NCBI GenBank assembly: GCA_963710605.1
Contig: CAVQBA010000005.1
Span: 256,001 to 320,000, forward strand
From: an uncultured cyanobacterium
Lineage (GTDB): Bacteria > Cyanobacteriota > Cyanobacteriia > Cyanobacteriales > Cyanobacteriaceae
Length of the DNA stretch: 64,000 nt
Direction of reading: 5' to 3'
Shown: piece by piece, positions 1 to 64,000 of the stretch
Position numbering within the stretch: position 1 is the stretch's first letter
Layout of the letters: every line of letters begins with the position of its first letter
The notes under the pieces: model-generated
Seen by the model: the letters and a program-made list of their open reading frames with translations, nothing else
Told to the model about the DNA's origin: nothing
Database searches by the model: none
Translations under genes and position numbers: made by a program

Positions 1-339
1 CGGAGCTGAAGCACTATAAAAAGTACCTACCATTGGTGAGGTTATTTCTAAAAGATTATCAGCTTTTGGAGCAGGAGAAGGTTTTTCTTCTACACTACCC
101 GTCATAGTAGGAGAGGTTTCAACCGAAACATTAATGGGTTGAGGTGTTGGTAAAGTATTAGTAATAGTGGCTGGAGTCGCAGGAGCGATATTGCCAGCAG
201 TGTAACTTACCTGATCGTTTTGTGGGTTAGCTTTTTGTAAGGTGAGTTCAAAATCTCCTTCTTTAATTGCTAACTCAGATATATCAGTTTTAGCGATCGC
301 TTCGATAAATTCTCTTAATTGATTAAAATCTATTGGCAC
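1..339 (-). CDS. accB: acetyl-CoA carboxylase biotin carboxyl carrier protein (5' part; runs off window)
   Basis: Manual translation from GTG at 339: MPIDFNQLREFIEAIAKTDISELAIKEGDFELTLQK...ITSPMVGTFYSASAP; lies downstream of efp as usual in cyanobacteria. Confidence 0.93.
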   Translation of the reverse strand, partial: MPIDFNQLREFIEAIAKTDISELAIKEGDFELTLQKANPQNDQVSYTAGNIAPATPATITNTLPTPQPINVSVETSPTMTGSVEEKPSPAPKADNLLEITSPMVGTFYSASAP

Positions 340-686
340 TGTTAGATAGACTCTGAGGATTAATAAATAAAATGATAACGGGTGAGTGACTTAAAATAAA
401 CAAATAGTCGATTAAAAGATTAGAATTTTAAGTTTCTCACCGTCTGATTAGGTGTAGCTATGTTCGTAACAACAATTAAAAAATTAATTTCTAGCTTTAG
501 TCATACCAAATAAGTATAATCAAGCTATTAAAAATAGATTTTAAATGTGAACGACCAAGCTCAAACCTCAATTCTGCTAAAATTAATGCTTAATTTCAAG
601 TCCTAAAATAGTACCTAAAACTATAACAGTATTTAGACGAATTATCTTTAATTGTCAATTGCGATGGTAAAAATTGTCAATTAAGT

Positions 687-1247
687 TTACGTTTCTCTAC
701 CTAAATAGCTATCATTTCTGGTATCAACTTTAACCTTTTCACCGATCGAGATAAATAAAGGTACCATAATTTGTGCGCCTGTTTCTAGAATAGCGGGTTT
801 AGTACCACCAGTTGCTGTATCACCTTTGACACCTGGGTCAGTATCTGTTATTTCTAAAGTAACGGAATTAGGTAATTCAACATCTATAATGGTTTCATTC
901 CAGAATAAAATATTAGCTTCCATTTCTTCTTTAAGATATTTAGCCTTGTCTCCAACTTGCTCTTCATTGAGACGAAATTCTTCAAACGTTTCCATATCCA
1001 TGAAGACAAATTGATCACCTTCTTTATAGGTATGTTGCATAGTACGTTTGTCTAAATTAGCTTGAGGCACTGTTTCCCCAGCTCGAAAGGTTTTCTCCAC
1101 AACACTACCTGTTTGAGCATTTTTGAGCTTAGTACGAACAAATGCCGAACCTTTACCGGGTTTGACGTGTAGAAATTCAACTACTCGCCATACACTACCA
1201 TCCATTTCAATTGAGACACCTGAGCGAAAATCATTACTAGAAATCAT
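687..1247 (-). CDS. efp: translation elongation factor P
   Basis: [14 protein letters not shown] and [16 protein letters not shown] motifs. Confidence 0.98.
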
Positions 1248-1418
1248 AGAAATCTATACTCTTCAATGTTTGTTTTACTAATTAGATTCCACGTTGGACA
1301 TAAAAATGTCACCACCATATTCGCTTAAAATGGAAATAATTACAAGTGGCTTTGGTTGATAATTGATACTGCGATAACTGATAATTAATAATTAACAAGA
1401 TCGCATTTATTAAATTTT

Positions 1419-2300
1419 ATGAAAATTCGTCGTCAACAACCTGGTACACCAGTAGCAATAGAATCTTTACAATATCAAATTAAAGTTGATGGTGGTGAAC
1501 CTAATCATATTTTAGAAGAAATTGTTTGGCATAAAGAAATAGAAATACAAAAAGCCAGAGAAAAAGTTTCTTTATTAGAATTGCGTCGTCAACTCAGTAA
1601 TATGACTCGTCAACCACTTGATTTTGTAGAGGCTTTAATTAAAAGTAGAAAAAAACCTGCTTTAATTGCTGAGGTTAAAAAGGCTTCTCCTAGTAAAGGG
1701 ATTATCAAGGCTGATTTTAATCCTGTAGCAATTGCTCAAGCTTATCAAAAAGGTGGGGCTACTTGTTTATCTGTTTTAACAGACAAAAAATTTTTTCAAG
1801 GTAGTTTTGAATATCTAGCTCAAATCAGAAAAAATGTTGAGCTTCCTCTTTTATGTAAAGAATTTATTCTTTATCCTTATCAAATCTATTTAGCCAGATT
1901 AAATGGTGCGGATGCAGTCTTACTGATTGCGGCTATTTTACAAGATATTGATTTAACTTATTTTTTAAAAATTATTCATAGTTTAGGTATGAATGCTTTA
2001 ATTGAAGTACATTCATTAGAAGAACTCGATCGAGTTTTAGAGATTGAAGGTGTTAAACTTATCGGTATTAATAATCGTAATTTGGAAGATTTTACGGTTG
2101 ATTTGAATAACACCCAACAAATTCTGTCTGCTCGTAGTGAACAATTATCCCAAAAAAATGTAACGATCGTTAGTGAATCAGGTTTACACACCAAAGAAGA
2201 TTTAGATTTTGTGCAATCTGCTGGGGCAAGTGCTGTTTTAATCGGTGAATCTTTAGTTAAACAAGACGATATAGTAACCGCTGTACAAAATTTGTATTAA
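1419..2300 (+). CDS. trpC: indole-3-glycerol phosphate synthase
   Basis: [38 protein letters not shown] motifs. Confidence 0.97.
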
Positions 2301-2313
2301 ATTACCGACATTT

Positions 2314-3300
2314 TTAAAATTCCCAATCATCCTCTTCATCCCAGACATCATCTATATCAGTCATTGGTTTATCTGGTGATGGAGGTGGATTTTGACGGGG
2401 GGGAATTACTCGAAAAGGAGCATCATAAATTGGGTTAGAAGAAGCAGAAGTTTTGTTCTCATTTCGATCGCCTCTTGTTGGTATTTGTCGATCATTATTT
2501 CTTTTTCTTTGTTCTTTTTCTAATCGAGGTAAAGGTTGATTAAAGACAGTTTTTTCCTTTGACTGGTACGAATATAAAGAAGCTTCTCGGTTTTTTAATA
2601 ACGATGGTGAAGGTGTATTATCTATCGGTTGTATTGGTGGTGGTGGCGATATTTTAGCTTCAGTAGGCGTTGATGAATCTATTACTGTGTCAGTTTCAAA
2701 ATCACCATCATCTTTAGGTATCACTTGCGTTACCGTGTTAGGAGGGATATAAGAGGACATATTTTCAGAGTCTTCTTCTGGCATCCTTGTAGAAGTTATC
2801 GGTTGTATTGGTGGTGGCGTTACGGGTGGTTGTGGTGCAGATACGTTTACATCTGGATTAGCCTGAATCGGCTGTCTTAATGGTTCATTTTCTACCCAAC
2901 CTGCTTCTTCTTCGCCCCATTGTCGATCGTCAAAAATATCAAATTGCTCTTCTACATTATTTACCTTAGTGGCAGTTGATTGATTTACCCTTGGGGAAAC
3001 AAAACTATTATTTTCTCTTAGCGGAATTTGTTGTGTAGCCGAAGGAGGATAATCAACCTGAGGATTAGGATTAGGTGGGTTGTAGTAATTATTATTTTTC
3101 GAGTTAGAACTTTTAGTTAGAAGTTGGATGAACAAACTAGAAAGTATCCCCGCAAGCAAACTCAACACTATCCAAATAGATAGAGGTAAAGACAAAGAAC
3201 TAAAACCGAAAAAAACTAAAGAAACTGACTGCAAATTCTGAAGCGAGAATAAAACAATACAGATTAAAAAAATTAATAATGGTAACGATTTGAAACCCAT
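2314..3300 (-). CDS. membrane protein, LapA/DUF1049-like N-terminus with long Pro/acidic disordered tail
   Basis: Two N-terminal hydrophobic segments around LQNLQSVSLVFFG; low-complexity tail ending DAPFRVIPP...DDWEF. Confidence 0.6.
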   Translation of the reverse strand: MGFKSLPLLIFLICIVLFSLQNLQSVSLVFFGFSSLSLPLSIWIVLSLLAGILSSLFIQLLTKSSNSKNNNYYNPPNPNPQVDYPPSATQQIPLRENNSFVSPRVNQSTATKVNNVEEQFDIFDDRQWGEEEAGWVENEPLRQPIQANPDVNVSAPQPPVTPPPIQPITSTRMPEEDSENMSSYIPPNTVTQVIPKDDGDFETDTVIDSSTPTEAKISPPPPIQPIDNTPSPSLLKNREASLYSYQSKEKTVFNQPLPRLEKEQRKRNNDRQIPTRGDRNENKTSASSNPIYDAPFRVIPPRQNPPPSPDKPMTDIDDVWDEEDDWEF

Positions 3301-3787
3301 CTTTAGCGATTCTGACTGTACTCGAACATGACTATCATATCACTAACAATCAATAAATTGAGAGTAAATAGTTGTATAGCAAAAGACAAAAGTTCAAACT
3401 CCGATAATCCAAAGACTAAAATATAAATTATCTTAGTGAGTAGGAATTACCAGATTATTACACTTTTCCTAGTCAAATTGCTTGCTCAAGAACTAAAGTT
3501 CAAATTACAGTTGTTACGATATTTTTTTAGTTAGGTATCGATTAATTATTTTTAATTCGTATTTCATCTATTTGTTAGTTAAGACTTTAGATAGAAGTCT
3601 TTTGCTCTTATTTAAATAATAATAGTAGTAACCAATTATTGTTTGACTTATTAGTTAACCAGTTTAATTAATTAATTTTGCTTATTTTACTCCAACAAAA
3701 AAGAGAATTATTTACCAAAAATTATTAAAGTCAAATAATTAAATTGTTATTTCAAGATTTATATTTTTTTAACTAACGGAGGTTAGG

Positions 3788-4630
3788 ATGAGTATTGGGC
3801 AAACAAACAAAGCAAAACGAGAAACAGCCGAATGGATTGAGCGTTTAGCTCGATTTGGCTATGCCGCTAAAGGAGTTGTTTATACTATCGTCGGAATATT
3901 AGCTTTTCAAGCCGCTTTTAATTGGGGTGCAGGAGATGTTAAAGGTTCAAAAGGTGCATTACAAACTATAGGTAGTCAACCTTTCGGTAAAATTTTATTG
4001 TTTTTAGTTGGGGTTGGTTTAATCGGTTACGTTATCTGGCGGTTTGTACAGGCTTTTTTCGATCCAGAACACAACGAAGATGGTTTTAAAGCTTATGCCC
4101 GTCGTTTTTCGTACATCATCAGCGGTGTTATTTATGGTACGTTAGCTTTTACTGCTTTTAGGATTGTTTTTAGTGGTGGTAGTAGCTCGTCTTCTGGTAG
4201 TAGTGGTGGAGGTAGCTCAGAGCAAACGGCTAGTTTACTTTCACAACCATTTGGGCAATGGTTAGTTGGTTTGGTGGGGGCGGCTTCGGCGGCATATGGT
4301 TTTTATTCTATTTACCGTGCAATTAAAATTAAGTTCCGTAAAAAGCTCAAAACTGAACAAATGAGTGCTGATCAAGAAAAATGGATTATTCGTATTGGTA
4401 GATTGGGTTTGATTGCTAAAGGTATTGTCTCTTTAATTATTGGTTACTTTTTTGTACAAGCGGCTCGCTCAGCCGATCCTAGTCAAGCTAAGAGTACAGA
4501 AGGTGCATTAGAAGCAATTCAACAGTTACCTTTTGGTGGTTGGTTGATGGGGTTAGTGGCGTTAGGATTAATTGCTTATGGTATTCATTTACTAGTTCAA
4601 GCTCGTTATCGTCGTATTTCTCCTGCATAA
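3788..4630 (+). CDS. DUF1206 family multi-pass membrane protein
   Basis: Repeated RLARFGYAAKGVVY / QPFG...LL / RLGLIAKG units. Confidence 0.85.
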   Translation: MSIGQTNKAKRETAEWIERLARFGYAAKGVVYTIVGILAFQAAFNWGAGDVKGSKGALQTIGSQPFGKILLFLVGVGLIGYVIWRFVQAFFDPEHNEDGFKAYARRFSYIISGVIYGTLAFTAFRIVFSGGSSSSSGSSGGGSSEQTASLLSQPFGQWLVGLVGAASAAYGFYSIYRAIKIKFRKKLKTEQMSADQEKWIIRIGRLGLIAKGIVSLIIGYFFVQAARSADPSQAKSTEGALEAIQQLPFGGWLMGLVALGLIAYGIHLLVQARYRRISPA

Positions 4631-4737
4631 TTACGGATTCGTTATCGATTGATGATATTGAGCAAATCTTGATTTATGATTGAGGATAGTAACAACTATT
4701 GTTTGGTTACAGATTAAAGAAAAATATCTCAAGTAAT

Positions 4738-5160
4738 ATGTCTTTTTTACCTAAATATCAACCAGAAAAACTATCATTAGGATTTTTGGAAAAAGAAATA
4801 CTCGATATCATCTGGGATTTTGATGGAGCGACAGCTAAGGATATTCACGATCGTATTCTTGATGATTCTGACAGAGAATTAGCTTATGCTTCTGTGATGA
4901 CTGTTTTACAAAGATTGATGAAAAAAGGTTGGTTAACCTATCAAAAAAAAGGTCGTGCTTTTTATTGGCAACCTTTAGTTTCTCGCCCACAAGCAAAAGC
5001 GATTAAGTCTTACGAGCAGTTAAACAATTTTTTAGCTATCAGTAACCCCGATGTGGTAGCTTCTTTTGCTGATGATCTTGACAATGCTAGTATAGAACAA
5101 ATTGAAGCGATCGCCGATCGATTATCAAAAGTTCGCCAACAAAGAAAAGGGGAAAAATAA
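4738..5160 (+). CDS. BlaI/MecI/CopY family transcriptional regulator
   Basis: LEKEILDIIW...LAYASVMTVLQRLMKKGW...GRAFYWQP; ATG at 4738 preferred over ORF-track start. Confidence 0.9.
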   Translation: MSFLPKYQPEKLSLGFLEKEILDIIWDFDGATAKDIHDRILDDSDRELAYASVMTVLQRLMKKGWLTYQKKGRAFYWQPLVSRPQAKAIKSYEQLNNFLAISNPDVVASFADDLDNASIEQIEAIADRLSKVRQQRKGEK

Positions 5161-5161
5161 G

Positions 5162-6007
5162 ATGCACTTATTATTACTCATCATCGCTTTTACTGTAGCT
5201 TGTACAGTTCGTTTGGTTAGTAAATCAAGAATGATTAACCCGCCGAAAAAATGGGGTTTATCTTTGTTTTTCTTTGGTTTTCCTCCTTTAATTTTACTAA
5301 CTACTTGTTTGACGGTGGCTTTTATGGGCTCTCAAGGGCAAATGTGGGGGATTAAAGCTAGTCGATTAAGTTACTATTTTGCGGTACTTTACTTAGTAAT
5401 GGCGATCGCTGTTTTAATTAAAAGTTTTTGGGATTTATCTCAACTACAACGTACTGTAGAGCAATATCCGACTCAAATTATTGATAATCAACCAGCTCAA
5501 ATTTTAGATAGTTCTTTTCCTTACGCCGCTCAAGTTGGTTTTTGGCGATCGCAATTAGTTATTAGTACAGGGCTACAAAAATTGTTGTCTCCAGAGCATT
5601 TAAATGCAGTTATTGCCCACGAAACAGCTCATAAAACTCATAAAGATCCTTTTTTCTTTTTTTGGCTGTCTTACCTAGAAAGAGTCACTTTTTGGCTTCC
5701 GAATAATCAACAACTGTGGCGACATTTATTATTATTAAGAGAATTAAGAGCTGATCAAACCGCCGCTGAGAAAGTCGATTTTTTACTTATTGCTGAATCT
5801 TTAGTTAGCGTTACTTCCGAAACAGTTAAACAAAAAGAATCTTTAAACTTAGCTTGGCAATGTCCTTTTAATGACGATCGTTTAGAAGAAAGAATCAACA
5901 ATCTACTCGAAGAAGATAATCAACTCAAATTTGGTTGGGGGCAAATTGTTTGGTTTGTGTTAGTCTTAATTCCTTATAGCTTTTTACCTTTTCATATCTC
6001 TTGTTAG
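5162..6007 (+). CDS. M56 (BlaR1-type) membrane metallopeptidase without sensor domain
   Basis: HETAH (HExxH) and ELRADQ motifs; starts 1 nt after the BlaI-like stop. Confidence 0.88.
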   Translation: MHLLLLIIAFTVACTVRLVSKSRMINPPKKWGLSLFFFGFPPLILLTTCLTVAFMGSQGQMWGIKASRLSYYFAVLYLVMAIAVLIKSFWDLSQLQRTVEQYPTQIIDNQPAQILDSSFPYAAQVGFWRSQLVISTGLQKLLSPEHLNAVIAHETAHKTHKDPFFFFWLSYLERVTFWLPNNQQLWRHLLLLRELRADQTAAEKVDFLLIAESLVSVTSETVKQKESLNLAWQCPFNDDRLEERINNLLEEDNQLKFGWGQIVWFVLVLIPYSFLPFHISC

Positions 6008-6045
6008 TATAAATTTTTCATAGTTAGTTTTCCCCGATATCAACC

Positions 6046-6072
6046 GTAGGGACGTTACACTGTAACGTCCTT
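6046..6072. repeat. REP-like GTAG palindrome
   Basis: gtagggacgttacactgtaacgtcct; related copies near 30366, 50533 and 60368. Confidence 0.6.
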
Positions 6073-6106
6073 ATCTCATTATGATTGATTTTAATGGAAA
6101 ATTACT

Positions 6107-6457
6107 CTAATTACTTTTGGCTTCTGCCTTACAATATATTTCGGGTGGAGCAATTTGCAAATATTTAAACAAAGCAGGGCAAAGCCAACCTTTTTTATCT
6201 TCTTCTTGCCAATAATACCAATTGCCTTGATATTCTTGTTTTAACCAACTCATCTTTACTTGATATTCAGGGAAAGGAGTAGTTGAAAACAACAGTTTAA
6301 ACCCTTTTTCCGCATTAGGAATATCTTTGACCAAAATATCAATAATTTGTGGCATTCCACTAACAAAAGGCTCTTGAATTAAACCAACTTTTGAGTCGTC
6401 AAATACCCACATCTCTTCGTACTTGTAAGGAAAAATAACAATAATTGAATTAGACAT
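6107..6457 (-). CDS. conserved hypothetical protein (DUF6717-like)
   Basis: PYKYEEMWVFDD...EPFVSG...GWLCPALFKY. Confidence 0.7.
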   Translation of the reverse strand: MSNSIIVIFPYKYEEMWVFDDSKVGLIQEPFVSGMPQIIDILVKDIPNAEKGFKLLFSTTPFPEYQVKMSWLKQEYQGNWYYWQEEDKKGWLCPALFKYLQIAPPEIYCKAEAKSN

Positions 6458-6780
6458 TATCTTGATTCTAAATAAATTAATAATTAATATAGTTGTTTCA
6501 AATAAAAATGAGTTGGTTAATTGTATTTAATTTTAGTTTAATTTATTAAACGACACCTATTAGCTTTGAATTTCAATTCAAAGTGAGGTAACAAACTAAC
6601 ATTTTTAAGGTAATTATTACTGTTTTAATTATTTTTTTTTACGACTATAATTACTATCAAAAAATAGCTAAAAAATAACTAATTTAAAAATACGATTAAA
6701 CACTCATCCATTTTTAATAATTATTTAATAACTCTTCTATTTCGATCGTACATAATAGCTTTATTTTTAGCTACCACCAC

Positions 6781-6930
6781 ATCCCAATCGAGTTTATGAG
6801 GAGGATACAAGTAATGTTTGTAAGCAACAGTCATGAGGTTGTAATTCTTCAAATCGAGATTGAATAACTTGATGATAGGGTAACGCTGAGAAACTTCGCA
6901 CCCATTCTGCACACATCTCACGATTGGGAT
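6781..6930. ncRNA. candidate rod-shaped structured RNA
   Basis: Ends atcccaatcg / cgattgggat are perfect 10-bp complements, with further nested imperfect stems; GC-richer than flanks. Confidence 0.35.
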
Positions 6931-7091
6931 TAATTAGCCATAGCTCAATAGTCATAGAAAAAACTCTTTGTGTGATCGATTATAGCTAATAGACTATAAA
7001 ATTAATACTTTGATTAAACTTAAGATTCGATCGATGCAAATATTGACAAACGAACTAGGTTAAACTTTAAACATTAATAAAATCAAGTTAT

Positions 7092-7286
7092 AACAACGAT
7101 TTAAAAGGCATAAAATGACAAAAGTAGCAGTTTTCGGGATGGGGCTTATGGGGCATCCAATGGTGGTTAATTTAGCTAATAACGGTATTTCTGTGATAGC
7201 TTATAATCGATCGTCATCTAAGTTAAAATCTTTACAATCGCAAGACAATATTGCAGTCACCACAAACCCGATTGAAGCGATCGAAT
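7092..7286 (+). repeat. 195-bp direct repeat, left copy (truncated 5' end of the oxidoreductase gene at 17293)
   Basis: Matches 17270-17464 with 3 substitutions; ORF 7115-7315 diverges after NPIEAIE. Confidence 0.95.
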
Positions 7287-7325
7287 CATACTATTATCCA
7301 ATATATTATTTTTAATCGCACTTAC

Positions 7326-7841
7326 CTACCATCTAATATCAGAGGGAAACTCCCCGTAAAATAGAGAAACTGGTAGGTTATTTTTTTCTGATCGTTTCAG
7401 TGTTTCTAAATTGTGAAGTGCAATTCTATTAGTTGGATCTTTTTGAAGAACTCGCTCATAAAGATAAATTTGACGAGGAACATCATCATATATTAAAGCG
7501 GCTTCAAAGATCATGACTAAGGTATTATTAGGTTCTATTTGTTTTGCCCTTTCTAGTAAAGAGAAACATTCATCATCATCTCCTTGTATCCATAAAATCC
7601 AACCTAAAACAATTATAGCTTCTAAATCTCTAGGATTAAGTTCTAAAATTCTTTTTGCCATCGGAATTATTATTTCATCAGAGTCTAATGATTGATTAAA
7701 TGCTAATATGACTAATGTTTTTAATTCTCTAATATTAGTATTTTTTTGTAGTAAATTTTGGAATAAATCCATAGAAAAAGAATTTTCATTATTCGCCAAA
7801 TTAGTTACTAATTGTTTTAATGTATTCATTTTTTTATTCAT
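7326..7841 (-). CDS. TPR-repeat protein, putative immunity protein
   Basis: TPR-like helices (AKRILELNPRDLEA, ERAKQIEPNN, ERVLQKDPTN); begins 3 nt after a toxin-tip remnant. Confidence 0.65.
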   Translation of the reverse strand: MNKKMNTLKQLVTNLANNENSFSMDLFQNLLQKNTNIRELKTLVILAFNQSLDSDEIIIPMAKRILELNPRDLEAIIVLGWILWIQGDDDECFSLLERAKQIEPNNTLVMIFEAALIYDDVPRQIYLYERVLQKDPTNRIALHNLETLKRSEKNNLPVSLFYGEFPSDIRW

Positions 7842-7844
7842 TTT

Positions 7845-8003
7845 TTATAGGGGATGTGAACAATGGCCTTTAGGAACAAAAGCAGTTCCAATCTCATAAT
7901 TTCCAGTAGGTGTTAGTTGATATCTAATATGTACTGGAACAAGAAGACCACTAGTACTTTGAATTTGTGTAAAAACTCTAGCGCCTTTTTCTTCCACCAC
8001 CAA
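7845..8003 (-). pseudogene. orphan toxin C-terminal tip remnant
   Basis: Alternative frame LVVEEKGARVFTQIQSTSGLLVPVHIRYQLTPTGNYEIGTAFVPKGHCSHPL* fused out of frame to the Rhs core. Confidence 0.5.
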
Positions 8004-9670
8004 ATTGGCTCATTAATACGTCCCTCATAAGTATCACGACGAGTAAACCTGCCAACGCTAGGATTATAAAAACGTTGTCGCAGATAATACTCATCCAAAT
8101 TATCATCAAACTGCTCACCAGCATAACGATAACTATTCTCTACCCTATTAGTCGTATTAATCAGATTTCCATAGGCAGTATAATCATAAACATCAACCAC
8201 ACCACCAACATAATCAGTTAATACCCTGACACTACCCAAACCATCAACCAAATAGACAGTTAATTCTTCATTGCGAGACATTGAAATCAAATCATTACCA
8301 TACAAATACTCAACCGCTAACTCACCATCAACGTATTCGGATAATACCTGAGCATAAGCACGATTCTTGTCAATCAGATAATCAGTACGCACACCATCTA
8401 CAACCTGAGAAACCTTAATCCCCTCATTGTCATACTCATAACTAATAGAAATACCATTAGGGAGAATAACCTCAATCAAACGATTCTCATAATCCCAATC
8501 ATAGAGAGTTTCCTCATTACCCTCAATTACCTTAATCGTATTACCATTATCATCATACTGATAAACCTTCGTTACACCATCAATAGTCTCACTCAATAAC
8601 CAATCATTATCATTGTAAGCATAAGTAGTTGTACTTTCAACAGAATCCACCTTAGATAAACGATTACCTACCGCATCAAGAGTATATTCAATCACCCTGC
8701 CATCATTGACATCACCAGCATCAGTAATAGTTTCAGAGATAAGACGATATAAGTCATCATAAACATAATCGACAACTCGTTCATCATTCTCGGATACTCG
8801 CAGACGATGCCCAACTTTATTCAACGTATATTGATAACTAGAAATAACTTCATCAGCTAACTTATTCTCTAGGAAAGTTAGACGATTTAATCGATCGTAT
8901 TCTCTAGTCTCGACAACACCATTAGGTAAAACAGTCGCTAGTAAATTATTAACTCCGTCATACTCATAATCAGTTACGTTACCCGACTCATCAGTAACCG
9001 TATCGAGACGATTCCAAGCATCAAAAGTATAGTTAACGCTGTTATTAGGAGTCGTCACCGAAGTGCGATTACCCGCTACATCATAACTGTATTCGATCGT
9101 ATTTCCACTAGATAAATATGCACCAACAGGATCAATACGAGCAATTAATCGGTTTCTGGCATCATATTCATAAGTTGTAACACCACGCTCTTGGATAATA
9201 GACTCCATTAAACCATCGATCGTATAGGTATATTCAACCTTGGTAGTATCAGGGAAAGCCTTTTCAATTAATCGATTGCGATCGTCATAACTGTAGATAA
9301 TAGCATCACCATTAAAGTCAGTGTAACTAATCACATTACCAACTTCATCATAACCAGTAACAGATGTTTGCTTTTCGGGTAACTCCACACCTACACGACG
9401 GCTTAACTTATCGTAAGTGAAATAAGTACGATTATCATTAGCATCTTCTTGCCATATATTTCTGCCTAACTCATCATAACCATACTCAGCTCTAATTTCA
9501 GTGGGATTATTACTATCCTGATTGAGATATTGAATTACATCAGTTAGACGACCAAGATTATCATATTCATAATCGATTATCTTACCTTCTTGGTCTATAG
9601 TCGAAATTCTTCTACCTAACTCGTCATAGACAGTTTGAACAGAAGTATCATCAGCAAAAAGTGTTTCCTT
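8004..9670 (-). pseudogene. Rhs/YD-repeat core fragment (no start; truncated before DPxG)
   Basis: YD repeats open from ~9670; core motif YRYAGEQFD...YYLRQRFYNPSVGRFTRRDTYEG breaks off at INEPI. Confidence 0.9.
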
Positions 9671-9673
9671 GCG

Positions 9674-10304
9674 TTAGTTTTTAGTTTCATTCACTCTAAT
9701 TACATTTTCATCAATACAACTACTAAAATTATGTAAAAAAAATTACATGAGCTCCTCTGAACTGTGAATATAATGTCCATAAAGGTGATGGTAAGTAACC
9801 GAGCGGTTTATCTAAACTTGTAAAATCGTTATCAAATTTCAGTCTTCGTTGTTGATACCAACCAACTTGTTGAAAATATATATCTTTTTGTTTAACAGAA
9901 TGTCCATGTTCATGGTTATCAATGGAGTTAAGTATTTGTGCTTGAACAGCAAAACCAAATCTTCCTTGACTATATTTTAACCAAAGCTGATCTACATCTG
10001 TTAGTTGATGACAAGGTAATTCTCCTTGTAAATATATTTGAGCTTCTCTTTGACCTAAAAAATCAAACATGAATCGTCCATAGTATCCTTCTTTTCTTAT
10101 ATAATTTAGAACTAATTGATTGTAAATAAACGCCGTTTGAGTATCAGCTTGTTGCCATTGTTTATTACTCAAATAATATTCTAGTTGAGAGTAATCAATT
10201 TTTTGTTCAAAAATATTCCAATTGAAAAATAATCTCATTAATAGAAAAGAAATACCTAGCGATAAAGATAATACAAGCCAAGTTCTTATTTTAAGTATTT
10301 TCAT
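9674..10304 (-). CDS. membrane-anchored GUN4-like domain protein (copy 1; homopolymer frameshift near 3' end)
   Basis: IDYSQLEYYLSNKQWQQAD...LPCHQL..VDQLWLKYSQGRFGFAVQ...PLGYLPS; removing one base of the A8 run at ~9735 restores FLHNFSSCIDENVIRVNETKN*, matching copy 2. Confidence 0.85.
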
Positions 10305-10428
10305 AAAAGTTAATTGCCAACAAATAATTTATCAATTATGGTGTAACATCAGATAATCGATTCGACAGTTGAACCTCCAGATAGAATATCTAATCGGTTT
10401 AAACGAAAAATCTAATTCAAAAAATGTT

Positions 10429-11109
10429 TTAATGTGAGTCTTGAGTCTCATTAATTCTTATTGCACTTTTATCAATGCAACTTTTAAAATTATCCAAAAA
10501 GGGAATAGGAGAAACATATTGACGTTGTATTACTATAAAAAGATTTCTAATCTCGCTGTATTCTTCTGATATAAAATAAAGCATTATCCATGAAGTTGAT
10601 GGTAAATAACCAAGTGGTCTACCTAAACTGATAGAGTAGTCATAATCGCTAAATCGATGTGGTAAAGTCTCATCCCAGCCAACTTCTTGTATAAATATAT
10701 CTGTTTTAAAACCTTCGATTCTACTATTACGGATAGAGTCCATTATTTGTGCTTGGATTGAAAAACCAAATCTCCCTTGGCTATATTTCAACCATAATTT
10801 ATCTATTGTTTTTAATTTGTGACAGGGTAATTTTCCTTTTTGGTAAATAAAAGCTTCTTTGTTAGCTAAGAAATCAAATGCTATTTTTCCTAAAAATCCT
10901 TCTTCTCTCATATAATTAGAGACTAGTTTTCTATAGATAAAAGCTGTTTCAATATCTGCTTGTTTCCATTTTTGACTACTTAGATAATTTTCAAGTTGAG
11001 AGTAATCAATTTTTTGTTCAAATATATGCCAATGAAATAACCAACGCACAAAGATACAAATAAAGCTTAATAAAATTAGCAAAAAGAACTTTTTTTTAAG
11101 TATTTTCAT
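10429..11109 (-). CDS. membrane-anchored GUN4-like domain protein (copy 2)
   Basis: N-terminal hydrophobic segment; IDYSQLENYL...WKQAD...IDKLWLKYSQGRFGFSIQ...PLGYLPS. Confidence 0.88.
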   Translation of the reverse strand: MKILKKKFFLLILLSFICIFVRWLFHWHIFEQKIDYSQLENYLSSQKWKQADIETAFIYRKLVSNYMREEGFLGKIAFDFLANKEAFIYQKGKLPCHKLKTIDKLWLKYSQGRFGFSIQAQIMDSIRNSRIEGFKTDIFIQEVGWDETLPHRFSDYDYSISLGRPLGYLPSTSWIMLYFISEEYSEIRNLFIVIQRQYVSPIPFLDNFKSCIDKSAIRINETQDSH

Positions 11110-11141
11110 TAACGTTGATTTATTATACTAATAATATTTAT

Positions 11142-11406
11142 TCAAGCAATTATATCTCCTAATCTCTTTACAAAAGTAGTTTCATCACTGTGAGACTGGG
11201 AGATTAAATCCCAACCATAAACATAACTTACTGATAATTCACCATCAATGTACTCTTCTAACACCTGAGCATAAGGACGATTTTTATCCAATAGATAATT
11301 AGTCGTAACCCCATTAACCGTTTGGGATGTGCGGATATTATCCATGTCATAGGTATAATCAATCACATCTCCATCGGCAGTTTGTACCTGTATAAGTCGA
11401 TCGTCT
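11142..11406 (-). pseudogene. Rhs core fragment fused to toxin tip (VKRLGDIIA)
   Basis: 11172-11406 duplicates 12953-13187. Confidence 0.85.
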
Positions 11407-11459
11407 TTATACTAAAAATAAATATTATTGAACAATCAAAACTCCAACTATTCTTTTAT

Positions 11460-11985
11460 CTAACCAGGAGAAATTAAGATAAATTGTTTTTGTTTTGCGG
11501 CTTCTTCAAAAAAATCAACGACTTGAACATATGTAGATACCACCGATTCAAATTCGTCGATTGTCCAACCACCAGGACTAGGATAAGGATAAGATTCTAG
11601 CATTATTAAATACTTCAGAGGTAAAACGAGATCTTAAACGTTTGGTGTAATTTGCTTTAGTTCTGTGTAAATTTTAACTACTTCATTAGGTTTTAAAAAA
11701 CGTACTTTACCATAATCTACCTCGTATTTTGTTTCAGTTCCTCCGAAAATAACTTTAGCCAGAAATGATTGATTATTTGTTTTATCAATGGCATATTCTT
11801 CAGTCAGAATAAAATGAATTGCTTGCCAATCTTTACCAAGATTTGAAATAATAATCTTGACTAATTAAATCCTGATAAAAATCAAACAATTTGTCTAAAT
11901 CTTGGATGTCTAGTCCAAAAGGATGTTTCTGTAATTTATTGATATTTTTTAATGTCACACGTACATACTTTACTTCTATTCCCAT
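11460..11985 (-). pseudogene. YfbM/DUF1877-family protein, frameshifted; putative immunity gene
   Basis: Joined frames give MGIEVKYVRVT...LGKDWQAIHFILTE...VIFGG...YGKVRFLKPNEV...FFEEAAKQKQFILI. Confidence 0.7.
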
Positions 11986-12051
11986 ATTTTTATCTATAAA
12001 ACAATGTGGTTTAGTTTGCATAAATGTACTATATTATCCTAATCATGTAGG

Positions 12052-14295
12052 CTATATAAATCCTAACTTCGTAGTTGCAATACTTGTTGTAATCAAACTT
12101 ACCAACAGTACGGTATTGATTTGTGTCAATGAAGGATTTGATGCCATGTCTATAAGTCCTCTACTTCTAGCTAAAGGATTAAGAGAAGTATAGTTACTTG
12201 AAATAAGAAGAGGTCTTACTCTTTCTCGTAAATTTTCTGGGCGAATTACTCCTAGTAAAAGTATTTTATCTTTGTTATCCAATTGATTGGTATAAAAAAT
12301 AATTCCACCAACATTAAAAATGATAACTTTTCTAGGGACTTCACCAGGTGCGCCTCTTGTTATGGTTGCTTCTATTATATTTGGTGGTGTTTTCCATACG
12401 TTATCAGGAAGATAATTGCGATATGTTAAAGCATATTCTCCTAATGCAAAAGTTGCTTCTATTATTCCGTTTGGGCTGAGAGGTTTAATGTCATTAAAAG
12501 TCTTCTGTGTTTTGTTCAAAATATCTGGTTTTTTACCTAATACTAGTCTGCCAAAACTTAGGTCATCTGTTGGATGATTCTGCCCTGTATAAAGGTTGAA
12601 CAACATCTTCTACTCCATATCCAAATTCTTGAGAATATAATCCACTAGGATCAATGTAAACAACTGGGTTTGCATTACCATATAAATACTTATGTAAAGA
12701 AAAAGGACTATTAATATCACCCTCATAAGTATCCCGACGAGTAAACCTTCCTACCGATTGATTATAATAACGCTGTCTGAGGTAATACTCATCCAAATTG
12801 TTATCAAATTGCTCACCAGCAAATAAATACTGATTCTCTGCATTTCCAGTCGAATCAATTAAACTACCGAAAGCATCATAATCATAACTAGCAACAATAT
12901 ACCGATTCTCATCAGTTAAAATTCTCGTACTACCTAAACCGTCAACCTGATAAAAAGTAGTTTCATCATTACGAGACTGAGAAATTAAATCCCAACCATA
13001 GACATAACTTACCCCTAACTCACCATCAACATACTCCTCTAACACCTGAGCATAAGAACGATTTTTATCCAATAGATAATTAGTCGTAACCCCATTAACC
13101 GTTTGGGATGTGCGGATATTATCCATGTCATAGGTATAATCAATCACATCTCCATCGGCAGTTTGTACCTGTATAAGTCGATCGTCTAAATCCCAAACAT
13201 AGATAGTCTCCTGACCATTTTGCGTAACCTTAACAGTATTTCCATTCTCATCATACTGATAAACCTTAGTAATATCATCACCCGTTTCTGTCAACAACCA
13301 ATCATTCTGATTGTAAGTATAGATAGTTGTACCTTCAACAGAATCAGCTTTAGTTAAACGATTACCTACAGCATCATAAGTATAATCAATAATCTGACTA
13401 TTATTAATCTTCTCTTGAGTTAGGCGATATAAATTGTCATAATCATACTCCACAACTCGTCCATCATTTTCCTCAACTAAAATACGATTACCAATCTTAT
13501 CCAGAGTATATGTATAACTAGAAACAATGACATTATCAACAACATTCTCCAGATAAGTGAGACGATTGAGTAAATCATAATCCCTGTTTTCTGTCACACC
13601 ATTAGCAAACTCAGTTGTGACTAACTTACCAATACCGTTGTAAAAATAAGTTGTGGTATTGCTATCAATATCTGTAACAGTATCGATACGATTCAAATTA
13701 TCATAACTATATTGAGTATCACCATCAGGCGTTAAAACTCGAATACGATTACCAGCACTGTCATATTGATATTCGATCGTCTTACCACTAGGTAAGTAAA
13801 CACCGTTTGCATCAGTACGAGAAATTAATCTGTTACGCTCGTCATAACTATAAGCGGTTACACCAACGTTATCGGTAACTGTAGCAATTTGTCCTATATT
13901 GGTATAAGTGTAAGTAACTTGACTATTATCAATATAATATTCACCGATAAGACGATTGACCGACTCATAAATATATTCAGTACGATTACCTCTTTCATCA
14001 ATAGTAGCCTTAGTCTGCCCATCTTGATAATATTCAGTTAGAGTACGAGGATTATCAGCAAGATAAGAAGGATTACCATCAGGATAAACTACTTGTGTCC
14101 AATCAATTGTAACTTCTGTTTTCGTTTCATCAACAAAAGAAATAAAATCAGCAAGGGTGTCTATTTCATCAGGATAAATAGTCTCAACTAATTGCCCTTT
14201 CTCATCATAACGATATTCTGTACGTCTATTTAAAGCATCAATTACCGCAATTTGTTGATTGAAATCATTGTACTTATAACGAGTGATTAGAGATC
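12052..14295 (-). pseudogene. start-less Rhs/YD module with DPSG junction and PD-(D/E)xK-like toxin C-terminus (frameshift at ~12583)
   Basis: Open YD frame from ~14295 to NANPVVYIDPSG|LYSQEFGY; removing one G joins to ...KKPDILNKTQKTFNDIKPLS. Confidence 0.85.
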
Positions 14296-14361
14296 GTATT
14301 AAGTATCATTTTAGTCAAGTTTTTCTTGTTAGCATAAACAAGATTATCCTCACCAAGAATA

Positions 14362-15141
14362 TTAATTACATTTTTGTCTTCGTAAATATTTTTCTTGTCC
14401 ATATTTATTAAAATTATCCAATTTATATTTAAGACTATTTATTTTATCTAGATCGGATAAATAAAATATAAGAACAATATCTTTAAATTCGCTATTAATA
14501 CAAGGTAAAAAATCTTGAATACTCTCTTCAACGTCATAACCAAATGCACCTAAGGAATTTTCAGTCATCCATCTACGAGAAGGCAAAAACCCTGGTTTTG
14601 TTTGTGGTTCTATATTTTTAAAATTATTAGGGTTTTGTAAAAAATATTTTCCTTTCCAACCAAATATCTGATTTAAGTTATAATCTTCCCATGATATTCT
14701 TCTAACTAATTCATAGTAAGGTATTTGTTCTATTTTTTCTTCTGGAAAAAGAAGAATTTGTCCTCTGGGTAAAGCTATTTTAACTTGAGTGGAAAAACCA
14801 AAATATCCATCGCTATATTTAGACCATAATCGATTTATTTTTTTTAGATAATAACAGCAGATACCCTCTTTTTGCATATATCCTGAATACAGAACCCCAT
14901 TAACGAACCAATTTAATCTAGATAGACCAAAAAAAACTTCTTCCTCTACTTGTTTTCTCACAATAGTAGATATTATATTACTAGTTTCTCGATCGGCTTG
15001 AAACCAATCATGAGAGATAAGTGATTTTTCTAAACGAGAATAATCAATTATTTTTGATTGCCAATGATATAAACCTAAAGCAAAAAAACATAGGCTAAAT
15101 ATTAGAAAATAAATTAAAAATTTACGAAAATATCTACTCAT
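14362..15141 (-). CDS. membrane-anchored GUN4-like domain protein (copy 3)
   Basis: IDYSRLEKSLISHDWFQADRET...INRLWSKYSDGYFGFSTQ...PGFLPS. Confidence 0.82.
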   Translation of the reverse strand: MSRYFRKFLIYFLIFSLCFFALGLYHWQSKIIDYSRLEKSLISHDWFQADRETSNIISTIVRKQVEEEVFFGLSRLNWFVNGVLYSGYMQKEGICCYYLKKINRLWSKYSDGYFGFSTQVKIALPRGQILLFPEEKIEQIPYYELVRRISWEDYNLNQIFGWKGKYFLQNPNNFKNIEPQTKPGFLPSRRWMTENSLGAFGYDVEESIQDFLPCINSEFKDIVLIFYLSDLDKINSLKYKLDNFNKYGQEKYLRRQKCN

Positions 15142-15150
15142 ATTACTTTT

Positions 15151-15660
15151 TTAAATATCATTAAGTCTTTCTACTGACTTTCCACGAGAGAAAACATCTA
15201 TAATATCTAAGCCTACGCCTAATCCAGAAGGATAAAATGCTGACTTTACAGTAATATCAAATAAAGCTCCAAAACTAGGGAGTGCATCAGCAATAAAAGT
15301 CGTACAATTATGAGCTTTTTCTCTCGTCAAAAACAAATTTTCATATTTTATCCCAAAAAGATAAAGTAATGTATATGGAGTTGTTGAATAATAATGTGTT
15401 AGATTCGTTAGGTTGTTTTTTAACTGTGTTTTTTGTGCTTCATTATATTTTATGGCGTACTTATAATAGAAATAATTATTATTAACAATTTCACTCAGCA
15501 CATAATCATTTTCATTTTTTATTTCTGGAGTTACTCCTGAAAACGTATATGCTTGCCCATCAACAGCGATAAATGAATGACCTAGAAGATATTTCGGACT
15601 AAATCCAACATAAACAAATACATCATCAGTAGAAGAAGTATTTGGAGCATTTATTGCTAT
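15151..15660 (-). pseudogene. orphan toxin C-terminal domain, permuted papain/NlpC-P60-like (His before Cys)
   Basis: LGHSFIAVDG...HNCTTFIADAL; no credible start, fused out of frame to an Ig-domain fragment. Confidence 0.65.
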
Positions 15661-16290
15661 TACCACGGAATATTTCCACAAACTCGTCACTATCGGCGGT
15701 GGCAATTTCTAGGCTATAGTAATTCAAATTGTCATCGTCAATCGTACCAATAATGTCGGTGGGAGCGGTAATTGTGTTGTTTTCTATACCTGTCAAATCG
15801 AGGGAGACAACAGGGGCAGTAACATCACTACCATCAAAAACTTCAACAGTAATTATATATTCACCGACGTTTCCTGCCTCATCATAACCGTATGCTGTGA
15901 GTTGATATGTACCTAACTCATCAAAGGTAATATTACCGATTCCATAACGATCGAGTTGTATAGCTTGATTATTAACTATTTCAATCTGATTACCTGTGGT
16001 GATATCATCTTCTAGGTTATTAGCAAATAGTTGTAAACCTGTTACACCAACGTTATCAGTGGCTGTTACTTGGAAGGGTATTGTTGAGTTCAGTTCAGCT
16101 TGATATTCTCCATTGACCACAAAAATACTACCAGGTAATAAGTTGACAACAGGAGCGATGTTGTCGGCGGTAACATCAAGAGAAAAGGTTTGTTCGACTT
16201 CTGCTCCTACTTCATCGCTAACTGTAATGGTGATGGTATGATTACCAATATTATCGATCGTCGGTGTCCAACGTAAACGTCCGAAATTGT
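15655..16290 (-). pseudogene. Ig-like/cadherin-like repeat fragment of a giant Rhs protein N-terminal region
   Basis: GRLRWTPTIDNIGNHTITITVSD, VTATDNVGV, AYDEAGN-like, DVTAPVV, IIGTIDDDNLNYYSL. Confidence 0.75.
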
Positions 16291-16359
16291 CAGAATATAT
16301 TTAGCTGTATTTTGCTATAATTACTAAGATCAAAAATCAGAAAAAGAGTTTTATTTTCA

Positions 16360-17256
16360 ATGAGTCAATTTCCTCATGATGACTTTGTTAAAGAATATTT
16401 ACCCGAATTAATATCTAATTATGGGCTCGTAAATTCGGGAAAGAAAATAGCTTCTCAGACGAAAGAAATAGATGTCTTTTTTCAACCTGATAACAAAGTA
16501 AATAATAATTCAAATCAATTAGGTTTACTGGCAAGGTTATTGAGAACAACTTGTTTATTTGAGGTGTATCGAAATTCAGTTACAGTTAATCAAATTAACG
16601 AGTGTATCGGGAAGTTAGTTGACTTGACGACATTATTAGGTAGAGAAAGTAAAAAGAGCAAAAATCAGATTGAAGCAGTAAATTTATGGATTTTAACACC
16701 AACTTTATCACAAAAAATATTAAACTCTTTTGAAGCAAGAACACAAGAGGATTGGGAAGAGGGAATTTATTTTTTACCTTCAGCTTTATCAACGGGAATA
16801 ATAGTTGTACATCAACTGCCAGTAAATAAAGATACTCTGTGGCTAAGAATGTTAGGAAAGGGTAAAGTACAAGAGTTAGCCATCGAAGAATTAAATGCAC
16901 TTCCAAAGGATAATCAATACAGAGACAGTGTTTTAGAGTTGGTCAGTAATTTATTTACAATGCTACAATTAAACCAACAAAAAAAGCAAGAGTTAACCTC
17001 AGAAGATAGACAATTAGTTATGAAATTATCACCTATTTATACTGCTCGATTAAATGAAGTCAGACAACAAGAAGCAACTTTACTAATTGTTCGTCAATTG
17101 AAAAGAAAGATAGGTGAGTTATCTCCTAATTTAGAAGCAAGAGTAATAAGTTTACAAATCGACATTTTAGAAAATTTAGGAGAAGCCTTATTAGATTTTA
17201 ACTCGATCGATCACCTGATTAATTGGTTAAATGAAAACGACAAAGGATTAAAATAA
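16360..17256 (+). CDS. Rpn/PD-(D/E)xK-like protein with C-terminal DUF4351
   Basis: HDDFVKEYL...EIDVFF...LFEVYR; C-terminal LIVRQLKRKIG...LENLGEALLDF...LINWL. Confidence 0.8.
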   Translation: MSQFPHDDFVKEYLPELISNYGLVNSGKKIASQTKEIDVFFQPDNKVNNNSNQLGLLARLLRTTCLFEVYRNSVTVNQINECIGKLVDLTTLLGRESKKSKNQIEAVNLWILTPTLSQKILNSFEARTQEDWEEGIYFLPSALSTGIIVVHQLPVNKDTLWLRMLGKGKVQELAIEELNALPKDNQYRDSVLELVSNLFTMLQLNQQKKQELTSEDRQLVMKLSPIYTARLNEVRQQEATLLIVRQLKRKIGELSPNLEARVISLQIDILENLGEALLDFNSIDHLINWLNENDKGLK

Positions 17257-17292
17257 AAAAGATCTGCTGAACAACGATTTAAAAGGCATAAA

Positions 17293-18168
17293 ATGACAAA
17301 AGTAGCAGTTTTCGGGATGGGACTTATGGGGCATCCAATGGTGATTAATTTAGCTAATAACGGTATTTCTGTGATAGCTTATAATCGATCGTCATCTAAG
17401 TTAGAATCTTTACAATCGCAAGACAATATTGCAGTCACCACAAACCCGATTGAAGCGATCGAATTTGCTGATTGTCTAATTTTGATGCTTAGTGATTATC
17501 AGGCGATTAAACAAGTTATTTTCGCTGATACGGCTGATTTAACCGCCAAAACAGTGATCCAAATGGGTACAATCGCCCCCGATGAAAGTAAAGCATTATT
17601 AGAGCAAATCCAAGCTAAAGACGGAGAATATTTAGAAGCACCCGTTTTAGGAAGCATTCCTCAAGTCAAAAGCGGTGAATTACTAATCATGGTGGGGGCA
17701 ACAGAAAATCAATTTCAGCAATGGCAAAAATTACTAACTCACTTTAGCCCTAAACCTCTGCTTGTTGGTGAAGTAGGTAAAGCCTCAGCTTTAAAACTTG
17801 CTCTCAATCAAATGATTGCTGGTTTGACAAGTACTTTTGCCTTAAGTTTGAGTTTTGTGCAACAACAAGGAGTAGAAGTCGATACCTTTATGGAAATTCT
17901 GCGTGATAGTGCTTTATATGCTCCGACATTTGACAAAAAATTATCCCGAATGTGCGATCGTAATTTTAGTAATCCTAATTTTCCTAGCAAGCATTTATTA
18001 AAAGATATTAATTTATTCTTGACATCTGCTCAAACTAAAGGTTTAAATACAAAAGGTTTAGAAGGAATAGAAACGATCGTTGCTCAAACTACAAAAAACG
18101 ATCTAGCTGATAGTGATTACTCTGCTTTAATTGAAATGATTAGAAGTCAAACAATTGACAACGTCTAA
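17293..18168 (+). CDS. NAD(P)-dependent oxidoreductase, 3-hydroxyisobutyrate dehydrogenase family
   Basis: GMGLMG Rossmann motif, EAPVLGS, KLALN, KHLLKD. Confidence 0.92.
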   Translation: MTKVAVFGMGLMGHPMVINLANNGISVIAYNRSSSKLESLQSQDNIAVTTNPIEAIEFADCLILMLSDYQAIKQVIFADTADLTAKTVIQMGTIAPDESKALLEQIQAKDGEYLEAPVLGSIPQVKSGELLIMVGATENQFQQWQKLLTHFSPKPLLVGEVGKASALKLALNQMIAGLTSTFALSLSFVQQQGVEVDTFMEILRDSALYAPTFDKKLSRMCDRNFSNPNFPSKHLLKDINLFLTSAQTKGLNTKGLEGIETIVAQTTKNDLADSDYSALIEMIRSQTIDNV

Positions 18169-18265
18169 AATTAGCAAAATAGAAAATAGATTTATAATTA
18201 AGTAGAAAGTAGTGATTACAAATTAATTCTCCTCTGTTCATTGTTCACTGTTCACTTTTTACTGT

Positions 18266-18349
18266 TATAGCAGAGAACGAGTTGATTAGGACATGGTATA
18301 AGAACGAAAGCTATACCATATGAGCATTTTACCTTTGCACGAGTGCTAT
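18266..18349. mobile_element. short TATAGC-ended MITE-like relic (IS630/Tc1-type ends)
   Basis: tatagca...tgctata ends; ttacctttgcacgagtgc recurs inverted at ~49443-49460. Confidence 0.5.
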
Positions 18350-18359
18350 ATTTGTTCTT

Positions 18360-18413
18360 GTCATTAAAGTTTCATCTCTAGTTCACAAGAAAGTCACATC
18401 AGTTGTTTATAGT
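18360..18413 (+). promoter_or_regulatory. four (G/T)TCA(T/C) direct repeats at 11-bp period followed by TATAGT -10 box
   Basis: GTCAT 18360, TTCAT 18371, TTCAC 18382, GTCAC 18393; TATAGT 18408-18413. Confidence 0.6.
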
Positions 18414-18419
18414 TATAAA

Positions 18420-18484
18420 TGTCAGCTTAAAACATAAGTTTTCCTCTTTTAGCTCCTTCGCACTTTAGGCTGACTTTTTTTTTT
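18420..18484 (+). ncRNA. candidate ~65-nt small RNA or attenuator upstream of htrA
   Basis: 11-bp stem gtcagcttaaa/tttaggctgac, CU-rich 32-nt loop, T10 tail. Confidence 0.5.
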
Positions 18485-18663
18485 AATTGTCTATACTGAT
18501 AGTTAAGACCAAAAACAACTAGGAGCAAAATATATAATTATCTAATTAAAATCGATCGTCTTTGTCAAACCAGCAATAATTTTTATCTCTCAATCATAAC
18601 TTAAAGATTTTCTCAATATATATTAATTCATTTATTCGTTAACTAATTACACTCATTTTGACT

Positions 18664-19887
18664 ATGAAAAACGGACTTCGTCACTTAATCAAGAAAACAA
18701 CTACAGGTGCATCTTTACTCTTGTTAGGTACAGGTATTGGTGTTAGTGTGAATTATCTAGTAAATACACCACAAATATTTGCTCGTGGAGATAATCAAGA
18801 AACATTACTCACTCAACGATCTGAGCGATCGTCTTCCTCTCAATTTGTTGAAGGTGGTGATATCAACTTTGTTTCACAAGTCGTACAAGATGTTGGTCCT
18901 GCGGTAGTGAGAATTAACGCATCTCGTAAAGTTTCTAGTCGTCGAAATGTTCCCCCTATTTTTAACGATCCTTTTTTCCGTGAATTTTTTGGTGATCAAA
19001 TTCCGCAACAACCTAACGAACAAATACAACAAGGTACAGGTTCAGGTTTTATTATTAGTGAAGATGGTAAAATTCTTACTAATGCCCACGTAGTTGAAGG
19101 GGCAAGTGAGGTAACAGTCAACCTCAAAGATGGACGAGTATTAGAAGGTAAAGTTTTAGGTAGCGATTCCTTAACCGATTTAGCCGTAATCAAAATTGAA
19201 GCTGACGAAGAATTGCCTGTTGTGCAAATTGGTAACTCTGATGAGTTGATTATTGGTGAATGGGCGATCGCCATCGGTAATCCTTTAGGCTTAGATAATA
19301 CAGTTACTACAGGAATTATCAGTGCTACGGGCAGATCAAGTTCTCAAATTGGTGTCGGTGATAAAAGATTAGACTTTATCCAAACCGATGCCGCTATCAA
19401 CCCCGGTAACTCAGGTGGACCACTTTTAAACGCTAGAGGTGAAGTGATTGGTATCAATACCGCCATTATTAAAAATGCTCAAGGGTTAGGTTTCGCCATT
19501 CCGATTAATCGTGCCGCTGAAATTGGACAAGCTTTAATCGCTGATGGCAAAGTAGAGCATCCTTATATCGGTATCAGCATGGTTTCATTAAACGAGCAAA
19601 CCAAAACACTAATTAACCAAAATCAACAACTTAATCTCACTGATGAAGAAGGTGTTTTTATCGCTAAAGTTATGCCTAATTCTCCCGCCGCTAAAGCAGG
19701 TTTACAATCAGGAGACATTATTTGGGGTATAGAAGGCATTGAAGTTAATGAGTCTTCTCAAGTACAACGTCAAGTCGCTTCTAGAAAAGTTGGTAGTGAT
19801 ATTACTTTGAATTTACTTCGTAACAATCGAGATCTTGATTTACCTGTCACCTTAGGTATTTTACCTAGTATGAATTCTCGCCAATAG
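18664..19887 (+). CDS. HtrA/HhoA/HhoB family serine protease with PDZ domain
   Basis: GSGFII, LTNAHVV, DLAVIKI, DAAINPGNSGGPL. Confidence 0.95.
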   Translation: MKNGLRHLIKKTTTGASLLLLGTGIGVSVNYLVNTPQIFARGDNQETLLTQRSERSSSSQFVEGGDINFVSQVVQDVGPAVVRINASRKVSSRRNVPPIFNDPFFREFFGDQIPQQPNEQIQQGTGSGFIISEDGKILTNAHVVEGASEVTVNLKDGRVLEGKVLGSDSLTDLAVIKIEADEELPVVQIGNSDELIIGEWAIAIGNPLGLDNTVTTGIISATGRSSSQIGVGDKRLDFIQTDAAINPGNSGGPLLNARGEVIGINTAIIKNAQGLGFAIPINRAAEIGQALIADGKVEHPYIGISMVSLNEQTKTLINQNQQLNLTDEEGVFIAKVMPNSPAAKAGLQSGDIIWGIEGIEVNESSQVQRQVASRKVGSDITLNLLRNNRDLDLPVTLGILPSMNSRQ

Positions 19888-19950
19888 GATTATTAACCAG
19901 ATTTTCTGTTTTCAAAAAAAAAATAGCATATTTTTTGTTTTATTTAAACA

Positions 19951-19982
19951 AGCTTCCTTAAAATCTAAGGGAGTTTTTTTTT
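19951..19982 (+). terminator. intrinsic terminator after htrA
   Basis: gcttcctta-aaatc-taagggagt followed by a T-run. Confidence 0.65.
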
Positions 19983-20074
19983 GTTATTTAACTCATATTA
20001 GATTAAATAAATTTTCCGAGAAACAAAGCAAAAAACCTCTATGATAGTATTGTTTTGAGATTTAATCTTTACTA

Positions 20075-20836
20075 ATGAATCAGTATCTACTAATCATTTT
20101 ATTATTATTTGTCAGTGGCTGTCAGAGTTTGCTCACGGGTAATATTCATCTTAAATATGGAAATCCTAGTCAGGCAAGTATTAATAATATCAACAATTAC
20201 TTGCTAGAAAAACCACAATATGCAGTATCTTATAATTGTCAGAATGGTACAGCTAATTGGGTTAGTTGGAAACTCGATCGTACTTGGTTAGGTAATACCG
20301 AGCGTAGTGATGATTTTAGACCAGATCCAGATTTACCGATCGATTGTTATGCTGTTAGTCCGAATGATTATCGTGGTAGCGGATACGATCGAGGACATCT
20401 TACACCATCAGGCGATCGTACGTCAACTGCTTTAGATAATAGTGCTACTTTTTTAATGAGTAATATGATTCCTCAAGCACCTTCAAATAATCGAGAAGTC
20501 TGGCGAGAATTAGAAGAATACAGTCGAGATTTAGTTAATGAAGGCAAAGATTTATATCTTGTTGCCGGTGGTAATGGTAAACTAAAAACGATCGCAAAAG
20601 GAAAAGTAGTTGTACCTAGATATACTTGGAAAGTAATCCTCGTTTCCAATCAAGGTAACTACGAACAAACGATCGCTATTTTAATGCCGAATAATAACAC
20701 TGTCGCTCGTACAGATTGGGAAGATTATATTGTTTCTGTCGATGAAATAGAAGCACTGACAGGATATAATTTTTTCTCCAAACTACCCAATGATACTCAA
20801 AAACAACTTGAAAGCAAAATCTATCAATTCAATTAA
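20075..20836 (+). CDS. nucA: sugar-nonspecific DNA/RNA endonuclease (NucA type), lipoprotein-like N-terminus
   Basis: SGYDRGHLTPSGDR, TFLMSNMIPQ, VWRELEEY; VSGC lipobox-like. Confidence 0.9.
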   Translation: MNQYLLIILLLFVSGCQSLLTGNIHLKYGNPSQASINNINNYLLEKPQYAVSYNCQNGTANWVSWKLDRTWLGNTERSDDFRPDPDLPIDCYAVSPNDYRGSGYDRGHLTPSGDRTSTALDNSATFLMSNMIPQAPSNNREVWRELEEYSRDLVNEGKDLYLVAGGNGKLKTIAKGKVVVPRYTWKVILVSNQGNYEQTIAILMPNNNTVARTDWEDYIVSVDEIEALTGYNFFSKLPNDTQKQLESKIYQFN

Positions 20837-21189
20837 GTTTCTACCGCTACGGTATGTAAAACAATCCATTCATTATTAGATGATTTACCTACTACATAGA
20901 TATCAATATTAACTTCACCAATCCGATAAATTTTTAACTCAGTTAAGTTAGTTTTCAGCCATTCTATTAATGCTTGGTATTGCTTTACTTCTCTATTCTC
21001 CTCTTTTCCATACCAAGATTTAGATTGAATTGCTTTACTAAAAAATCGATCGATATCAACAGTTTCAGCATCTTCTAAATTGAGCTTATCTAAAGTATCC
21101 CATCTTTCTAACTCCCAAAGTTGATCACTTTCACTACACCACCATAAATCTTCGATTAATTCTGATAATTGTTTAAGCATTATTACCAT
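20833..21189 (-). CDS. nuiA: nuclease A inhibitor
   Basis: LWWCSESD, L..LK.YRIGEVNIDIYVVG, terminal VET; convergent with nucA. Confidence 0.88.
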   Translation of the reverse strand: MVIMLKQLSELIEDLWWCSESDQLWELERWDTLDKLNLEDAETVDIDRFFSKAIQSKSWYGKEENREVKQYQALIEWLKTNLTELKIYRIGEVNIDIYVVGKSSNNEWIVLHTVAVET

Positions 21190-21414
21190 ATTGGTTATCT
21201 ACACTAATAATTATCACCTTAAAACAAAATTTGTCATCTGGATTAGAAAGAAATTATTCAAAAAGACAAACATTTTTTATCTGAGAAACCATTTAAGATA
21301 AATTTTAAATAGGTAATCATCTAGTAATACCATAGTATTTGAGATTGATACCTCAAAATTTTAGCTCAAATCTTACCATCGCCCCCGAAAACAATCCTGT
21401 TAATCCTTCTATCT

Positions 21415-21521
21415 TATAGCGTTTCCCATAATTATGAGGTACATTTATTATTTACAAGTCCCCCAAGATTGGGGGATTTAGGGGGCTTTCTTTGTACTTT
21501 ATAATAGTGATAATTGCTATA
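21415..21521. mobile_element. IS630-type MITE (TATAGC...GCTATA) with internal SDR hairpin
   Basis: Imperfect ~29-bp terminal inverted repeats; homologs at 22164 and 62094 in the opposite orientation. Confidence 0.75.
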
Positions 21522-21633
21522 TTTAATCGGTGATATAGACAATGAGAGTATAATTATCGTAATAGTTAATTTTGAGCAACAAGATTCATTCAAAATTAAT
21601 TATCAATTATTAATTATCAATTATCAATTAACG

Positions 21634-22152
21634 ATGCTTTCTTTACTGACTATTTTTAGTTCGATTATCATTTCGGTTTCTGGATTACTATCCTTTTGCA
21701 CCATCCACGTAACTCCATCAACTCCATTGTTAGCTTCTATTCTTCATTTTTCAGGTAATCCTCCAGCAAATTTAGGCGTAAATGAAGGTAATTTGAGCAA
21801 ATGCCCAGATTCTCCTAATTGTGTCGTTAGTCAAGCTAGTGATGATGAAGAGCATTTTATCGAGCCTTTAGATTATGGTAAACTCGATCGAGAAGAAGCT
21901 TACCAAGCGTTTGTCAAAATTTTATCTGTCGTACCCGATACCGAAATAGTCGAGCAAACAGATAACTATATTCATACTGAATCTAGTAGTAAACTAATGG
22001 GTTTTGTTGATGATGCTGAATTTTACTTTCCTGAAGATTCAAGTGTAGTACAATGGCGATCGTCTGCACGGATGGGAGAGTCTGATTTAGGAGTTAATCG
22101 TCGTCGTTTAGAGCAAATTCGTTTAGCTTTTGAAGATTACGTAAACAATTAA
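21634..22152 (+). CDS. DUF1499 family protein
   Basis: CPDSPNCVVSQ, GFVDDAEF, RSSARMGESDLGVNRRR; ATG 21634 preferred because the upstream frame is STRR/MITE sequence. Confidence 0.9.
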   Translation: MLSLLTIFSSIIISVSGLLSFCTIHVTPSTPLLASILHFSGNPPANLGVNEGNLSKCPDSPNCVVSQASDDEEHFIEPLDYGKLDREEAYQAFVKILSVVPDTEIVEQTDNYIHTESSSKLMGFVDDAEFYFPEDSSVVQWRSSARMGESDLGVNRRRLEQIRLAFEDYVNN

Positions 22153-22163
22153 CAGTTGACAAT

Positions 22164-22306
22164 TATAGCAATTATCACCATTACGAGGTACATATAAATC
22201 CCCATCCCCCTTGCCCCTTCGTAAGGGGAAATTTAAGGATGCGCGCTTTTATTTATGGGGACTTGTCGATCGCTAACTGTACTTCACAAGTATGGGAAAC
22301 GCTATA
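22164..22306. mobile_element. IS630-type MITE with nested hairpin
   Basis: tatagcaattatcacc...gaggtaca / tgtacttcac...gggaaacgctata. Confidence 0.75.
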
Positions 22307-22332
22307 TTGTTTATTTGATTAATTTTTTTTAA

Positions 22333-23796
22333 TTAGTTATCAATAATTAATAATGTTTGTAAAGTATCGTCACTTGCACCAGTGATGATACCGCCTAAGC
22401 TAACTATTTGTTGGAGATAATTAATTGCTTCGATCGTAATCAATTCTCCCGCCATAATAATAGGAATACCAGGTGGATAAGGGCAAATAGTTTCCCCACT
22501 AATTTGATTGATAGCGTTAAGTTGGCTAACCATTTTTTTCGCTGCCCCAAATGCTTGACGAGGTGTTAACCTTAATTGAGTGGAATTAGCTTTAAACGGT
22601 ATTTTGGGAGAAATAAATGGTAATTTAGATTCAGTAGCAAAACTCTCTAGTTTGTCAAAAGCATTAACTAACATAGTTATATCTTGCTCAGTATTACCAA
22701 GAGAAATAATAAAAGTAAGATTTTGTAATGAAGGTAACTCACAAGTGACGTTTAATTTTTCATTGAAAATTTCATCCGCTTCGTAACCACTAATACCCAA
22801 ACTACTAACATTAACAGTTAATCTAGTTAAATCAAAATCAGCAAAACTAGGTGAAGAGTTAGAAAAATTCAATACTTTTAAATAATCCCAAGCTGATAAT
22901 TCTTTTCTGGCAATAGAAGCCAAATTTAAAGTTCTTTCTAATAAAACTTTACCCTCAATCGCCATTTGTTGTCTAGCACCATCTAATGAAGCTAAAAGTA
23001 GATAGTTAGGACTAGAAGATTGTACCATAGCCAAAGCCAAACTAATCCGATTAGACTCAACCAAATTACCTTGTAAATGAAGCATCGAAGCTTGAGTCAT
23101 CGCCCCTAAAACTTTGTGAGTAGATTGTATCACTACATCTGCACCATTTTCTAAACCACATACAGGTAACTGAGGATGAAATTTTAAATGAGCGCCGTGG
23201 GCTTCATCAACTATCACAGGAAGATGATACTCATGAACAACTTTAACAATTTCTTTTAAATTAGCACAGATGCCGTGATAGGTAGGAGAAACGAGTAAAA
23301 CAGCCTTAACATCACTGTGAGTTTTTAAAGCATGACTAATTTGCTGGGCGGATATAGTTTCACAGATATCAAACTCATGGTTATATTTTGGCTCAATAAA
23401 AATTGGTATTGCACCTGATAAAACTAAGCCAAAAATTGCTGATTGATGTATATTACGAGGCAAAATTATTTTGTCACCTTCCCCACAAGTAGCCAAAATA
23501 GAGCTTATGACTCCACTAGTGCTACCATTAGCTAAAAACCACGTTTTTTCTGCTCCAAAAGCTTCTGAGGCTAACTCTTGGGCTTCTTTGATAACTCCTT
23601 CAGGTGCAAAGAGGTTGTCTAATTCGGGTAATTCAGGTAAATCAGCCCGAAAAACTTTCTCACCCATCAATTGTATCAGTGCTTGATTTATACCTTTACC
23701 TTTTTTATGTCCTGGTACGTAAAAAGGTGCTTCTTGTCGTTTGGCTAGTTGTTCTAATTTACTAATTAAAGGGGTTTTTTTCTGTCTATTATTCAT
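22333..23796 (-). CDS. PLP-dependent Orn/Lys/Arg decarboxylase
   Basis: PGHKKG, NGSTSG, VDEAHGAH, QSTHK, CPYPPGIP. Confidence 0.92.
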   Translation of the reverse strand: MNNRQKKTPLISKLEQLAKRQEAPFYVPGHKKGKGINQALIQLMGEKVFRADLPELPELDNLFAPEGVIKEAQELASEAFGAEKTWFLANGSTSGVISSILATCGEGDKIILPRNIHQSAIFGLVLSGAIPIFIEPKYNHEFDICETISAQQISHALKTHSDVKAVLLVSPTYHGICANLKEIVKVVHEYHLPVIVDEAHGAHLKFHPQLPVCGLENGADVVIQSTHKVLGAMTQASMLHLQGNLVESNRISLALAMVQSSSPNYLLLASLDGARQQMAIEGKVLLERTLNLASIARKELSAWDYLKVLNFSNSSPSFADFDLTRLTVNVSSLGISGYEADEIFNEKLNVTCELPSLQNLTFIISLGNTEQDITMLVNAFDKLESFATESKLPFISPKIPFKANSTQLRLTPRQAFGAAKKMVSQLNAINQISGETICPYPPGIPIIMAGELITIEAINYLQQIVSLGGIITGASDDTLQTLLIIDN

Positions 23797-23910
23797 GTAA
23801 GAATAGTGGATAGTTAACAATTACTATTAGGCTCGTAAATTAATTTAGCCCCGAAATAGATTCGGGGTAGTTTATCTATTTACCGATAAGTATTGTCAAT
23901 GCTTTTTTTA

Positions 23911-24153
23911 TTAGCATCTATGCTTATTCAAATCAATACCAGCTTCTTTTGCCATTACATTTAAACTTTTTTTGTCTAAAGTTTTAATCGCTTTGGTAGA
24001 AAGACGTAGTTTGACAAAACAATTGTTTTCAGCCCACCAGATTTTTTTGTCTTGTAAATTAGCGTGTTGTAACCTTTTTGTCCGTCTATGAGAGTGAGAA
24101 ACTGCATAAGCATTATTCGCTCTTTTTCCTGTTAATTCGCAAACACGAGCCAT
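23911..24153 (-). CDS. rpmB: 50S ribosomal protein L28
   Basis: [34 protein letters not shown]. Confidence 0.98.
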
Positions 24154-24407
24154 AATAATAATCTCCTAAATATATTAATTCGTCTAGATAATTTAATTAG
24201 TAATCTTTTATTCTACTAAAATATTGTCTTTATCTGCAAGTAAAAGAGTTTATCGCTTTTAGTATCCGTATCTAAAATTAGTTATTACTGATTATTCAAT
24301 AAACATTGTCATAAAATTCCTTAGTCTATTTTAATAGTTGAGATAACAACAAGGATTAAGAATCAAAAAAGGTTTAGGGCAGTTTGATAATAAAAGTTTT
24401 AGACATT

Positions 24408-24431
24408 AAAAAAGCCCCGATGAAGGGGCTT
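24408..24431 (-). terminator. intrinsic terminator of psbD
   Basis: aagcccc-gatgaa-ggggctt hairpin with A-run (U-tail on minus strand). Confidence 0.75.
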
Positions 24432-24456
24432 AAACTTAATTCAGATTCACACTGTT

Positions 24457-25515
24457 TTACAGAGCGTTACCACGTGGTAATACTTCTTCAGGGAATTCAA
24501 ATTTTTGGTGGGGTTGATCTTGTGGTGCCATCCATGCACGTAAACCTTCGTTTAAAAGAATGTTTTTGGTGTAGAATGTTTCAAATTCTGGATCTTCTGC
24601 CGCTCTTAACTCTTGAGATACGAAGTCATATGCTCTTAGGTTAAATGCTAAACCGACGATACCGATCGCACTCATCCATAAACCTGTTACAGGTACAAAT
24701 AACATGAAGAAGTGTAACCAACGTTTGTTTGAGAAAGCAATACCGAAAATCTGTGACCAAAAACGGTTAGCAGTTACCATTGAATAGGTTTCTTCTGCTT
24801 GTGTTGGTTCAAACGCACGGAATGTATTCGCTTGCTCACCATCTTGGAATAAGGTGTTTTCTACGGTTGCACCGTGAATTGCACATAATAATGCACCACC
24901 TAATACTCCTGCTACTCCCATCATGTGGAAAGGATTTAGTGTCCAGTTATGGAAACCTTGTAAGAAAAGGATGAAACGGAAGATTCCTGCTACTCCAAAT
25001 GAAGGAGCGAAAAACCAACTTGATTGTCCTAAAGGATACATCAAGAAAACACTGACAAATACAGCGATAGGAGCTGAGAAAGCGATCGCATTATAAGGAC
25101 GAATCCCTACTAAACGAGAAATCTCAAATTGACGCAACATGAAGCCGATTAAGGCAAAAGCACCATGTAGTGCGACAAATGTCCATAAACCACCGATTTG
25201 AAACCAGCGAGTTAAATCGCCTTGTGCTTCTGGTCCCCATAGAAATAATAAGGAGTGACCGAATACGTTAGCAGGGCTTGATACTGCTACGGTTAAAAAG
25301 TTAGCACCTTCTAGGTAAGAACTAGCTAAACCGTGAGTGTACCATGAGGTTACAAAGGTAGTACCTGTTAACCAACCACCTAATGCTAAATAAGCACAAG
25401 GGAATAATAAAATACCAGACCAACCAACAAAGACAAACCTGTCTCTTTTTAGCCAATCGTCAAGAGCATCAAACAAGCCTCTTTCCGACGGCGCGCGTCC
25501 GACTGCAATAGTCAT
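24457..25515 (-). CDS. psbD: photosystem II D2 protein, monocistronic copy (psbD2-type; no psbC overlap)
   Basis: Canonical 352-aa D2 sequence followed by terminator and rpmB. Confidence 0.99.
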
Positions 25516-25747
25516 AAAACAAACTCCGATATAATTTCTATTGTTTTAACGTTATGTTTTTTTCTCTAATTATAAAATTGCTTAACAGCTCTTTCTGAGA
25601 AAAATTTACTTTTCTTAACGTTGGGTATAATCTTATTCTACGAGAAAATGTGCTTTTTTGCAAAGGGAATTGTTAAAAAAACCTTAAAAATACTAAAATT
25701 AGAACAGTACAGACTTAATGTAAACCAAATAAGCATTTATAACTATC

Positions 25748-26026
25748 ATGTTCACAATTAATCTTTTAGTCAAATATATTCCTTTACCTATTTCGGTAGA
25801 AAAAAAAGAAGAGGCTGATGCACAAGCTTTGTACAACAGTATTTTAGATGCAATCAAAAGCTCAGAGATACAAATTTTAGAATTAACTTGTGATAAGCAA
25901 ACTGAGAAAAAAATTGCGATCGCTAGTGATCAAGTAACTGGAGTTATTATGTCTCAAAAAGATGGTGCAAATATTGGTGGTAAAGTACCCGGATTTTTTG
26001 CCGCTCTCAGTAGCGAAAACAGTTAA
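25748..26026 (+). CDS. conserved cyanobacterial protein (UPF0367-like)
   Basis: PLPISVEKKE...LELTCDKQ...PGFF. Confidence 0.75.
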   Translation: MFTINLLVKYIPLPISVEKKEEADAQALYNSILDAIKSSEIQILELTCDKQTEKKIAIASDQVTGVIMSQKDGANIGGKVPGFFAALSSENS

Positions 26027-26143
26027 TCATTGTCGAAAATACTCTGACAATTAAAAGATAAGAGACAATAGTTAGTAATTAGTAGTTGATAGATGACGAT
26101 CGTTTCAATTATTAATTATTAACTATAAATTTTTAATTGTGTA

Positions 26144-26800
26144 ATGACTAACTCCAAATTTGCTATTGATATCGATCGATTAAACTTCAGTTGGAATCCT
26201 CATTCTTTAGTCTTAGATTCTTGTACCCTCAAAGTACCGAAAGGAGAATTCTGGATGTTATTAGGAAATAACGGTTGCGGAAAATCTACCTTATTAAGAT
26301 TACTAGCAGGTTTATTAATTCCTAGTAGTGGTGAAGTCAAATCGCAAAATCCTCTCGGCTTTGTTTTTCAAAACCCAGATCATCAATTAGTGATGCCTAC
26401 TGTTGCCGCTGATGTCGCTTTTGGTTTAGTTAAAGATAATTTGACGATCGAGCAAGTAAAACATAGAGTAGAATCTGCCTTAGATGCTGTGAATCTACTC
26501 GAATTTAAAAATCGTCCTATTTATGCTTTAAGTGGCGGACAAAAACAACGAGTTGCGATCGCAGGAGAAATAGCTCGTCGATGTCAGGTGTTGTTATTAG
26601 ACGAACCCACCGCATTATTAGATCCAGATACGCAAACAGAACTAGTCGCATTGGTACAAAAACTAGTCAAAGAGACTCAGATTACTGCTTTGTGGGTTAC
26701 CCATCGTTTAGAAGAGTTACACTATGCTGATGGGTATTTTTTATTAGAAGAAGGTAAGGTTGTTCGTCAAGGTAAACCAGAAGAAATAATTAATAATTAA
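26144..26800 (+). CDS. ECF/CbiO-type ABC ATPase
   Basis: GNNGCGKST, VFQNPDHQ, LSGGQKQR, LLLDEPT. Confidence 0.9.
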   Translation: MTNSKFAIDIDRLNFSWNPHSLVLDSCTLKVPKGEFWMLLGNNGCGKSTLLRLLAGLLIPSSGEVKSQNPLGFVFQNPDHQLVMPTVAADVAFGLVKDNLTIEQVKHRVESALDAVNLLEFKNRPIYALSGGQKQRVAIAGEIARRCQVLLLDEPTALLDPDTQTELVALVQKLVKETQITALWVTHRLEELHYADGYFLLEEGKVVRQGKPEEIINN

Positions 26801-27052
26801 TAGTTATTTTAGCTATTATTCTCACAAATTGAAGACAAGATTGTTAGAGAATTAATTATTTACTGTTATCTATTATCTATCCATTGCTCATTCTTCACTA
26901 TAGACATTATCAATTGTTATTGTTGCGGGAATTAAATCGCTGAAATTTGAACTAGATCAAAAATTATTAAATGATTTAGTTAAATTTTTGTTAAGATTGA
27001 CCATTATGACATCATATTTTCCGTAACTTTAATTAAATATATATGCAAAGCA

Positions 27053-27607
27053 ATGAACTCTACTACAACATATCAAGCCATTTTACTTGTGGATGGTTAC
27101 AACATTCTAGGCACATCATCTTATTTCAAGAAAATAAAGAAGAAGAATGGTTTAGAGGCAGCTCGTGATTCTTTAATCGAGTGTATGATTAATTACGCTG
27201 GGTATAAAGCGATCGAAAGTAAAATTGTTTTTGACGCTCATTTCCAACGAACACCCAGCAAAGAAGAGAAATACGGCGATCGTATATCGGTACATTACAC
27301 AGCCTACGATCAAACCGCCGATACCTTTATCGAAAAATTTTGTGCCTGTTTTTATTACCAACGAGAAGATCGAAAAAAGAGATTGGTTGTCGCTACATCA
27401 GACCAAGCTCAACGACATACGGTAGTTGGTTATGGGGCAGAATGGATTTCCGCTCAAGGATTAGTGAGTGAAATTGATACGACTAACTCTACACAAAGAC
27501 GTAGATTAAACACTCGCACTAAATCTAGAGGACGTTTTTTAATGAACTCTTTAGATAGCAAAACGCAACAGGCTTTAGCCCAAATGAGGTTGGGAGGGAA
27601 TTTATAG
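27053..27607 (+). CDS. NYN-domain ribonuclease, YacP/Rae1 family
   Basis: LLVDGYNI, VFDA, TADTFIE, VATSD. Confidence 0.88.
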   Translation: MNSTTTYQAILLVDGYNILGTSSYFKKIKKKNGLEAARDSLIECMINYAGYKAIESKIVFDAHFQRTPSKEEKYGDRISVHYTAYDQTADTFIEKFCACFYYQREDRKKRLVVATSDQAQRHTVVGYGAEWISAQGLVSEIDTTNSTQRRRLNTRTKSRGRFLMNSLDSKTQQALAQMRLGGNL

Positions 27608-27639
27608 CTTGTTATCTAAAAATTTGATAATTTTTGCCC

Positions 27640-27668
27640 TTGAATTATTACAAAATTATTGTTATAAT
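27640..27668 (+). promoter_or_regulatory. sigma70-type promoter of tRNA-Leu
   Basis: TTGAAT-N17-TATAAT. Confidence 0.7.
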
Positions 27669-27683
27669 TGGTAACTGTTATCT

Positions 27684-27765
27684 GCGGACGTGGCGGAATT
27701 GGTAGACGCGCTAGATTTAGGTTCTAGTATCGTAAGATGTGAGAGTTCAAGTCTCTCCGTCCGTA
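27684..27765 (+). tRNA. trnL: tRNA-Leu(TAG), CCA not encoded
   Basis: Acceptor gcggacg/cgtccgt, anticodon arm ctaga-tttaggt-tctag, long variable arm, gttcaag T-loop. Confidence 0.97.
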
Positions 27766-27777
27766 TTAATCGAATAA

Positions 27778-27807
27778 TTGACAATTGACAATTGACAGTT
27801 GACAATT
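27778..27807. repeat. STRR heptamer tandem repeat (TTGACAA)n
   Basis: Four units; similar heptamer arrays at ~18234, ~21598, ~58055 and ~59170. Confidence 0.8.
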
Positions 27808-27908
27808 ACTTTTTTACTTAATCTACCATGAATTTAAATTGAGTAAAAGTTTTTGATGTTGATTTCTCTTGAAAAAATAGATTCTAAATCGAATTTATCT
27901 TTTAAAAT

Positions 27909-30326
27909 ATGGCACTGAAAAAATCTGAACTTTACACCTCCTTATGGTCTAGTTGCGATGAATTACGGGGAGGGATGGATGCTAGTCAGTATAAGGATTA
28001 TGTGCTAGTTTTGTTATTTATCAAGTATGTGAGCGATAAATATGCAGGACAACAGTTTCCTTCGGTGAGTGTGCCATCGGGCGCTTCTTTTCAGGATATG
28101 GTAGCACTTAAAGGTAAAAAAGATATAGGCGATCGTATTAACAAAGAAATTATCGCCCCTTTAGCCTCCGAGAATGAGTTAGCAGATATGCCAGACTTTA
28201 ACGATACAGCTAAGTTAGGTAGCGGAAAAGAAATGGTAGATAGACTTACTAATCTAATTGCTATCTTTGAAAATCCTGCCCTTGACTTTTCTAAAAATCG
28301 AGCCGAAGGTGACGATATTTTAGGGGATGCCTATGAATACCTGATGCGTCATTTTGCGACAGAAAGCGGTAAGAGTAAAGGACAATTTTACACCCCCGCC
28401 GAAGTGAGTCGAGTTATTGCTCAGATATTAGGTATCAAACAAGCCCAGACTTCTGCTTCTACTACAGTATATGATCCCACCTGTGGTTCTGGTTCGTTAT
28501 TGTTAAAAGTAGCCGACGAAGCCACTACCAATGTTAGTTTGTACGGGCAAGAAAAAGATGCGACAACATCAGGGTTAGCCAAAATGAATATGATTTTGCA
28601 TCAAAACCCTACCGCCGTTGTTAAGCAGGGTAATACTCTCGCTAATCCTTTATTTACTAACAATGAGGAATTGAAAGATTTTGATTATGTAGTAGCTAAT
28701 CCACCTTTTAGTGATAAACGTTGGGCGACGGGATTTGAACCTGAGAAAGATAATTTTACTCGATTTGAGGGTTTTGGTATCCCACCAACTAAACAAGGAG
28801 ATTACGCCTATTTACTGCATATTTTACGATCGTTGAAAAATACAGGTAAAGGGGCTTGTATTTTACCTCATGGGGTTTTGTTTCGGGGTAATGCTGAGGC
28901 AACAATTCGTTGTAATTTGATTAAACGAGGTTATATTGAAGGTATCATCGGTTTACCTGCTAACTTATTTTATGGTACTGGTATTCCTGCTTGTATCGTG
29001 ATTTTGGACAAACAACAAGCCCATAACCGTCAGGGTATTTTTATCATTGATGCTAGTGGTGGCTTTATTAAAGATGGTAATAAAAATCGTTTGCGGGAGC
29101 GAGATATTCATCGCATTGTTGATGTGTTTAAAAAAAGATTAGCAATGCCAAAATATGCTCGTTTTGTTAGTTATGAGGAGATAGAAGCTAATGAGTTTAA
29201 TTTGAATATTCCTCGTTATATTGATGGTCAACAAGAAGAAGATAAACAAGACATATGAGCTCATTTACAAGGCGGTATTCCAGACAGAGATTTACAATCT
29301 TTAGCTAAATATTGGGCTATTTGCCCTAATCTGAAATCTGCTCTTTTTCAACCAAAGCGTTTTTCTTATTCTCAGTTGTCGGTAGAAATTGCTCAGTTAA
29401 AAGATGTTATTTATTCTCATCCCGAATTTAGCGGTTTTATCGCTTCGATGGCGGAAGTATTCGAGCTATGGCAAGGGGAATGGTTAACTCGTTTGCAAGA
29501 TTTGGAGATGGGTTTTTTACCGAAAAATTTAGTTGGGGAAATGGGCGAAAGTTTATTGATTCATTATCAGGATAAACCTTTATTGGATGCTTATAGTATT
29601 TATCAGCATTTACTCGATTATTGGCAAGAGGTGATGCAGGATGATTGTTATTTTATTACTCAAGAAGGTTGGAAAGCCGAAACAAGAAGAGTTTTAGAGA
29701 CCAACAAAAAAGGGAAAGCAATCGATAAAGGTTGGGTTTGTGATTTAATTCCTAAACAGTTGTTAGTGGCTAAATATTTTGTCGCTAAACAAGAGGAAAT
29801 TAATCAGTCAGAAGCAGACTTAGAAAATATCGTCAGTCAACGCACGGAGTTAGAGGAAGAAAATTCGGGAGATGAAGGAGTTTTGGCGGAGTTGGATAAA
29901 ATTAATAAGGCTAATGTTACTAATGCGATTAAAGAATTGAAAGCTGATAAACTCGAATTTGACATTAATCATCAAGAAAATGAAGAGTTGAAAGTATTAA
30001 GCGGTTGGCTGGAGTTATACCAAGAAGAAGCTAAACTCAAAAAAGATATTAAGGCTAAAGTTGAGGTTTTGGATAAATTGGTTTATGAATATTATCCTCT
30101 GTTATCCGAAACTGAGATTAAGACTTTGGTGATAGAAGATAAATGGATGAATAAGTTAAAAGAAGCGATGAGGGGGGAAATGGATTTGATTTCTCAATCT
30201 TTAACTCAACGGGTTAAGGTTTTAGCTCAAAGATATACTCTTCCTTTACCTCAGCTAACGCAAAAGGTTAATATTTTGGAGTCTAGGGTAACGGCACATT
30301 TAGCCAAAATGGGTTTTTCTTTGTAA
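27909..30326 (+). pseudogene. hsdM: type I R-M methyltransferase with in-frame TGA at 29256-29258
   Basis: GQFYTP, DPTCGSG, ANPPF; frame continues QDI*AHLQGGIP into the 29376 ORF. Confidence 0.92.
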
Positions 30327-30437
30327 AGTGAGTAATTCAATGTCCCTCAATTTTCCTTTATGATCAAGGGTGCAAACCTTGCACCCCTACAAAGAAATAT
30401 ACTAATTTAAATTAAACTTGCTACAATGACTTTCGAC

Positions 30438-30472
30438 AAGTCCCCCTTGAGAAGGGGGATTTAGGGGGATCG
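30438..30472. repeat. short dispersed repeat (CCCCC...GGGGGATTTAGGGGG)
   Basis: Copies near 21458, 34876 (inverted), 55367 and 62128 (inverted). Confidence 0.8.
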
Positions 30473-30501
30473 TCTTATTTTATTTAGTGGAGAGGGAAAG
30501 A

Positions 30502-31680
30502 ATGGAAAACGAGCAAATTAAGGAAGGTTATAAGTTGACGGAAGTTGGGGTTATTCCTGATGATTGGGAAGTAAAAAAAATAGGTGATGTTTGCGGTTTT
30601 ATTGTACCGGGAAGAAATAAACCCAAAATTTTTAATGGTAATATTCCTTGGATTACAACTCCTGATATAAAAGATGGAAAAATTGTTAACTCTTCAAAAT
30701 CTTTACTCCAAATATCTTTAGATGAAGCTTATTCAATTGGCTCTAAAATTATTCCAAAAGGTTCTGTACTTATGTCATGTGCTGGAGAACTAGGAATAAC
30801 AGCGATTACAGGTTGTGAAATTGTTATTAATCAACAACTTCATGCTTTTATACCTTCAAAGTTAATCAATAAATTTTTTTTAGCATATATGATTAAAAAT
30901 CAGCAAAAATATATTGACACTGTTGCCACCAAAACAGCAGTACCTTATTTGAATAAAGATAGTTGAAATTCTATTCCAATACCATTACCCCCAATCGATG
31001 AACAAGAGAAAATAGCAGAAGTATTGACAGATATAGACGAATTAATTGAAGGGTTAGAAAAACTTATTAATAAAAAACGCCTCATCAAACAGGGTGCAAT
31101 GCAAGAACTTTTTGGACAATGGAGAAGAGAGAATACTTCGGCATCGCTCAGTATAAATGGAGAATGGAGAATTGAAAGATTAGGAGATATTCTAAAAATC
31201 GGACATGGAAAAAGTCAGCACGATGTTGTTGATAATTTTGGAAAATATCCAATTCTTGGTTCGGGTGGTCAAATTGGTAAATCTAATAGTTTTCTCTATG
31301 ACAAACCATCTGTATTGATTGGTAGAAAAGGAACTATTGATAAACCCCAATATATTGATAAACCTTTTTGGACAATTGATACGCTTTTTTATTCAAAAAT
31401 AAATGAAAATTATGAACCAAAGTATATCTTTTATCGATTTTGTTTAATTGATTGGAAACAATATAATGAAGCATCAGGAGTGCCTAGTTTGAGTGCTAGA
31501 ACAATTGAAAATATTGAAATACCATTACCACCAACAAAAGAAGAACAAAAAGCGATCGCATCTATCTTAACCGATATGGACAACGAGATAGAGATGTTAG
31601 AGAAAAAATTAGAGAAAACCAAACAGATAAAACAGGGGATGATGGCAGAATTACTAACAGGAAAGATTAGATTAATTTAG
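30502..31680 (+). pseudogene. hsdS: type I R-M specificity subunit with in-frame TGA at 30964-30966
   Basis: TEVGVIPDDW, two TRDs, IPLPP..EQ..IA repeats, KQGMMAELLTGKIRL; frame continues KDS*NSIPIPLPP. Confidence 0.92.
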
Positions 31681-31723
31681 AATTGGGGCAACCTAATAAA
31701 AATCGATCTTTTTCATTGACTTT

Positions 31724-34700
31724 ATGAATACTGTTAAACCAGAGCGAAATACCCAAAACCGAGTTATCAAGTTATTTACCGAAGAATTAGGTTATCAATA
31801 TTTGGGTAACTGGCAATATCGAGCTAATAACAGTAACATCGAAGTTGAATATCTAACTAAATATCTGAGAAATGCTAATTATAGCCACGATCAAATTAGC
31901 CGAAGTATTGATATTTTAACTAAGACAGCTAATAAAATCGATCGAACTCTCTACCAAAACAACAAAGCTATCTATCAACTTTTGCGTTATGGTATTCAAA
32001 TCAAAACCGAGATTGCTAAAAATACCGAAACCATTCACCTAATTAACTGGGAAACACCAGCCAAAAATCATTGGGGTATTGCCGAAGAAGTTACTTTAAA
32101 AGGAAAAAAACAAAGAAGACCAGATTTAGTATTATATTTAAACGGTATCGCCATCGGTGTTATCGAACTCAAAAAAAGTACTGTCAGCATCTCTGAAGGT
32201 ATTCGTCAAAATATCTCTAACCAGAAAAAAGAATACAATCAATGGTTTTTTAGTACTGTCCAAATTTTAATAGCTGGTAATACCTCAGTCGGTTTAAAAT
32301 ATGGTACTATCTCCTCTTCAGAAAAATATTACCTTTCATGGAAAGAAGACATCGAAGATAACAGTCGCAACAAACTAGATAAATATCTACTCAAACTATG
32401 CAACAACGATCGTTTACTAGAACTAATTCATGACTTTGTTTTATATGACGGCGGCATTAAAAAATTACCCAGATTCCATCAATATTTTGCAATTCAATCA
32501 GCCCAACAAAAAATAGAAGAAAAGCAAGGGGGCATAATTTGGCATACCCAAGGCAGTGGTAAAAGTATCGTCATGGTGTTATTAGCTAAATGGATATTAG
32601 AAAACAAACACCAAGGTAGAATTGTCATCGTAACCGATCGAGATGAATTAGACAAACAAATAGAAAGTATATTCAAAGATACAGGTGAAGACATCCATCG
32701 CAGTGATAGCGGTAAAGACTTAATTAACCAACTATCCCAAGCTACACCCCGCTTATTATGTTCTTTGGTACACAAATTTGGCAAAAAAAATATTAATGAT
32801 TTCGATCGATTTATTCAAGACTTAGAAGCACAACCTAGCCCCGCCGTCGGTGAGATTTATGTTTTTGTCGATGAATGCCACCGTACCCAAAGCGGAAGAT
32901 TACACCGCATGATGAAAGCGATTTTGCCAAATGCCATTTTCATCGGTTTTACTGGTACGCCGTTGTTAAAAAAAGATAAACAAACTAGTAAGGAAGTTTT
33001 TGGGGGCTATATCCATACTTATAAATTTAGTGAAGCAGTAGAAGACGAAATAGTACTTGATTTGGTTTATGAAGCTAGAGACATCGAACAAAATTTAAGC
33101 TCACCTGAAAGGGTAGATAAATGGTTTGAGGCGAAAACAAAAGGATTGAATGACTGGCAAAAAGCCCAGTTAAAGAAAAAATGGGGTACGATGCAAAACG
33201 TACTCAGCTCGAAATCTCGGATGAATCAGGTTGTTAATGATATTGTCTTTGATTTTAATGTTAAACCTCGGCTTAATGATGGCAGAGGTACGGCTATTTT
33301 GGTTACTTCTAGTATTTACGAGGCTTGTAAATATTATCAGCTTTTTCAACAGACGGAGTTAAAAGATAAATATGCGGTGGTTACTTCTTATAATCCTCAA
33401 AGTACTAATCTTAGCAACGAAGACACTGGGGCAAATTCGGAAACTGATAAACAATTAATTTATCATACTTATCAACAAATTCTCAAAAATATTACTTCTC
33501 ACTCTGGTAAAACCAAAACAGAAACTTACGAAGATATAGTTAAAAAGAAGTTTCAAAACGAACCTGCAAATATGAAACTACTAATTGTAGTTGATAAATT
33601 ACTAACAGGTTTTGATGCTCCTAGTTGTACTTATATCTATCTTGATAAGTCTATGCAAGATCATGGTTTATTTCAAGCTATTTGTCGTACTAATCGTCTT
33701 GATGGTGAAGATAAAATTTTTGGTTATATTATCGACTATAAAGATTTGTTTAAAAAGGTAGAAAAGGCAATTTCAGTTTATACTTCTGAGTTAGATGATG
33801 GAGATAATGATATTGATCCTCAAATTATACTTCACGATCGTTTTAGTAAAGGTAAAGAGTCTTTAGATAATGCTTTAGAGGCGATTTTTCTTCTTTGCGA
33901 AGCTGTCAAACCTCCTCAAAGTGAAGTTGAGTATATCCATTATTTTTGTGGCAATACAGAAATACCAGCGGATTTACAAGAGCGTGAATATCGTCGGCTT
34001 AATCTTTATAGTAAAATAGCTTCTTTGATTCGTGCTTATACTAATATTATTGATGGATTAGATCAAGCAGGTTATAGTCAAGCAAAAATAACAGAGATTA
34101 AAGCCACTGTGAAAAACTATAGTGATATAAGGGATGTAATTCGTCATGCCAGTGGAGAAACTTTAGATTTAAAAGCTTACGAGGCGGATATGCGTCATTT
34201 AATCGATACTTATATTGAGGCTGAAACTCCTCGTAAAATATCGGCTTTTGATAATCTCTCTCTGGTTGATTTGATTGTTAAATCGGGTTTGAATGAAGCG
34301 GTTAATCAACTTCCTGAAGGAATTAAAAAAAATAAAAAAAGCGTCGCCGAAACGATCGAGAATAATATCCGTCGTATTATTGTCCAACAACAACTTAACG
34401 ATCCTGCTTATTACGATAAGATGTCTAATTTGCTTAATGAATTGATTGCAACCAGAACACAAAATGCGATCGAATATGCAGACCTATTAAAACATTATGC
34501 ACAACTAGCACAAAAAGTCAAGCAAGGGAAAGATGACAATACACCTTCAGAATTAGATACTCTGGCTAAATTAGCTATTTATAACAATCTACAACCATTA
34601 CAAACTTCTAAGCCTTCCAAGGCAAAAAATAGAGTAAAAGAGCCTTCAGTAACCTATCAGGTAGGTAAGAAACAAGATTCACAAATAACCCTAGCCTTAA

Positions 34701-34854
34701 AAATCGATCGGGCAGTAAAACGGGTAAAACCAGCAGATTGGCGTGGAGAAAAATGAAGGAAAATATTATTAAGGGAGAATTATTTAAAATATTAGGGGAT
34801 ATAAACGAGGTAGAAAAAATATTTTTGATTATTAAACAGCAAGAGGAGTATTAG
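31724..34854 (+). CDS. hsdR: type I R-M restriction subunit (A-run frameshift at ~34750 removes last ~33 aa)
   Basis: RPD...IELK, HTQGSGKS, DECHR, FTGTP, LLTGFDAP, QAICRTNR; shifted tail KENIIKGELFKILGDINEVEKIFLIIKQQEEY*. Confidence 0.93.
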
Positions 34855-35107
34855 TTTAAAACTTTAAAAAAGATTGATCCCCCTAAATCCCCCTTAATAA
34901 GGTGGACTTCCAAGCTTCTTCTTATTGATGATGATTTTAGTTCAATTTATTGAACGAATAACTGTTAGCCTTGAATGATCGAATTCAAGGTGAGTTAAAT
35001 ACTCAAATTTTTACGATGATAACCCTTCCCCTTCGATCGCTCTAAATCCGCCTTAGTAAGTGGGGCAGGGAATTTGTGAATTAATATAGTTTAAAACGTA
35101 GATAAAA

Positions 35108-35812
35108 ATGGAAACATTGACAATCTCTAATATAGTCATAAATATTGAGAGAAAAAAAATAAAGAATATGTATCTCAAAGTACGCCCACCTCAGGGAAAA
35201 GTTTTAATTTCTGCTCCGAAAAAGACTAAGATTGAAACTATCAGGATGTTTGCGATCGATAAATTAACTTGGATTAAAAAGCAACAAAAAAAATTCGATT
35301 CCCAAGTAAGAGAAACTCCTCGTGAATATATAGAAAGAGAAAGTCATTATCTTTGGGGAGAGCGTTATTTACTAAAAATTGTGGAATCAAATCAACACCC
35401 TCAAATCACCCTCAACCATAAAAATATATTATTACAAATACCTCCTCAATACGATCGTCTTCAAAAACAAAAAATGATGAATCGATGGTATAGAGAGCAA
35501 CTCAAACAAGCTATTCCTTCTTTAATCGAAAAATGGCAACCAATGATGAAGGTAAAAGTCAACAAGTTTTTTGTCCAACAAATGAAAACTAAATGGGGTA
35601 GTTGTAATGTAACCCAAGGTAATATACGCCTCAATACCGAATTAGCTAAAAAACCAAGAGTGTGTTTAGAATATATAGTAGTTCACGAAATGAATCATTT
35701 ACTAGTACCCAATCACGGTCAAAAATTTATTGATTTGATGGATTACTTTCTGCCTCAATGGCGGGAATATCAACAAATTCTCAATAGTTTACCGATTAGC
35801 GATTTTAACTGA
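35108..35812 (+). CDS. YgjP/DUF45 (M48-like) metal-dependent hydrolase, commonly linked to type I R-M
   Basis: MKTKWGSC, YIVVHEMNHL..NH. Confidence 0.9.
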   Translation: METLTISNIVINIERKKIKNMYLKVRPPQGKVLISAPKKTKIETIRMFAIDKLTWIKKQQKKFDSQVRETPREYIERESHYLWGERYLLKIVESNQHPQITLNHKNILLQIPPQYDRLQKQKMMNRWYREQLKQAIPSLIEKWQPMMKVKVNKFFVQQMKTKWGSCNVTQGNIRLNTELAKKPRVCLEYIVVHEMNHLLVPNHGQKFIDLMDYFLPQWREYQQILNSLPISDFN

Positions 35813-35991
35813 ATAACAGATACTCGGTTAGGTTATTAATAATTTACTAGCAAAATCAACTTCTAAATGAGGATAACAGTTTATATTTTATTAATAATTA
35901 CCCGATTGATTTCTAAACAGATATGTTTTTCAATTACAATGTGACAAAGAAAATAATCAATCAATATTAACTAAATAATTTTTCAATTATT

Positions 35992-37428
35992 ATGGTTTCA
36001 ATCCAGAAAAATAGTCGTCAAGAGTTAGATATTAGTTTTGTTCCCGCTATCATAACAGCAATCATTTTAACAGCGATCGTTTATTTAGCGGCTTTACCTT
36101 TTCGAGATTCATACATCGGCAACTTACTCTTCAATCGAGGTCTGATTCAATACTTTACTATCTTTACTTCTTGTTTGGTTGCGGCTATTACAATTAGTAA
36201 ATACATTAGAATTAATCAAGAAAAAAAGGTTTTAGATAAACTAGGTACACCAGAAAATATCGATTTTGAAAACCATAAATCAATTCAATTAGCCAATTTG
36301 CGAGAAGATTTCGCTCGTAACTCAACAATGGTTACAAATAGATTAGCCAGAGTCTTTACTGCTTATATAGAGTCAGGTAGTCGTAAGTCTGTAACTGAAT
36401 TCGCATTAGATGATTCTTCTTTTTATCTCAGCTCATCCGAATCCTCTTATGCTTTGCCTCGTATCTTAGTTTGGGCAATTCCTTTGTTAGGGTTTATTGG
36501 TACTGTAATCGGTATTAGTAGTGCGGTAAGTGGTTTTACTAGTTTTTTAGAAAATACTGCCGAAATTGATCAAATCAAAGAGGGAATTGGTACTGTTACT
36601 GGTGGATTGGCTGTTGCTTTTGATACCACTTTGTTGGCATTGTTATTAAGTGTAGTAGTGATGATTCCTTTGGTTTTAGTCGAGAAAATGGAATCACGAG
36701 TATTATTAGCAACTGATATTTATATCAACGATAATATCTTACCTCGATTAGCAGACAATTCAACCGATTCCAAACCTGTTTTAAATTCTCAAGAAATAAT
36801 TAGTACGATTACGCAAACGATCGCTCAAAGCCTACCACAAAAAGAAGAATTAATTCAACCGATAAGAGATGCTTTACCGACACCTGAGCAATTAATCGCC
36901 CCAGCGGAGGTTTATGCTAAAGAAGCGGCTAAAAATTTGGTGGCTGAATTTATTAGTGAGTTTAGTAAAATTCATCAGCAAGAGGAAGAGTTAATTAATA
37001 ATATGAAAGAGATTAACCAAGTCATTTTAAAAGATAGAGATAGTTTTGTCGCTACTTTTGGGCAACAACACGATTTCAATCAGTCAATCATCCTCAATGT
37101 TAAAGAATTAGTTGATTTGGTTAAAGATAATAATCAAGAAAATCAAGAAAATTTTACTCAAGCAAGTACAGCAATAACTACTCAATTGGCTAAAGCGGCT
37201 AGTAGTTTGGAAGAAAAAGTAATTTCGTTAGAAAAATCTAGTAGTCAAATTGCTCAACTAAATCAACTCACTTCTCATTTAGAAAAGATAGTAACGGTGT
37301 TAAATTCTGTTGATAAAATGCAGGATAATTTATCTGGGATAAAAGAAAAGATAGCTTTATTAGAACCAACTTTGAAAGATTTAAGCAAACCTAGAGTTGT
37401 TCGTTTAGTAGAGCAAATTGAACCCTAA
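35992..37428 (+). CDS. MotA/TolQ/ExbB proton-channel family protein with long helical C-terminal tail
   Basis: WAIPLLGFIGTVIGI...GLAVAFDTTLLAL; ~240-aa coiled-coil-like tail. Confidence 0.88.
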   Translation: MVSIQKNSRQELDISFVPAIITAIILTAIVYLAALPFRDSYIGNLLFNRGLIQYFTIFTSCLVAAITISKYIRINQEKKVLDKLGTPENIDFENHKSIQLANLREDFARNSTMVTNRLARVFTAYIESGSRKSVTEFALDDSSFYLSSSESSYALPRILVWAIPLLGFIGTVIGISSAVSGFTSFLENTAEIDQIKEGIGTVTGGLAVAFDTTLLALLLSVVVMIPLVLVEKMESRVLLATDIYINDNILPRLADNSTDSKPVLNSQEIISTITQTIAQSLPQKEELIQPIRDALPTPEQLIAPAEVYAKEAAKNLVAEFISEFSKIHQQEEELINNMKEINQVILKDRDSFVATFGQQHDFNQSIILNVKELVDLVKDNNQENQENFTQASTAITTQLAKAASSLEEKVISLEKSSSQIAQLNQLTSHLEKIVTVLNSVDKMQDNLSGIKEKIALLEPTLKDLSKPRVVRLVEQIEP

Positions 37429-37490
37429 TTGTCAAATCAACGTGATATCACAAAAAACTTACTTATTTATCAATTATCAATTAAAACCTT

Positions 37491-37946
37491 ATGCGTAGGC
37501 AAATACGATCGTCAAATAAAGTAGAATTAGAATTGTTTCCTTTTCTGTCAGTATTAGCTTGTACGATCGGTAGTCTGATTTTACTGATTATTGTGGTTAG
37601 TACTCAGACTTTAGATAGTAACCCAGAAGTAACGATCGTCGCTAAAACTGAAAATGGTATTAATCAAGGTAAACAACCTCGTTATATTGAATGTAAAGCT
37701 GATGGTGTGGTTATTTATCCAAGTCAAGAATTTATCCCCGCTGATCAATTAGAAGGAAGAAATTCTCCTTTAGCCACATTCATTAATGAGGTCAAAGCTA
37801 ATCGTGATCAAGAATATGTTATCGTAGCACTTAGACCAGACGGGATTGAAGTATTTCAAAAAGTAAGAGATTTGATTGAACAAGAAAAAATTGATATTGG
37901 TTATGAACCGATCGAGGAAGGTTGGACATTAAAAATAATTGAGTAA
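37491..37946 (+). CDS. ExbD/TolR-like single-TM protein
   Basis: Basic N-terminus, ELFPFLSVLACTIGSLILLII TM segment, small soluble domain. Confidence 0.65.
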   Translation: MRRQIRSSNKVELELFPFLSVLACTIGSLILLIIVVSTQTLDSNPEVTIVAKTENGINQGKQPRYIECKADGVVIYPSQEFIPADQLEGRNSPLATFINEVKANRDQEYVIVALRPDGIEVFQKVRDLIEQEKIDIGYEPIEEGWTLKIIE

Positions 37947-38105
37947 GCAATTTTAATTAGCCTGAAAGTTTGTAGTTATATTAAAGTATTAATTAGCTAT
38001 AAAAACAAATTCAGTATCAACTTTATTTAGTCTTAATTTTGCGATACATAATAATTAAAATCTAACTAAAAAAATTTAGTATTTATAATATTTAATTTAA
38101 AAAAT

Positions 38106-38810
38106 ATGAGAAGTAGAAGACAAAGAAAGAACAATAATCCTCGTCCAAATTTGGATTCTTTTTTAGATATTCTCACCAATACAGTCGGCGTATTAATGTT
38201 TATCGGGCTATTTGTAAGTCTGTTAGCAGTAGAGGCTGGTACAATTATTCGGACTCCATTAGTTTCAGGTACAAGAAAATCACCTAAATTTTTTGAAGTG
38301 AGAGACAATGCTATTTTTTATTTAAGTGATCCTCAATTAGAAAGTAGAATAGAAGAGACTATCGTTACTCTACCTAATTGTAATCCGCCTAATCTTCCTG
38401 CTGATAATATTCCCAGTAACTTATACAATTTCTATCGTCAAGAGCAATTACAATACGAACGATGTGTTAATAATCGTAATCTTCGCTTACAAAACTTTTA
38501 TTACGATAATGGCGATTATATAGTTACTTTTACCGATCGAGGTTCTTTGAAGTATGAACCTAATGTATCAGCTCAAGGAGAAACAGTTCAAGATTTGCGT
38601 GATAACAATTCTCAATTTAATCAAATTCTGGAACAATCTGATCCTAGTCTAAATTATGTTGCATTTATTGTCAGACCAGATAGTTTTGCAACTTTTAGAG
38701 CGGCTCGACAAAAAGCTTGGAATTCTGGTTATGAGATAGGTTGGGAGCCTTTTGCAGACGATCGTGTTTTGGTTTTTGGTTCTGGTGGTAGAGCTGTCGG
38801 CGTACAATAA
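38106..38810 (+). CDS. second ExbD/TolR-like single-TM protein
   Basis: NLDSFLDILTNTVGVLMFI (Asp in TM); C-terminal VRPD...GWEP parallels LRPD...GYEP of the previous gene. Confidence 0.65.
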   Translation: MRSRRQRKNNNPRPNLDSFLDILTNTVGVLMFIGLFVSLLAVEAGTIIRTPLVSGTRKSPKFFEVRDNAIFYLSDPQLESRIEETIVTLPNCNPPNLPADNIPSNLYNFYRQEQLQYERCVNNRNLRLQNFYYDNGDYIVTFTDRGSLKYEPNVSAQGETVQDLRDNNSQFNQILEQSDPSLNYVAFIVRPDSFATFRAARQKAWNSGYEIGWEPFADDRVLVFGSGGRAVGVQ

Positions 38811-39086
38811 TAATTAATCCTTATTTAGGGTTGATTGTAGAATTACCACCTATATAACTATCATTTAAATGAAAAAAATAGATAAGCAGGAGTAGAGACA
38901 ACACTAGTAAATAAAGATTTAAAGCTAACAAAAAATAATTGTTGAAAAAATTTTTTAAATCGAAGAAAAGCGACTATAAACTCAAGTACGATCGCTTTGG
39001 ATAAATCAATGAGCAAGTTCTCAATTCTTCACTTTATAAACAAAAAAAATTAAGTTTTAAAATCGCATTATAGTAAAATCAAGTTG

Positions 39087-39941
39087 TTATGCACTCATTC
39101 TTTCCACGATAAAAGGCATCGCTAAACGATAAATTATCCAAGCCACAAATAAACCCAATATTGCCAACACACTAGCAATCCAAAAACCGATCGGATTAGA
39201 TACAATACCCGTTGTTGCTAATTCTCGTGTCGTTACTAATAGTGGTGTAACGGGGTTTAATTGGACAATTATGCTAAATATACCTTCTTTCGGTATAGGG
39301 TAAATTACAGGAGTTAAAAATAACCAGATACTGACAATTAAAGTCATTCCCTTTGTGATATCTTGATATAATGCGCCTAATGGAGATAAAAGTAAACCCA
39401 AGCAAGTACCCAAAGCCACTAAATGAAGTAAAGCCACGGGTGCAATAATAATCGTCCAGGGTATCGGAATTTGAAACCAGATAAATAAGCAGACAATCAA
39501 AATTAGTTTGATGGCAAAATTAAATCCAACTTGTCCTAACTGTGCTAATATCAAAGCCTCTCGAGGAAAGTCTATTTTCGCTAACATAGATTTAGCCCTT
39601 GTAACGGCTTGAATCGGTCCATTGAGGGCTTCTACAAAAGTTTGCCAAAGAGTCATACTAAACATAACATAGGCAGGATATGGTAAGTCAGTAGCTTCAA
39701 TATTAAACACCTTAGCATTATTGGCTAAAGTCAAGCCTACTGCGGTAACAATAGGTGGAACGAATGCCCAGAATAGTCCCAAAAAAGATTGACGATATTG
39801 AGCTTTAATATCTCTGAGTAATAATTGCCATGCTAATCCTCGAGCGGCAAGTAAATCGTACCACATCTGTTTGACTAACTTAACTGGTTCTTTAATACGA
39901 CTTTCAGATGTATAGCGAGTTATTTTGTTCGATTTTGACAT
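39087..39941 (-). CDS. wzm: polysaccharide ABC exporter permease
   Basis: RDIKAQYRQSFLGLFW, FLTPVIYP, LNPVT. Confidence 0.9.
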   Translation of the reverse strand: MSKSNKITRYTSESRIKEPVKLVKQMWYDLLAARGLAWQLLLRDIKAQYRQSFLGLFWAFVPPIVTAVGLTLANNAKVFNIEATDLPYPAYVMFSMTLWQTFVEALNGPIQAVTRAKSMLAKIDFPREALILAQLGQVGFNFAIKLILIVCLFIWFQIPIPWTIIIAPVALLHLVALGTCLGLLLSPLGALYQDITKGMTLIVSIWLFLTPVIYPIPKEGIFSIIVQLNPVTPLLVTTRELATTGIVSNPIGFWIASVLAILGLFVAWIIYRLAMPFIVERMSA

Positions 39942-40054
39942 TCATTATCTCTCAACGAGCTTTTTTCAATTGATTAAAATTAACTAGAATGGACGATTCG
40001 AAAATCAAATTTTAGATCTAATTAAAACATGGTATCGCATAATTGAAATTAAAT

Positions 40055-41095
40055 TTACATTTGTGAGGATCGACTATCCCACCAATCCAAGGCTTTAGCA
40101 AAACGTATTCCAAAAGAGGTAGGGGAGTAATTTTGTTCGTACCATTGACGACGATCGAGTTGTGAAGTCTCATCTTCAGGTGTTTGTAAATGTTTTAGAA
40201 TAGCTTTAGTAAATGCAGAAATATCGCCTAGGGCAAATGTTTTCCCGTATTCTCCTAGAAGTTCGGGTACGCCACAAATCCCAAAAGCAAGACAGGGTTT
40301 TCCTAATGCTAGAGCTTCCATCAGAACTTTTGGCATTGGATCGTCTCTACTGGTTAAAATAAATAAATCAGCTTTCGCCATGATCGAGGCTGGATTTTCT
40401 AATGCTCCTGTGAAGGTAACGTAATTTTCAAGTCCGTGCTTTTGAAGTTGCTCGGCGATCGCACCTTCACAATATTCTTCTTCTCCAAACTTACCAATCC
40501 AGACAAATTTTACTTGAGGATTTTGCCTAATTACCTTTTCGGCAATTTGTAAAAAGTAATCTGTTCCTTTTTTCTTACTTACTAAACCACAAGCTACTAC
40601 TAAATTTTCTTCTTTATCTAAGGGTAAGCTATATTTAAGCAATGGAGAAGAATTAGAAATATTATTTAAAACATAAATATTTTGAGCATTGATGTGATAA
40701 GTATCTTGTAACATTTTTGCTCCGTATTTACATACGTGAAAATGGATTATGTTGGGGTTACTTAATAATCGATCGACTACAGGATAAATCGCTGGTTGTC
40801 GTTCGATCGCTTTTTGTATTCCCCATTCGGTTTCGTGCCAATATATTGCTGTTTGTTTTTTAAGTAATTGTGACAAAAGATAAAATCTGTAGCCACGATA
40901 ATTAACTAAACAAGGGATACCATCAAAAATAATCCTTTTTGCTTTAATAATTTGTAAAATTTTCGTTTTTTCTTGAGTCCAAAAGATTTTTAAATCAATG
41001 GCTCGATTCCGACACTCTTGTTGAGAAAACCAAAAAGAGTCTAAAGGTTTTCCGCCTCCTTGTTGATGATGAGAAAAAATAGTTACGGATTTCAT
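40055..41095 (-). CDS. glycosyltransferase family 4
   Basis: KKGTD, SRDDPMPKVLMEALALGKP. Confidence 0.85.
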   Translation of the reverse strand: MKSVTIFSHHQQGGGKPLDSFWFSQQECRNRAIDLKIFWTQEKTKILQIIKAKRIIFDGIPCLVNYRGYRFYLLSQLLKKQTAIYWHETEWGIQKAIERQPAIYPVVDRLLSNPNIIHFHVCKYGAKMLQDTYHINAQNIYVLNNISNSSPLLKYSLPLDKEENLVVACGLVSKKKGTDYFLQIAEKVIRQNPQVKFVWIGKFGEEEYCEGAIAEQLQKHGLENYVTFTGALENPASIMAKADLFILTSRDDPMPKVLMEALALGKPCLAFGICGVPELLGEYGKTFALGDISAFTKAILKHLQTPEDETSQLDRRQWYEQNYSPTSFGIRFAKALDWWDSRSSQM

Positions 41096-41485
41096 CAGAA
41101 GTTTTTATTTTATTTACGATCTATAAATTTGTTTGAAACCTTTAAGCGAATTTTTACTATTATGATTACGATTGCCCATTTTTTCAAGTTTGGTTTCGGC
41201 AAATTCTAAAATAGCTTTAGCTCGACTATCCCAAGTATATTTATCCACTTCTGTATTAGCGAGACTTAGACAAAAATTATGCGGCAAAACCGACTTGGTT
41301 TTTATAATCGTAATTTTTCATAGCTTCTGTTTCTTCCTATTTAATAAATACCTTAATCAAGTTGGCTTCTCTAGATTGATAATAGAATAACAAAAGTGAC
41401 TCTAGACTGAGACACTGTAGCCATCGATATTTAATCTTTAACTAACTCTATTCCCGTTTCTTTGGCTAGATTTGGTTCGCAGGTT

Positions 41486-42105
41486 TTAACGGGCAATCCT
41501 TGTTGTTTGAGATAAGATATTGCGTGGTCGATCGCTTTTGTAATATTCATAGCCACCACTATTTAAAGAAATACCCGCTATGATTACTTCTGACGCACCA
41601 CGATAAAATGCCAAACAAACAGCAAATAAACCTGTAGATATTTTTTTGTCACCACCTCTTTGTCCTAAGTTTTCTCCTGTAACAGCATGAATAATTTTAG
41701 CTCTTTGTTGATGTTCGTTTTTACTTTTTCTTATCGGTAATTTAGTTGTGCCAATCTTTCTTTAGCCGAGACAAAATTTACACCACGCTCGATTCAAACT
41801 AATTCAGTTGTCTTAAGATTTCTAATACTTTCTCTAGTCGTAATTTTAACTGGGTCGGTTGTTTCTTGTGCCATATAACCGCTCATAATTGTGATTTTGG
41901 GAGTCTGTTGTAATTTTAACTTTGAGGCACAATATCCTGAAGCATTTACGCACACTAAATCTGCATTCTTTAATTTATCTTCTGCTATGGTGGGATTAGA
42001 AGCAGAACCAAGAACAAGAAAAGTTTTTTTTGATTTGTTAGGTAAAATATTTAATTTTTTATTTGTTTTTGTAAAAATGTATTTAAGTTGCTCGACAGTG
42101 TACAT
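41486..42105 (-). pseudogene. sialyltransferase/GT29-like gene with nonsense codons and frameshift
   Basis: FLVLGSASNP...VCVNAS, then ELV*IERG...NYR*, later ISTGLFAVCLAFYRGASEVIIAGISL. Confidence 0.55.
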
Positions 42106-42126
42106 ATTTAGTTAAAGTATCAGAGT

Positions 42127-43095
42127 TTATAATTTAGTCTTTAACGGCGATTGCGATTCGGAAACTAATGCTAAAATTTCGTCAACAGATAATTTACTTG
42201 ATGCAATCGAATCCATTATATCTGGTCTCACATGACCTAACTTAACCTTAGATTCAATTAGTTCTGTCGCGACCAACCCTTTTTCGACACATTCTTTGAG
42301 TAAAGAGAAAAATAAACGTTCTTGTTGAATATCAGGATGTTGTTGATAAGTTGGACGTTTTTGACCGAGTAAACTGTATTGTAAAAAATTAGTTACCGAA
42401 TCTCGCCATGTTTTTTTGTAGTTACCTAAATTTTCTCGCTGATAAGCTAATCCCGTTTTCCAAGGTTGGGTTAGTTGTTTGGTGTTGTGTAATAGCTTTG
42501 TTTCGCTGTTGAGTTTATCTCTGTGATTCCACTCGTTTTCCAAAGTTCCAATTATCTCTCTTGATTCTGTTTGTAATGAAATCCAGTGTTGTAAATCGAT
42601 TTCACGAGCAAACAATCGATTGATCGTTTCTTCCCATTTCCAGTGACCTAGTTCACTGCAATCAAGAAGCATTACGCTAGTATCAAATCCTCTTTTGCTG
42701 GGTTTAACTGGTTTTGAAGTTGGACGAGAGATTTTGGGACAAGAAAAGATAGCTTTGCCTTCCATATCTCGTGACAGCAACTCGTAAATATCGGAAACAG
42801 CGAAAATATCGGGATCGATCAAAATAGCTCTACCTTGATAGCCCATAAGTTGAGGTACGAGAAAACGTAAAGGAAAAAAAGACTGAGGCACATCTTTGTA
42901 CCATGCTGATTCTATCTGATTTCTAAGACAAGATTGACCATCATAATTCATCAAATAGGGATAGTCTTCTAAGTTAATTAACTTAACGTTAAATTTATCG
43001 GCATTTTGAGACATTCTCTTCAGAGAATACATTGCCACTGTAGCAGGAATTATTTCACGATCGTTACTATGAACAAATACAGTTGGTTTAATCAT
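42127..43095 (-). CDS. GT8-like glycosyltransferase
   Basis: SFFPLRFLVP, IDPDIF (DxD), TSVMLLDC, LHNT...QPWK. Confidence 0.7.
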   Translation of the reverse strand: MIKPTVFVHSNDREIIPATVAMYSLKRMSQNADKFNVKLINLEDYPYLMNYDGQSCLRNQIESAWYKDVPQSFFPLRFLVPQLMGYQGRAILIDPDIFAVSDIYELLSRDMEGKAIFSCPKISRPTSKPVKPSKRGFDTSVMLLDCSELGHWKWEETINRLFAREIDLQHWISLQTESREIIGTLENEWNHRDKLNSETKLLHNTKQLTQPWKTGLAYQRENLGNYKKTWRDSVTNFLQYSLLGQKRPTYQQHPDIQQERLFFSLLKECVEKGLVATELIESKVKLGHVRPDIMDSIASSKLSVDEILALVSESQSPLKTKL

Positions 43096-43144
43096 TAGCT
43101 TTAATTTTTTTAATAACTAAAAATAGGTTTATTTTGCCAGAAAC

Positions 43145-44425
43145 TTAATTAGACTGTTGGCTATGAACTAAACTCCACAATCGTGGTTGATAAAACAAAG
43201 AGCGATTCATAGCTATTCCTTCTTCGACTATAAAAAAGAAGTTTTCGACAATATCAAGGTGTAAAATTAAATTTTGCTTAACAATAATCTTCATATAATA
43301 CAAACCAGGTTTTAAACAAAGATAAGGAAATTCTAACTTAATTGTATTTTCACCTGGCATAACTTTCATCATTTTTTGGTCTAAAATACTATCTAAACTT
43401 AAGATGATATCGTTTTCTCCGCTTCTTTCTTTGATTAATACATAAACAGTCACTTGCTCTAATAAGTGGTGAGCGTAACAGCCTATTGATAGAAAAATTT
43501 GTTTGCCTGATGTTAGTTTTGTCAGTATATTATTTTCTAAGTCACAAAAGTTTAAAGAAACAATATCTAAACCTAAACTTTCATCTTTATTTTTTTTCGT
43601 AGTTTTCCAAACAGTGTTTTTTATCTGAGCGTCTCCAATCAGCATATCTTTTTCGTATTGGCTGATAACTGTTTCTACATTGCCACTAGAAATAACCTTA
43701 CCTTTGGATAAATACACGGCTGATAAACAAACGGTAAATAAAGCTTGGGAATTATGAGAGACGAGAACAAAAGAAGTTCCTCTTTCTCGCAAATCACTTA
43801 GTTTTTTGTAGCATTTTTTCCTAAATTTAAAGTCTCCCACCGCTAAAACTTCATCAATCAAGAGTATTTCTGGTTCGGTATGAATTGCACAAGCAAATCC
43901 CAACCGTGCTTGCATTCCCGAACTATAAGTCTGTACGGGAGCGTCAATAGCTTCATCTATCTCAGCAAATTCAACAACTTCATCAAAACGATCGTTTATT
44001 TCTACTTTTGATAAACCCAAAATCGACATATTAGCATAAAGATTTTCTCTTCCCGTAAGAATCGGGTTAAAACCTGCACTTAAAGCAATCAATGGTGCAA
44101 TTCGCCCACGAACATTGACAACTCCCGTATCGGGTTTAATCAAACCACTAATAATTCTGAGTAAAGTAGTTTTTCCTGCACCATTTGCTCCAACTAAACC
44201 TAAAGCTTCACCTTTTTTCAACTCGAAATCAATGTCTTGTAATGCCCAAAATTCTTGAGGGCGTAAGATATTATTTTTTGAACGTACCCCTGTTAACTCT
44301 TTAGCAATATCTTGAACTCCGTAATAAAGAGATTTTTTTAAATCACGGCAGAATTTTTTGGAGACACCTTTTACCGATAGGACAATATTTTCGTTTTTGG
44401 TTGAATTTACCACAACTGATTCCAT
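43145..44425 (-). CDS. wzt: polysaccharide ABC exporter ATPase with C-terminal carbohydrate-binding domain
   Basis: GANGAGKTT, YSSGMQARLGFA, LIDEVLAVGD, VSH. Confidence 0.93.
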   Translation of the reverse strand: MESVVVNSTKNENIVLSVKGVSKKFCRDLKKSLYYGVQDIAKELTGVRSKNNILRPQEFWALQDIDFELKKGEALGLVGANGAGKTTLLRIISGLIKPDTGVVNVRGRIAPLIALSAGFNPILTGRENLYANMSILGLSKVEINDRFDEVVEFAEIDEAIDAPVQTYSSGMQARLGFACAIHTEPEILLIDEVLAVGDFKFRKKCYKKLSDLRERGTSFVLVSHNSQALFTVCLSAVYLSKGKVISSGNVETVISQYEKDMLIGDAQIKNTVWKTTKKNKDESLGLDIVSLNFCDLENNILTKLTSGKQIFLSIGCYAHHLLEQVTVYVLIKERSGENDIILSLDSILDQKMMKVMPGENTIKLEFPYLCLKPGLYYMKIIVKQNLILHLDIVENFFFIVEEGIAMNRSLFYQPRLWSLVHSQQSN

Positions 44426-44836
44426 TAAAATCTTAATCTACATTATATTAACTTTCTTTTTTTTGTTTAACTGTAATTATGATTCCGTTACCGAAAATAA
44501 GTCTTTTAGTTGTCTGGAGGCTTAAAATGCGATTCGATTCGATTACTTTTATCGTTTTTTTATTAATTAGGGTCTGCTGAATTAATCCAAACTATATATT
44601 TGTCAAAGATTTACACTGCCTTTACTTCCAGGTAAGTGAGGTTCCAATAATGTCCATAATCTATCTGAAATATCATGTCGTCGATGCGCTGTTATTGCTA
44701 CTCCTTAAACTCAATATAAGTTAAATATAGCAAAATAATTATAGTTTGACGACACTATCTAATAAAAAACTAAAAGCGAAAATTAATGATTAATTGAATT
44801 GATTGAGTCTTTTTCCTCTTTTTCTGGTTTTGGCAA

Positions 44837-45200
44837 TTGACAGTATCCATAAATAGTAGTAAGATGTGTTAGTATCGTAACCAGTAGTGTAGGCAATATA
44901 AAACAAAAAGTAAGTACCTTAAAAACTTTAATAGTGAAAGTATAGGGTTGTTGGCTCGAAAAACCTAGTCAACGTAAAACTTTTAAGGAAATATAGTAAC
45001 TAATATACTAGCCGTCACCGCAGACGGTAGCACAGATAAGGGACTGTGTTTAAACTGCTTGTGGACTCGTTAGATACGGGGGCATTCATTATTAGCAATA
45101 ACGATGTCTAGTTAAGAGGGGAACTTGAAAGAAGCAAGAATCGCCCATTACAATCTTTGCCGAGGATGCGACAGCAGACTCATTAATGGGTGAGTGTCAA
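44837..45200 (+). mobile_element. ORF-less IS200/IS605-derived element with TnpB omegaRNA-like 3' end and own promoter
   Basis: TTGACA-N17-TAAGAT; gcttgtggac; gaagcaagaatcgccc; subterminal stem tcgcccatta/taatgggtga; ends gtgTCAA. Confidence 0.65.
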
Positions 45201-45323
45201 TTTTTTTACATAATAATTCTAAAGTCCGTCCTACTGTTAACCAAGCAAACAAGAATGTAAGTTACAAATCAATAAGATTTACCTTTAACATGTTGTCAGA
45301 AAGCCAAAAACATAGTTGATTTT

Positions 45324-46236
45324 ATGAAAATAACAACAAAAAAAGTCGAGATACTTTTAGAGAAAAATGCTTTTGCATTTTTTTTCCTGTTAAGACTATT
45401 ATCCGAATTTCCAAAGTATTTTCAGTGGTATAATCTAACAGAATCTAACAGAATTAAACGATTAAAAAGTTTAGATATCAAAAAATATAAAACAAGCGAT
45501 ACACTTTTTATCTTAGGAAGTGGTTCGTCAATAAATGAATTGGGTAAAGATGAATGGAAAATTATAAAAAATCACGATTCTTTTGGAATAAATTTTTGGC
45601 TAATTCATGAACATATACCCACTTACTATATGTTCGAAGCGGGAAAATATTCAGATAGATTTAACACCTTCACTGAGCTATTAAAAATTAAAGCGGACAA
45701 GTATGAAAACGTTCCCTTTATACTCAAACATATTCACATCGATAATGATAATTTAGATTTATCCAAATTACCGAAAAAACTTAGAAAAAATCTTTTTACA
45801 GGATACGAATTTAAATTTCCTGGTAGTCTTGAATCGCGATTGAATGAATCCATAAAGCTCACTAACTATTTTAATTTACATTTGATTAATAATATTCTTT
45901 TCTTTAAAAGAGCTTCTATTAGTCAAGCTCTATCTTTTGCTTTTAAAATGAAATATAAAAACATAGTACTTTGTGGTGTCGATCTCCAACAATACTAAAT
46001 ACTTTTATGAGGATGACTTTTATTATAGTTTAGGCATCCCGATTCCCGAGAATATTCAATCAGAATCTGTACATAAAACTTTATCCTCTAATTATGGCGA
46101 AATAACCATTGATAAAGTTGTTTTAAGTATGAGTCAATATCTTCTTAAGCCTCATAACCTTAGTTTATATATAGGTTCAAAAAGCTCTTTTTTATATCCA
46201 TTGTTACCTTATTACTTTGAGCAAGTAGCTTTGTGA
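45324..46236 (+). pseudogene. sialyltransferase/DUF115-like protein, split by 1-nt frameshift at ~45986
   Basis: FILGSGSSIN, FGINFW, IVLCGVDL then NNTKYFYE in the shifted frame. Confidence 0.6.
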
Positions 46237-46472
46237 TTTAACAATTTCTGTCAACTTTTTTATTCTTCTTTTTAGGAAATAGACCTCTTGCAAAACTAGA
46301 GAAATTATATGCTTCATAGATAGATAGATCGTGAAAGAATATTAAAAGTAATACTCAATTGTTTTTCTGTTTCTTCCATGAGCATCACAAAAAAGCCAAA
46401 AACTTCTAAGTCTAAATTTTTCGCATTTCAATTTTCAATTTTTGATTTTGTTGTGCCGATGAACTTGATAAG

Positions 46473-47030
46473 CTATCTATTACAGAAATTTATTTGAGAG
46501 TTTGATGAGAACTTTAACTCATAATTGTATATTGCAGCGATTAAATTGCATCTTCTCTCAAATCCTTTGGTTCTATTTCTGTATTTCCCTCTTATGATTG
46601 CAAATATCCTTAAGCTTCTGTTGATGTGTTCAATCTTGATTCTTTCTGTGCTTAATGCTTGATTGTATTCTTTTTCTAGTTTTGTTAATTGTTTATTTTT
46701 GCTTTTTTTGTATGGAACAAAACTATTTTGATGGTATTTTTGTATTCCCTGATAGCCGCTATCTTGAAAACTTTGTGTTTGAGGGTGAAGTTTTATTTTT
46801 GATGTTTTAAATAACTCAAAGTCATGATTTCTTCCTTTGCCACAAAACAAACAGATAATTTCTCCACTATCTTTATTCGCTAATACTTGGCATTTGAGTG
46901 TGTGTTGTTTTTTTTTCCCGAATAGTATTGCCGTTGATTTTTAATAGGTCGTTGAATAGGAGTTTCGGTAACATCAATTAAAATTGAATCAGGTACACAA
47001 GCTGATTGTAGTAAACTCTTTTTACCTTAT
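46473..47030 (-). mobile_element. IS5-family (ISL2/IS702-like) transposase fragment
   Basis: IDVTETPIQRP...YYSGKK/KQHTLKCQV, DSGYQG, RIKIEHINRSL; 5' half missing. Confidence 0.85.
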
Positions 47031-47033
47031 AAA

Positions 47034-47330
47034 CTAAATCGACCTGAGTTTAAAAGTCGTTTTTCCCGCACCATTTGCTCCAACTAAACCTAAAGCTTCA
47101 CCTTTTTTTAACTCGAAATCAATGTCTTGCAATGCCCAAAACTCTTGAGGACGCAGGATATTATTTTTTGAACGTACCCCTGTTAACTCTTTAGCAATAT
47201 CTTGAACTCCGTAATAAAGAGATTTTTTCAAATCACGGCAGAATTTTTTTGAGACACCTTCTACCGATAGGACAATATTTTCGTCTTCAAAGAATTTTTT
47301 AGTTTTAGATTTGAGTATATTCTCAGTCAT
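47034..47330 (-). pseudogene. wzt: truncated wzt 5' fragment
   Basis: 47053-47284 is ~95% identical to 44163-44394; breaks just after Walker A. Confidence 0.9.
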
Positions 47331-47378
47331 AAATATAAAGAAGCTATTGGTTATCTTTTAGGTTAATTACAAGTATAG

Positions 47379-48359
47379 TTATTGTTTTTTTGAGTTAAGC
47401 AATGTCTTTACCGAACTTCGCCAACCAATGATTATTTGTGAGGTAAAAAAACTAGCGGGAAGTATTAAACCGAGTGTTAATTTGATACTACTTATCACAA
47501 CGGTTATCGGATTGGTTAAGAATAAAGATGGATTTAACTTTAATGCTCGCCAATAATATTGTCCAGAGAGATAGCTGTTTGTCTTAGTAAAATTACTTTC
47601 AACTGCTTTTAAGCTCAAATATTGATAAAGATTAGCTAAATTTTGCTTTTTTAGATGTTGTAAATCTTCGGGTGCTTGAGAGAAAAAATATTCTAATGCT
47701 GTTTTACATTTTTGTTCGTGTTCGAGAAGGGCTTGACTAGTAGTTGAGCCTGAATAAATTCTATACCAGACATGAGGTTTTTTGACAACGGCAAAAGGAT
47801 AAATTTTTGCCAAACGAAGAAAACAATCATAATCTTCACTATGAGACATCGATTCGTTAAAACCGCCTACGCGAACAAAAGCATCTCGACGAATTAGGAC
47901 ATTAGAACCAGAATGTAAAAAATTTTCTTGTAGAAGTTGCGAATAGACTCGACCGCTATAATTGGGTTGCATTGTATCGATCGTATTTCCTGAAATATCA
48001 ATCAATTTAGTCCAACTATAAGCTACGGCGGCTTCTGGATTTTCTTCTAATGCCTCTACTTGCTCTTTGAGTTTATCGGGCATCCAGATATCGTCGGCAT
48101 CGAGAAATGATAAGTATTCGCCATTAGCACAACTTACCCCTCGGTTTCGTGCGGCAGATACCCCAGTATTTTCCTGAGAAATTAGTTTAATACGAGAGTC
48201 GCAAAAGTTAGTAACAATTTCCACCGTATTATCAGTCGAACCGTCATTGACTATTATTACTTCAAAATCTTCATAAGTTTGTGCTAAAAGAGAATTCAAA
48301 GTTTCCGCAATTGTTTTACTTACGTTATAAGCAGGAATTACGACAGAGATTGAGTTCAT
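47379..48359 (-). CDS. glycosyltransferase family 2
   Basis: SVVIPAYN, VNDGSTD, FLDADD, SEDYD. Confidence 0.92.
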   Translation of the reverse strand: MNSISVVIPAYNVSKTIAETLNSLLAQTYEDFEVIIVNDGSTDNTVEIVTNFCDSRIKLISQENTGVSAARNRGVSCANGEYLSFLDADDIWMPDKLKEQVEALEENPEAAVAYSWTKLIDISGNTIDTMQPNYSGRVYSQLLQENFLHSGSNVLIRRDAFVRVGGFNESMSHSEDYDCFLRLAKIYPFAVVKKPHVWYRIYSGSTTSQALLEHEQKCKTALEYFFSQAPEDLQHLKKQNLANLYQYLSLKAVESNFTKTNSYLSGQYYWRALKLNPSLFLTNPITVVISSIKLTLGLILPASFFTSQIIIGWRSSVKTLLNSKKQ

Positions 48360-48429
48360 ATTAAGTAGTTTAGGTAAGATTGTGGGAAAACACGGCTAAT
48401 ATCCAGAAAGAAGTTTTAACTTGATTGGG

Positions 48430-49410
48430 TTAAGCAATGTCTTTTTTACCCAACGCACGCCAACCAACGATTATTCGTTTGAGAAAATTAGCAGGAAGTA
48501 TCAAACCTAGTATTAATTTAATATAAGTCATCAAAACACCGATCGGATTACTCAAGACTAAAGACGGATTTAATTTTAATGCTTGCCAATAATACTGTGC
48601 TGACAAATAGCTTTTTTCTCGATCGAAACTTCCTTCAATTGCTTTTAGACTCAAATACTGATAAAGATTGGCTAAGTTCTGCTTTTTTAAATATTGTAAA
48701 TTTTGAGGTGCTTGAGAGAAAAAATATTCTGTTGCTTCTCTAAATTTTTGCTCATGTTCAAGCAGAGATTGACTAGTAGTCGAACCAGAATAAATTCTAT
48801 ACCAGACATGAGGTTTTTTGACCACAGCAAAAGGATAAATTTTTGCTAAACGAAGAAAACAATCATAGTCTTCACCAAGAGACATCGCTCTGTGAGACAT
48901 TGATTCGTTAAAACCTCCTATTTGCATAAAAACATCTCGATCGACTAGTATGTTAGAACCAGAATGTAAAAAGTTTCCTGTCAATAATTGTGCATAAACC
49001 TGACCGCTATAACTAGGTTTCATAGTAACGATCGGTTTTCCTGAAGCATCAATAAATTTAGTCCAACTATAAGCTACTACTGCTTCTTTGTTTGCTTGTA
49101 AAGCCTCTATTTGCTCTTTTAGTTTATCGGACATCCAGATATCATCAGCATCGAGGAATGATAAATATTTACCCTTAGCGCAACTTGCACCTCGGTTGCG
49201 GGCGGTAGATGCCCCACCATTATCTTGAGAAATTAGTTGAAGACGCTCCTCGCAAAAGCCAGAAACAATTTCTACAGTATCATCAGTCGAACCATCATTT
49301 ACCACTATTATTTCAATATTTTGATAAGTTTGTGCTAAAACACTATTTAAGGTTTCTACTATTGTTTTACTCGCATTATAGGCAGGAATGACGACAGAGA
49401 TTAAGTCCAT
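48430..49410 (-). CDS. glycosyltransferase family 2 (paralog)
   Basis: Same motifs; closely similar to 47379-48359. Confidence 0.92.
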   Translation of the reverse strand: MDLISVVIPAYNASKTIVETLNSVLAQTYQNIEIIVVNDGSTDDTVEIVSGFCEERLQLISQDNGGASTARNRGASCAKGKYLSFLDADDIWMSDKLKEQIEALQANKEAVVAYSWTKFIDASGKPIVTMKPSYSGQVYAQLLTGNFLHSGSNILVDRDVFMQIGGFNESMSHRAMSLGEDYDCFLRLAKIYPFAVVKKPHVWYRIYSGSTTSQSLLEHEQKFREATEYFFSQAPQNLQYLKKQNLANLYQYLSLKAIEGSFDREKSYLSAQYYWQALKLNPSLVLSNPIGVLMTYIKLILGLILPANFLKRIIVGWRALGKKDIA

Positions 49411-49469
49411 ATTAGTTAATTAGATTGGTTAGTCAACAAAGGGCACTCGTGCAAAGGTAATTTTACATT

Positions 49470-50447
49470 TTAAGTTTTTAGTTCTACATTCTTTTGACGT
49501 AAACTCATAACAATCTTTTGAGTTACCGAAGTCGGTAGAATTAGAGCCATAATAATTTTCAGATAAATTTTAATTGTTATATTTGGTTTAGATGTAAAAA
49601 CAGTATATTTGGTTTTAAATGCCCGCCAATGATATTTTAATGCTAATACAGATTGCTTCTTTGTAAATTCACTTTCGATCGCTTTACAACCTAAATAGTA
49701 ATAAAGATTAGCCAAACTTTTATTCTTCAAAAACTGTAATTCGGCAGGTGCTTGGGTAAAAGAATTATTAATAACCCCAACAGAATCTTGCTCCATTTTC
49801 GATAATTTACTAGACATCGAATTTTGCTGACCAATTCGATACAAAATACCGACATGGGATACTGCTACAAATTGATATTGTGCCGCCAAACGAATGAAAA
49901 GATCCCAATCGGCAGGGCCACTTAAAGACTCGTTAAAACCTTCTACTGTAGTCAATGCGTCTTTGTAAATTAGTGCGTTAGAACCACTTTGCAGAAAATC
50001 GGCAATCAAAATTTGTGGATATACGTCACCGCCATAAGTCATCCGCTCGTCTCGATCGATCTTATTTCCTTCTTCATCAATAAAGTCTGTCCAACTGTAC
50101 GCGACTTTCGCTGACGGCGTGTTTTGTAAGACTTCTATCTGTTTAATTAACTTTTCTCTTGTCCACAAATCATCAGCATCGATAAAAGAGATATACTGCC
50201 CTTGAGCTAATGTAATCCCACGATTGCGACTTTTAGAAACACCGCTATTAGGATAAGAAAATACTTGAATTCTCGAATCATCATACTGACTTATAATATT
50301 GAGGCTATCATCAGTCGAGCCATCATCAATGATGATAATTTCTAAGTTACGGTAAGTTTGGTTTAAAACTGACTCTAAAGTTTCGGCAATAGTTCGTTCG
50401 CCGTTGTAAACAGGAATAACTACTGAAATTAAAGCGTATTGATTCAT
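49470..50447 (-). CDS. glycosyltransferase family 2 (paralog)
   Basis: SVVIPVYN, IDDGSTD, FIDADD, ADWD. Confidence 0.92.
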   Translation of the reverse strand: MNQYALISVVIPVYNGERTIAETLESVLNQTYRNLEIIIIDDGSTDDSLNIISQYDDSRIQVFSYPNSGVSKSRNRGITLAQGQYISFIDADDLWTREKLIKQIEVLQNTPSAKVAYSWTDFIDEEGNKIDRDERMTYGGDVYPQILIADFLQSGSNALIYKDALTTVEGFNESLSGPADWDLFIRLAAQYQFVAVSHVGILYRIGQQNSMSSKLSKMEQDSVGVINNSFTQAPAELQFLKNKSLANLYYYLGCKAIESEFTKKQSVLALKYHWRAFKTKYTVFTSKPNITIKIYLKIIMALILPTSVTQKIVMSLRQKNVELKT

Positions 50448-50769
50448 AATTTGATTATAAAGTTAACCGAAAAATAATATTCGCACTTTGACAAGTCCCG
50501 AACGTACGCAAAATACAATAAATACACAACCTGTAGAGGTAGAATATATTCTACCCCTACCATATATAATGTTTTCGCTTAAGTTCTAAAGTCTTTAAAA
50601 TATTTAACATCGCAGATAGTATTAGTTGGTAGTAAGCCTTTTAAGGCTTATTGAGGTAATAGCTAAAGCTATCACTACAAACTTTATTTGTTGTTTGGGT
50701 ACGTAAACTCGATCTTATACCAAATTTAAAAAATAAAAAGACAGTTCGATCGGGCTTATCGTGAAGGTT

Positions 50770-52245
50770 TTAACCCTCAACATCCAAAATTTCAGCTATT
50801 ATTTTCTCAACTGCTTTTTGAGAGCCATTAATACTAAAATATTTCTTGATAAATGCTTCCATACTTGGTTGGTATTTTGCGGTATAATCGGCTTCTGTGA
50901 CAATTTTTCTAATCGTTTCTTGAGCCTCTGCCAAACTTTTTACTTCAATTCCTGCCCCTGCTCGACAGACATCGGGAAAATAAGCAGGTAGAGAAGTAAC
51001 ATTAAAAATAAGTGGTAAAACTCCAAGGGCGATCGCTTCTAAAATAGTTGTCGAATAGATTGCTACCATCAAACAACTCATTTCTAACACTTGGGCTAGA
51101 GGGTATTGAGATGAAGGAACTAATTTAAGGTTAGAAAATTGGCTCAACTTGGTTTTATCTTCTAAAGGTAAAGGAAACTGAGGATGCTCTCTAACTAGTA
51201 CAGAAATTTCGGAAAACTCTTTTGCTGTAAGAATTGCTAAGTCTAACATTTGATTCCAGCTTTTTTTGCTTCCTAACTCTCCTGGAGACTGGAGAAAAAA
51301 AGAAATCGCCTCTTTTTGTTGAGGCTGACGGGATAGAGACTCAGCAGACTTGAGAATATGGCTACCAGTAACAACGAAGTTTTGCTGAGGATTGTATGGT
51401 TGTAAAATTTCCGCAAATCCTTCTCCCCAAACTAACATCTTACTGTAAGACATATTACGAAAACCATTATGAACGATCGGCGACCAACCTTGTTGAAAAC
51501 AAATTACGGGAATATTACATTGCTTACCTACTTGATTGATAACTTCATCTTGAATATGATTACCTTCTAAAACTATTAAGCACTTTGGTTGCACTTGTTT
51601 GACGATCGTATAAAAATAATTATAAAGATAAATTATCCCGAAGTTAATACGAAAGTACTTACTAGGTTGTTCTCTAAAAGCGAAAAATAGAGATGTATCG
51701 ATCTCTATAGATGGTAACTGATTTTTTTCAAAAAACTGATTTACATGAATATGGGGGGTAACATAAGTAAATGAAAGTCGATCGTCTTTAGTAATAGGTT
51801 CTAGAAATCTGACAAATTTTTCATGTTCGATATAAACCAAAACTGTATCGGGTTTTGGTTTTGGTTTTGGTTTTGGTTTTAAGTTTAATGCTAGATGATA
51901 GAGTTTATCTTTTACGGTTTGCAAAAGCGATCGTATTCGATCTTCTCTAACAACAAGTCGCTTTAATTCAATTTGTCGCTCGAAAAGATAAAAAATAAAA
52001 TCCCGTTCTGAAATAGTGTCAAACTCGATCGATTCTGGTAATTCGTCTTGTCGCCATTGTTCAAACAGATGATAACCTCGTTCATTCTTAAACCAAGAAA
52101 AATATAAACTACGCTCCACTGCATATTTTAAATTAGCACCGTCATAAAAAAAGGCTTTACGATCTTCTTTTTCCTGAGCGTTGGTATAAGACTCGATCGC
52201 ACGACAGAGTTGTTGAATATATTCATATCTTAAATCCTCTTGCAT
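50770..52245 (-). CDS. GT-B fold capsule/polysialyl- or CDP-glycerol-transferase-like protein
   Basis: VREHP, YSTTILEAIALG; directly downstream of neuB. Confidence 0.6.
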   Translation of the reverse strand: MQEDLRYEYIQQLCRAIESYTNAQEKEDRKAFFYDGANLKYAVERSLYFSWFKNERGYHLFEQWRQDELPESIEFDTISERDFIFYLFERQIELKRLVVREDRIRSLLQTVKDKLYHLALNLKPKPKPKPKPDTVLVYIEHEKFVRFLEPITKDDRLSFTYVTPHIHVNQFFEKNQLPSIEIDTSLFFAFREQPSKYFRINFGIIYLYNYFYTIVKQVQPKCLIVLEGNHIQDEVINQVGKQCNIPVICFQQGWSPIVHNGFRNMSYSKMLVWGEGFAEILQPYNPQQNFVVTGSHILKSAESLSRQPQQKEAISFFLQSPGELGSKKSWNQMLDLAILTAKEFSEISVLVREHPQFPLPLEDKTKLSQFSNLKLVPSSQYPLAQVLEMSCLMVAIYSTTILEAIALGVLPLIFNVTSLPAYFPDVCRAGAGIEVKSLAEAQETIRKIVTEADYTAKYQPSMEAFIKKYFSINGSQKAVEKIIAEILDVEG

Positions 52246-52248
52246 AGC

Positions 52249-54495
52249 TTAAAACCACTTTTCTAAACGATCTAAAGCGTACCAAAATCCTTCTCCATCA
52301 TTATTATGCCCTTGCCAAATTTCGGGGATAAATGAGGCTTGAGGAGCGATATTATCTAATCTTTGAGCCAAAGCCAGAAAATCAATTTCGCCCGAATCAA
52401 TTTGTAAACCTTCTCCATCTACTTTAGTTGCATCTGCAATATGAAGATGAGCCGTGTAAACGCCTACTTGTTCGATAAATTCTTGAAAAGAAGTTTGAGT
52501 ATGATTACAAGCAAGTTTGGAGTGAGAAACATCCAAACAAATTCGATAACCATGCTGACAAAAGTCGAGAATATTTTGAGCATTAACAAATAAATTATGA
52601 TAGCTTTGTCCGCCAAAGTGCCAAGGAAAAGGAGGCATTGTTTGGGGGATAATTTCGACTCCTTCTGTATCTAAAGCTGATAAGCTCGATAGTAATAACT
52701 CAAAACGTTTTTTTTGTTCGTCTTGAGGTAAAGGAGCATTTCTGGTAAACCCGCCCACATTAGTCACGATTGGGGGTTGGGTAGCTTTAGAAAAATATTG
52801 TTTAAGGTTTCGGGTGACTTCAATGACTCTTTGTAACTCGTCGATCGATTTTTGACGGTAAGTTTCATCGGGAGAACAAAGATCGAGAATGAGATCGCCA
52901 CGAAAAAGCTCAGGTGAATGAACGACTAAATCTAGATCGTAAACTCGATCGAAATAGGAAGCAAGATCAACTTCTAAATCTTTATAACTAAGATGAAACT
53001 CTAACAAATCGGGATTTGACTTCGATAAAATGTTTTTAAAGTCGTGATAGCGAACGGGAATTCCCCAAGGGCGTTTGAAAGTATAATTTCTTGGTTTTAT
53101 TTGTGTCGACTCTAAATCGCTAGGAAAGAAAAAATCCCCTGCTTTGAGATTGCGTACCGCAGAGCGTCCGATTAATTGAGCTTTGTAATTAGGTTGTAAT
53201 CCCTTACCAGGGCTTTTAACCTCTAGCATCTTTTCTTCGATCGTTTGCCCTGCTTTTAAATCGCAATTAATAACTAGACTTTTGGCTAATGTTTCTCGAT
53301 TGATCAATTCTCCTTGAGATAAATTTCTGGGGGTAGAGGTGCCTAAAGCTAATTCTACCTGACGAATTCCTTTAACCATCGTTTTTAATTCGTGGGGCAA
53401 CAAACTAACTTTGTGATCGTTTCCTTCCATACTTCGATCGAGGGTTAGATGTTTTTCGATTACTTTTGCCCCTTTGCCCACTGAGGCGATGGCGACATAA
53501 ATATCTCTTTCATGACCAGAATATCCCACCAAACAGTCTCCAATTTCCTTTAGTCTTTCTAAATAATTGAGATTGATGTCTTTAAAAGGAGCGGGATAGG
53601 TCGAATTACAATGTAAGAGGATATAAATTGCTCCTAATCGCTTTAAAAGGGCAACAGATTCTTTAATTTCTGCCTCTGTCGCCATTCCTGTGGAGCAGAT
53701 TAAAGGTTTACCCGTTGCCACCAGAGCTTTTAACAGATCGTGATTGGTTAAGTCTGCTGAAGCTACTTTATAAGCCTTCATGCCATATTCTTCTAGCAAA
53801 TTTAGACTTTCAAAATCCCAAGGCGTACAAAGGGGAATTATTCCTTTTTGCTGACAGTAATTAAAGGCTGACAATAATTCTTCTGGTTTTAATTGAAAAC
53901 GAGAAAGTAAATCTAATGTATATTGAGAACCTAAATCCTCGCTATCGTCGTTGGCATTTCCTGCATTTTTATATAAGCCTGATAAATGACGCATTTGAAA
54001 TTTGGCACAGTTTGCTCCTGCTTCAACCGCCGCATCAATTAATTCTTTAGCACGGTTTAGGCTTCCGTTATGATTATTTCCAATCTCGGCAATAACGAAA
54101 GTAGATGATTCGGGATTAAGATTAAATTCACCGATCGAGATTCCTTCTGTCGGACGTGAATGGGCGATGGCGACTAAACGATCGTATTCATCCAATAACG
54201 GTATAAACTCAATGTTATTAGAGAAAAGAGACTCGATTTCGTCACGATCGTCTTTGAATAAGGCAAACTTAAAATTTTTGTTAGAAAGTTCGGCTACAGG
54301 TTGATTGAGATCGATCGTTTCTTGAGACACTAACCAGCGACGGAAATCTCCATCGGTAACAACCCCTTCTAACACTCCAGACTCGGTGACAGAAAAAATA
54401 ATTCTACTTTTGTTGTCGCTAATTTTTTTTAATGCTTCGACGATCGAATCTTCTGCAAAAACAACATACTTTCTGAGATTGGTTTCAATAATCAT
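52249..54495 (-). CDS. neuB: NeuB-family nonulosonic acid synthase with N-terminal CBS, SAF and C-terminal AP-endonuclease-2/xylose-isomerase-like domain
   Basis: IAEIGNNHNG, AKFQ, KVAS, LHCNSTYP, GYSGHE, IEKH; CBS GVVTDGDFRR; C-terminal LDVSH, HLHIAD. Confidence 0.88.
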   Translation of the reverse strand: MIIETNLRKYVVFAEDSIVEALKKISDNKSRIIFSVTESGVLEGVVTDGDFRRWLVSQETIDLNQPVAELSNKNFKFALFKDDRDEIESLFSNNIEFIPLLDEYDRLVAIAHSRPTEGISIGEFNLNPESSTFVIAEIGNNHNGSLNRAKELIDAAVEAGANCAKFQMRHLSGLYKNAGNANDDSEDLGSQYTLDLLSRFQLKPEELLSAFNYCQQKGIIPLCTPWDFESLNLLEEYGMKAYKVASADLTNHDLLKALVATGKPLICSTGMATEAEIKESVALLKRLGAIYILLHCNSTYPAPFKDINLNYLERLKEIGDCLVGYSGHERDIYVAIASVGKGAKVIEKHLTLDRSMEGNDHKVSLLPHELKTMVKGIRQVELALGTSTPRNLSQGELINRETLAKSLVINCDLKAGQTIEEKMLEVKSPGKGLQPNYKAQLIGRSAVRNLKAGDFFFPSDLESTQIKPRNYTFKRPWGIPVRYHDFKNILSKSNPDLLEFHLSYKDLEVDLASYFDRVYDLDLVVHSPELFRGDLILDLCSPDETYRQKSIDELQRVIEVTRNLKQYFSKATQPPIVTNVGGFTRNAPLPQDEQKKRFELLLSSLSALDTEGVEIIPQTMPPFPWHFGGQSYHNLFVNAQNILDFCQHGYRICLDVSHSKLACNHTQTSFQEFIEQVGVYTAHLHIADATKVDGEGLQIDSGEIDFLALAQRLDNIAPQASFIPEIWQGHNNDGEGFWYALDRLEKWF

Positions 54496-54501
54496 TGGTT
54501 A

Positions 54502-55203
54502 CTAACTCCCTATGCGATTTTGATGTAACATAATTTGCTCGACAATTGTAAAATCAAGTAAAGAATCGATTTCTAGTGCTGCGTTGTCACTCATTTTAAA
54601 TAGTGTAATTTTCCCACCTAAACGATTACCTAACTTTTTTAAAACCCAAGGTTTGAAAATATAAATAGAACCATTTTCCATATATTGAGGTAACATTTCT
54701 TGACGACGCTGACGTTGTTGATAATTATAGTTAATCGACTCAGGATTGCCATTTTTTTCTTGCCATAAAAAGCGATGGGATGGTGAAACCGACAGTAATG
54801 AATCGGCTTGCTCTTTTTGTAGTTGAACGATCGCTTCATCGATGTCTGTTTTCGCTCTTATGGGTGAAGTACATTGAAGAAAAACTACTATCTTGGGTAA
54901 TATTCCTTCTTGCTCTAAAGTTTCTAAAGTATGAAGTAAAGCTGATTCTGAAGAAGCTGTATCTGTTGCTAAAGTTGAAGGACGATCGATAACCTCCGCA
55001 CCATATTCACTAGCAACGGTAGCTATTTCGTTATCATCCGTGGATACATATACTCGATCTACTAATTTAGATTCTTTAGCTACTGTAATTGAGTGAGTAA
55101 TCAAAGGTTTATTTGCCAACAGACGTATATTTTTTCCTGGCACTCCTTTTGAGCCTCCACGAGCGGGAACGATCGCAATTACTTCTAGATTAGATTTATC
55201 CAC
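54502..55203 (-). CDS. neuA: acylneuraminate cytidylyltransferase
   Basis: IVPARGGSKGVPGKNI, VSTD, LQCTSPIR, ENGSIY, EIDS..DF. Confidence 0.92.
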   Translation of the reverse strand: MDKSNLEVIAIVPARGGSKGVPGKNIRLLANKPLITHSITVAKESKLVDRVYVSTDDNEIATVASEYGAEVIDRPSTLATDTASSESALLHTLETLEQEGILPKIVVFLQCTSPIRAKTDIDEAIVQLQKEQADSLLSVSPSHRFLWQEKNGNPESINYNYQQRQRRQEMLPQYMENGSIYIFKPWVLKKLGNRLGGKITLFKMSDNAALEIDSLLDFTIVEQIMLHQNRIGS

Positions 55204-55432
55204 AATAAATATTTTTGTTAAAGTTGGTACAATTTTTTAATGAGATCCATGCTGATAGTCAGTTAAATAAATTTATACATAGCGATCGCTGTTTAAGAAT
55301 TAGTATTCGGAATTGTTGAAATTTTATTCCATTGCTATTTAATTTTATTATACTTTTTCGGCGAGAGTCCCCCTTCTGTAAGGGGGATTTAGGGGGATTG
55401 ATCTTAATATTTTTTTAATTTAGTATTAACCA

Positions 55433-56209
55433 TTAACCAAGGATTATTTTTTTAGCATACTGATAAAATTCTAGATCGGGCTGACATATTTGGGTTATCT
55501 TTTCCATTAAAGAGGAATCTATTTGAGGATTTGAGATAGGATTTTTATTCTCATGAGGAATTTTAAGATCTAGTGCTAATTTCTCCTTACATTCAACTTG
55601 AAATTGGGTAAGCTCTTCTAAAAATCCAACTACAGTAAATTTAGTTAAATTATCTTTAGCTATTACTATTTTTTCCTTAATATCGGTAGGATCGTTATTA
55701 GAAAAACCGCCAATAAAGTTTATATAAGAAACTCCTCGTGCTTTACTTCTTTTTGAATCTATAAAAGACTCAATATCTTCTGTTATTCTGGCATGATCGT
55801 CTTTTTTATAAGCATCAAAAAAAAAGTTAGAAATATATCTACTAATCGGCTCTCTTAAAACAGTGATATAAGCATATTTTTGTCCAAAAGTGTTCCAGAT
55901 TTCTTGATTGAAACGTGTATGTCCGCTAATGTATTTTGTATCTTTAATCATTTCATGAGCTACTATGTGATGACTAAAGTAAGATGTACTGTGGTTTTTG
56001 TTTGGCGGATTTTCCAAATCATAAAGAGTTTGGGCTCCTTTTTGTATATAAGAAGGTTCGAGATGACATGATGAAAACGGATAAAACTTACTTATAGCAC
56101 GATCGAGTGAAGTTCCGCCTGTCTTGGGAATATGAATAAAAAAAACGTTTTTTCTTTGATTACCTCCTGTTATCTTTTGCAGGTATTTTTTGGCAACTTG
56201 CTGATACAT
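55433..56209 (-). CDS. sulfotransferase family 2 protein
   Basis: FIHIPKTGGTS and LREPISRYIS PAPS-binding motifs. Confidence 0.85.
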   Translation of the reverse strand: MYQQVAKKYLQKITGGNQRKNVFFIHIPKTGGTSLDRAISKFYPFSSCHLEPSYIQKGAQTLYDLENPPNKNHSTSYFSHHIVAHEMIKDTKYISGHTRFNQEIWNTFGQKYAYITVLREPISRYISNFFFDAYKKDDHARITEDIESFIDSKRSKARGVSYINFIGGFSNNDPTDIKEKIVIAKDNLTKFTVVGFLEELTQFQVECKEKLALDLKIPHENKNPISNPQIDSSLMEKITQICQPDLEFYQYAKKIILG

Positions 56210-56300
56210 AAAACTTACTTTTTTGCTAGCTTAAATAATACTATTTTTAAATTTCAAATACTTAAATAATAATTACATATTGTTGACGATCGCACTTTTA

Positions 56301-57122
56301 TCATACTTCCATCAACAAATTTTTTTGTACTAATTGTTCTTTAAGTTGAGAATCTAAAACTTGATAATCCAAATCTTGACGAGTATTAGTATAGTAATTA
56401 AGATGATTCTTGGCGTGTTGATTATTAGCTCCATAAGACAAAAAGATAGCGTATTTTGGACCTTTTATGGGACTACCTGAATGAATTAATCTGGTATTAA
56501 AAATAACACAATCCCCCGGTTCGGTTTTAAGATAAACAGGTTGAGTTGGAGGTTGCATAAAGTATTTAGGTTTATCGGTACGGACAAAACTTTGAAGCCA
56601 AGGATGTGTCTTGCTAATTACTCTTTGAGGAAAATAGAGTCTATTCCATACTTTTTTTTCTAGAGGAGAAAGAGAATATTCTCGCTGATGACTGCCGGGG
56701 ATAACGACTAAAGACGAATTACTTTCGGCGTAAGATTGAAGATAAATCGCTATTCTGGCTACCTGATACTTTTGATTAGTTTCGTCCCAATCTTCTCCCA
56801 CACCATAGGTACGATCTGCACTGTCGCGATGCCAACCAATCTCGCCACGATGTACGTGAAGATCGCTATGTTGAGTATAACGAATATCATCACCAAAAAT
56901 TTCCCTAACACTACTTAACAAGTTTGGATGCCATATCAATGGCCAAAATTCACGGTTGGTAGATACACCATTAGGACATTGAAAATGAGGAGTCCGCTTT
57001 TTATCGTCTAAACCTGAAACCTTTTGTAACTTAGATTTATACTCTACTACCTCATCAGTATTAAGTAAATTTTTAATAACGACAAAACCTAATTCTTCAA
57101 ATTGCCTTTTTAATTTGCTCAT
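56301..57122 (-). CDS. phytanoyl-CoA dioxygenase (Fe/2OG) family protein
   Basis: WHRD, VIPGSH, GDCVIFNTRLIHSG. Confidence 0.85.
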   Translation of the reverse strand: MSKLKRQFEELGFVVIKNLLNTDEVVEYKSKLQKVSGLDDKKRTPHFQCPNGVSTNREFWPLIWHPNLLSSVREIFGDDIRYTQHSDLHVHRGEIGWHRDSADRTYGVGEDWDETNQKYQVARIAIYLQSYAESNSSLVVIPGSHQREYSLSPLEKKVWNRLYFPQRVISKTHPWLQSFVRTDKPKYFMQPPTQPVYLKTEPGDCVIFNTRLIHSGSPIKGPKYAIFLSYGANNQHAKNHLNYYTNTRQDLDYQVLDSQLKEQLVQKNLLMEV

Positions 57123-57148
57123 GTTTTTATCTCATTAATATCTAAAAA

Positions 57149-58041
57149 TCAACTAACTTCTAATTCTAACCAATGAGAAAGATCTCGATCAATCGTTTCT
57201 TGTAATTGTAAAATTTCCTCTCGATACTCTTGTATTAAGCCTTGACGAACTTCTGGTTTTAAAGGAACTTTTTTAGAAGAAGAATTAAATTGAATTAAAC
57301 GCTCGACAAAATTTTTGCCTAGCGGTAGTTCTTTTTTTAAAGTTTTCAAATATCGATCGAGAGTCTTATTTTTAGGTTTTTTAGGGCTAACGTTTAATCT
57401 TAGATTCATTTCGGGAACAAAAGTATCGTCAACACCGATAAACCTAAATATGTCTTGAGTAAAACCAATCGAATCTTTAAGATAATCTTCGTAGAGATAA
57501 ACTTTGATTTGTTCCGGGTTGAAAAGCTCGTAATATCTTTTTAATTGAGTATAATAATATCCCCTAGAACGATAGTGCCAACGAAGATGCCAGTTATCGG
57601 CTATTCTGCTTTCTTCATCTTTTAATGCTAAAGCAAAATTTTCGTATGGTTCGTAACCATCTCGATAATTACCTTGAAATTGAGAATAAGCCCTTTGCAC
57701 GGGATTGCGAAAAATGACAATTAATTTAGCCTCTGGAATATAGTCATGAATGCGTTTAGCCGCTAATGGATGATAGATATAATCTGTGCAAACCTCACCA
57801 ATAGCTATTTCGTCTTTTACTTCTTCAAAAAGATTGAGATAATCTTCGATATTATTAATTGGTAAACGACGTGTTAAATCTCCTGGCCCTTGAAATCTAG
57901 TGAATCTCCTTCAGATGCAAAAAAACCACTCTCTTTAATAGTAGAATTAAGATAAATTTGAGGATGTTGCCTTAGATAATAATAAAGAGATGTAGTTCCT
58001 GCTTTTGCCGCACCAATAACAAGAAAGTTAGGAAGAGTCAT
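57149..58041 (-). pseudogene. sulfotransferase, split by 1-nt frameshift at ~57893 (possible sequencing error)
   Basis: PNFLVIGAAKAGTTSL; shifted frame GPGD...IGEVC...RNPVQRAYS. Confidence 0.8.
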
Positions 58042-58172
58042 ACAAATAATTAGTAATTGATAATTGATAATTGAGAACAACCTCCACAGACAAGTTGGAG
58101 AGTTGAAACCCTATTTTTTCGGTCAGTTACAAATGCTTAAAACTAAGTTAACATATTGGATGCAGTTAATAC

Positions 58173-59106
58173 TTATCGCCGACGAGGTATTTCATAACTT
58201 AAAAAGTCATAAGCCAAACTCGTTTGCGGAAAAATAGATTGAGCTTCTTTGAGTAAATCTTTAAGATTAATACTATTACCAAAATTGTAACGAGGGCTAA
58301 AATGAGTCATAATCAACTTTTTGACTTGAGCCGCTAAGGCAACCTGAGCCGCCATTGTGGTAGTTGAGTGTAATTTTTCAAACGCCATTTGAGCATCTTG
58401 ATGAGCAAAAGTAGCTTCATGAATTAAAACATCGGCATCAGTTGCTAAAGATATTGCATTTTCACAAAAAACTGTATCAGTACAATAAACAAATTTACGA
58501 CCGATTTCAGTAGGACCACAAAAATCACGCCCGTGAAAAGTTCTACCATCTTCTAGAGTTACCGTTTCTCCCGCTTTGAGTTTACCGTAAACAGGACCAA
58601 AAGGAATACCTAATTTTTTGGCTTTTTGGACATCGAATGTACCTGCACGGTTTTTTTCTTCAACACGATAACCAAAAGCTGTTATACGATGTTTTAAGGG
58701 TTGTACACTAACGATAAATTCGTCATCTTCGTAGATAACACCTTCGGTTACAGTTTTAATTTTGACACCATAAGGAAAATAAGTATGAGAATATTTCATA
58801 CAAGATTTTAGGTAAGGTTCAATTCCAGGACGAACCATAAACAGTGACGTTTTCAGCATCTGCACCTAAACCACAACTTGCTAACAATCCCATTAAACCA
58901 AAAGTATGATCTCCGTGCATATGAGTGACGAAAATTTTTTTTAGTTGTGAGGCTTTAAGTTCGCTACGTAAGATTTGATGTTGAGTACCTTCGCCACAGT
59001 CAAATAACCAAAGTTCTCCTCTTTGAATATGTCTTAACGCTATACTCGAGACGTTTCTGGATTTTGTTGGTACTCCTGAGCTAGTTCCTAAAAATGTTAT
59101 TTCCAC
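58173..59106 (-). CDS. rnz: ribonuclease Z, apparent 1-nt frameshift at ~58835 (probably sequencing error)
   Basis: [23 protein letters not shown]; second frame YCTDT, HEATF, HSTT, THFSPRY. Confidence 0.93.
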
Positions 59107-59283
59107 GATCGTCTATTTTACCTATCAGTAACCTCATTTTCCGTACCTAATTATTATATCCAACATCAATAGTTAATAGTTAAGAGTTAAGAGTTAAGAG
59201 TTAATTACTTTTGAATTGTCAATTGTCAATAGTTCACAGTATATTATCAACATAATCTCGATTGGTATCATCAAAAGTTAGTT

Positions 59284-60354
59284 ATGGAAACAAATGTTCG
59301 ATCGTCTAATAGTTTAATCAATCCATCTGGTTGGTTGTTATTTGCATTTCTAGGTATCAGCTTAACCGTTATTACTCTAGTTCATTTAGATTTAATTAGT
59401 ACTCGTAACTTATTACTATCAGCAGTAATCAGCGGATTATCAGGTTATCTAATCGTGCCTATTTTACAAAAAATGAAAGCATCTCAAGTCATTCAAGAAG
59501 ATGGATTACAATCTCATTTAAAAAAAGTGGGTACACCGACGATGGGTGGTATTTTTTTTATCCCTGCATCGATAATTGTTGGCGTAATTGCTGGCGGTTT
59601 TACTAGTAATGTAATCGCAGTGGCTTTAGTTACTTTTATTTATGCTTTTATCGGTTGGATAGATGATTGGCAAATATTACGTAAAAAAACTAATTTAGGT
59701 TTAACTGCTAAGCAAAAATTTGGTTTACAAGTTATCTGTGCCGTTATTTTCTGTGTCTGGATGTATTTTACTCAACCCACTTCTATTACTAATGTTAGTT
59801 TACCGTTTGGCTTAGTTTTACCGTTGAGTTTTTTCTTTTGGTTTTTAGCTATTTTTGTCATTGTCGCCGAAAGTAACGCTACTAATTTTACCGACGGTGT
59901 TGATGGATTAGCAGGTGGTACAAGTGCGATCGCATTTTTAGGATTAGGACTTTTAGTTGCTCCTAATCATCCTGATTTACTCGGTTTTTGTTTGGCTATC
60001 AGTGGTGGTTGTTTGGGGTTTGTTTTGCACAATCGTAACAAAGCTTCTGTTTTTATGGGCGATACAGGCTCACTTGCTTTAGGTGCGGGTTTGGCGGCTG
60101 TGGGAATTTTGAGTCAAAATTTATGGGCTTTATTTATCCTCAGTCTGTTATTTTTTGTCGAGTCTTTATCAGTAATCGCTCAAGTACTTTATTACAAAGC
60201 GACAAAAGATGAAAATGGTCAAGGAAAAAGACTATTAAAAATGGCACCAATCCACCATCATTTAGAATTAAGTGGTTGGACGGAAACTCAAATAGTAGGT
60301 ATATTTTATTTAGTTAGTATTTTCTTAGTTTTCTTGACGATCGTGGGTAAATAA
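59284..60354 (+). CDS. mraY: phospho-N-acetylmuramoyl-pentapeptide transferase
   Basis: KVGTPTMGG, IDDW, NFTDGVDGL, FMGDTGS, MAPIHHHLE. Confidence 0.97.
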   Translation: METNVRSSNSLINPSGWLLFAFLGISLTVITLVHLDLISTRNLLLSAVISGLSGYLIVPILQKMKASQVIQEDGLQSHLKKVGTPTMGGIFFIPASIIVGVIAGGFTSNVIAVALVTFIYAFIGWIDDWQILRKKTNLGLTAKQKFGLQVICAVIFCVWMYFTQPTSITNVSLPFGLVLPLSFFFWFLAIFVIVAESNATNFTDGVDGLAGGTSAIAFLGLGLLVAPNHPDLLGFCLAISGGCLGFVLHNRNKASVFMGDTGSLALGAGLAAVGILSQNLWALFILSLLFFVESLSVIAQVLYYKATKDENGQGKRLLKMAPIHHHLELSGWTETQIVGIFYLVSIFLVFLTIVGK

Positions 60355-60626
60355 TCGATCGTAAACCGTAGGGGCAGAATGGTATTCTGCCCTCATTTTT
60401 TTATACCTGTACAACCCCTCGTGTTTCTCCCCGAAGACAAGAGGAGACTTTAATCGATAAATATAATATCCTAAGTAATTCCTTTACCGTTTCATAAATA
60501 AGTTCATTTAGCTGTAAATTACAAGCGAAAAGATTAAATTTCTCCACCTAAAGCATGATTTAAACATATAATTATCTTCGATAAAATAAGAGATTGGAGA
60601 AAAAATAAAAATAAAATAAATATATC

Positions 60627-62075
60627 ATGTCTGTTAGAGTAAGAATTGCACCATCTCCTACAGGTAACTTACATATTGGTACTGCACGTACAGCAGTTTT
60701 CAATTGGTTGTTTGCCCGTAATCAAGAAGGCACGTTTATCTTGAGAGTAGAAGATACAGATTTAGAACGATCGAAATCAGAATATACTGAAAATATCAAA
60801 TCAGGTTTAGAATGGCTGGGTTTAAATTGGGATGAGGGACCATTTTTTCAAACCGAAAGATTAGATTTATACAAAAATGCAATTCAAAAATTAATTGATG
60901 ACGGTTTTGCTTATCCTTGTTATTGTACTCCCGAAGAGTTAGATGATATGCGGGAAAAACAAAAAGCGAATAATCAAGCCCCTGGTTATGATAATCGTCA
61001 CCGAGATTTGAGTGAAGAGCAAATTAAAGAGTTTGAAGCCGAAGGAAAAAAACCCGTTATCCGTTTTAAAATAGATAACGATCGTGAAATTTCTTGGAAT
61101 GATGCTATTAGAGATGAAGTTGTCTGGCAAGGTAGCGATTTAGGTGGTGATATGGTAATCGCCCGTGCACCAGAAACTGAAGACGAAAATTTTGGACAAC
61201 CTCTTTATAATTTAGCGGTAGTGGTTGATGATATTGACATGAATATTTCTCATGTTATCCGTGGTGAAGATCATATTGCCAATACTGCCAAACAAATATT
61301 ATTATATGAAGCCCTCGGTGCGGATATACCCGAATTTGTACATACACCTTTGATTTTGAATACCGAAGGTAAGAAGCTATCTAAAAGAGACGGCGTAACT
61401 TCGATCGATGATTTCCGCAAAATGGGTTTTGTACCCACTGCTTTAGTTAATTATATGACGTTGTTGGGTTGGACTTCTCCTGATGGTGAAGAAATCTTTA
61501 GTCTTGAAGAAGCGGCGACTCAATTTGATTTGGATAGAGTTAACAATTCAGGTGCTAAATTTGATTGGGATAAATTAGATTGGCTTAATAGTCAGTATCT
61601 TCACGAAATGCCATCAGAAGAATTATTACCTTTGTTAACACCTTATTGGCAAGAAGCTAACTATAAATTTGATAGTGAAAGTGATCAACAATGGTTATTA
61701 GATATTACCGCATTAATTGGTCCTAGTCTCACTCGTCTAACTGATGCAGTGGATGAAGGGGCGGTATTTTTTATTGATGATATTACTATCACTGATGAAG
61801 CTCAAGATTTTGTAACTCAAGATGGGGCAAAAGAAGTCTTAGAATATGTGATTAATCAAGATACTGCTGATTTAACTGTTGATTCAGCTAAAAGTATGAT
61901 TAAAAACTTGACTAAAGAATTAGGCGTTAAAAAAGGCTTGGTAATGCGTACTCTCCGAGTTGGTTTGACAGGTGCATTAAATGGTCCAGATTTGATTCAA
62001 AGTTGGTTATTACTAAATCAAAAAGGAATTTCCCAAAAACGATTTACTAAAGTAGTTGAATCGATCGATAAATAA
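60627..62075 (+). CDS. gltX: glutamate--tRNA ligase
   Basis: [24 protein letters not shown]. Confidence 0.97.
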
Positions 62076-62093
62076 TTGATTAATTATTAGAAT

Positions 62094-62251
62094 TATAGCA
62101 ATTGTCATACTTATAAAGTACACCCACGATCCCCCTAAATCCCCATCCCCCTTGCCCCCTTCGTAAGGGGGAAATTTAAAGATGCTTCGCTTTTATTGCG
62201 TGGGGGACTTGTAAATATAAACTGTACCTCATAAATGTGGGAACCGCTATA
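62094..62251. mobile_element. IS630-type MITE with nested hairpins
   Basis: Homologous to 22164-22306; TATAGC...GCTATA ends. Confidence 0.75.
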
Positions 62252-62518
62252 TAAGATCTTTGGAAGGGGTTTTTCCCTTCTATTTTATTAATAGCGTGAA
62301 AATTGAGATGAAGGAGATATTGATACTTGTATTAGTAAATTGACAAAATTGAAGATTAAAAAATAATTGAGATTAATTACTATGGCTTAAATAAATGCTC
62401 AAGAGTAGATAACCTAAGTTGGATTGCTTCTGACTATCACGACATCAATAGTGACTGTTTTACCTGATTCGATCTAGAATTAACAATTTATCTAGACAAA
62501 TAAAAAAATGACGAAAAA

Positions 62519-63070
62519 ATGATTCCGAAAACACTCTATCAAGCAATAGTTGAAAAGAATTACTCGGAGATAAAAAAGTTTGCCCAAGAATTGGATGACG
62601 TTATATTGGATCATTTTCCTGAAAATTGTTTCCAATTAATTCTAGATTTATTAGAGTTACCATCTTTCTTAGATTTGGAAAATTCACATAATTTTCTTTT
62701 TGTGCTACTTGTTAACTGGGAATATTTATCTAATAACCAAAAAAATAAGCTGATTCCTTTATTAGAAAATAGTTATGAATTATTTAAAGATTGGTACTCA
62801 TGTTTTATCATCTCTGAAATTTTTGGAGACAAGTTACATAATAAAAAAGTATTCGAGATTCTTTGTCAGTTAAAAAATATTACATCTGAAATGCCTCGTT
62901 CTTTTATTCCTCATGCTTTTGAACATATTGTCATAAAAACATCTGAGCAAAATTTAAAACTAAGTGCTTTCAATAAAATTAGGGAAATGAAAAAAGATCA
63001 TTCACAAAAAGTTCGCAATGAAGTTGATTTATCTCTAAGGAAAATCAAAAATAAAGGTTTTAATTACTGA
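62519..63070 (+). CDS. hypothetical all-helical (HEAT-like) protein
   Basis: 183-aa low-GC ORF ending MKKDHSQKVRNEV. Confidence 0.55.
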   Translation: MIPKTLYQAIVEKNYSEIKKFAQELDDVILDHFPENCFQLILDLLELPSFLDLENSHNFLFVLLVNWEYLSNNQKNKLIPLLENSYELFKDWYSCFIISEIFGDKLHNKKVFEILCQLKNITSEMPRSFIPHAFEHIVIKTSEQNLKLSAFNKIREMKKDHSQKVRNEVDLSLRKIKNKGFNY

Positions 63071-63342
63071 ACACGATCGATTCCAATACTAGTATGATGC
63101 ACTTGAGATAGATACGTATTGATACGTAATGTTATTAATGAAGATTATAATATTATTCATTTAACAAAGCCAAGACACGATCGAAAATAGATGATCCACT
63201 TTGCATAGTTCAATTAACGACAAACTGAAGTATTTTAGGTAACTAACGAACTCTTTAATAGAAACATCTCCCCTTGGAGGGGAGACAAAAAAATTAATCT
63301 TAATTAATATAATCAATCAGTTAGATTCAGATTAGATATCGA

Positions 63343-64000
63343 TTAATACAAAGGCACAGAAGAATCGACTTCCTTACTCCAAGCGGTAATACCACCTGTT
63401 ACATTAGTTCCCTCAATTCCTGCGTCTTTTAAGATTTGTAAAGCCTTAGCCGATCGTCCACCCATCTTACAATGAGCAATTAAACGGTTTTTACCATTAA
63501 GTAAATCTTTAACTTTACTTACCCCATCGCCATCTTCAATATCAGGTAAAGGTATTAAAGTTGCCCCATCAATTTGAGCAATTTGATATTCATTCGGATT
63601 ACGTACATCAATTAAAACATAATCATCCGTATCGCTATCTAACAAAGATTTCAACTCGGTAACAGACATCTTAGCTAACTCTTCACTACTCTTACTCGCT
63701 TCGGCTTGAGCTTGAGGAATACCACAAAACTCTTGGTAATCAATTAGTTTTTCAATTACAGGGCGTACAGGATTAGGACGTAATTTTAATTCCCTGAACT
63801 TCATTTCCATCGCATTATAAAGCAATAATCTACCACTAAGAGTTTTAGCAGGATCGACCCCTAAAATAACCTTAATCGCTTCTGTAGCTTGGATACTACC
63901 AATAATACCGCACAGAACACCTAATACCCCACCTTCAGCACATGAAGGTACCATTCCTGGTGGTGGTGGCTCAGGATATAAATCACGATAATTGGGTCCT
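63343..64000 (-). CDS. moeB: molybdopterin-synthase adenylyltransferase MoeB/MoeZ with rhodanese domain (3' part)
   Basis: GPNYRDLYPEPPPPGMVPSCAEGGVLG, LIDVRNPNEY, HCKMGGRS. Confidence 0.93.
   Translation of the reverse strand, partial: GPNYRDLYPEPPPPGMVPSCAEGGVLGVLCGIIGSIQATEAIKVILGVDPAKTLSGRLLLYNAMEMKFRELKLRPNPVRPVIEKLIDYQEFCGIPQAQAEASKSSEELAKMSVTELKSLLDSDTDDYVLIDVRNPNEYQIAQIDGATLIPLPDIEDGDGVSKVKDLLNGKNRLIAHCKMGGRSAKALQILKDAGIEGTNVTGGITAWSKEVDSSVPLY

Follow-up and report, generated by a model that had tools for sequence, protein, structure and literature searches.

A 64,000-nucleotide stretch of the genome of an uncultured cyanobacterium (contig CAVQBA010000005.1, positions 256,001 to 320,000; hereafter the window) contains what is likely a decayed array of Rhs modules, in which genes for membrane-anchored GUN4-like proteins (TM-GUN4) are the candidate cognate immunity genes to a single family of envelope-acting, probably lipid-cleaving toxins. 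Three minus-strand genes in the window each encode one N-terminal membrane helix and a GUN4 domain, and each is preceded by the end of one Rhs toxin family, either as the whole domain (copy 3) or as a residual tail (Table 1). GUN4 is a cofactor of chlorophyll synthesis, and the sequence and order of these genes suggest that its fold has been reused as an antidote.

Table 1. Features of the Rhs array in the window
Feature	Position	Strand	Remarks
TM-GUN4 copy 3	14362-15141	-	259 aa; candidate cognate immunity gene
TM-GUN4 copy 2	10429-11109	-	226 aa
TM-GUN4 copy 1	9674-10304	-	191-aa ORF 9729-10304; homologous last ~22 codons in another frame (9674-9742)
Whole toxin domain, permuted papain/NlpC-P60-like Rhs C-terminus	15151-15660	-	detached from any Rhs core here
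9-codon residual tail, toxin of same family	11142-11171	-	profile rank 1 of 7.86 million positions
Residual tail of third toxin, same family	10336-10402	-	one frame break; first 14 codons profile rank 2
Ig/cadherin-like N-terminal stalk fragment of giant Rhs protein	15626-16300	-	open frame 224 aa; PF05345 He_PIG 28.7 bits, cut-off 24
Rhs core fragment, YD repeats and Rhs-associated core	12563-14305	-	TIGR03696, TIGR01643, PF05593
Unrelated C-terminal domain of the 12563-14305 Rhs module, other frame	12052-12609	-	
Broken DUF1877 gene in pieces	11460-12021	-	PF08974 on 11637-11864
249-bp Rhs core DNA copy	11172-11420	-	92% DNA identity to 12953-13201; joined straight to toxin tail
Rhs core fragment (7913-9673) and remnant of unrelated C-terminus (7845-8009)	7845-9673	-	
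TPR protein behind the 7845-8009 C-terminus	7326-7841	-	TPR Pfam matches

TM-GUN4 genes and the toxin ends ahead of them

A preliminary description of the window, made from the sequence alone, had proposed three genes that combine a membrane helix with a GUN4-like domain, and this was borne out for all three. Scores against the Pfam family GUN4 (PF05419) were 60 bits for copy 3, 84 bits for copy 2 and 74 bits for copy 1, compared with a cut-off of 29.2 that was passed by all seven TM-GUN4 proteins scanned, and structure comparison returned the GUN4 fold for TM-GUN4 proteins at Z 11-12 (11.5-11.9). Copies 1 to 3 each have one hydrophobic 19-mer at residues 8-27 (Kyte-Doolittle 1.97-2.31) with a basic N-terminus ahead of it, and a single strong hydrophobic helix lies immediately N-terminal to the GUN4 core in all seven proteins. 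The possibility that TM-GUN4 is a lipoprotein was ruled out, as a lipobox occurred in none of the seven. A search of the ESM Atlas with copy 3 returned ordinary GUN4 clusters alone, with low recognition. Copy 1 had been placed at 9674-10304; the gene is present, but as assembled it stops at 9729, and the 9674 end lies in another frame, past a run of eight Ts (9735-9742). Since the off-frame piece after the T run matches the end of copy 2 (13/21 identical), copy 1 is frameshifted near its end, whether by a real mutation or by an assembly error.

The full toxin domain described ahead of copy 3 is indeed there, with 9 nt between the toxin stop and the gene, but it is not fused to an Rhs core in the window and lies out of frame behind the Ig-like fragment of a giant protein. 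The tail ahead of copy 2 is fused to the 249-bp piece of Rhs core, from which the remaining core and nearly the whole toxin are missing, and its stop is 32 nt ahead of the gene. The relic ahead of copy 1, which had been read with one base removed, starts at 10402, changes frame once and ends with a stop at 10336, which leaves 31 nt to the start of the gene. How readily such tails occur by chance was assessed with position profiles from 14 homologous toxin tails, the window's own toxin excluded, across 7.86 million six-frame genome positions. The copy-2 tail ranked first when a stop was required within 12 codons, and the copy-1 relic ranked second, below the real toxin, which supports the claim that a related toxin end precedes each gene on the same strand. 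Each relic tail has a chance frequency of about 2-3e-5 per given 120-nt stretch, a figure that is somewhat flattered because the profile columns were picked with the relics already known.

The array also holds orphan modules with other tips and other partners. The stalk fragment resembles a giant Rhs protein on G000:C6. The C-terminal domain at 12052-12609 matched nothing in Pfam or NCBIfam, and its probable partner is the broken DUF1877 gene; the TPR protein is the probable partner of the last module. The view that partner genes were kept while the toxins decayed describes copies 2 and 3 well, but copy 1 has its late frameshift.

TM-GUN4 shares PF05419 and the GUN4 fold with GUN4 orthologs and paralogs and, like other cyanobacterial GUN4 paralogs, is without LxNxLR, the bilin-binding motif of true GUN4 in the excerpted text of PMC10156173. 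The motif is missing from all seven TM-GUN4 proteins but occurs in the Gun4 that the genome encodes elsewhere, on C4, and TM-GUN4 was rejected as the GUN4 ortholog on both counts. Unlike known GUN4 proteins, TM-GUN4 is anchored in the membrane by its N-terminus, carries about 12 inserted residues past the second helix and has long branches, and its genes are placed behind Rhs toxins. The seven proteins tested form one fast-evolving branch, with support (93/77) below the tool's bar. The sections available of PMC10156173, PMC1084334, PMC7159879 and PMC8195603 already note GUN4 domains as effector domains in cyanobacterial conflict systems, and either regard GUN4 paralogs as sensors of tetrapyrroles or offer no explanation for them.

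Fold, active site and setting of the toxin domain

Comparison of an AlphaFold2 model of the toxin (pLDDT 82) with 48,161 chains confirmed, at the level of a predicted structure, the permuted papain/NlpC-P60 fold that had been proposed from the order of its catalytic residues. The top matches were 2if6 (Z 9.7, rmsd 3.5, 123 aligned), 6v98 (9.1) and 3kw0 (9.1), followed by RID, an unannotated Euglena chain, PLAAT4 and DeSI; the best match is YiiX, and TseH is also among the top (Z 9.1-9.7). His28 (15577-15579) precedes Cys119 (15304-15306), and the cysteine is invariant in all 14 alignment rows. Of the 13 rows that extend to the histidine column, 12 have this residue, the exception (P0011) being a fused fragment there. 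Against Pfam and NCBIfam the toxin reached no cut-off, the weak Pfam matches, each in 3 of the 14 members, being to Lnb_N (best E 3.6e-4) and LRAT (1e-3). A match to MComp1 (E 0.0026, below cut-off, 1 of 14 members) was dropped. Foldseek with the toxin model found nothing at E <= 0.001, and the look-alike cluster in the ESM Atlas is shared with TseH.

The domain is C-terminal to an Rhs core after a DPxG motif in the two close relatives in other genomes (G439 and G890) and in 10 of 11 metagenomic proteins checked; the eleventh (P0004) has an Rhs core by NCBIfam. The DPxG motif is followed by a hydrophobic helix in all 12 proteins checked from the GUN4-partnered branch (Kyte-Doolittle 1.4-2.1), compared with values of 0.3-0.5 in the two sister proteins checked.

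The fold leaves room for readings other than toxin and immunity protein. One possibility is that a giant adhesin bears the domain at its tip as an enzyme for envelope remodelling or self-processing, and that TM-GUN4 regulates this enzyme, perhaps as a sensor of tetrapyrroles or lipids. In favour of this, YiiX and the relatives Lnb and LRAT act on lipids as housekeeping enzymes, some genomes have TM-GUN4 genes but not the domain, and according to the excerpted text of PMC10156173 the Chlamydomonas GUN4 still binds porphyrin when the bilin-binding Asn is lost. However, the domain occupies an exchangeable tip position among unrelated tips that have their own small partner genes, it is rare and patchy among the genomes searched, and the arginines linked to porphyrin binding in the available part of PMC1084334 do not occur at the corresponding position of the TM-GUN4 alignment, and we regard a regulated adhesin enzyme as rather unlikely.

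A second possibility, which we consider improbable, is that the domain is a toxin for which TM-GUN4 serves not as an immunity protein but as a dedicated accessory, acting as chaperone, loader or activator and holding the toxin's hydrophobic N-terminal helix while it is exported. The restriction of that helix to the GUN4-partnered branch would fit such a role, as would the hydrophobic 'greasy palm' of GUN4. Against this, the toxins have no other candidate immunity gene in common and TM-GUN4 is in the immunity position; moreover, the reading frames of copies 2 and 3, like those of the lone genes in two other genomes (G519 and G392), are open, although an accessory would be useless once the toxin had been deleted.

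Linkage of toxin and partner in other cyanobacteria

The linkage expected in the preliminary description was found in each of the two other genomes that have a close relative of the toxin. The relatives in G439 (E 7e-50) and G890 (E 1e-46) each end an intact Rhs protein, and a TM-GUN4 gene lies directly behind the toxin, at 52 nt and 11 nt, respectively; G890 was looked at after the linkage prediction was already set down. Together with that of the window, these genomes represent three families of cyanobacteria, among which the toxins are 38-41% and the partners 33-38% identical. Since toxin and partner are both far diverged, the gene order has lasted through a long divergence. The count covers the three genomes with gene context and leaves out 17 metagenomic toxin relatives and the TM-GUN4 protein P0002. 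All three genomes could go back to a single ancestral pairing, and thus are evidence for retention of the link rather than for its independent origin.

None of three distant sister toxins (G515, G772 and G868), which form a separate branch (support 100/99), has GUN4 behind it. Two share a small single-TM partner, 47% identical between them, and the third has a lipobox protein. Six partner types were seen for the toxin group, and all appear to be envelope-bound, which fits an envelope target. GUN4 was likewise absent behind the 7 other Rhs ends seen in the window's own genome, and none of 37 ordinary GUN4 loci examined contained Rhs or the toxin. That TM-GUN4 once landed behind one toxin gene and was carried along without a functional tie would suit the small number of loci, for which one event could be the source, and the existence of lone copies, but it is improbable, as order and a spacing of 9-52 nt persisted although identity fell to 33-41% in both proteins, the arrangement recurs in three separate variants within the window, and the sister toxins likewise hold on to their own partners.

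Counting against the pairing, two of the four other genomes with TM-GUN4 (G519 and G392) lack an Rhs gene for 16-17 kb around it and a toxin tail ahead of it, and a search of each whole genome gave no match to the toxin. The G+C content of these lone copies is 9-10 points under that of their loci, and of the 23 genomes in its family, one has the G519 copy; both look acquired. Scans of metagenome contigs gave 21 stretches with the toxin pattern and 185 with the partner patterns, and a scan of viral contigs gave 28; none was confirmed. Among plasmids, the toxin query found no relative and the partner query found 5 records, each of which matched the GUN4 core in part. Weak single-protein matches in G071 and G370, both long membrane proteins without the motifs, were rejected as chance, and the G457 protein is a TPR-GUN4 protein, not TM-GUN4.

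A possible mode of action and its relation to known systems

If TM-GUN4 is the immunity protein, a giant surface protein with an Ig/cadherin stalk, a YD-repeat Rhs core and a toxin tip, an architecture seen in G890, would be exported, and neighbouring genes point to type I secretion as the route. Delivery by a type VI secretion system (T6SS) was rejected, as no TssC was found in the genome, which is 85% complete. From what is known of Rhs biology, the tip would be cut off at the DPxG motif that the sequence contains, and the N-terminal hydrophobic helix of the released piece of about 197 residues may place the His-Cys domain at the target membrane. Within this scheme, and with Tox-Act1, YiiX, LRAT and Lnb as analogues, we lean slightly towards phospholipids or lipoproteins as substrates, whose acyl chains the toxin would cut or transfer; an alternative substrate is an amide or peptidoglycan. 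In the producer and its kin, TM-GUN4 would be a single-pass protein oriented N-in and C-out, as the positive-inside rule predicts, and its GUN4-fold domain, which would face the periplasm or else the thylakoid lumen, may block the enzyme. Deletions would have removed two of the toxins almost entirely and severed the third from its core, and the partner genes that stayed would give protection against three divergent toxin variants. The lone TM-GUN4 genes of other cyanobacteria would then be orphan immunity genes. It is also conceivable, though unlikely, that apart from chlorophyll synthesis the GUN4 fold is a general toxin- or lipid-catching receptor, with TM-GUN4 neutralising the toxin by receiving its hydrophobic helix or acyl product in what was the porphyrin pocket, and that the many cyanobacterial GUN4 paralogs fused to kinase, caspase or TIR domains are effector sensors or decoys rather than tetrapyrrole sensors.

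TseH of Vibrio cholerae is toxic in the periplasm. Its structure (6v98) aligns with the toxin model at Z 9.1 and rmsd 3.2 over 126 residues with 13% identity, but TseH is a stand-alone T6SS effector with a different partner, TsiH, whereas the toxin described here is an Rhs tip. The excerpted text of PMC12994826 describes Tox-Act1 of Salmonella as a phospholipase whose toxicity is confined to the periplasm and which is paired with a TM immunity protein. The window pair can be likened to Tox-Act1/Imm-Act1 in its permuted NlpC/P60 core with His before Cys, its downstream membrane-bound partner and the antibacterial-effector setting, and would work in the same manner, with a GUN4 paralog lacking the bilin motif as the immunity protein. 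The two differ in that Imm-Act1 has two TM helices and TM-GUN4 one, and in that Tox-Act1 is delivered by T6SS, whereas the toxin of the present family forms the tip of a giant Rhs protein with an Ig stalk, and a type I exporter is encoded nearby. GUN4 has no matches in the available text and supplements of PMC12994826.

The exchangeable tip after DPxG, the small gene directly behind it and the stacked orphan modules are shared with the Rhs orphan arrays in the excerpts of PMC3150448, PMC2935791 and PMC3482391. Papain-like toxins in the table of PMC3482391, as far as the excerpt extends, are listed with Cys first, whereas His comes first in the window's family; Tox-PL-2, Tox-PL1 and Tox-NLPC/P60 were ruled out by this order, and no such Pfam model matched. 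GUN4 is absent from the 300,000 of 357,715 characters of that text that were covered, and a pairing of TM-GUN4 with an Rhs toxin was not found in the literature searched.

Cyanobacteria have many GUN4 paralogs with no tested function, and an immunity role for TM-GUN4 would be the first concrete role for one of them and would constitute a new immunity fold. The toxins would add an undescribed permuted-papain family to the Rhs repertoire. With three divergent partners in the window and intact pairs in G890 and G439, cognate versus non-cognate protection is directly testable. Such an immunity pairing would also point to contact-dependent antagonism between cyanobacteria that is mediated by giant Rhs proteins, probably exported by the type I route.

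An Rhs array with three TM-GUN4 genes

The host genome is a 3.93-Mb cyanobacterial assembly of seven contigs (85% complete), and a broken Rhs array runs down the minus strand of the window from 16300 to 7326 (table). The preliminary description proposed that the TM-GUN4 proteins, which have one N-terminal membrane helix and a GUN4 domain, are candidate immunity proteins of a permuted-papain Rhs toxin family, each preceded by a toxin end. The Pfam search confirmed a GUN4 domain in all three copies. Copies 1 and 2 share 51% identity, and partial alignments put copy 3 at 29-39% identity with both. The extent claimed for copy 1 (9674-10304) holds in part: homologous sequence does reach 9674, but the frame of the copy stops at 9729, and homology continues for the final ~22 codons in a different frame past a run of eight T. 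That run (9735-9742), among the 30 A/T runs of 8 or more in the window, is either an assembly error or a slippage site.

Elements of the broken Rhs array, in order along the minus strand
Element	Feature	Position	Strand	PF05419
1	Ig-like fragment of giant protein		minus	
2	Toxin domain	15151-15660	minus	
3	TM-GUN4 copy 3		minus	above cut-off
4	Rhs core fragment with unrelated tip; broken DUF1877 gene	12052-12609 (tip); 11460-12021 (DUF1877)	minus	
5	249-bp Rhs core duplicate, 9-codon toxin tail at its end		minus	
6	TM-GUN4 copy 2		minus	above cut-off
7	Relic toxin tail		minus	
8	TM-GUN4 copy 1		minus	above cut-off
9	Second Rhs core fragment with tip remnant		minus	
10	TPR gene (last)		minus	

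The tails before copies 1 and 2 are real. Profiles of 14 homologous toxin ends, with the window toxin left out and columns picked with the relics already in view, were run against the whole genome in six frames (7.86 million positions); the tail before copy 2 took rank 1 and the relic before copy 1 took rank 2, where only the true toxin stood higher. The same profiles recovered a toxin tail before the TM-GUN4 gene of another genome, G439, and none upstream of the solitary ones in G519 and G392.

The unrelated tip has no family match, is out of frame with its own Rhs core and is followed by the broken DUF1877 gene; its PD...IKP pattern may point to a restriction-nuclease fold. The segment 16180-17260, which holds the DUF4351 gene adjoining the array and the final ~50 codons of the Ig-like fragment, has a second copy at G000:C6:894236-895351 (81% DNA identity). 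The genome contains about ten related DUF4351 stretches, and the duplication may be a trace of the rearrangement by which the array was cut. At 20075-21189, genes for a non-specific endonuclease and a NuiA inhibitor converge on opposite strands with a 4-nt overlap. Two further giant Rhs loci lie at G000:C1:228000-240600 and C6:856000-868200. The former consists of four modules, of which one includes a HINT-like domain and one precedes an LRR gene; by eye, its first tip resembles a His-first papain-like domain with Ser replacing Cys, with an apparent small TM gene behind.

Folds of the toxin domain and of TM-GUN4

Among 1.84 billion representatives, phmmer retrieved 16 toxin matches, self included, and a profile run on longer proteins brought 2 more. 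Ten of the 11 longer metagenomic relatives inspected carry a DP[ST]G motif, which lies about 196-213 residues before the protein end in nine and 114 in P0030; the eleventh, which lacks it, has an Rhs core (NCBIfam). A hydrophobic helix follows DPxG in 12/12 family members checked and 0/2 sister proteins. Cys119 is fully conserved and His28 almost fully. Pfam gave just weak Lnb_N, LRAT and PPPDE matches, and the ESM Atlas look-alikes are TseH, IcsB_M and Lnb_N. The best matches of the AlphaFold2 model (pLDDT 82) among 48,161 chains are permuted NlpC/P60 enzymes, in keeping with the fold first proposed: YiiX (Z 9.7), TseH (Z 9.1) and a Bacillus cysteine peptidase (Z 9.1), all three with rmsd 3.2-3.7 over 123-129 aligned residues, followed by RID, an unannotated Euglena chain, PLAAT4 and DeSI. 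Since a Z of 7-8 is often reached without kinship, the case for the fold stands on the agreement of the top matches with the His-Cys order. It is unlikely that the domain is a non-toxic enzyme and TM-GUN4 its regulator.

Above Z 5, the model of copy 3 (pLDDT 77) matches no structures other than GUN4 (Z 11.5-11.9). In all seven TM-GUN4 proteins tested, the single hydrophobic helix is preceded by 2-7 basic and zero acidic residues, and a lipobox and LxNxLR are absent. PMC10156173 gives LxNxLR as a hallmark of true GUN4 that paralogs lack. In the TM-GUN4 alignment, the arginines that Synechocystis GUN4 requires for porphyrin binding (PMC1084334) do not fall at the corresponding position. A separate Gun4 of the host lies on contig C4. 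In a 38-row tree, the seven TM-GUN4 rows form one side of a branch (93/77, under the support threshold, with long branches and the G890 partner left out). That TM-GUN4 is an accessory to the toxin is improbable.

Linkage between toxin ends and TM-GUN4

The toxin profile was searched against overlapping samples of 401, 90, 101, 4 and 171 genomes, and the single toxin protein against 401 more widely drawn genomes; a motif scan of the genome_contigs collection gave 8 stretches, 1 of them confirmed. The two strong matches outside the host, in G439 and G890, bear out the anticipated linkage, each being an intact Rhs with TM-GUN4 directly behind. In G439 (pair also present in L007, counted once), the Rhs is at least 1,194 aa long, with a 271-aa TM-GUN4 52 nt behind. 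In G890, inspected once the linkage prediction had been stated, the protein is 3,756 aa long, includes He_PIG, cadherin, PA14 and RHS repeats, and has a 216-aa TM-GUN4 11 nt behind.

Three weak matches (E 5.5e-10 to 4.5e-4) form a separate branch and have other partners. In G515 (L006/L058, G515:C76) and G772 (L059, G772:C40), permuted-papain Rhs tips that lack the hydrophobic helix are followed by ~115-aa single-TM proteins, 47% identical to each other, and that of G772 has no match in Pfam or NCBIfam; they are a second candidate toxin/immunity pair. In G868 (L060, G868:C384, 1-2519), a further permuted-papain tip ends a 4,434-aa Rhs, behind which lie a lipobox protein of 153 aa and one more Rhs module.

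From the partner side, a profile search of 401 genomes (E <= 1e-20) returned the three window copies, G439, G519, G392 and one TPR-GUN4. With G890 counted, TM-GUN4 is thus toxin-linked in 2 of the 4 other genomes that carry it; G519 and G392 have no Rhs within 16-17 kb around the gene and no toxin match genome-wide. The G519 gene (L010/L054) lies between moeA, which precedes, and a Uma2-like gene, and that of G392 (L011/L055) is flanked by rimK and a tRNA-like stretch. Both have a G+C 9-10 points under their own loci, and the G519 gene, found in 1/23 genomes of its family, nests among toxin-linked proteins (99/95); thus, they fit orphan immunity genes, a possibility short of proof.

From about 150 ordinary GUN4 matches in a wider search, 41 ORFs at 37 distinct loci (the best-scoring, and some chosen for short ORFs or N-terminal extensions) served as a control, mostly with 1.5 kb inspected per side. 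None of the 37 loci has Rhs or toxin nearby, and none of the 41 ORFs has a TM-strength helix before the GUN4 domain (KD at most 1.38; 2 with too short upstream to score). In the host, partner queries found no match at the 5 Rhs ends on C1 and C6, nor downstream of the two remaining tips in the window. It is very improbable that TM-GUN4 merely hitch-hikes behind the toxin gene.

TM-GUN4 as a candidate immunity protein

Domain identity, the folds, the gene order in three genomes, the relic tails and the controls are direct observations, and TM-GUN4 is probably the cognate immunity protein of the toxin family. Neither the family nor a GUN4-fold immunity protein was found described in full-text literature searches, with most subscription papers outside their scope. 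GUN4 is not mentioned in the available main text of PMC3482391, whose supplements may list neighbourhoods, or in the available portions of PMC12994826 and its 9 text supplements; earlier literature counts GUN4 among the effector domains of other conflict systems.

Downstream of the G890 pair (L065 1845-9048, G890:C2) come a 257-aa gene and a type I export operon (PPIase, C39-ABC, HlyD), and a homolog of the 257-aa gene is next behind the pair in L007 (4565-4705). The closest ABC and HlyD homologs of the host (53%, 43%) are encoded on the strand of the array, ~14-20 kb further downstream (G000:C5:243564-249231) and separated from it by unrelated genes, and no TssC was found in the 85% complete assembly. 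On this gene content, toxin export via a type I system may be considered a lead, not a result.

The nearest experimentally tested case (PMC12994826) is Tox-Act1, a permuted NlpC/P60 effector and phospholipase with toxicity confined to the periplasm, which is neutralised by a TM protein encoded directly behind. The toxin/TM-GUN4 pair would work like known Rhs toxin/immunity pairs: the Rhs protein would be exported and its tip cleaved at DPxG, the released toxin would insert into the membrane and may act on a lipid, and TM-GUN4, with a presumed periplasmic topology, would neutralise it.
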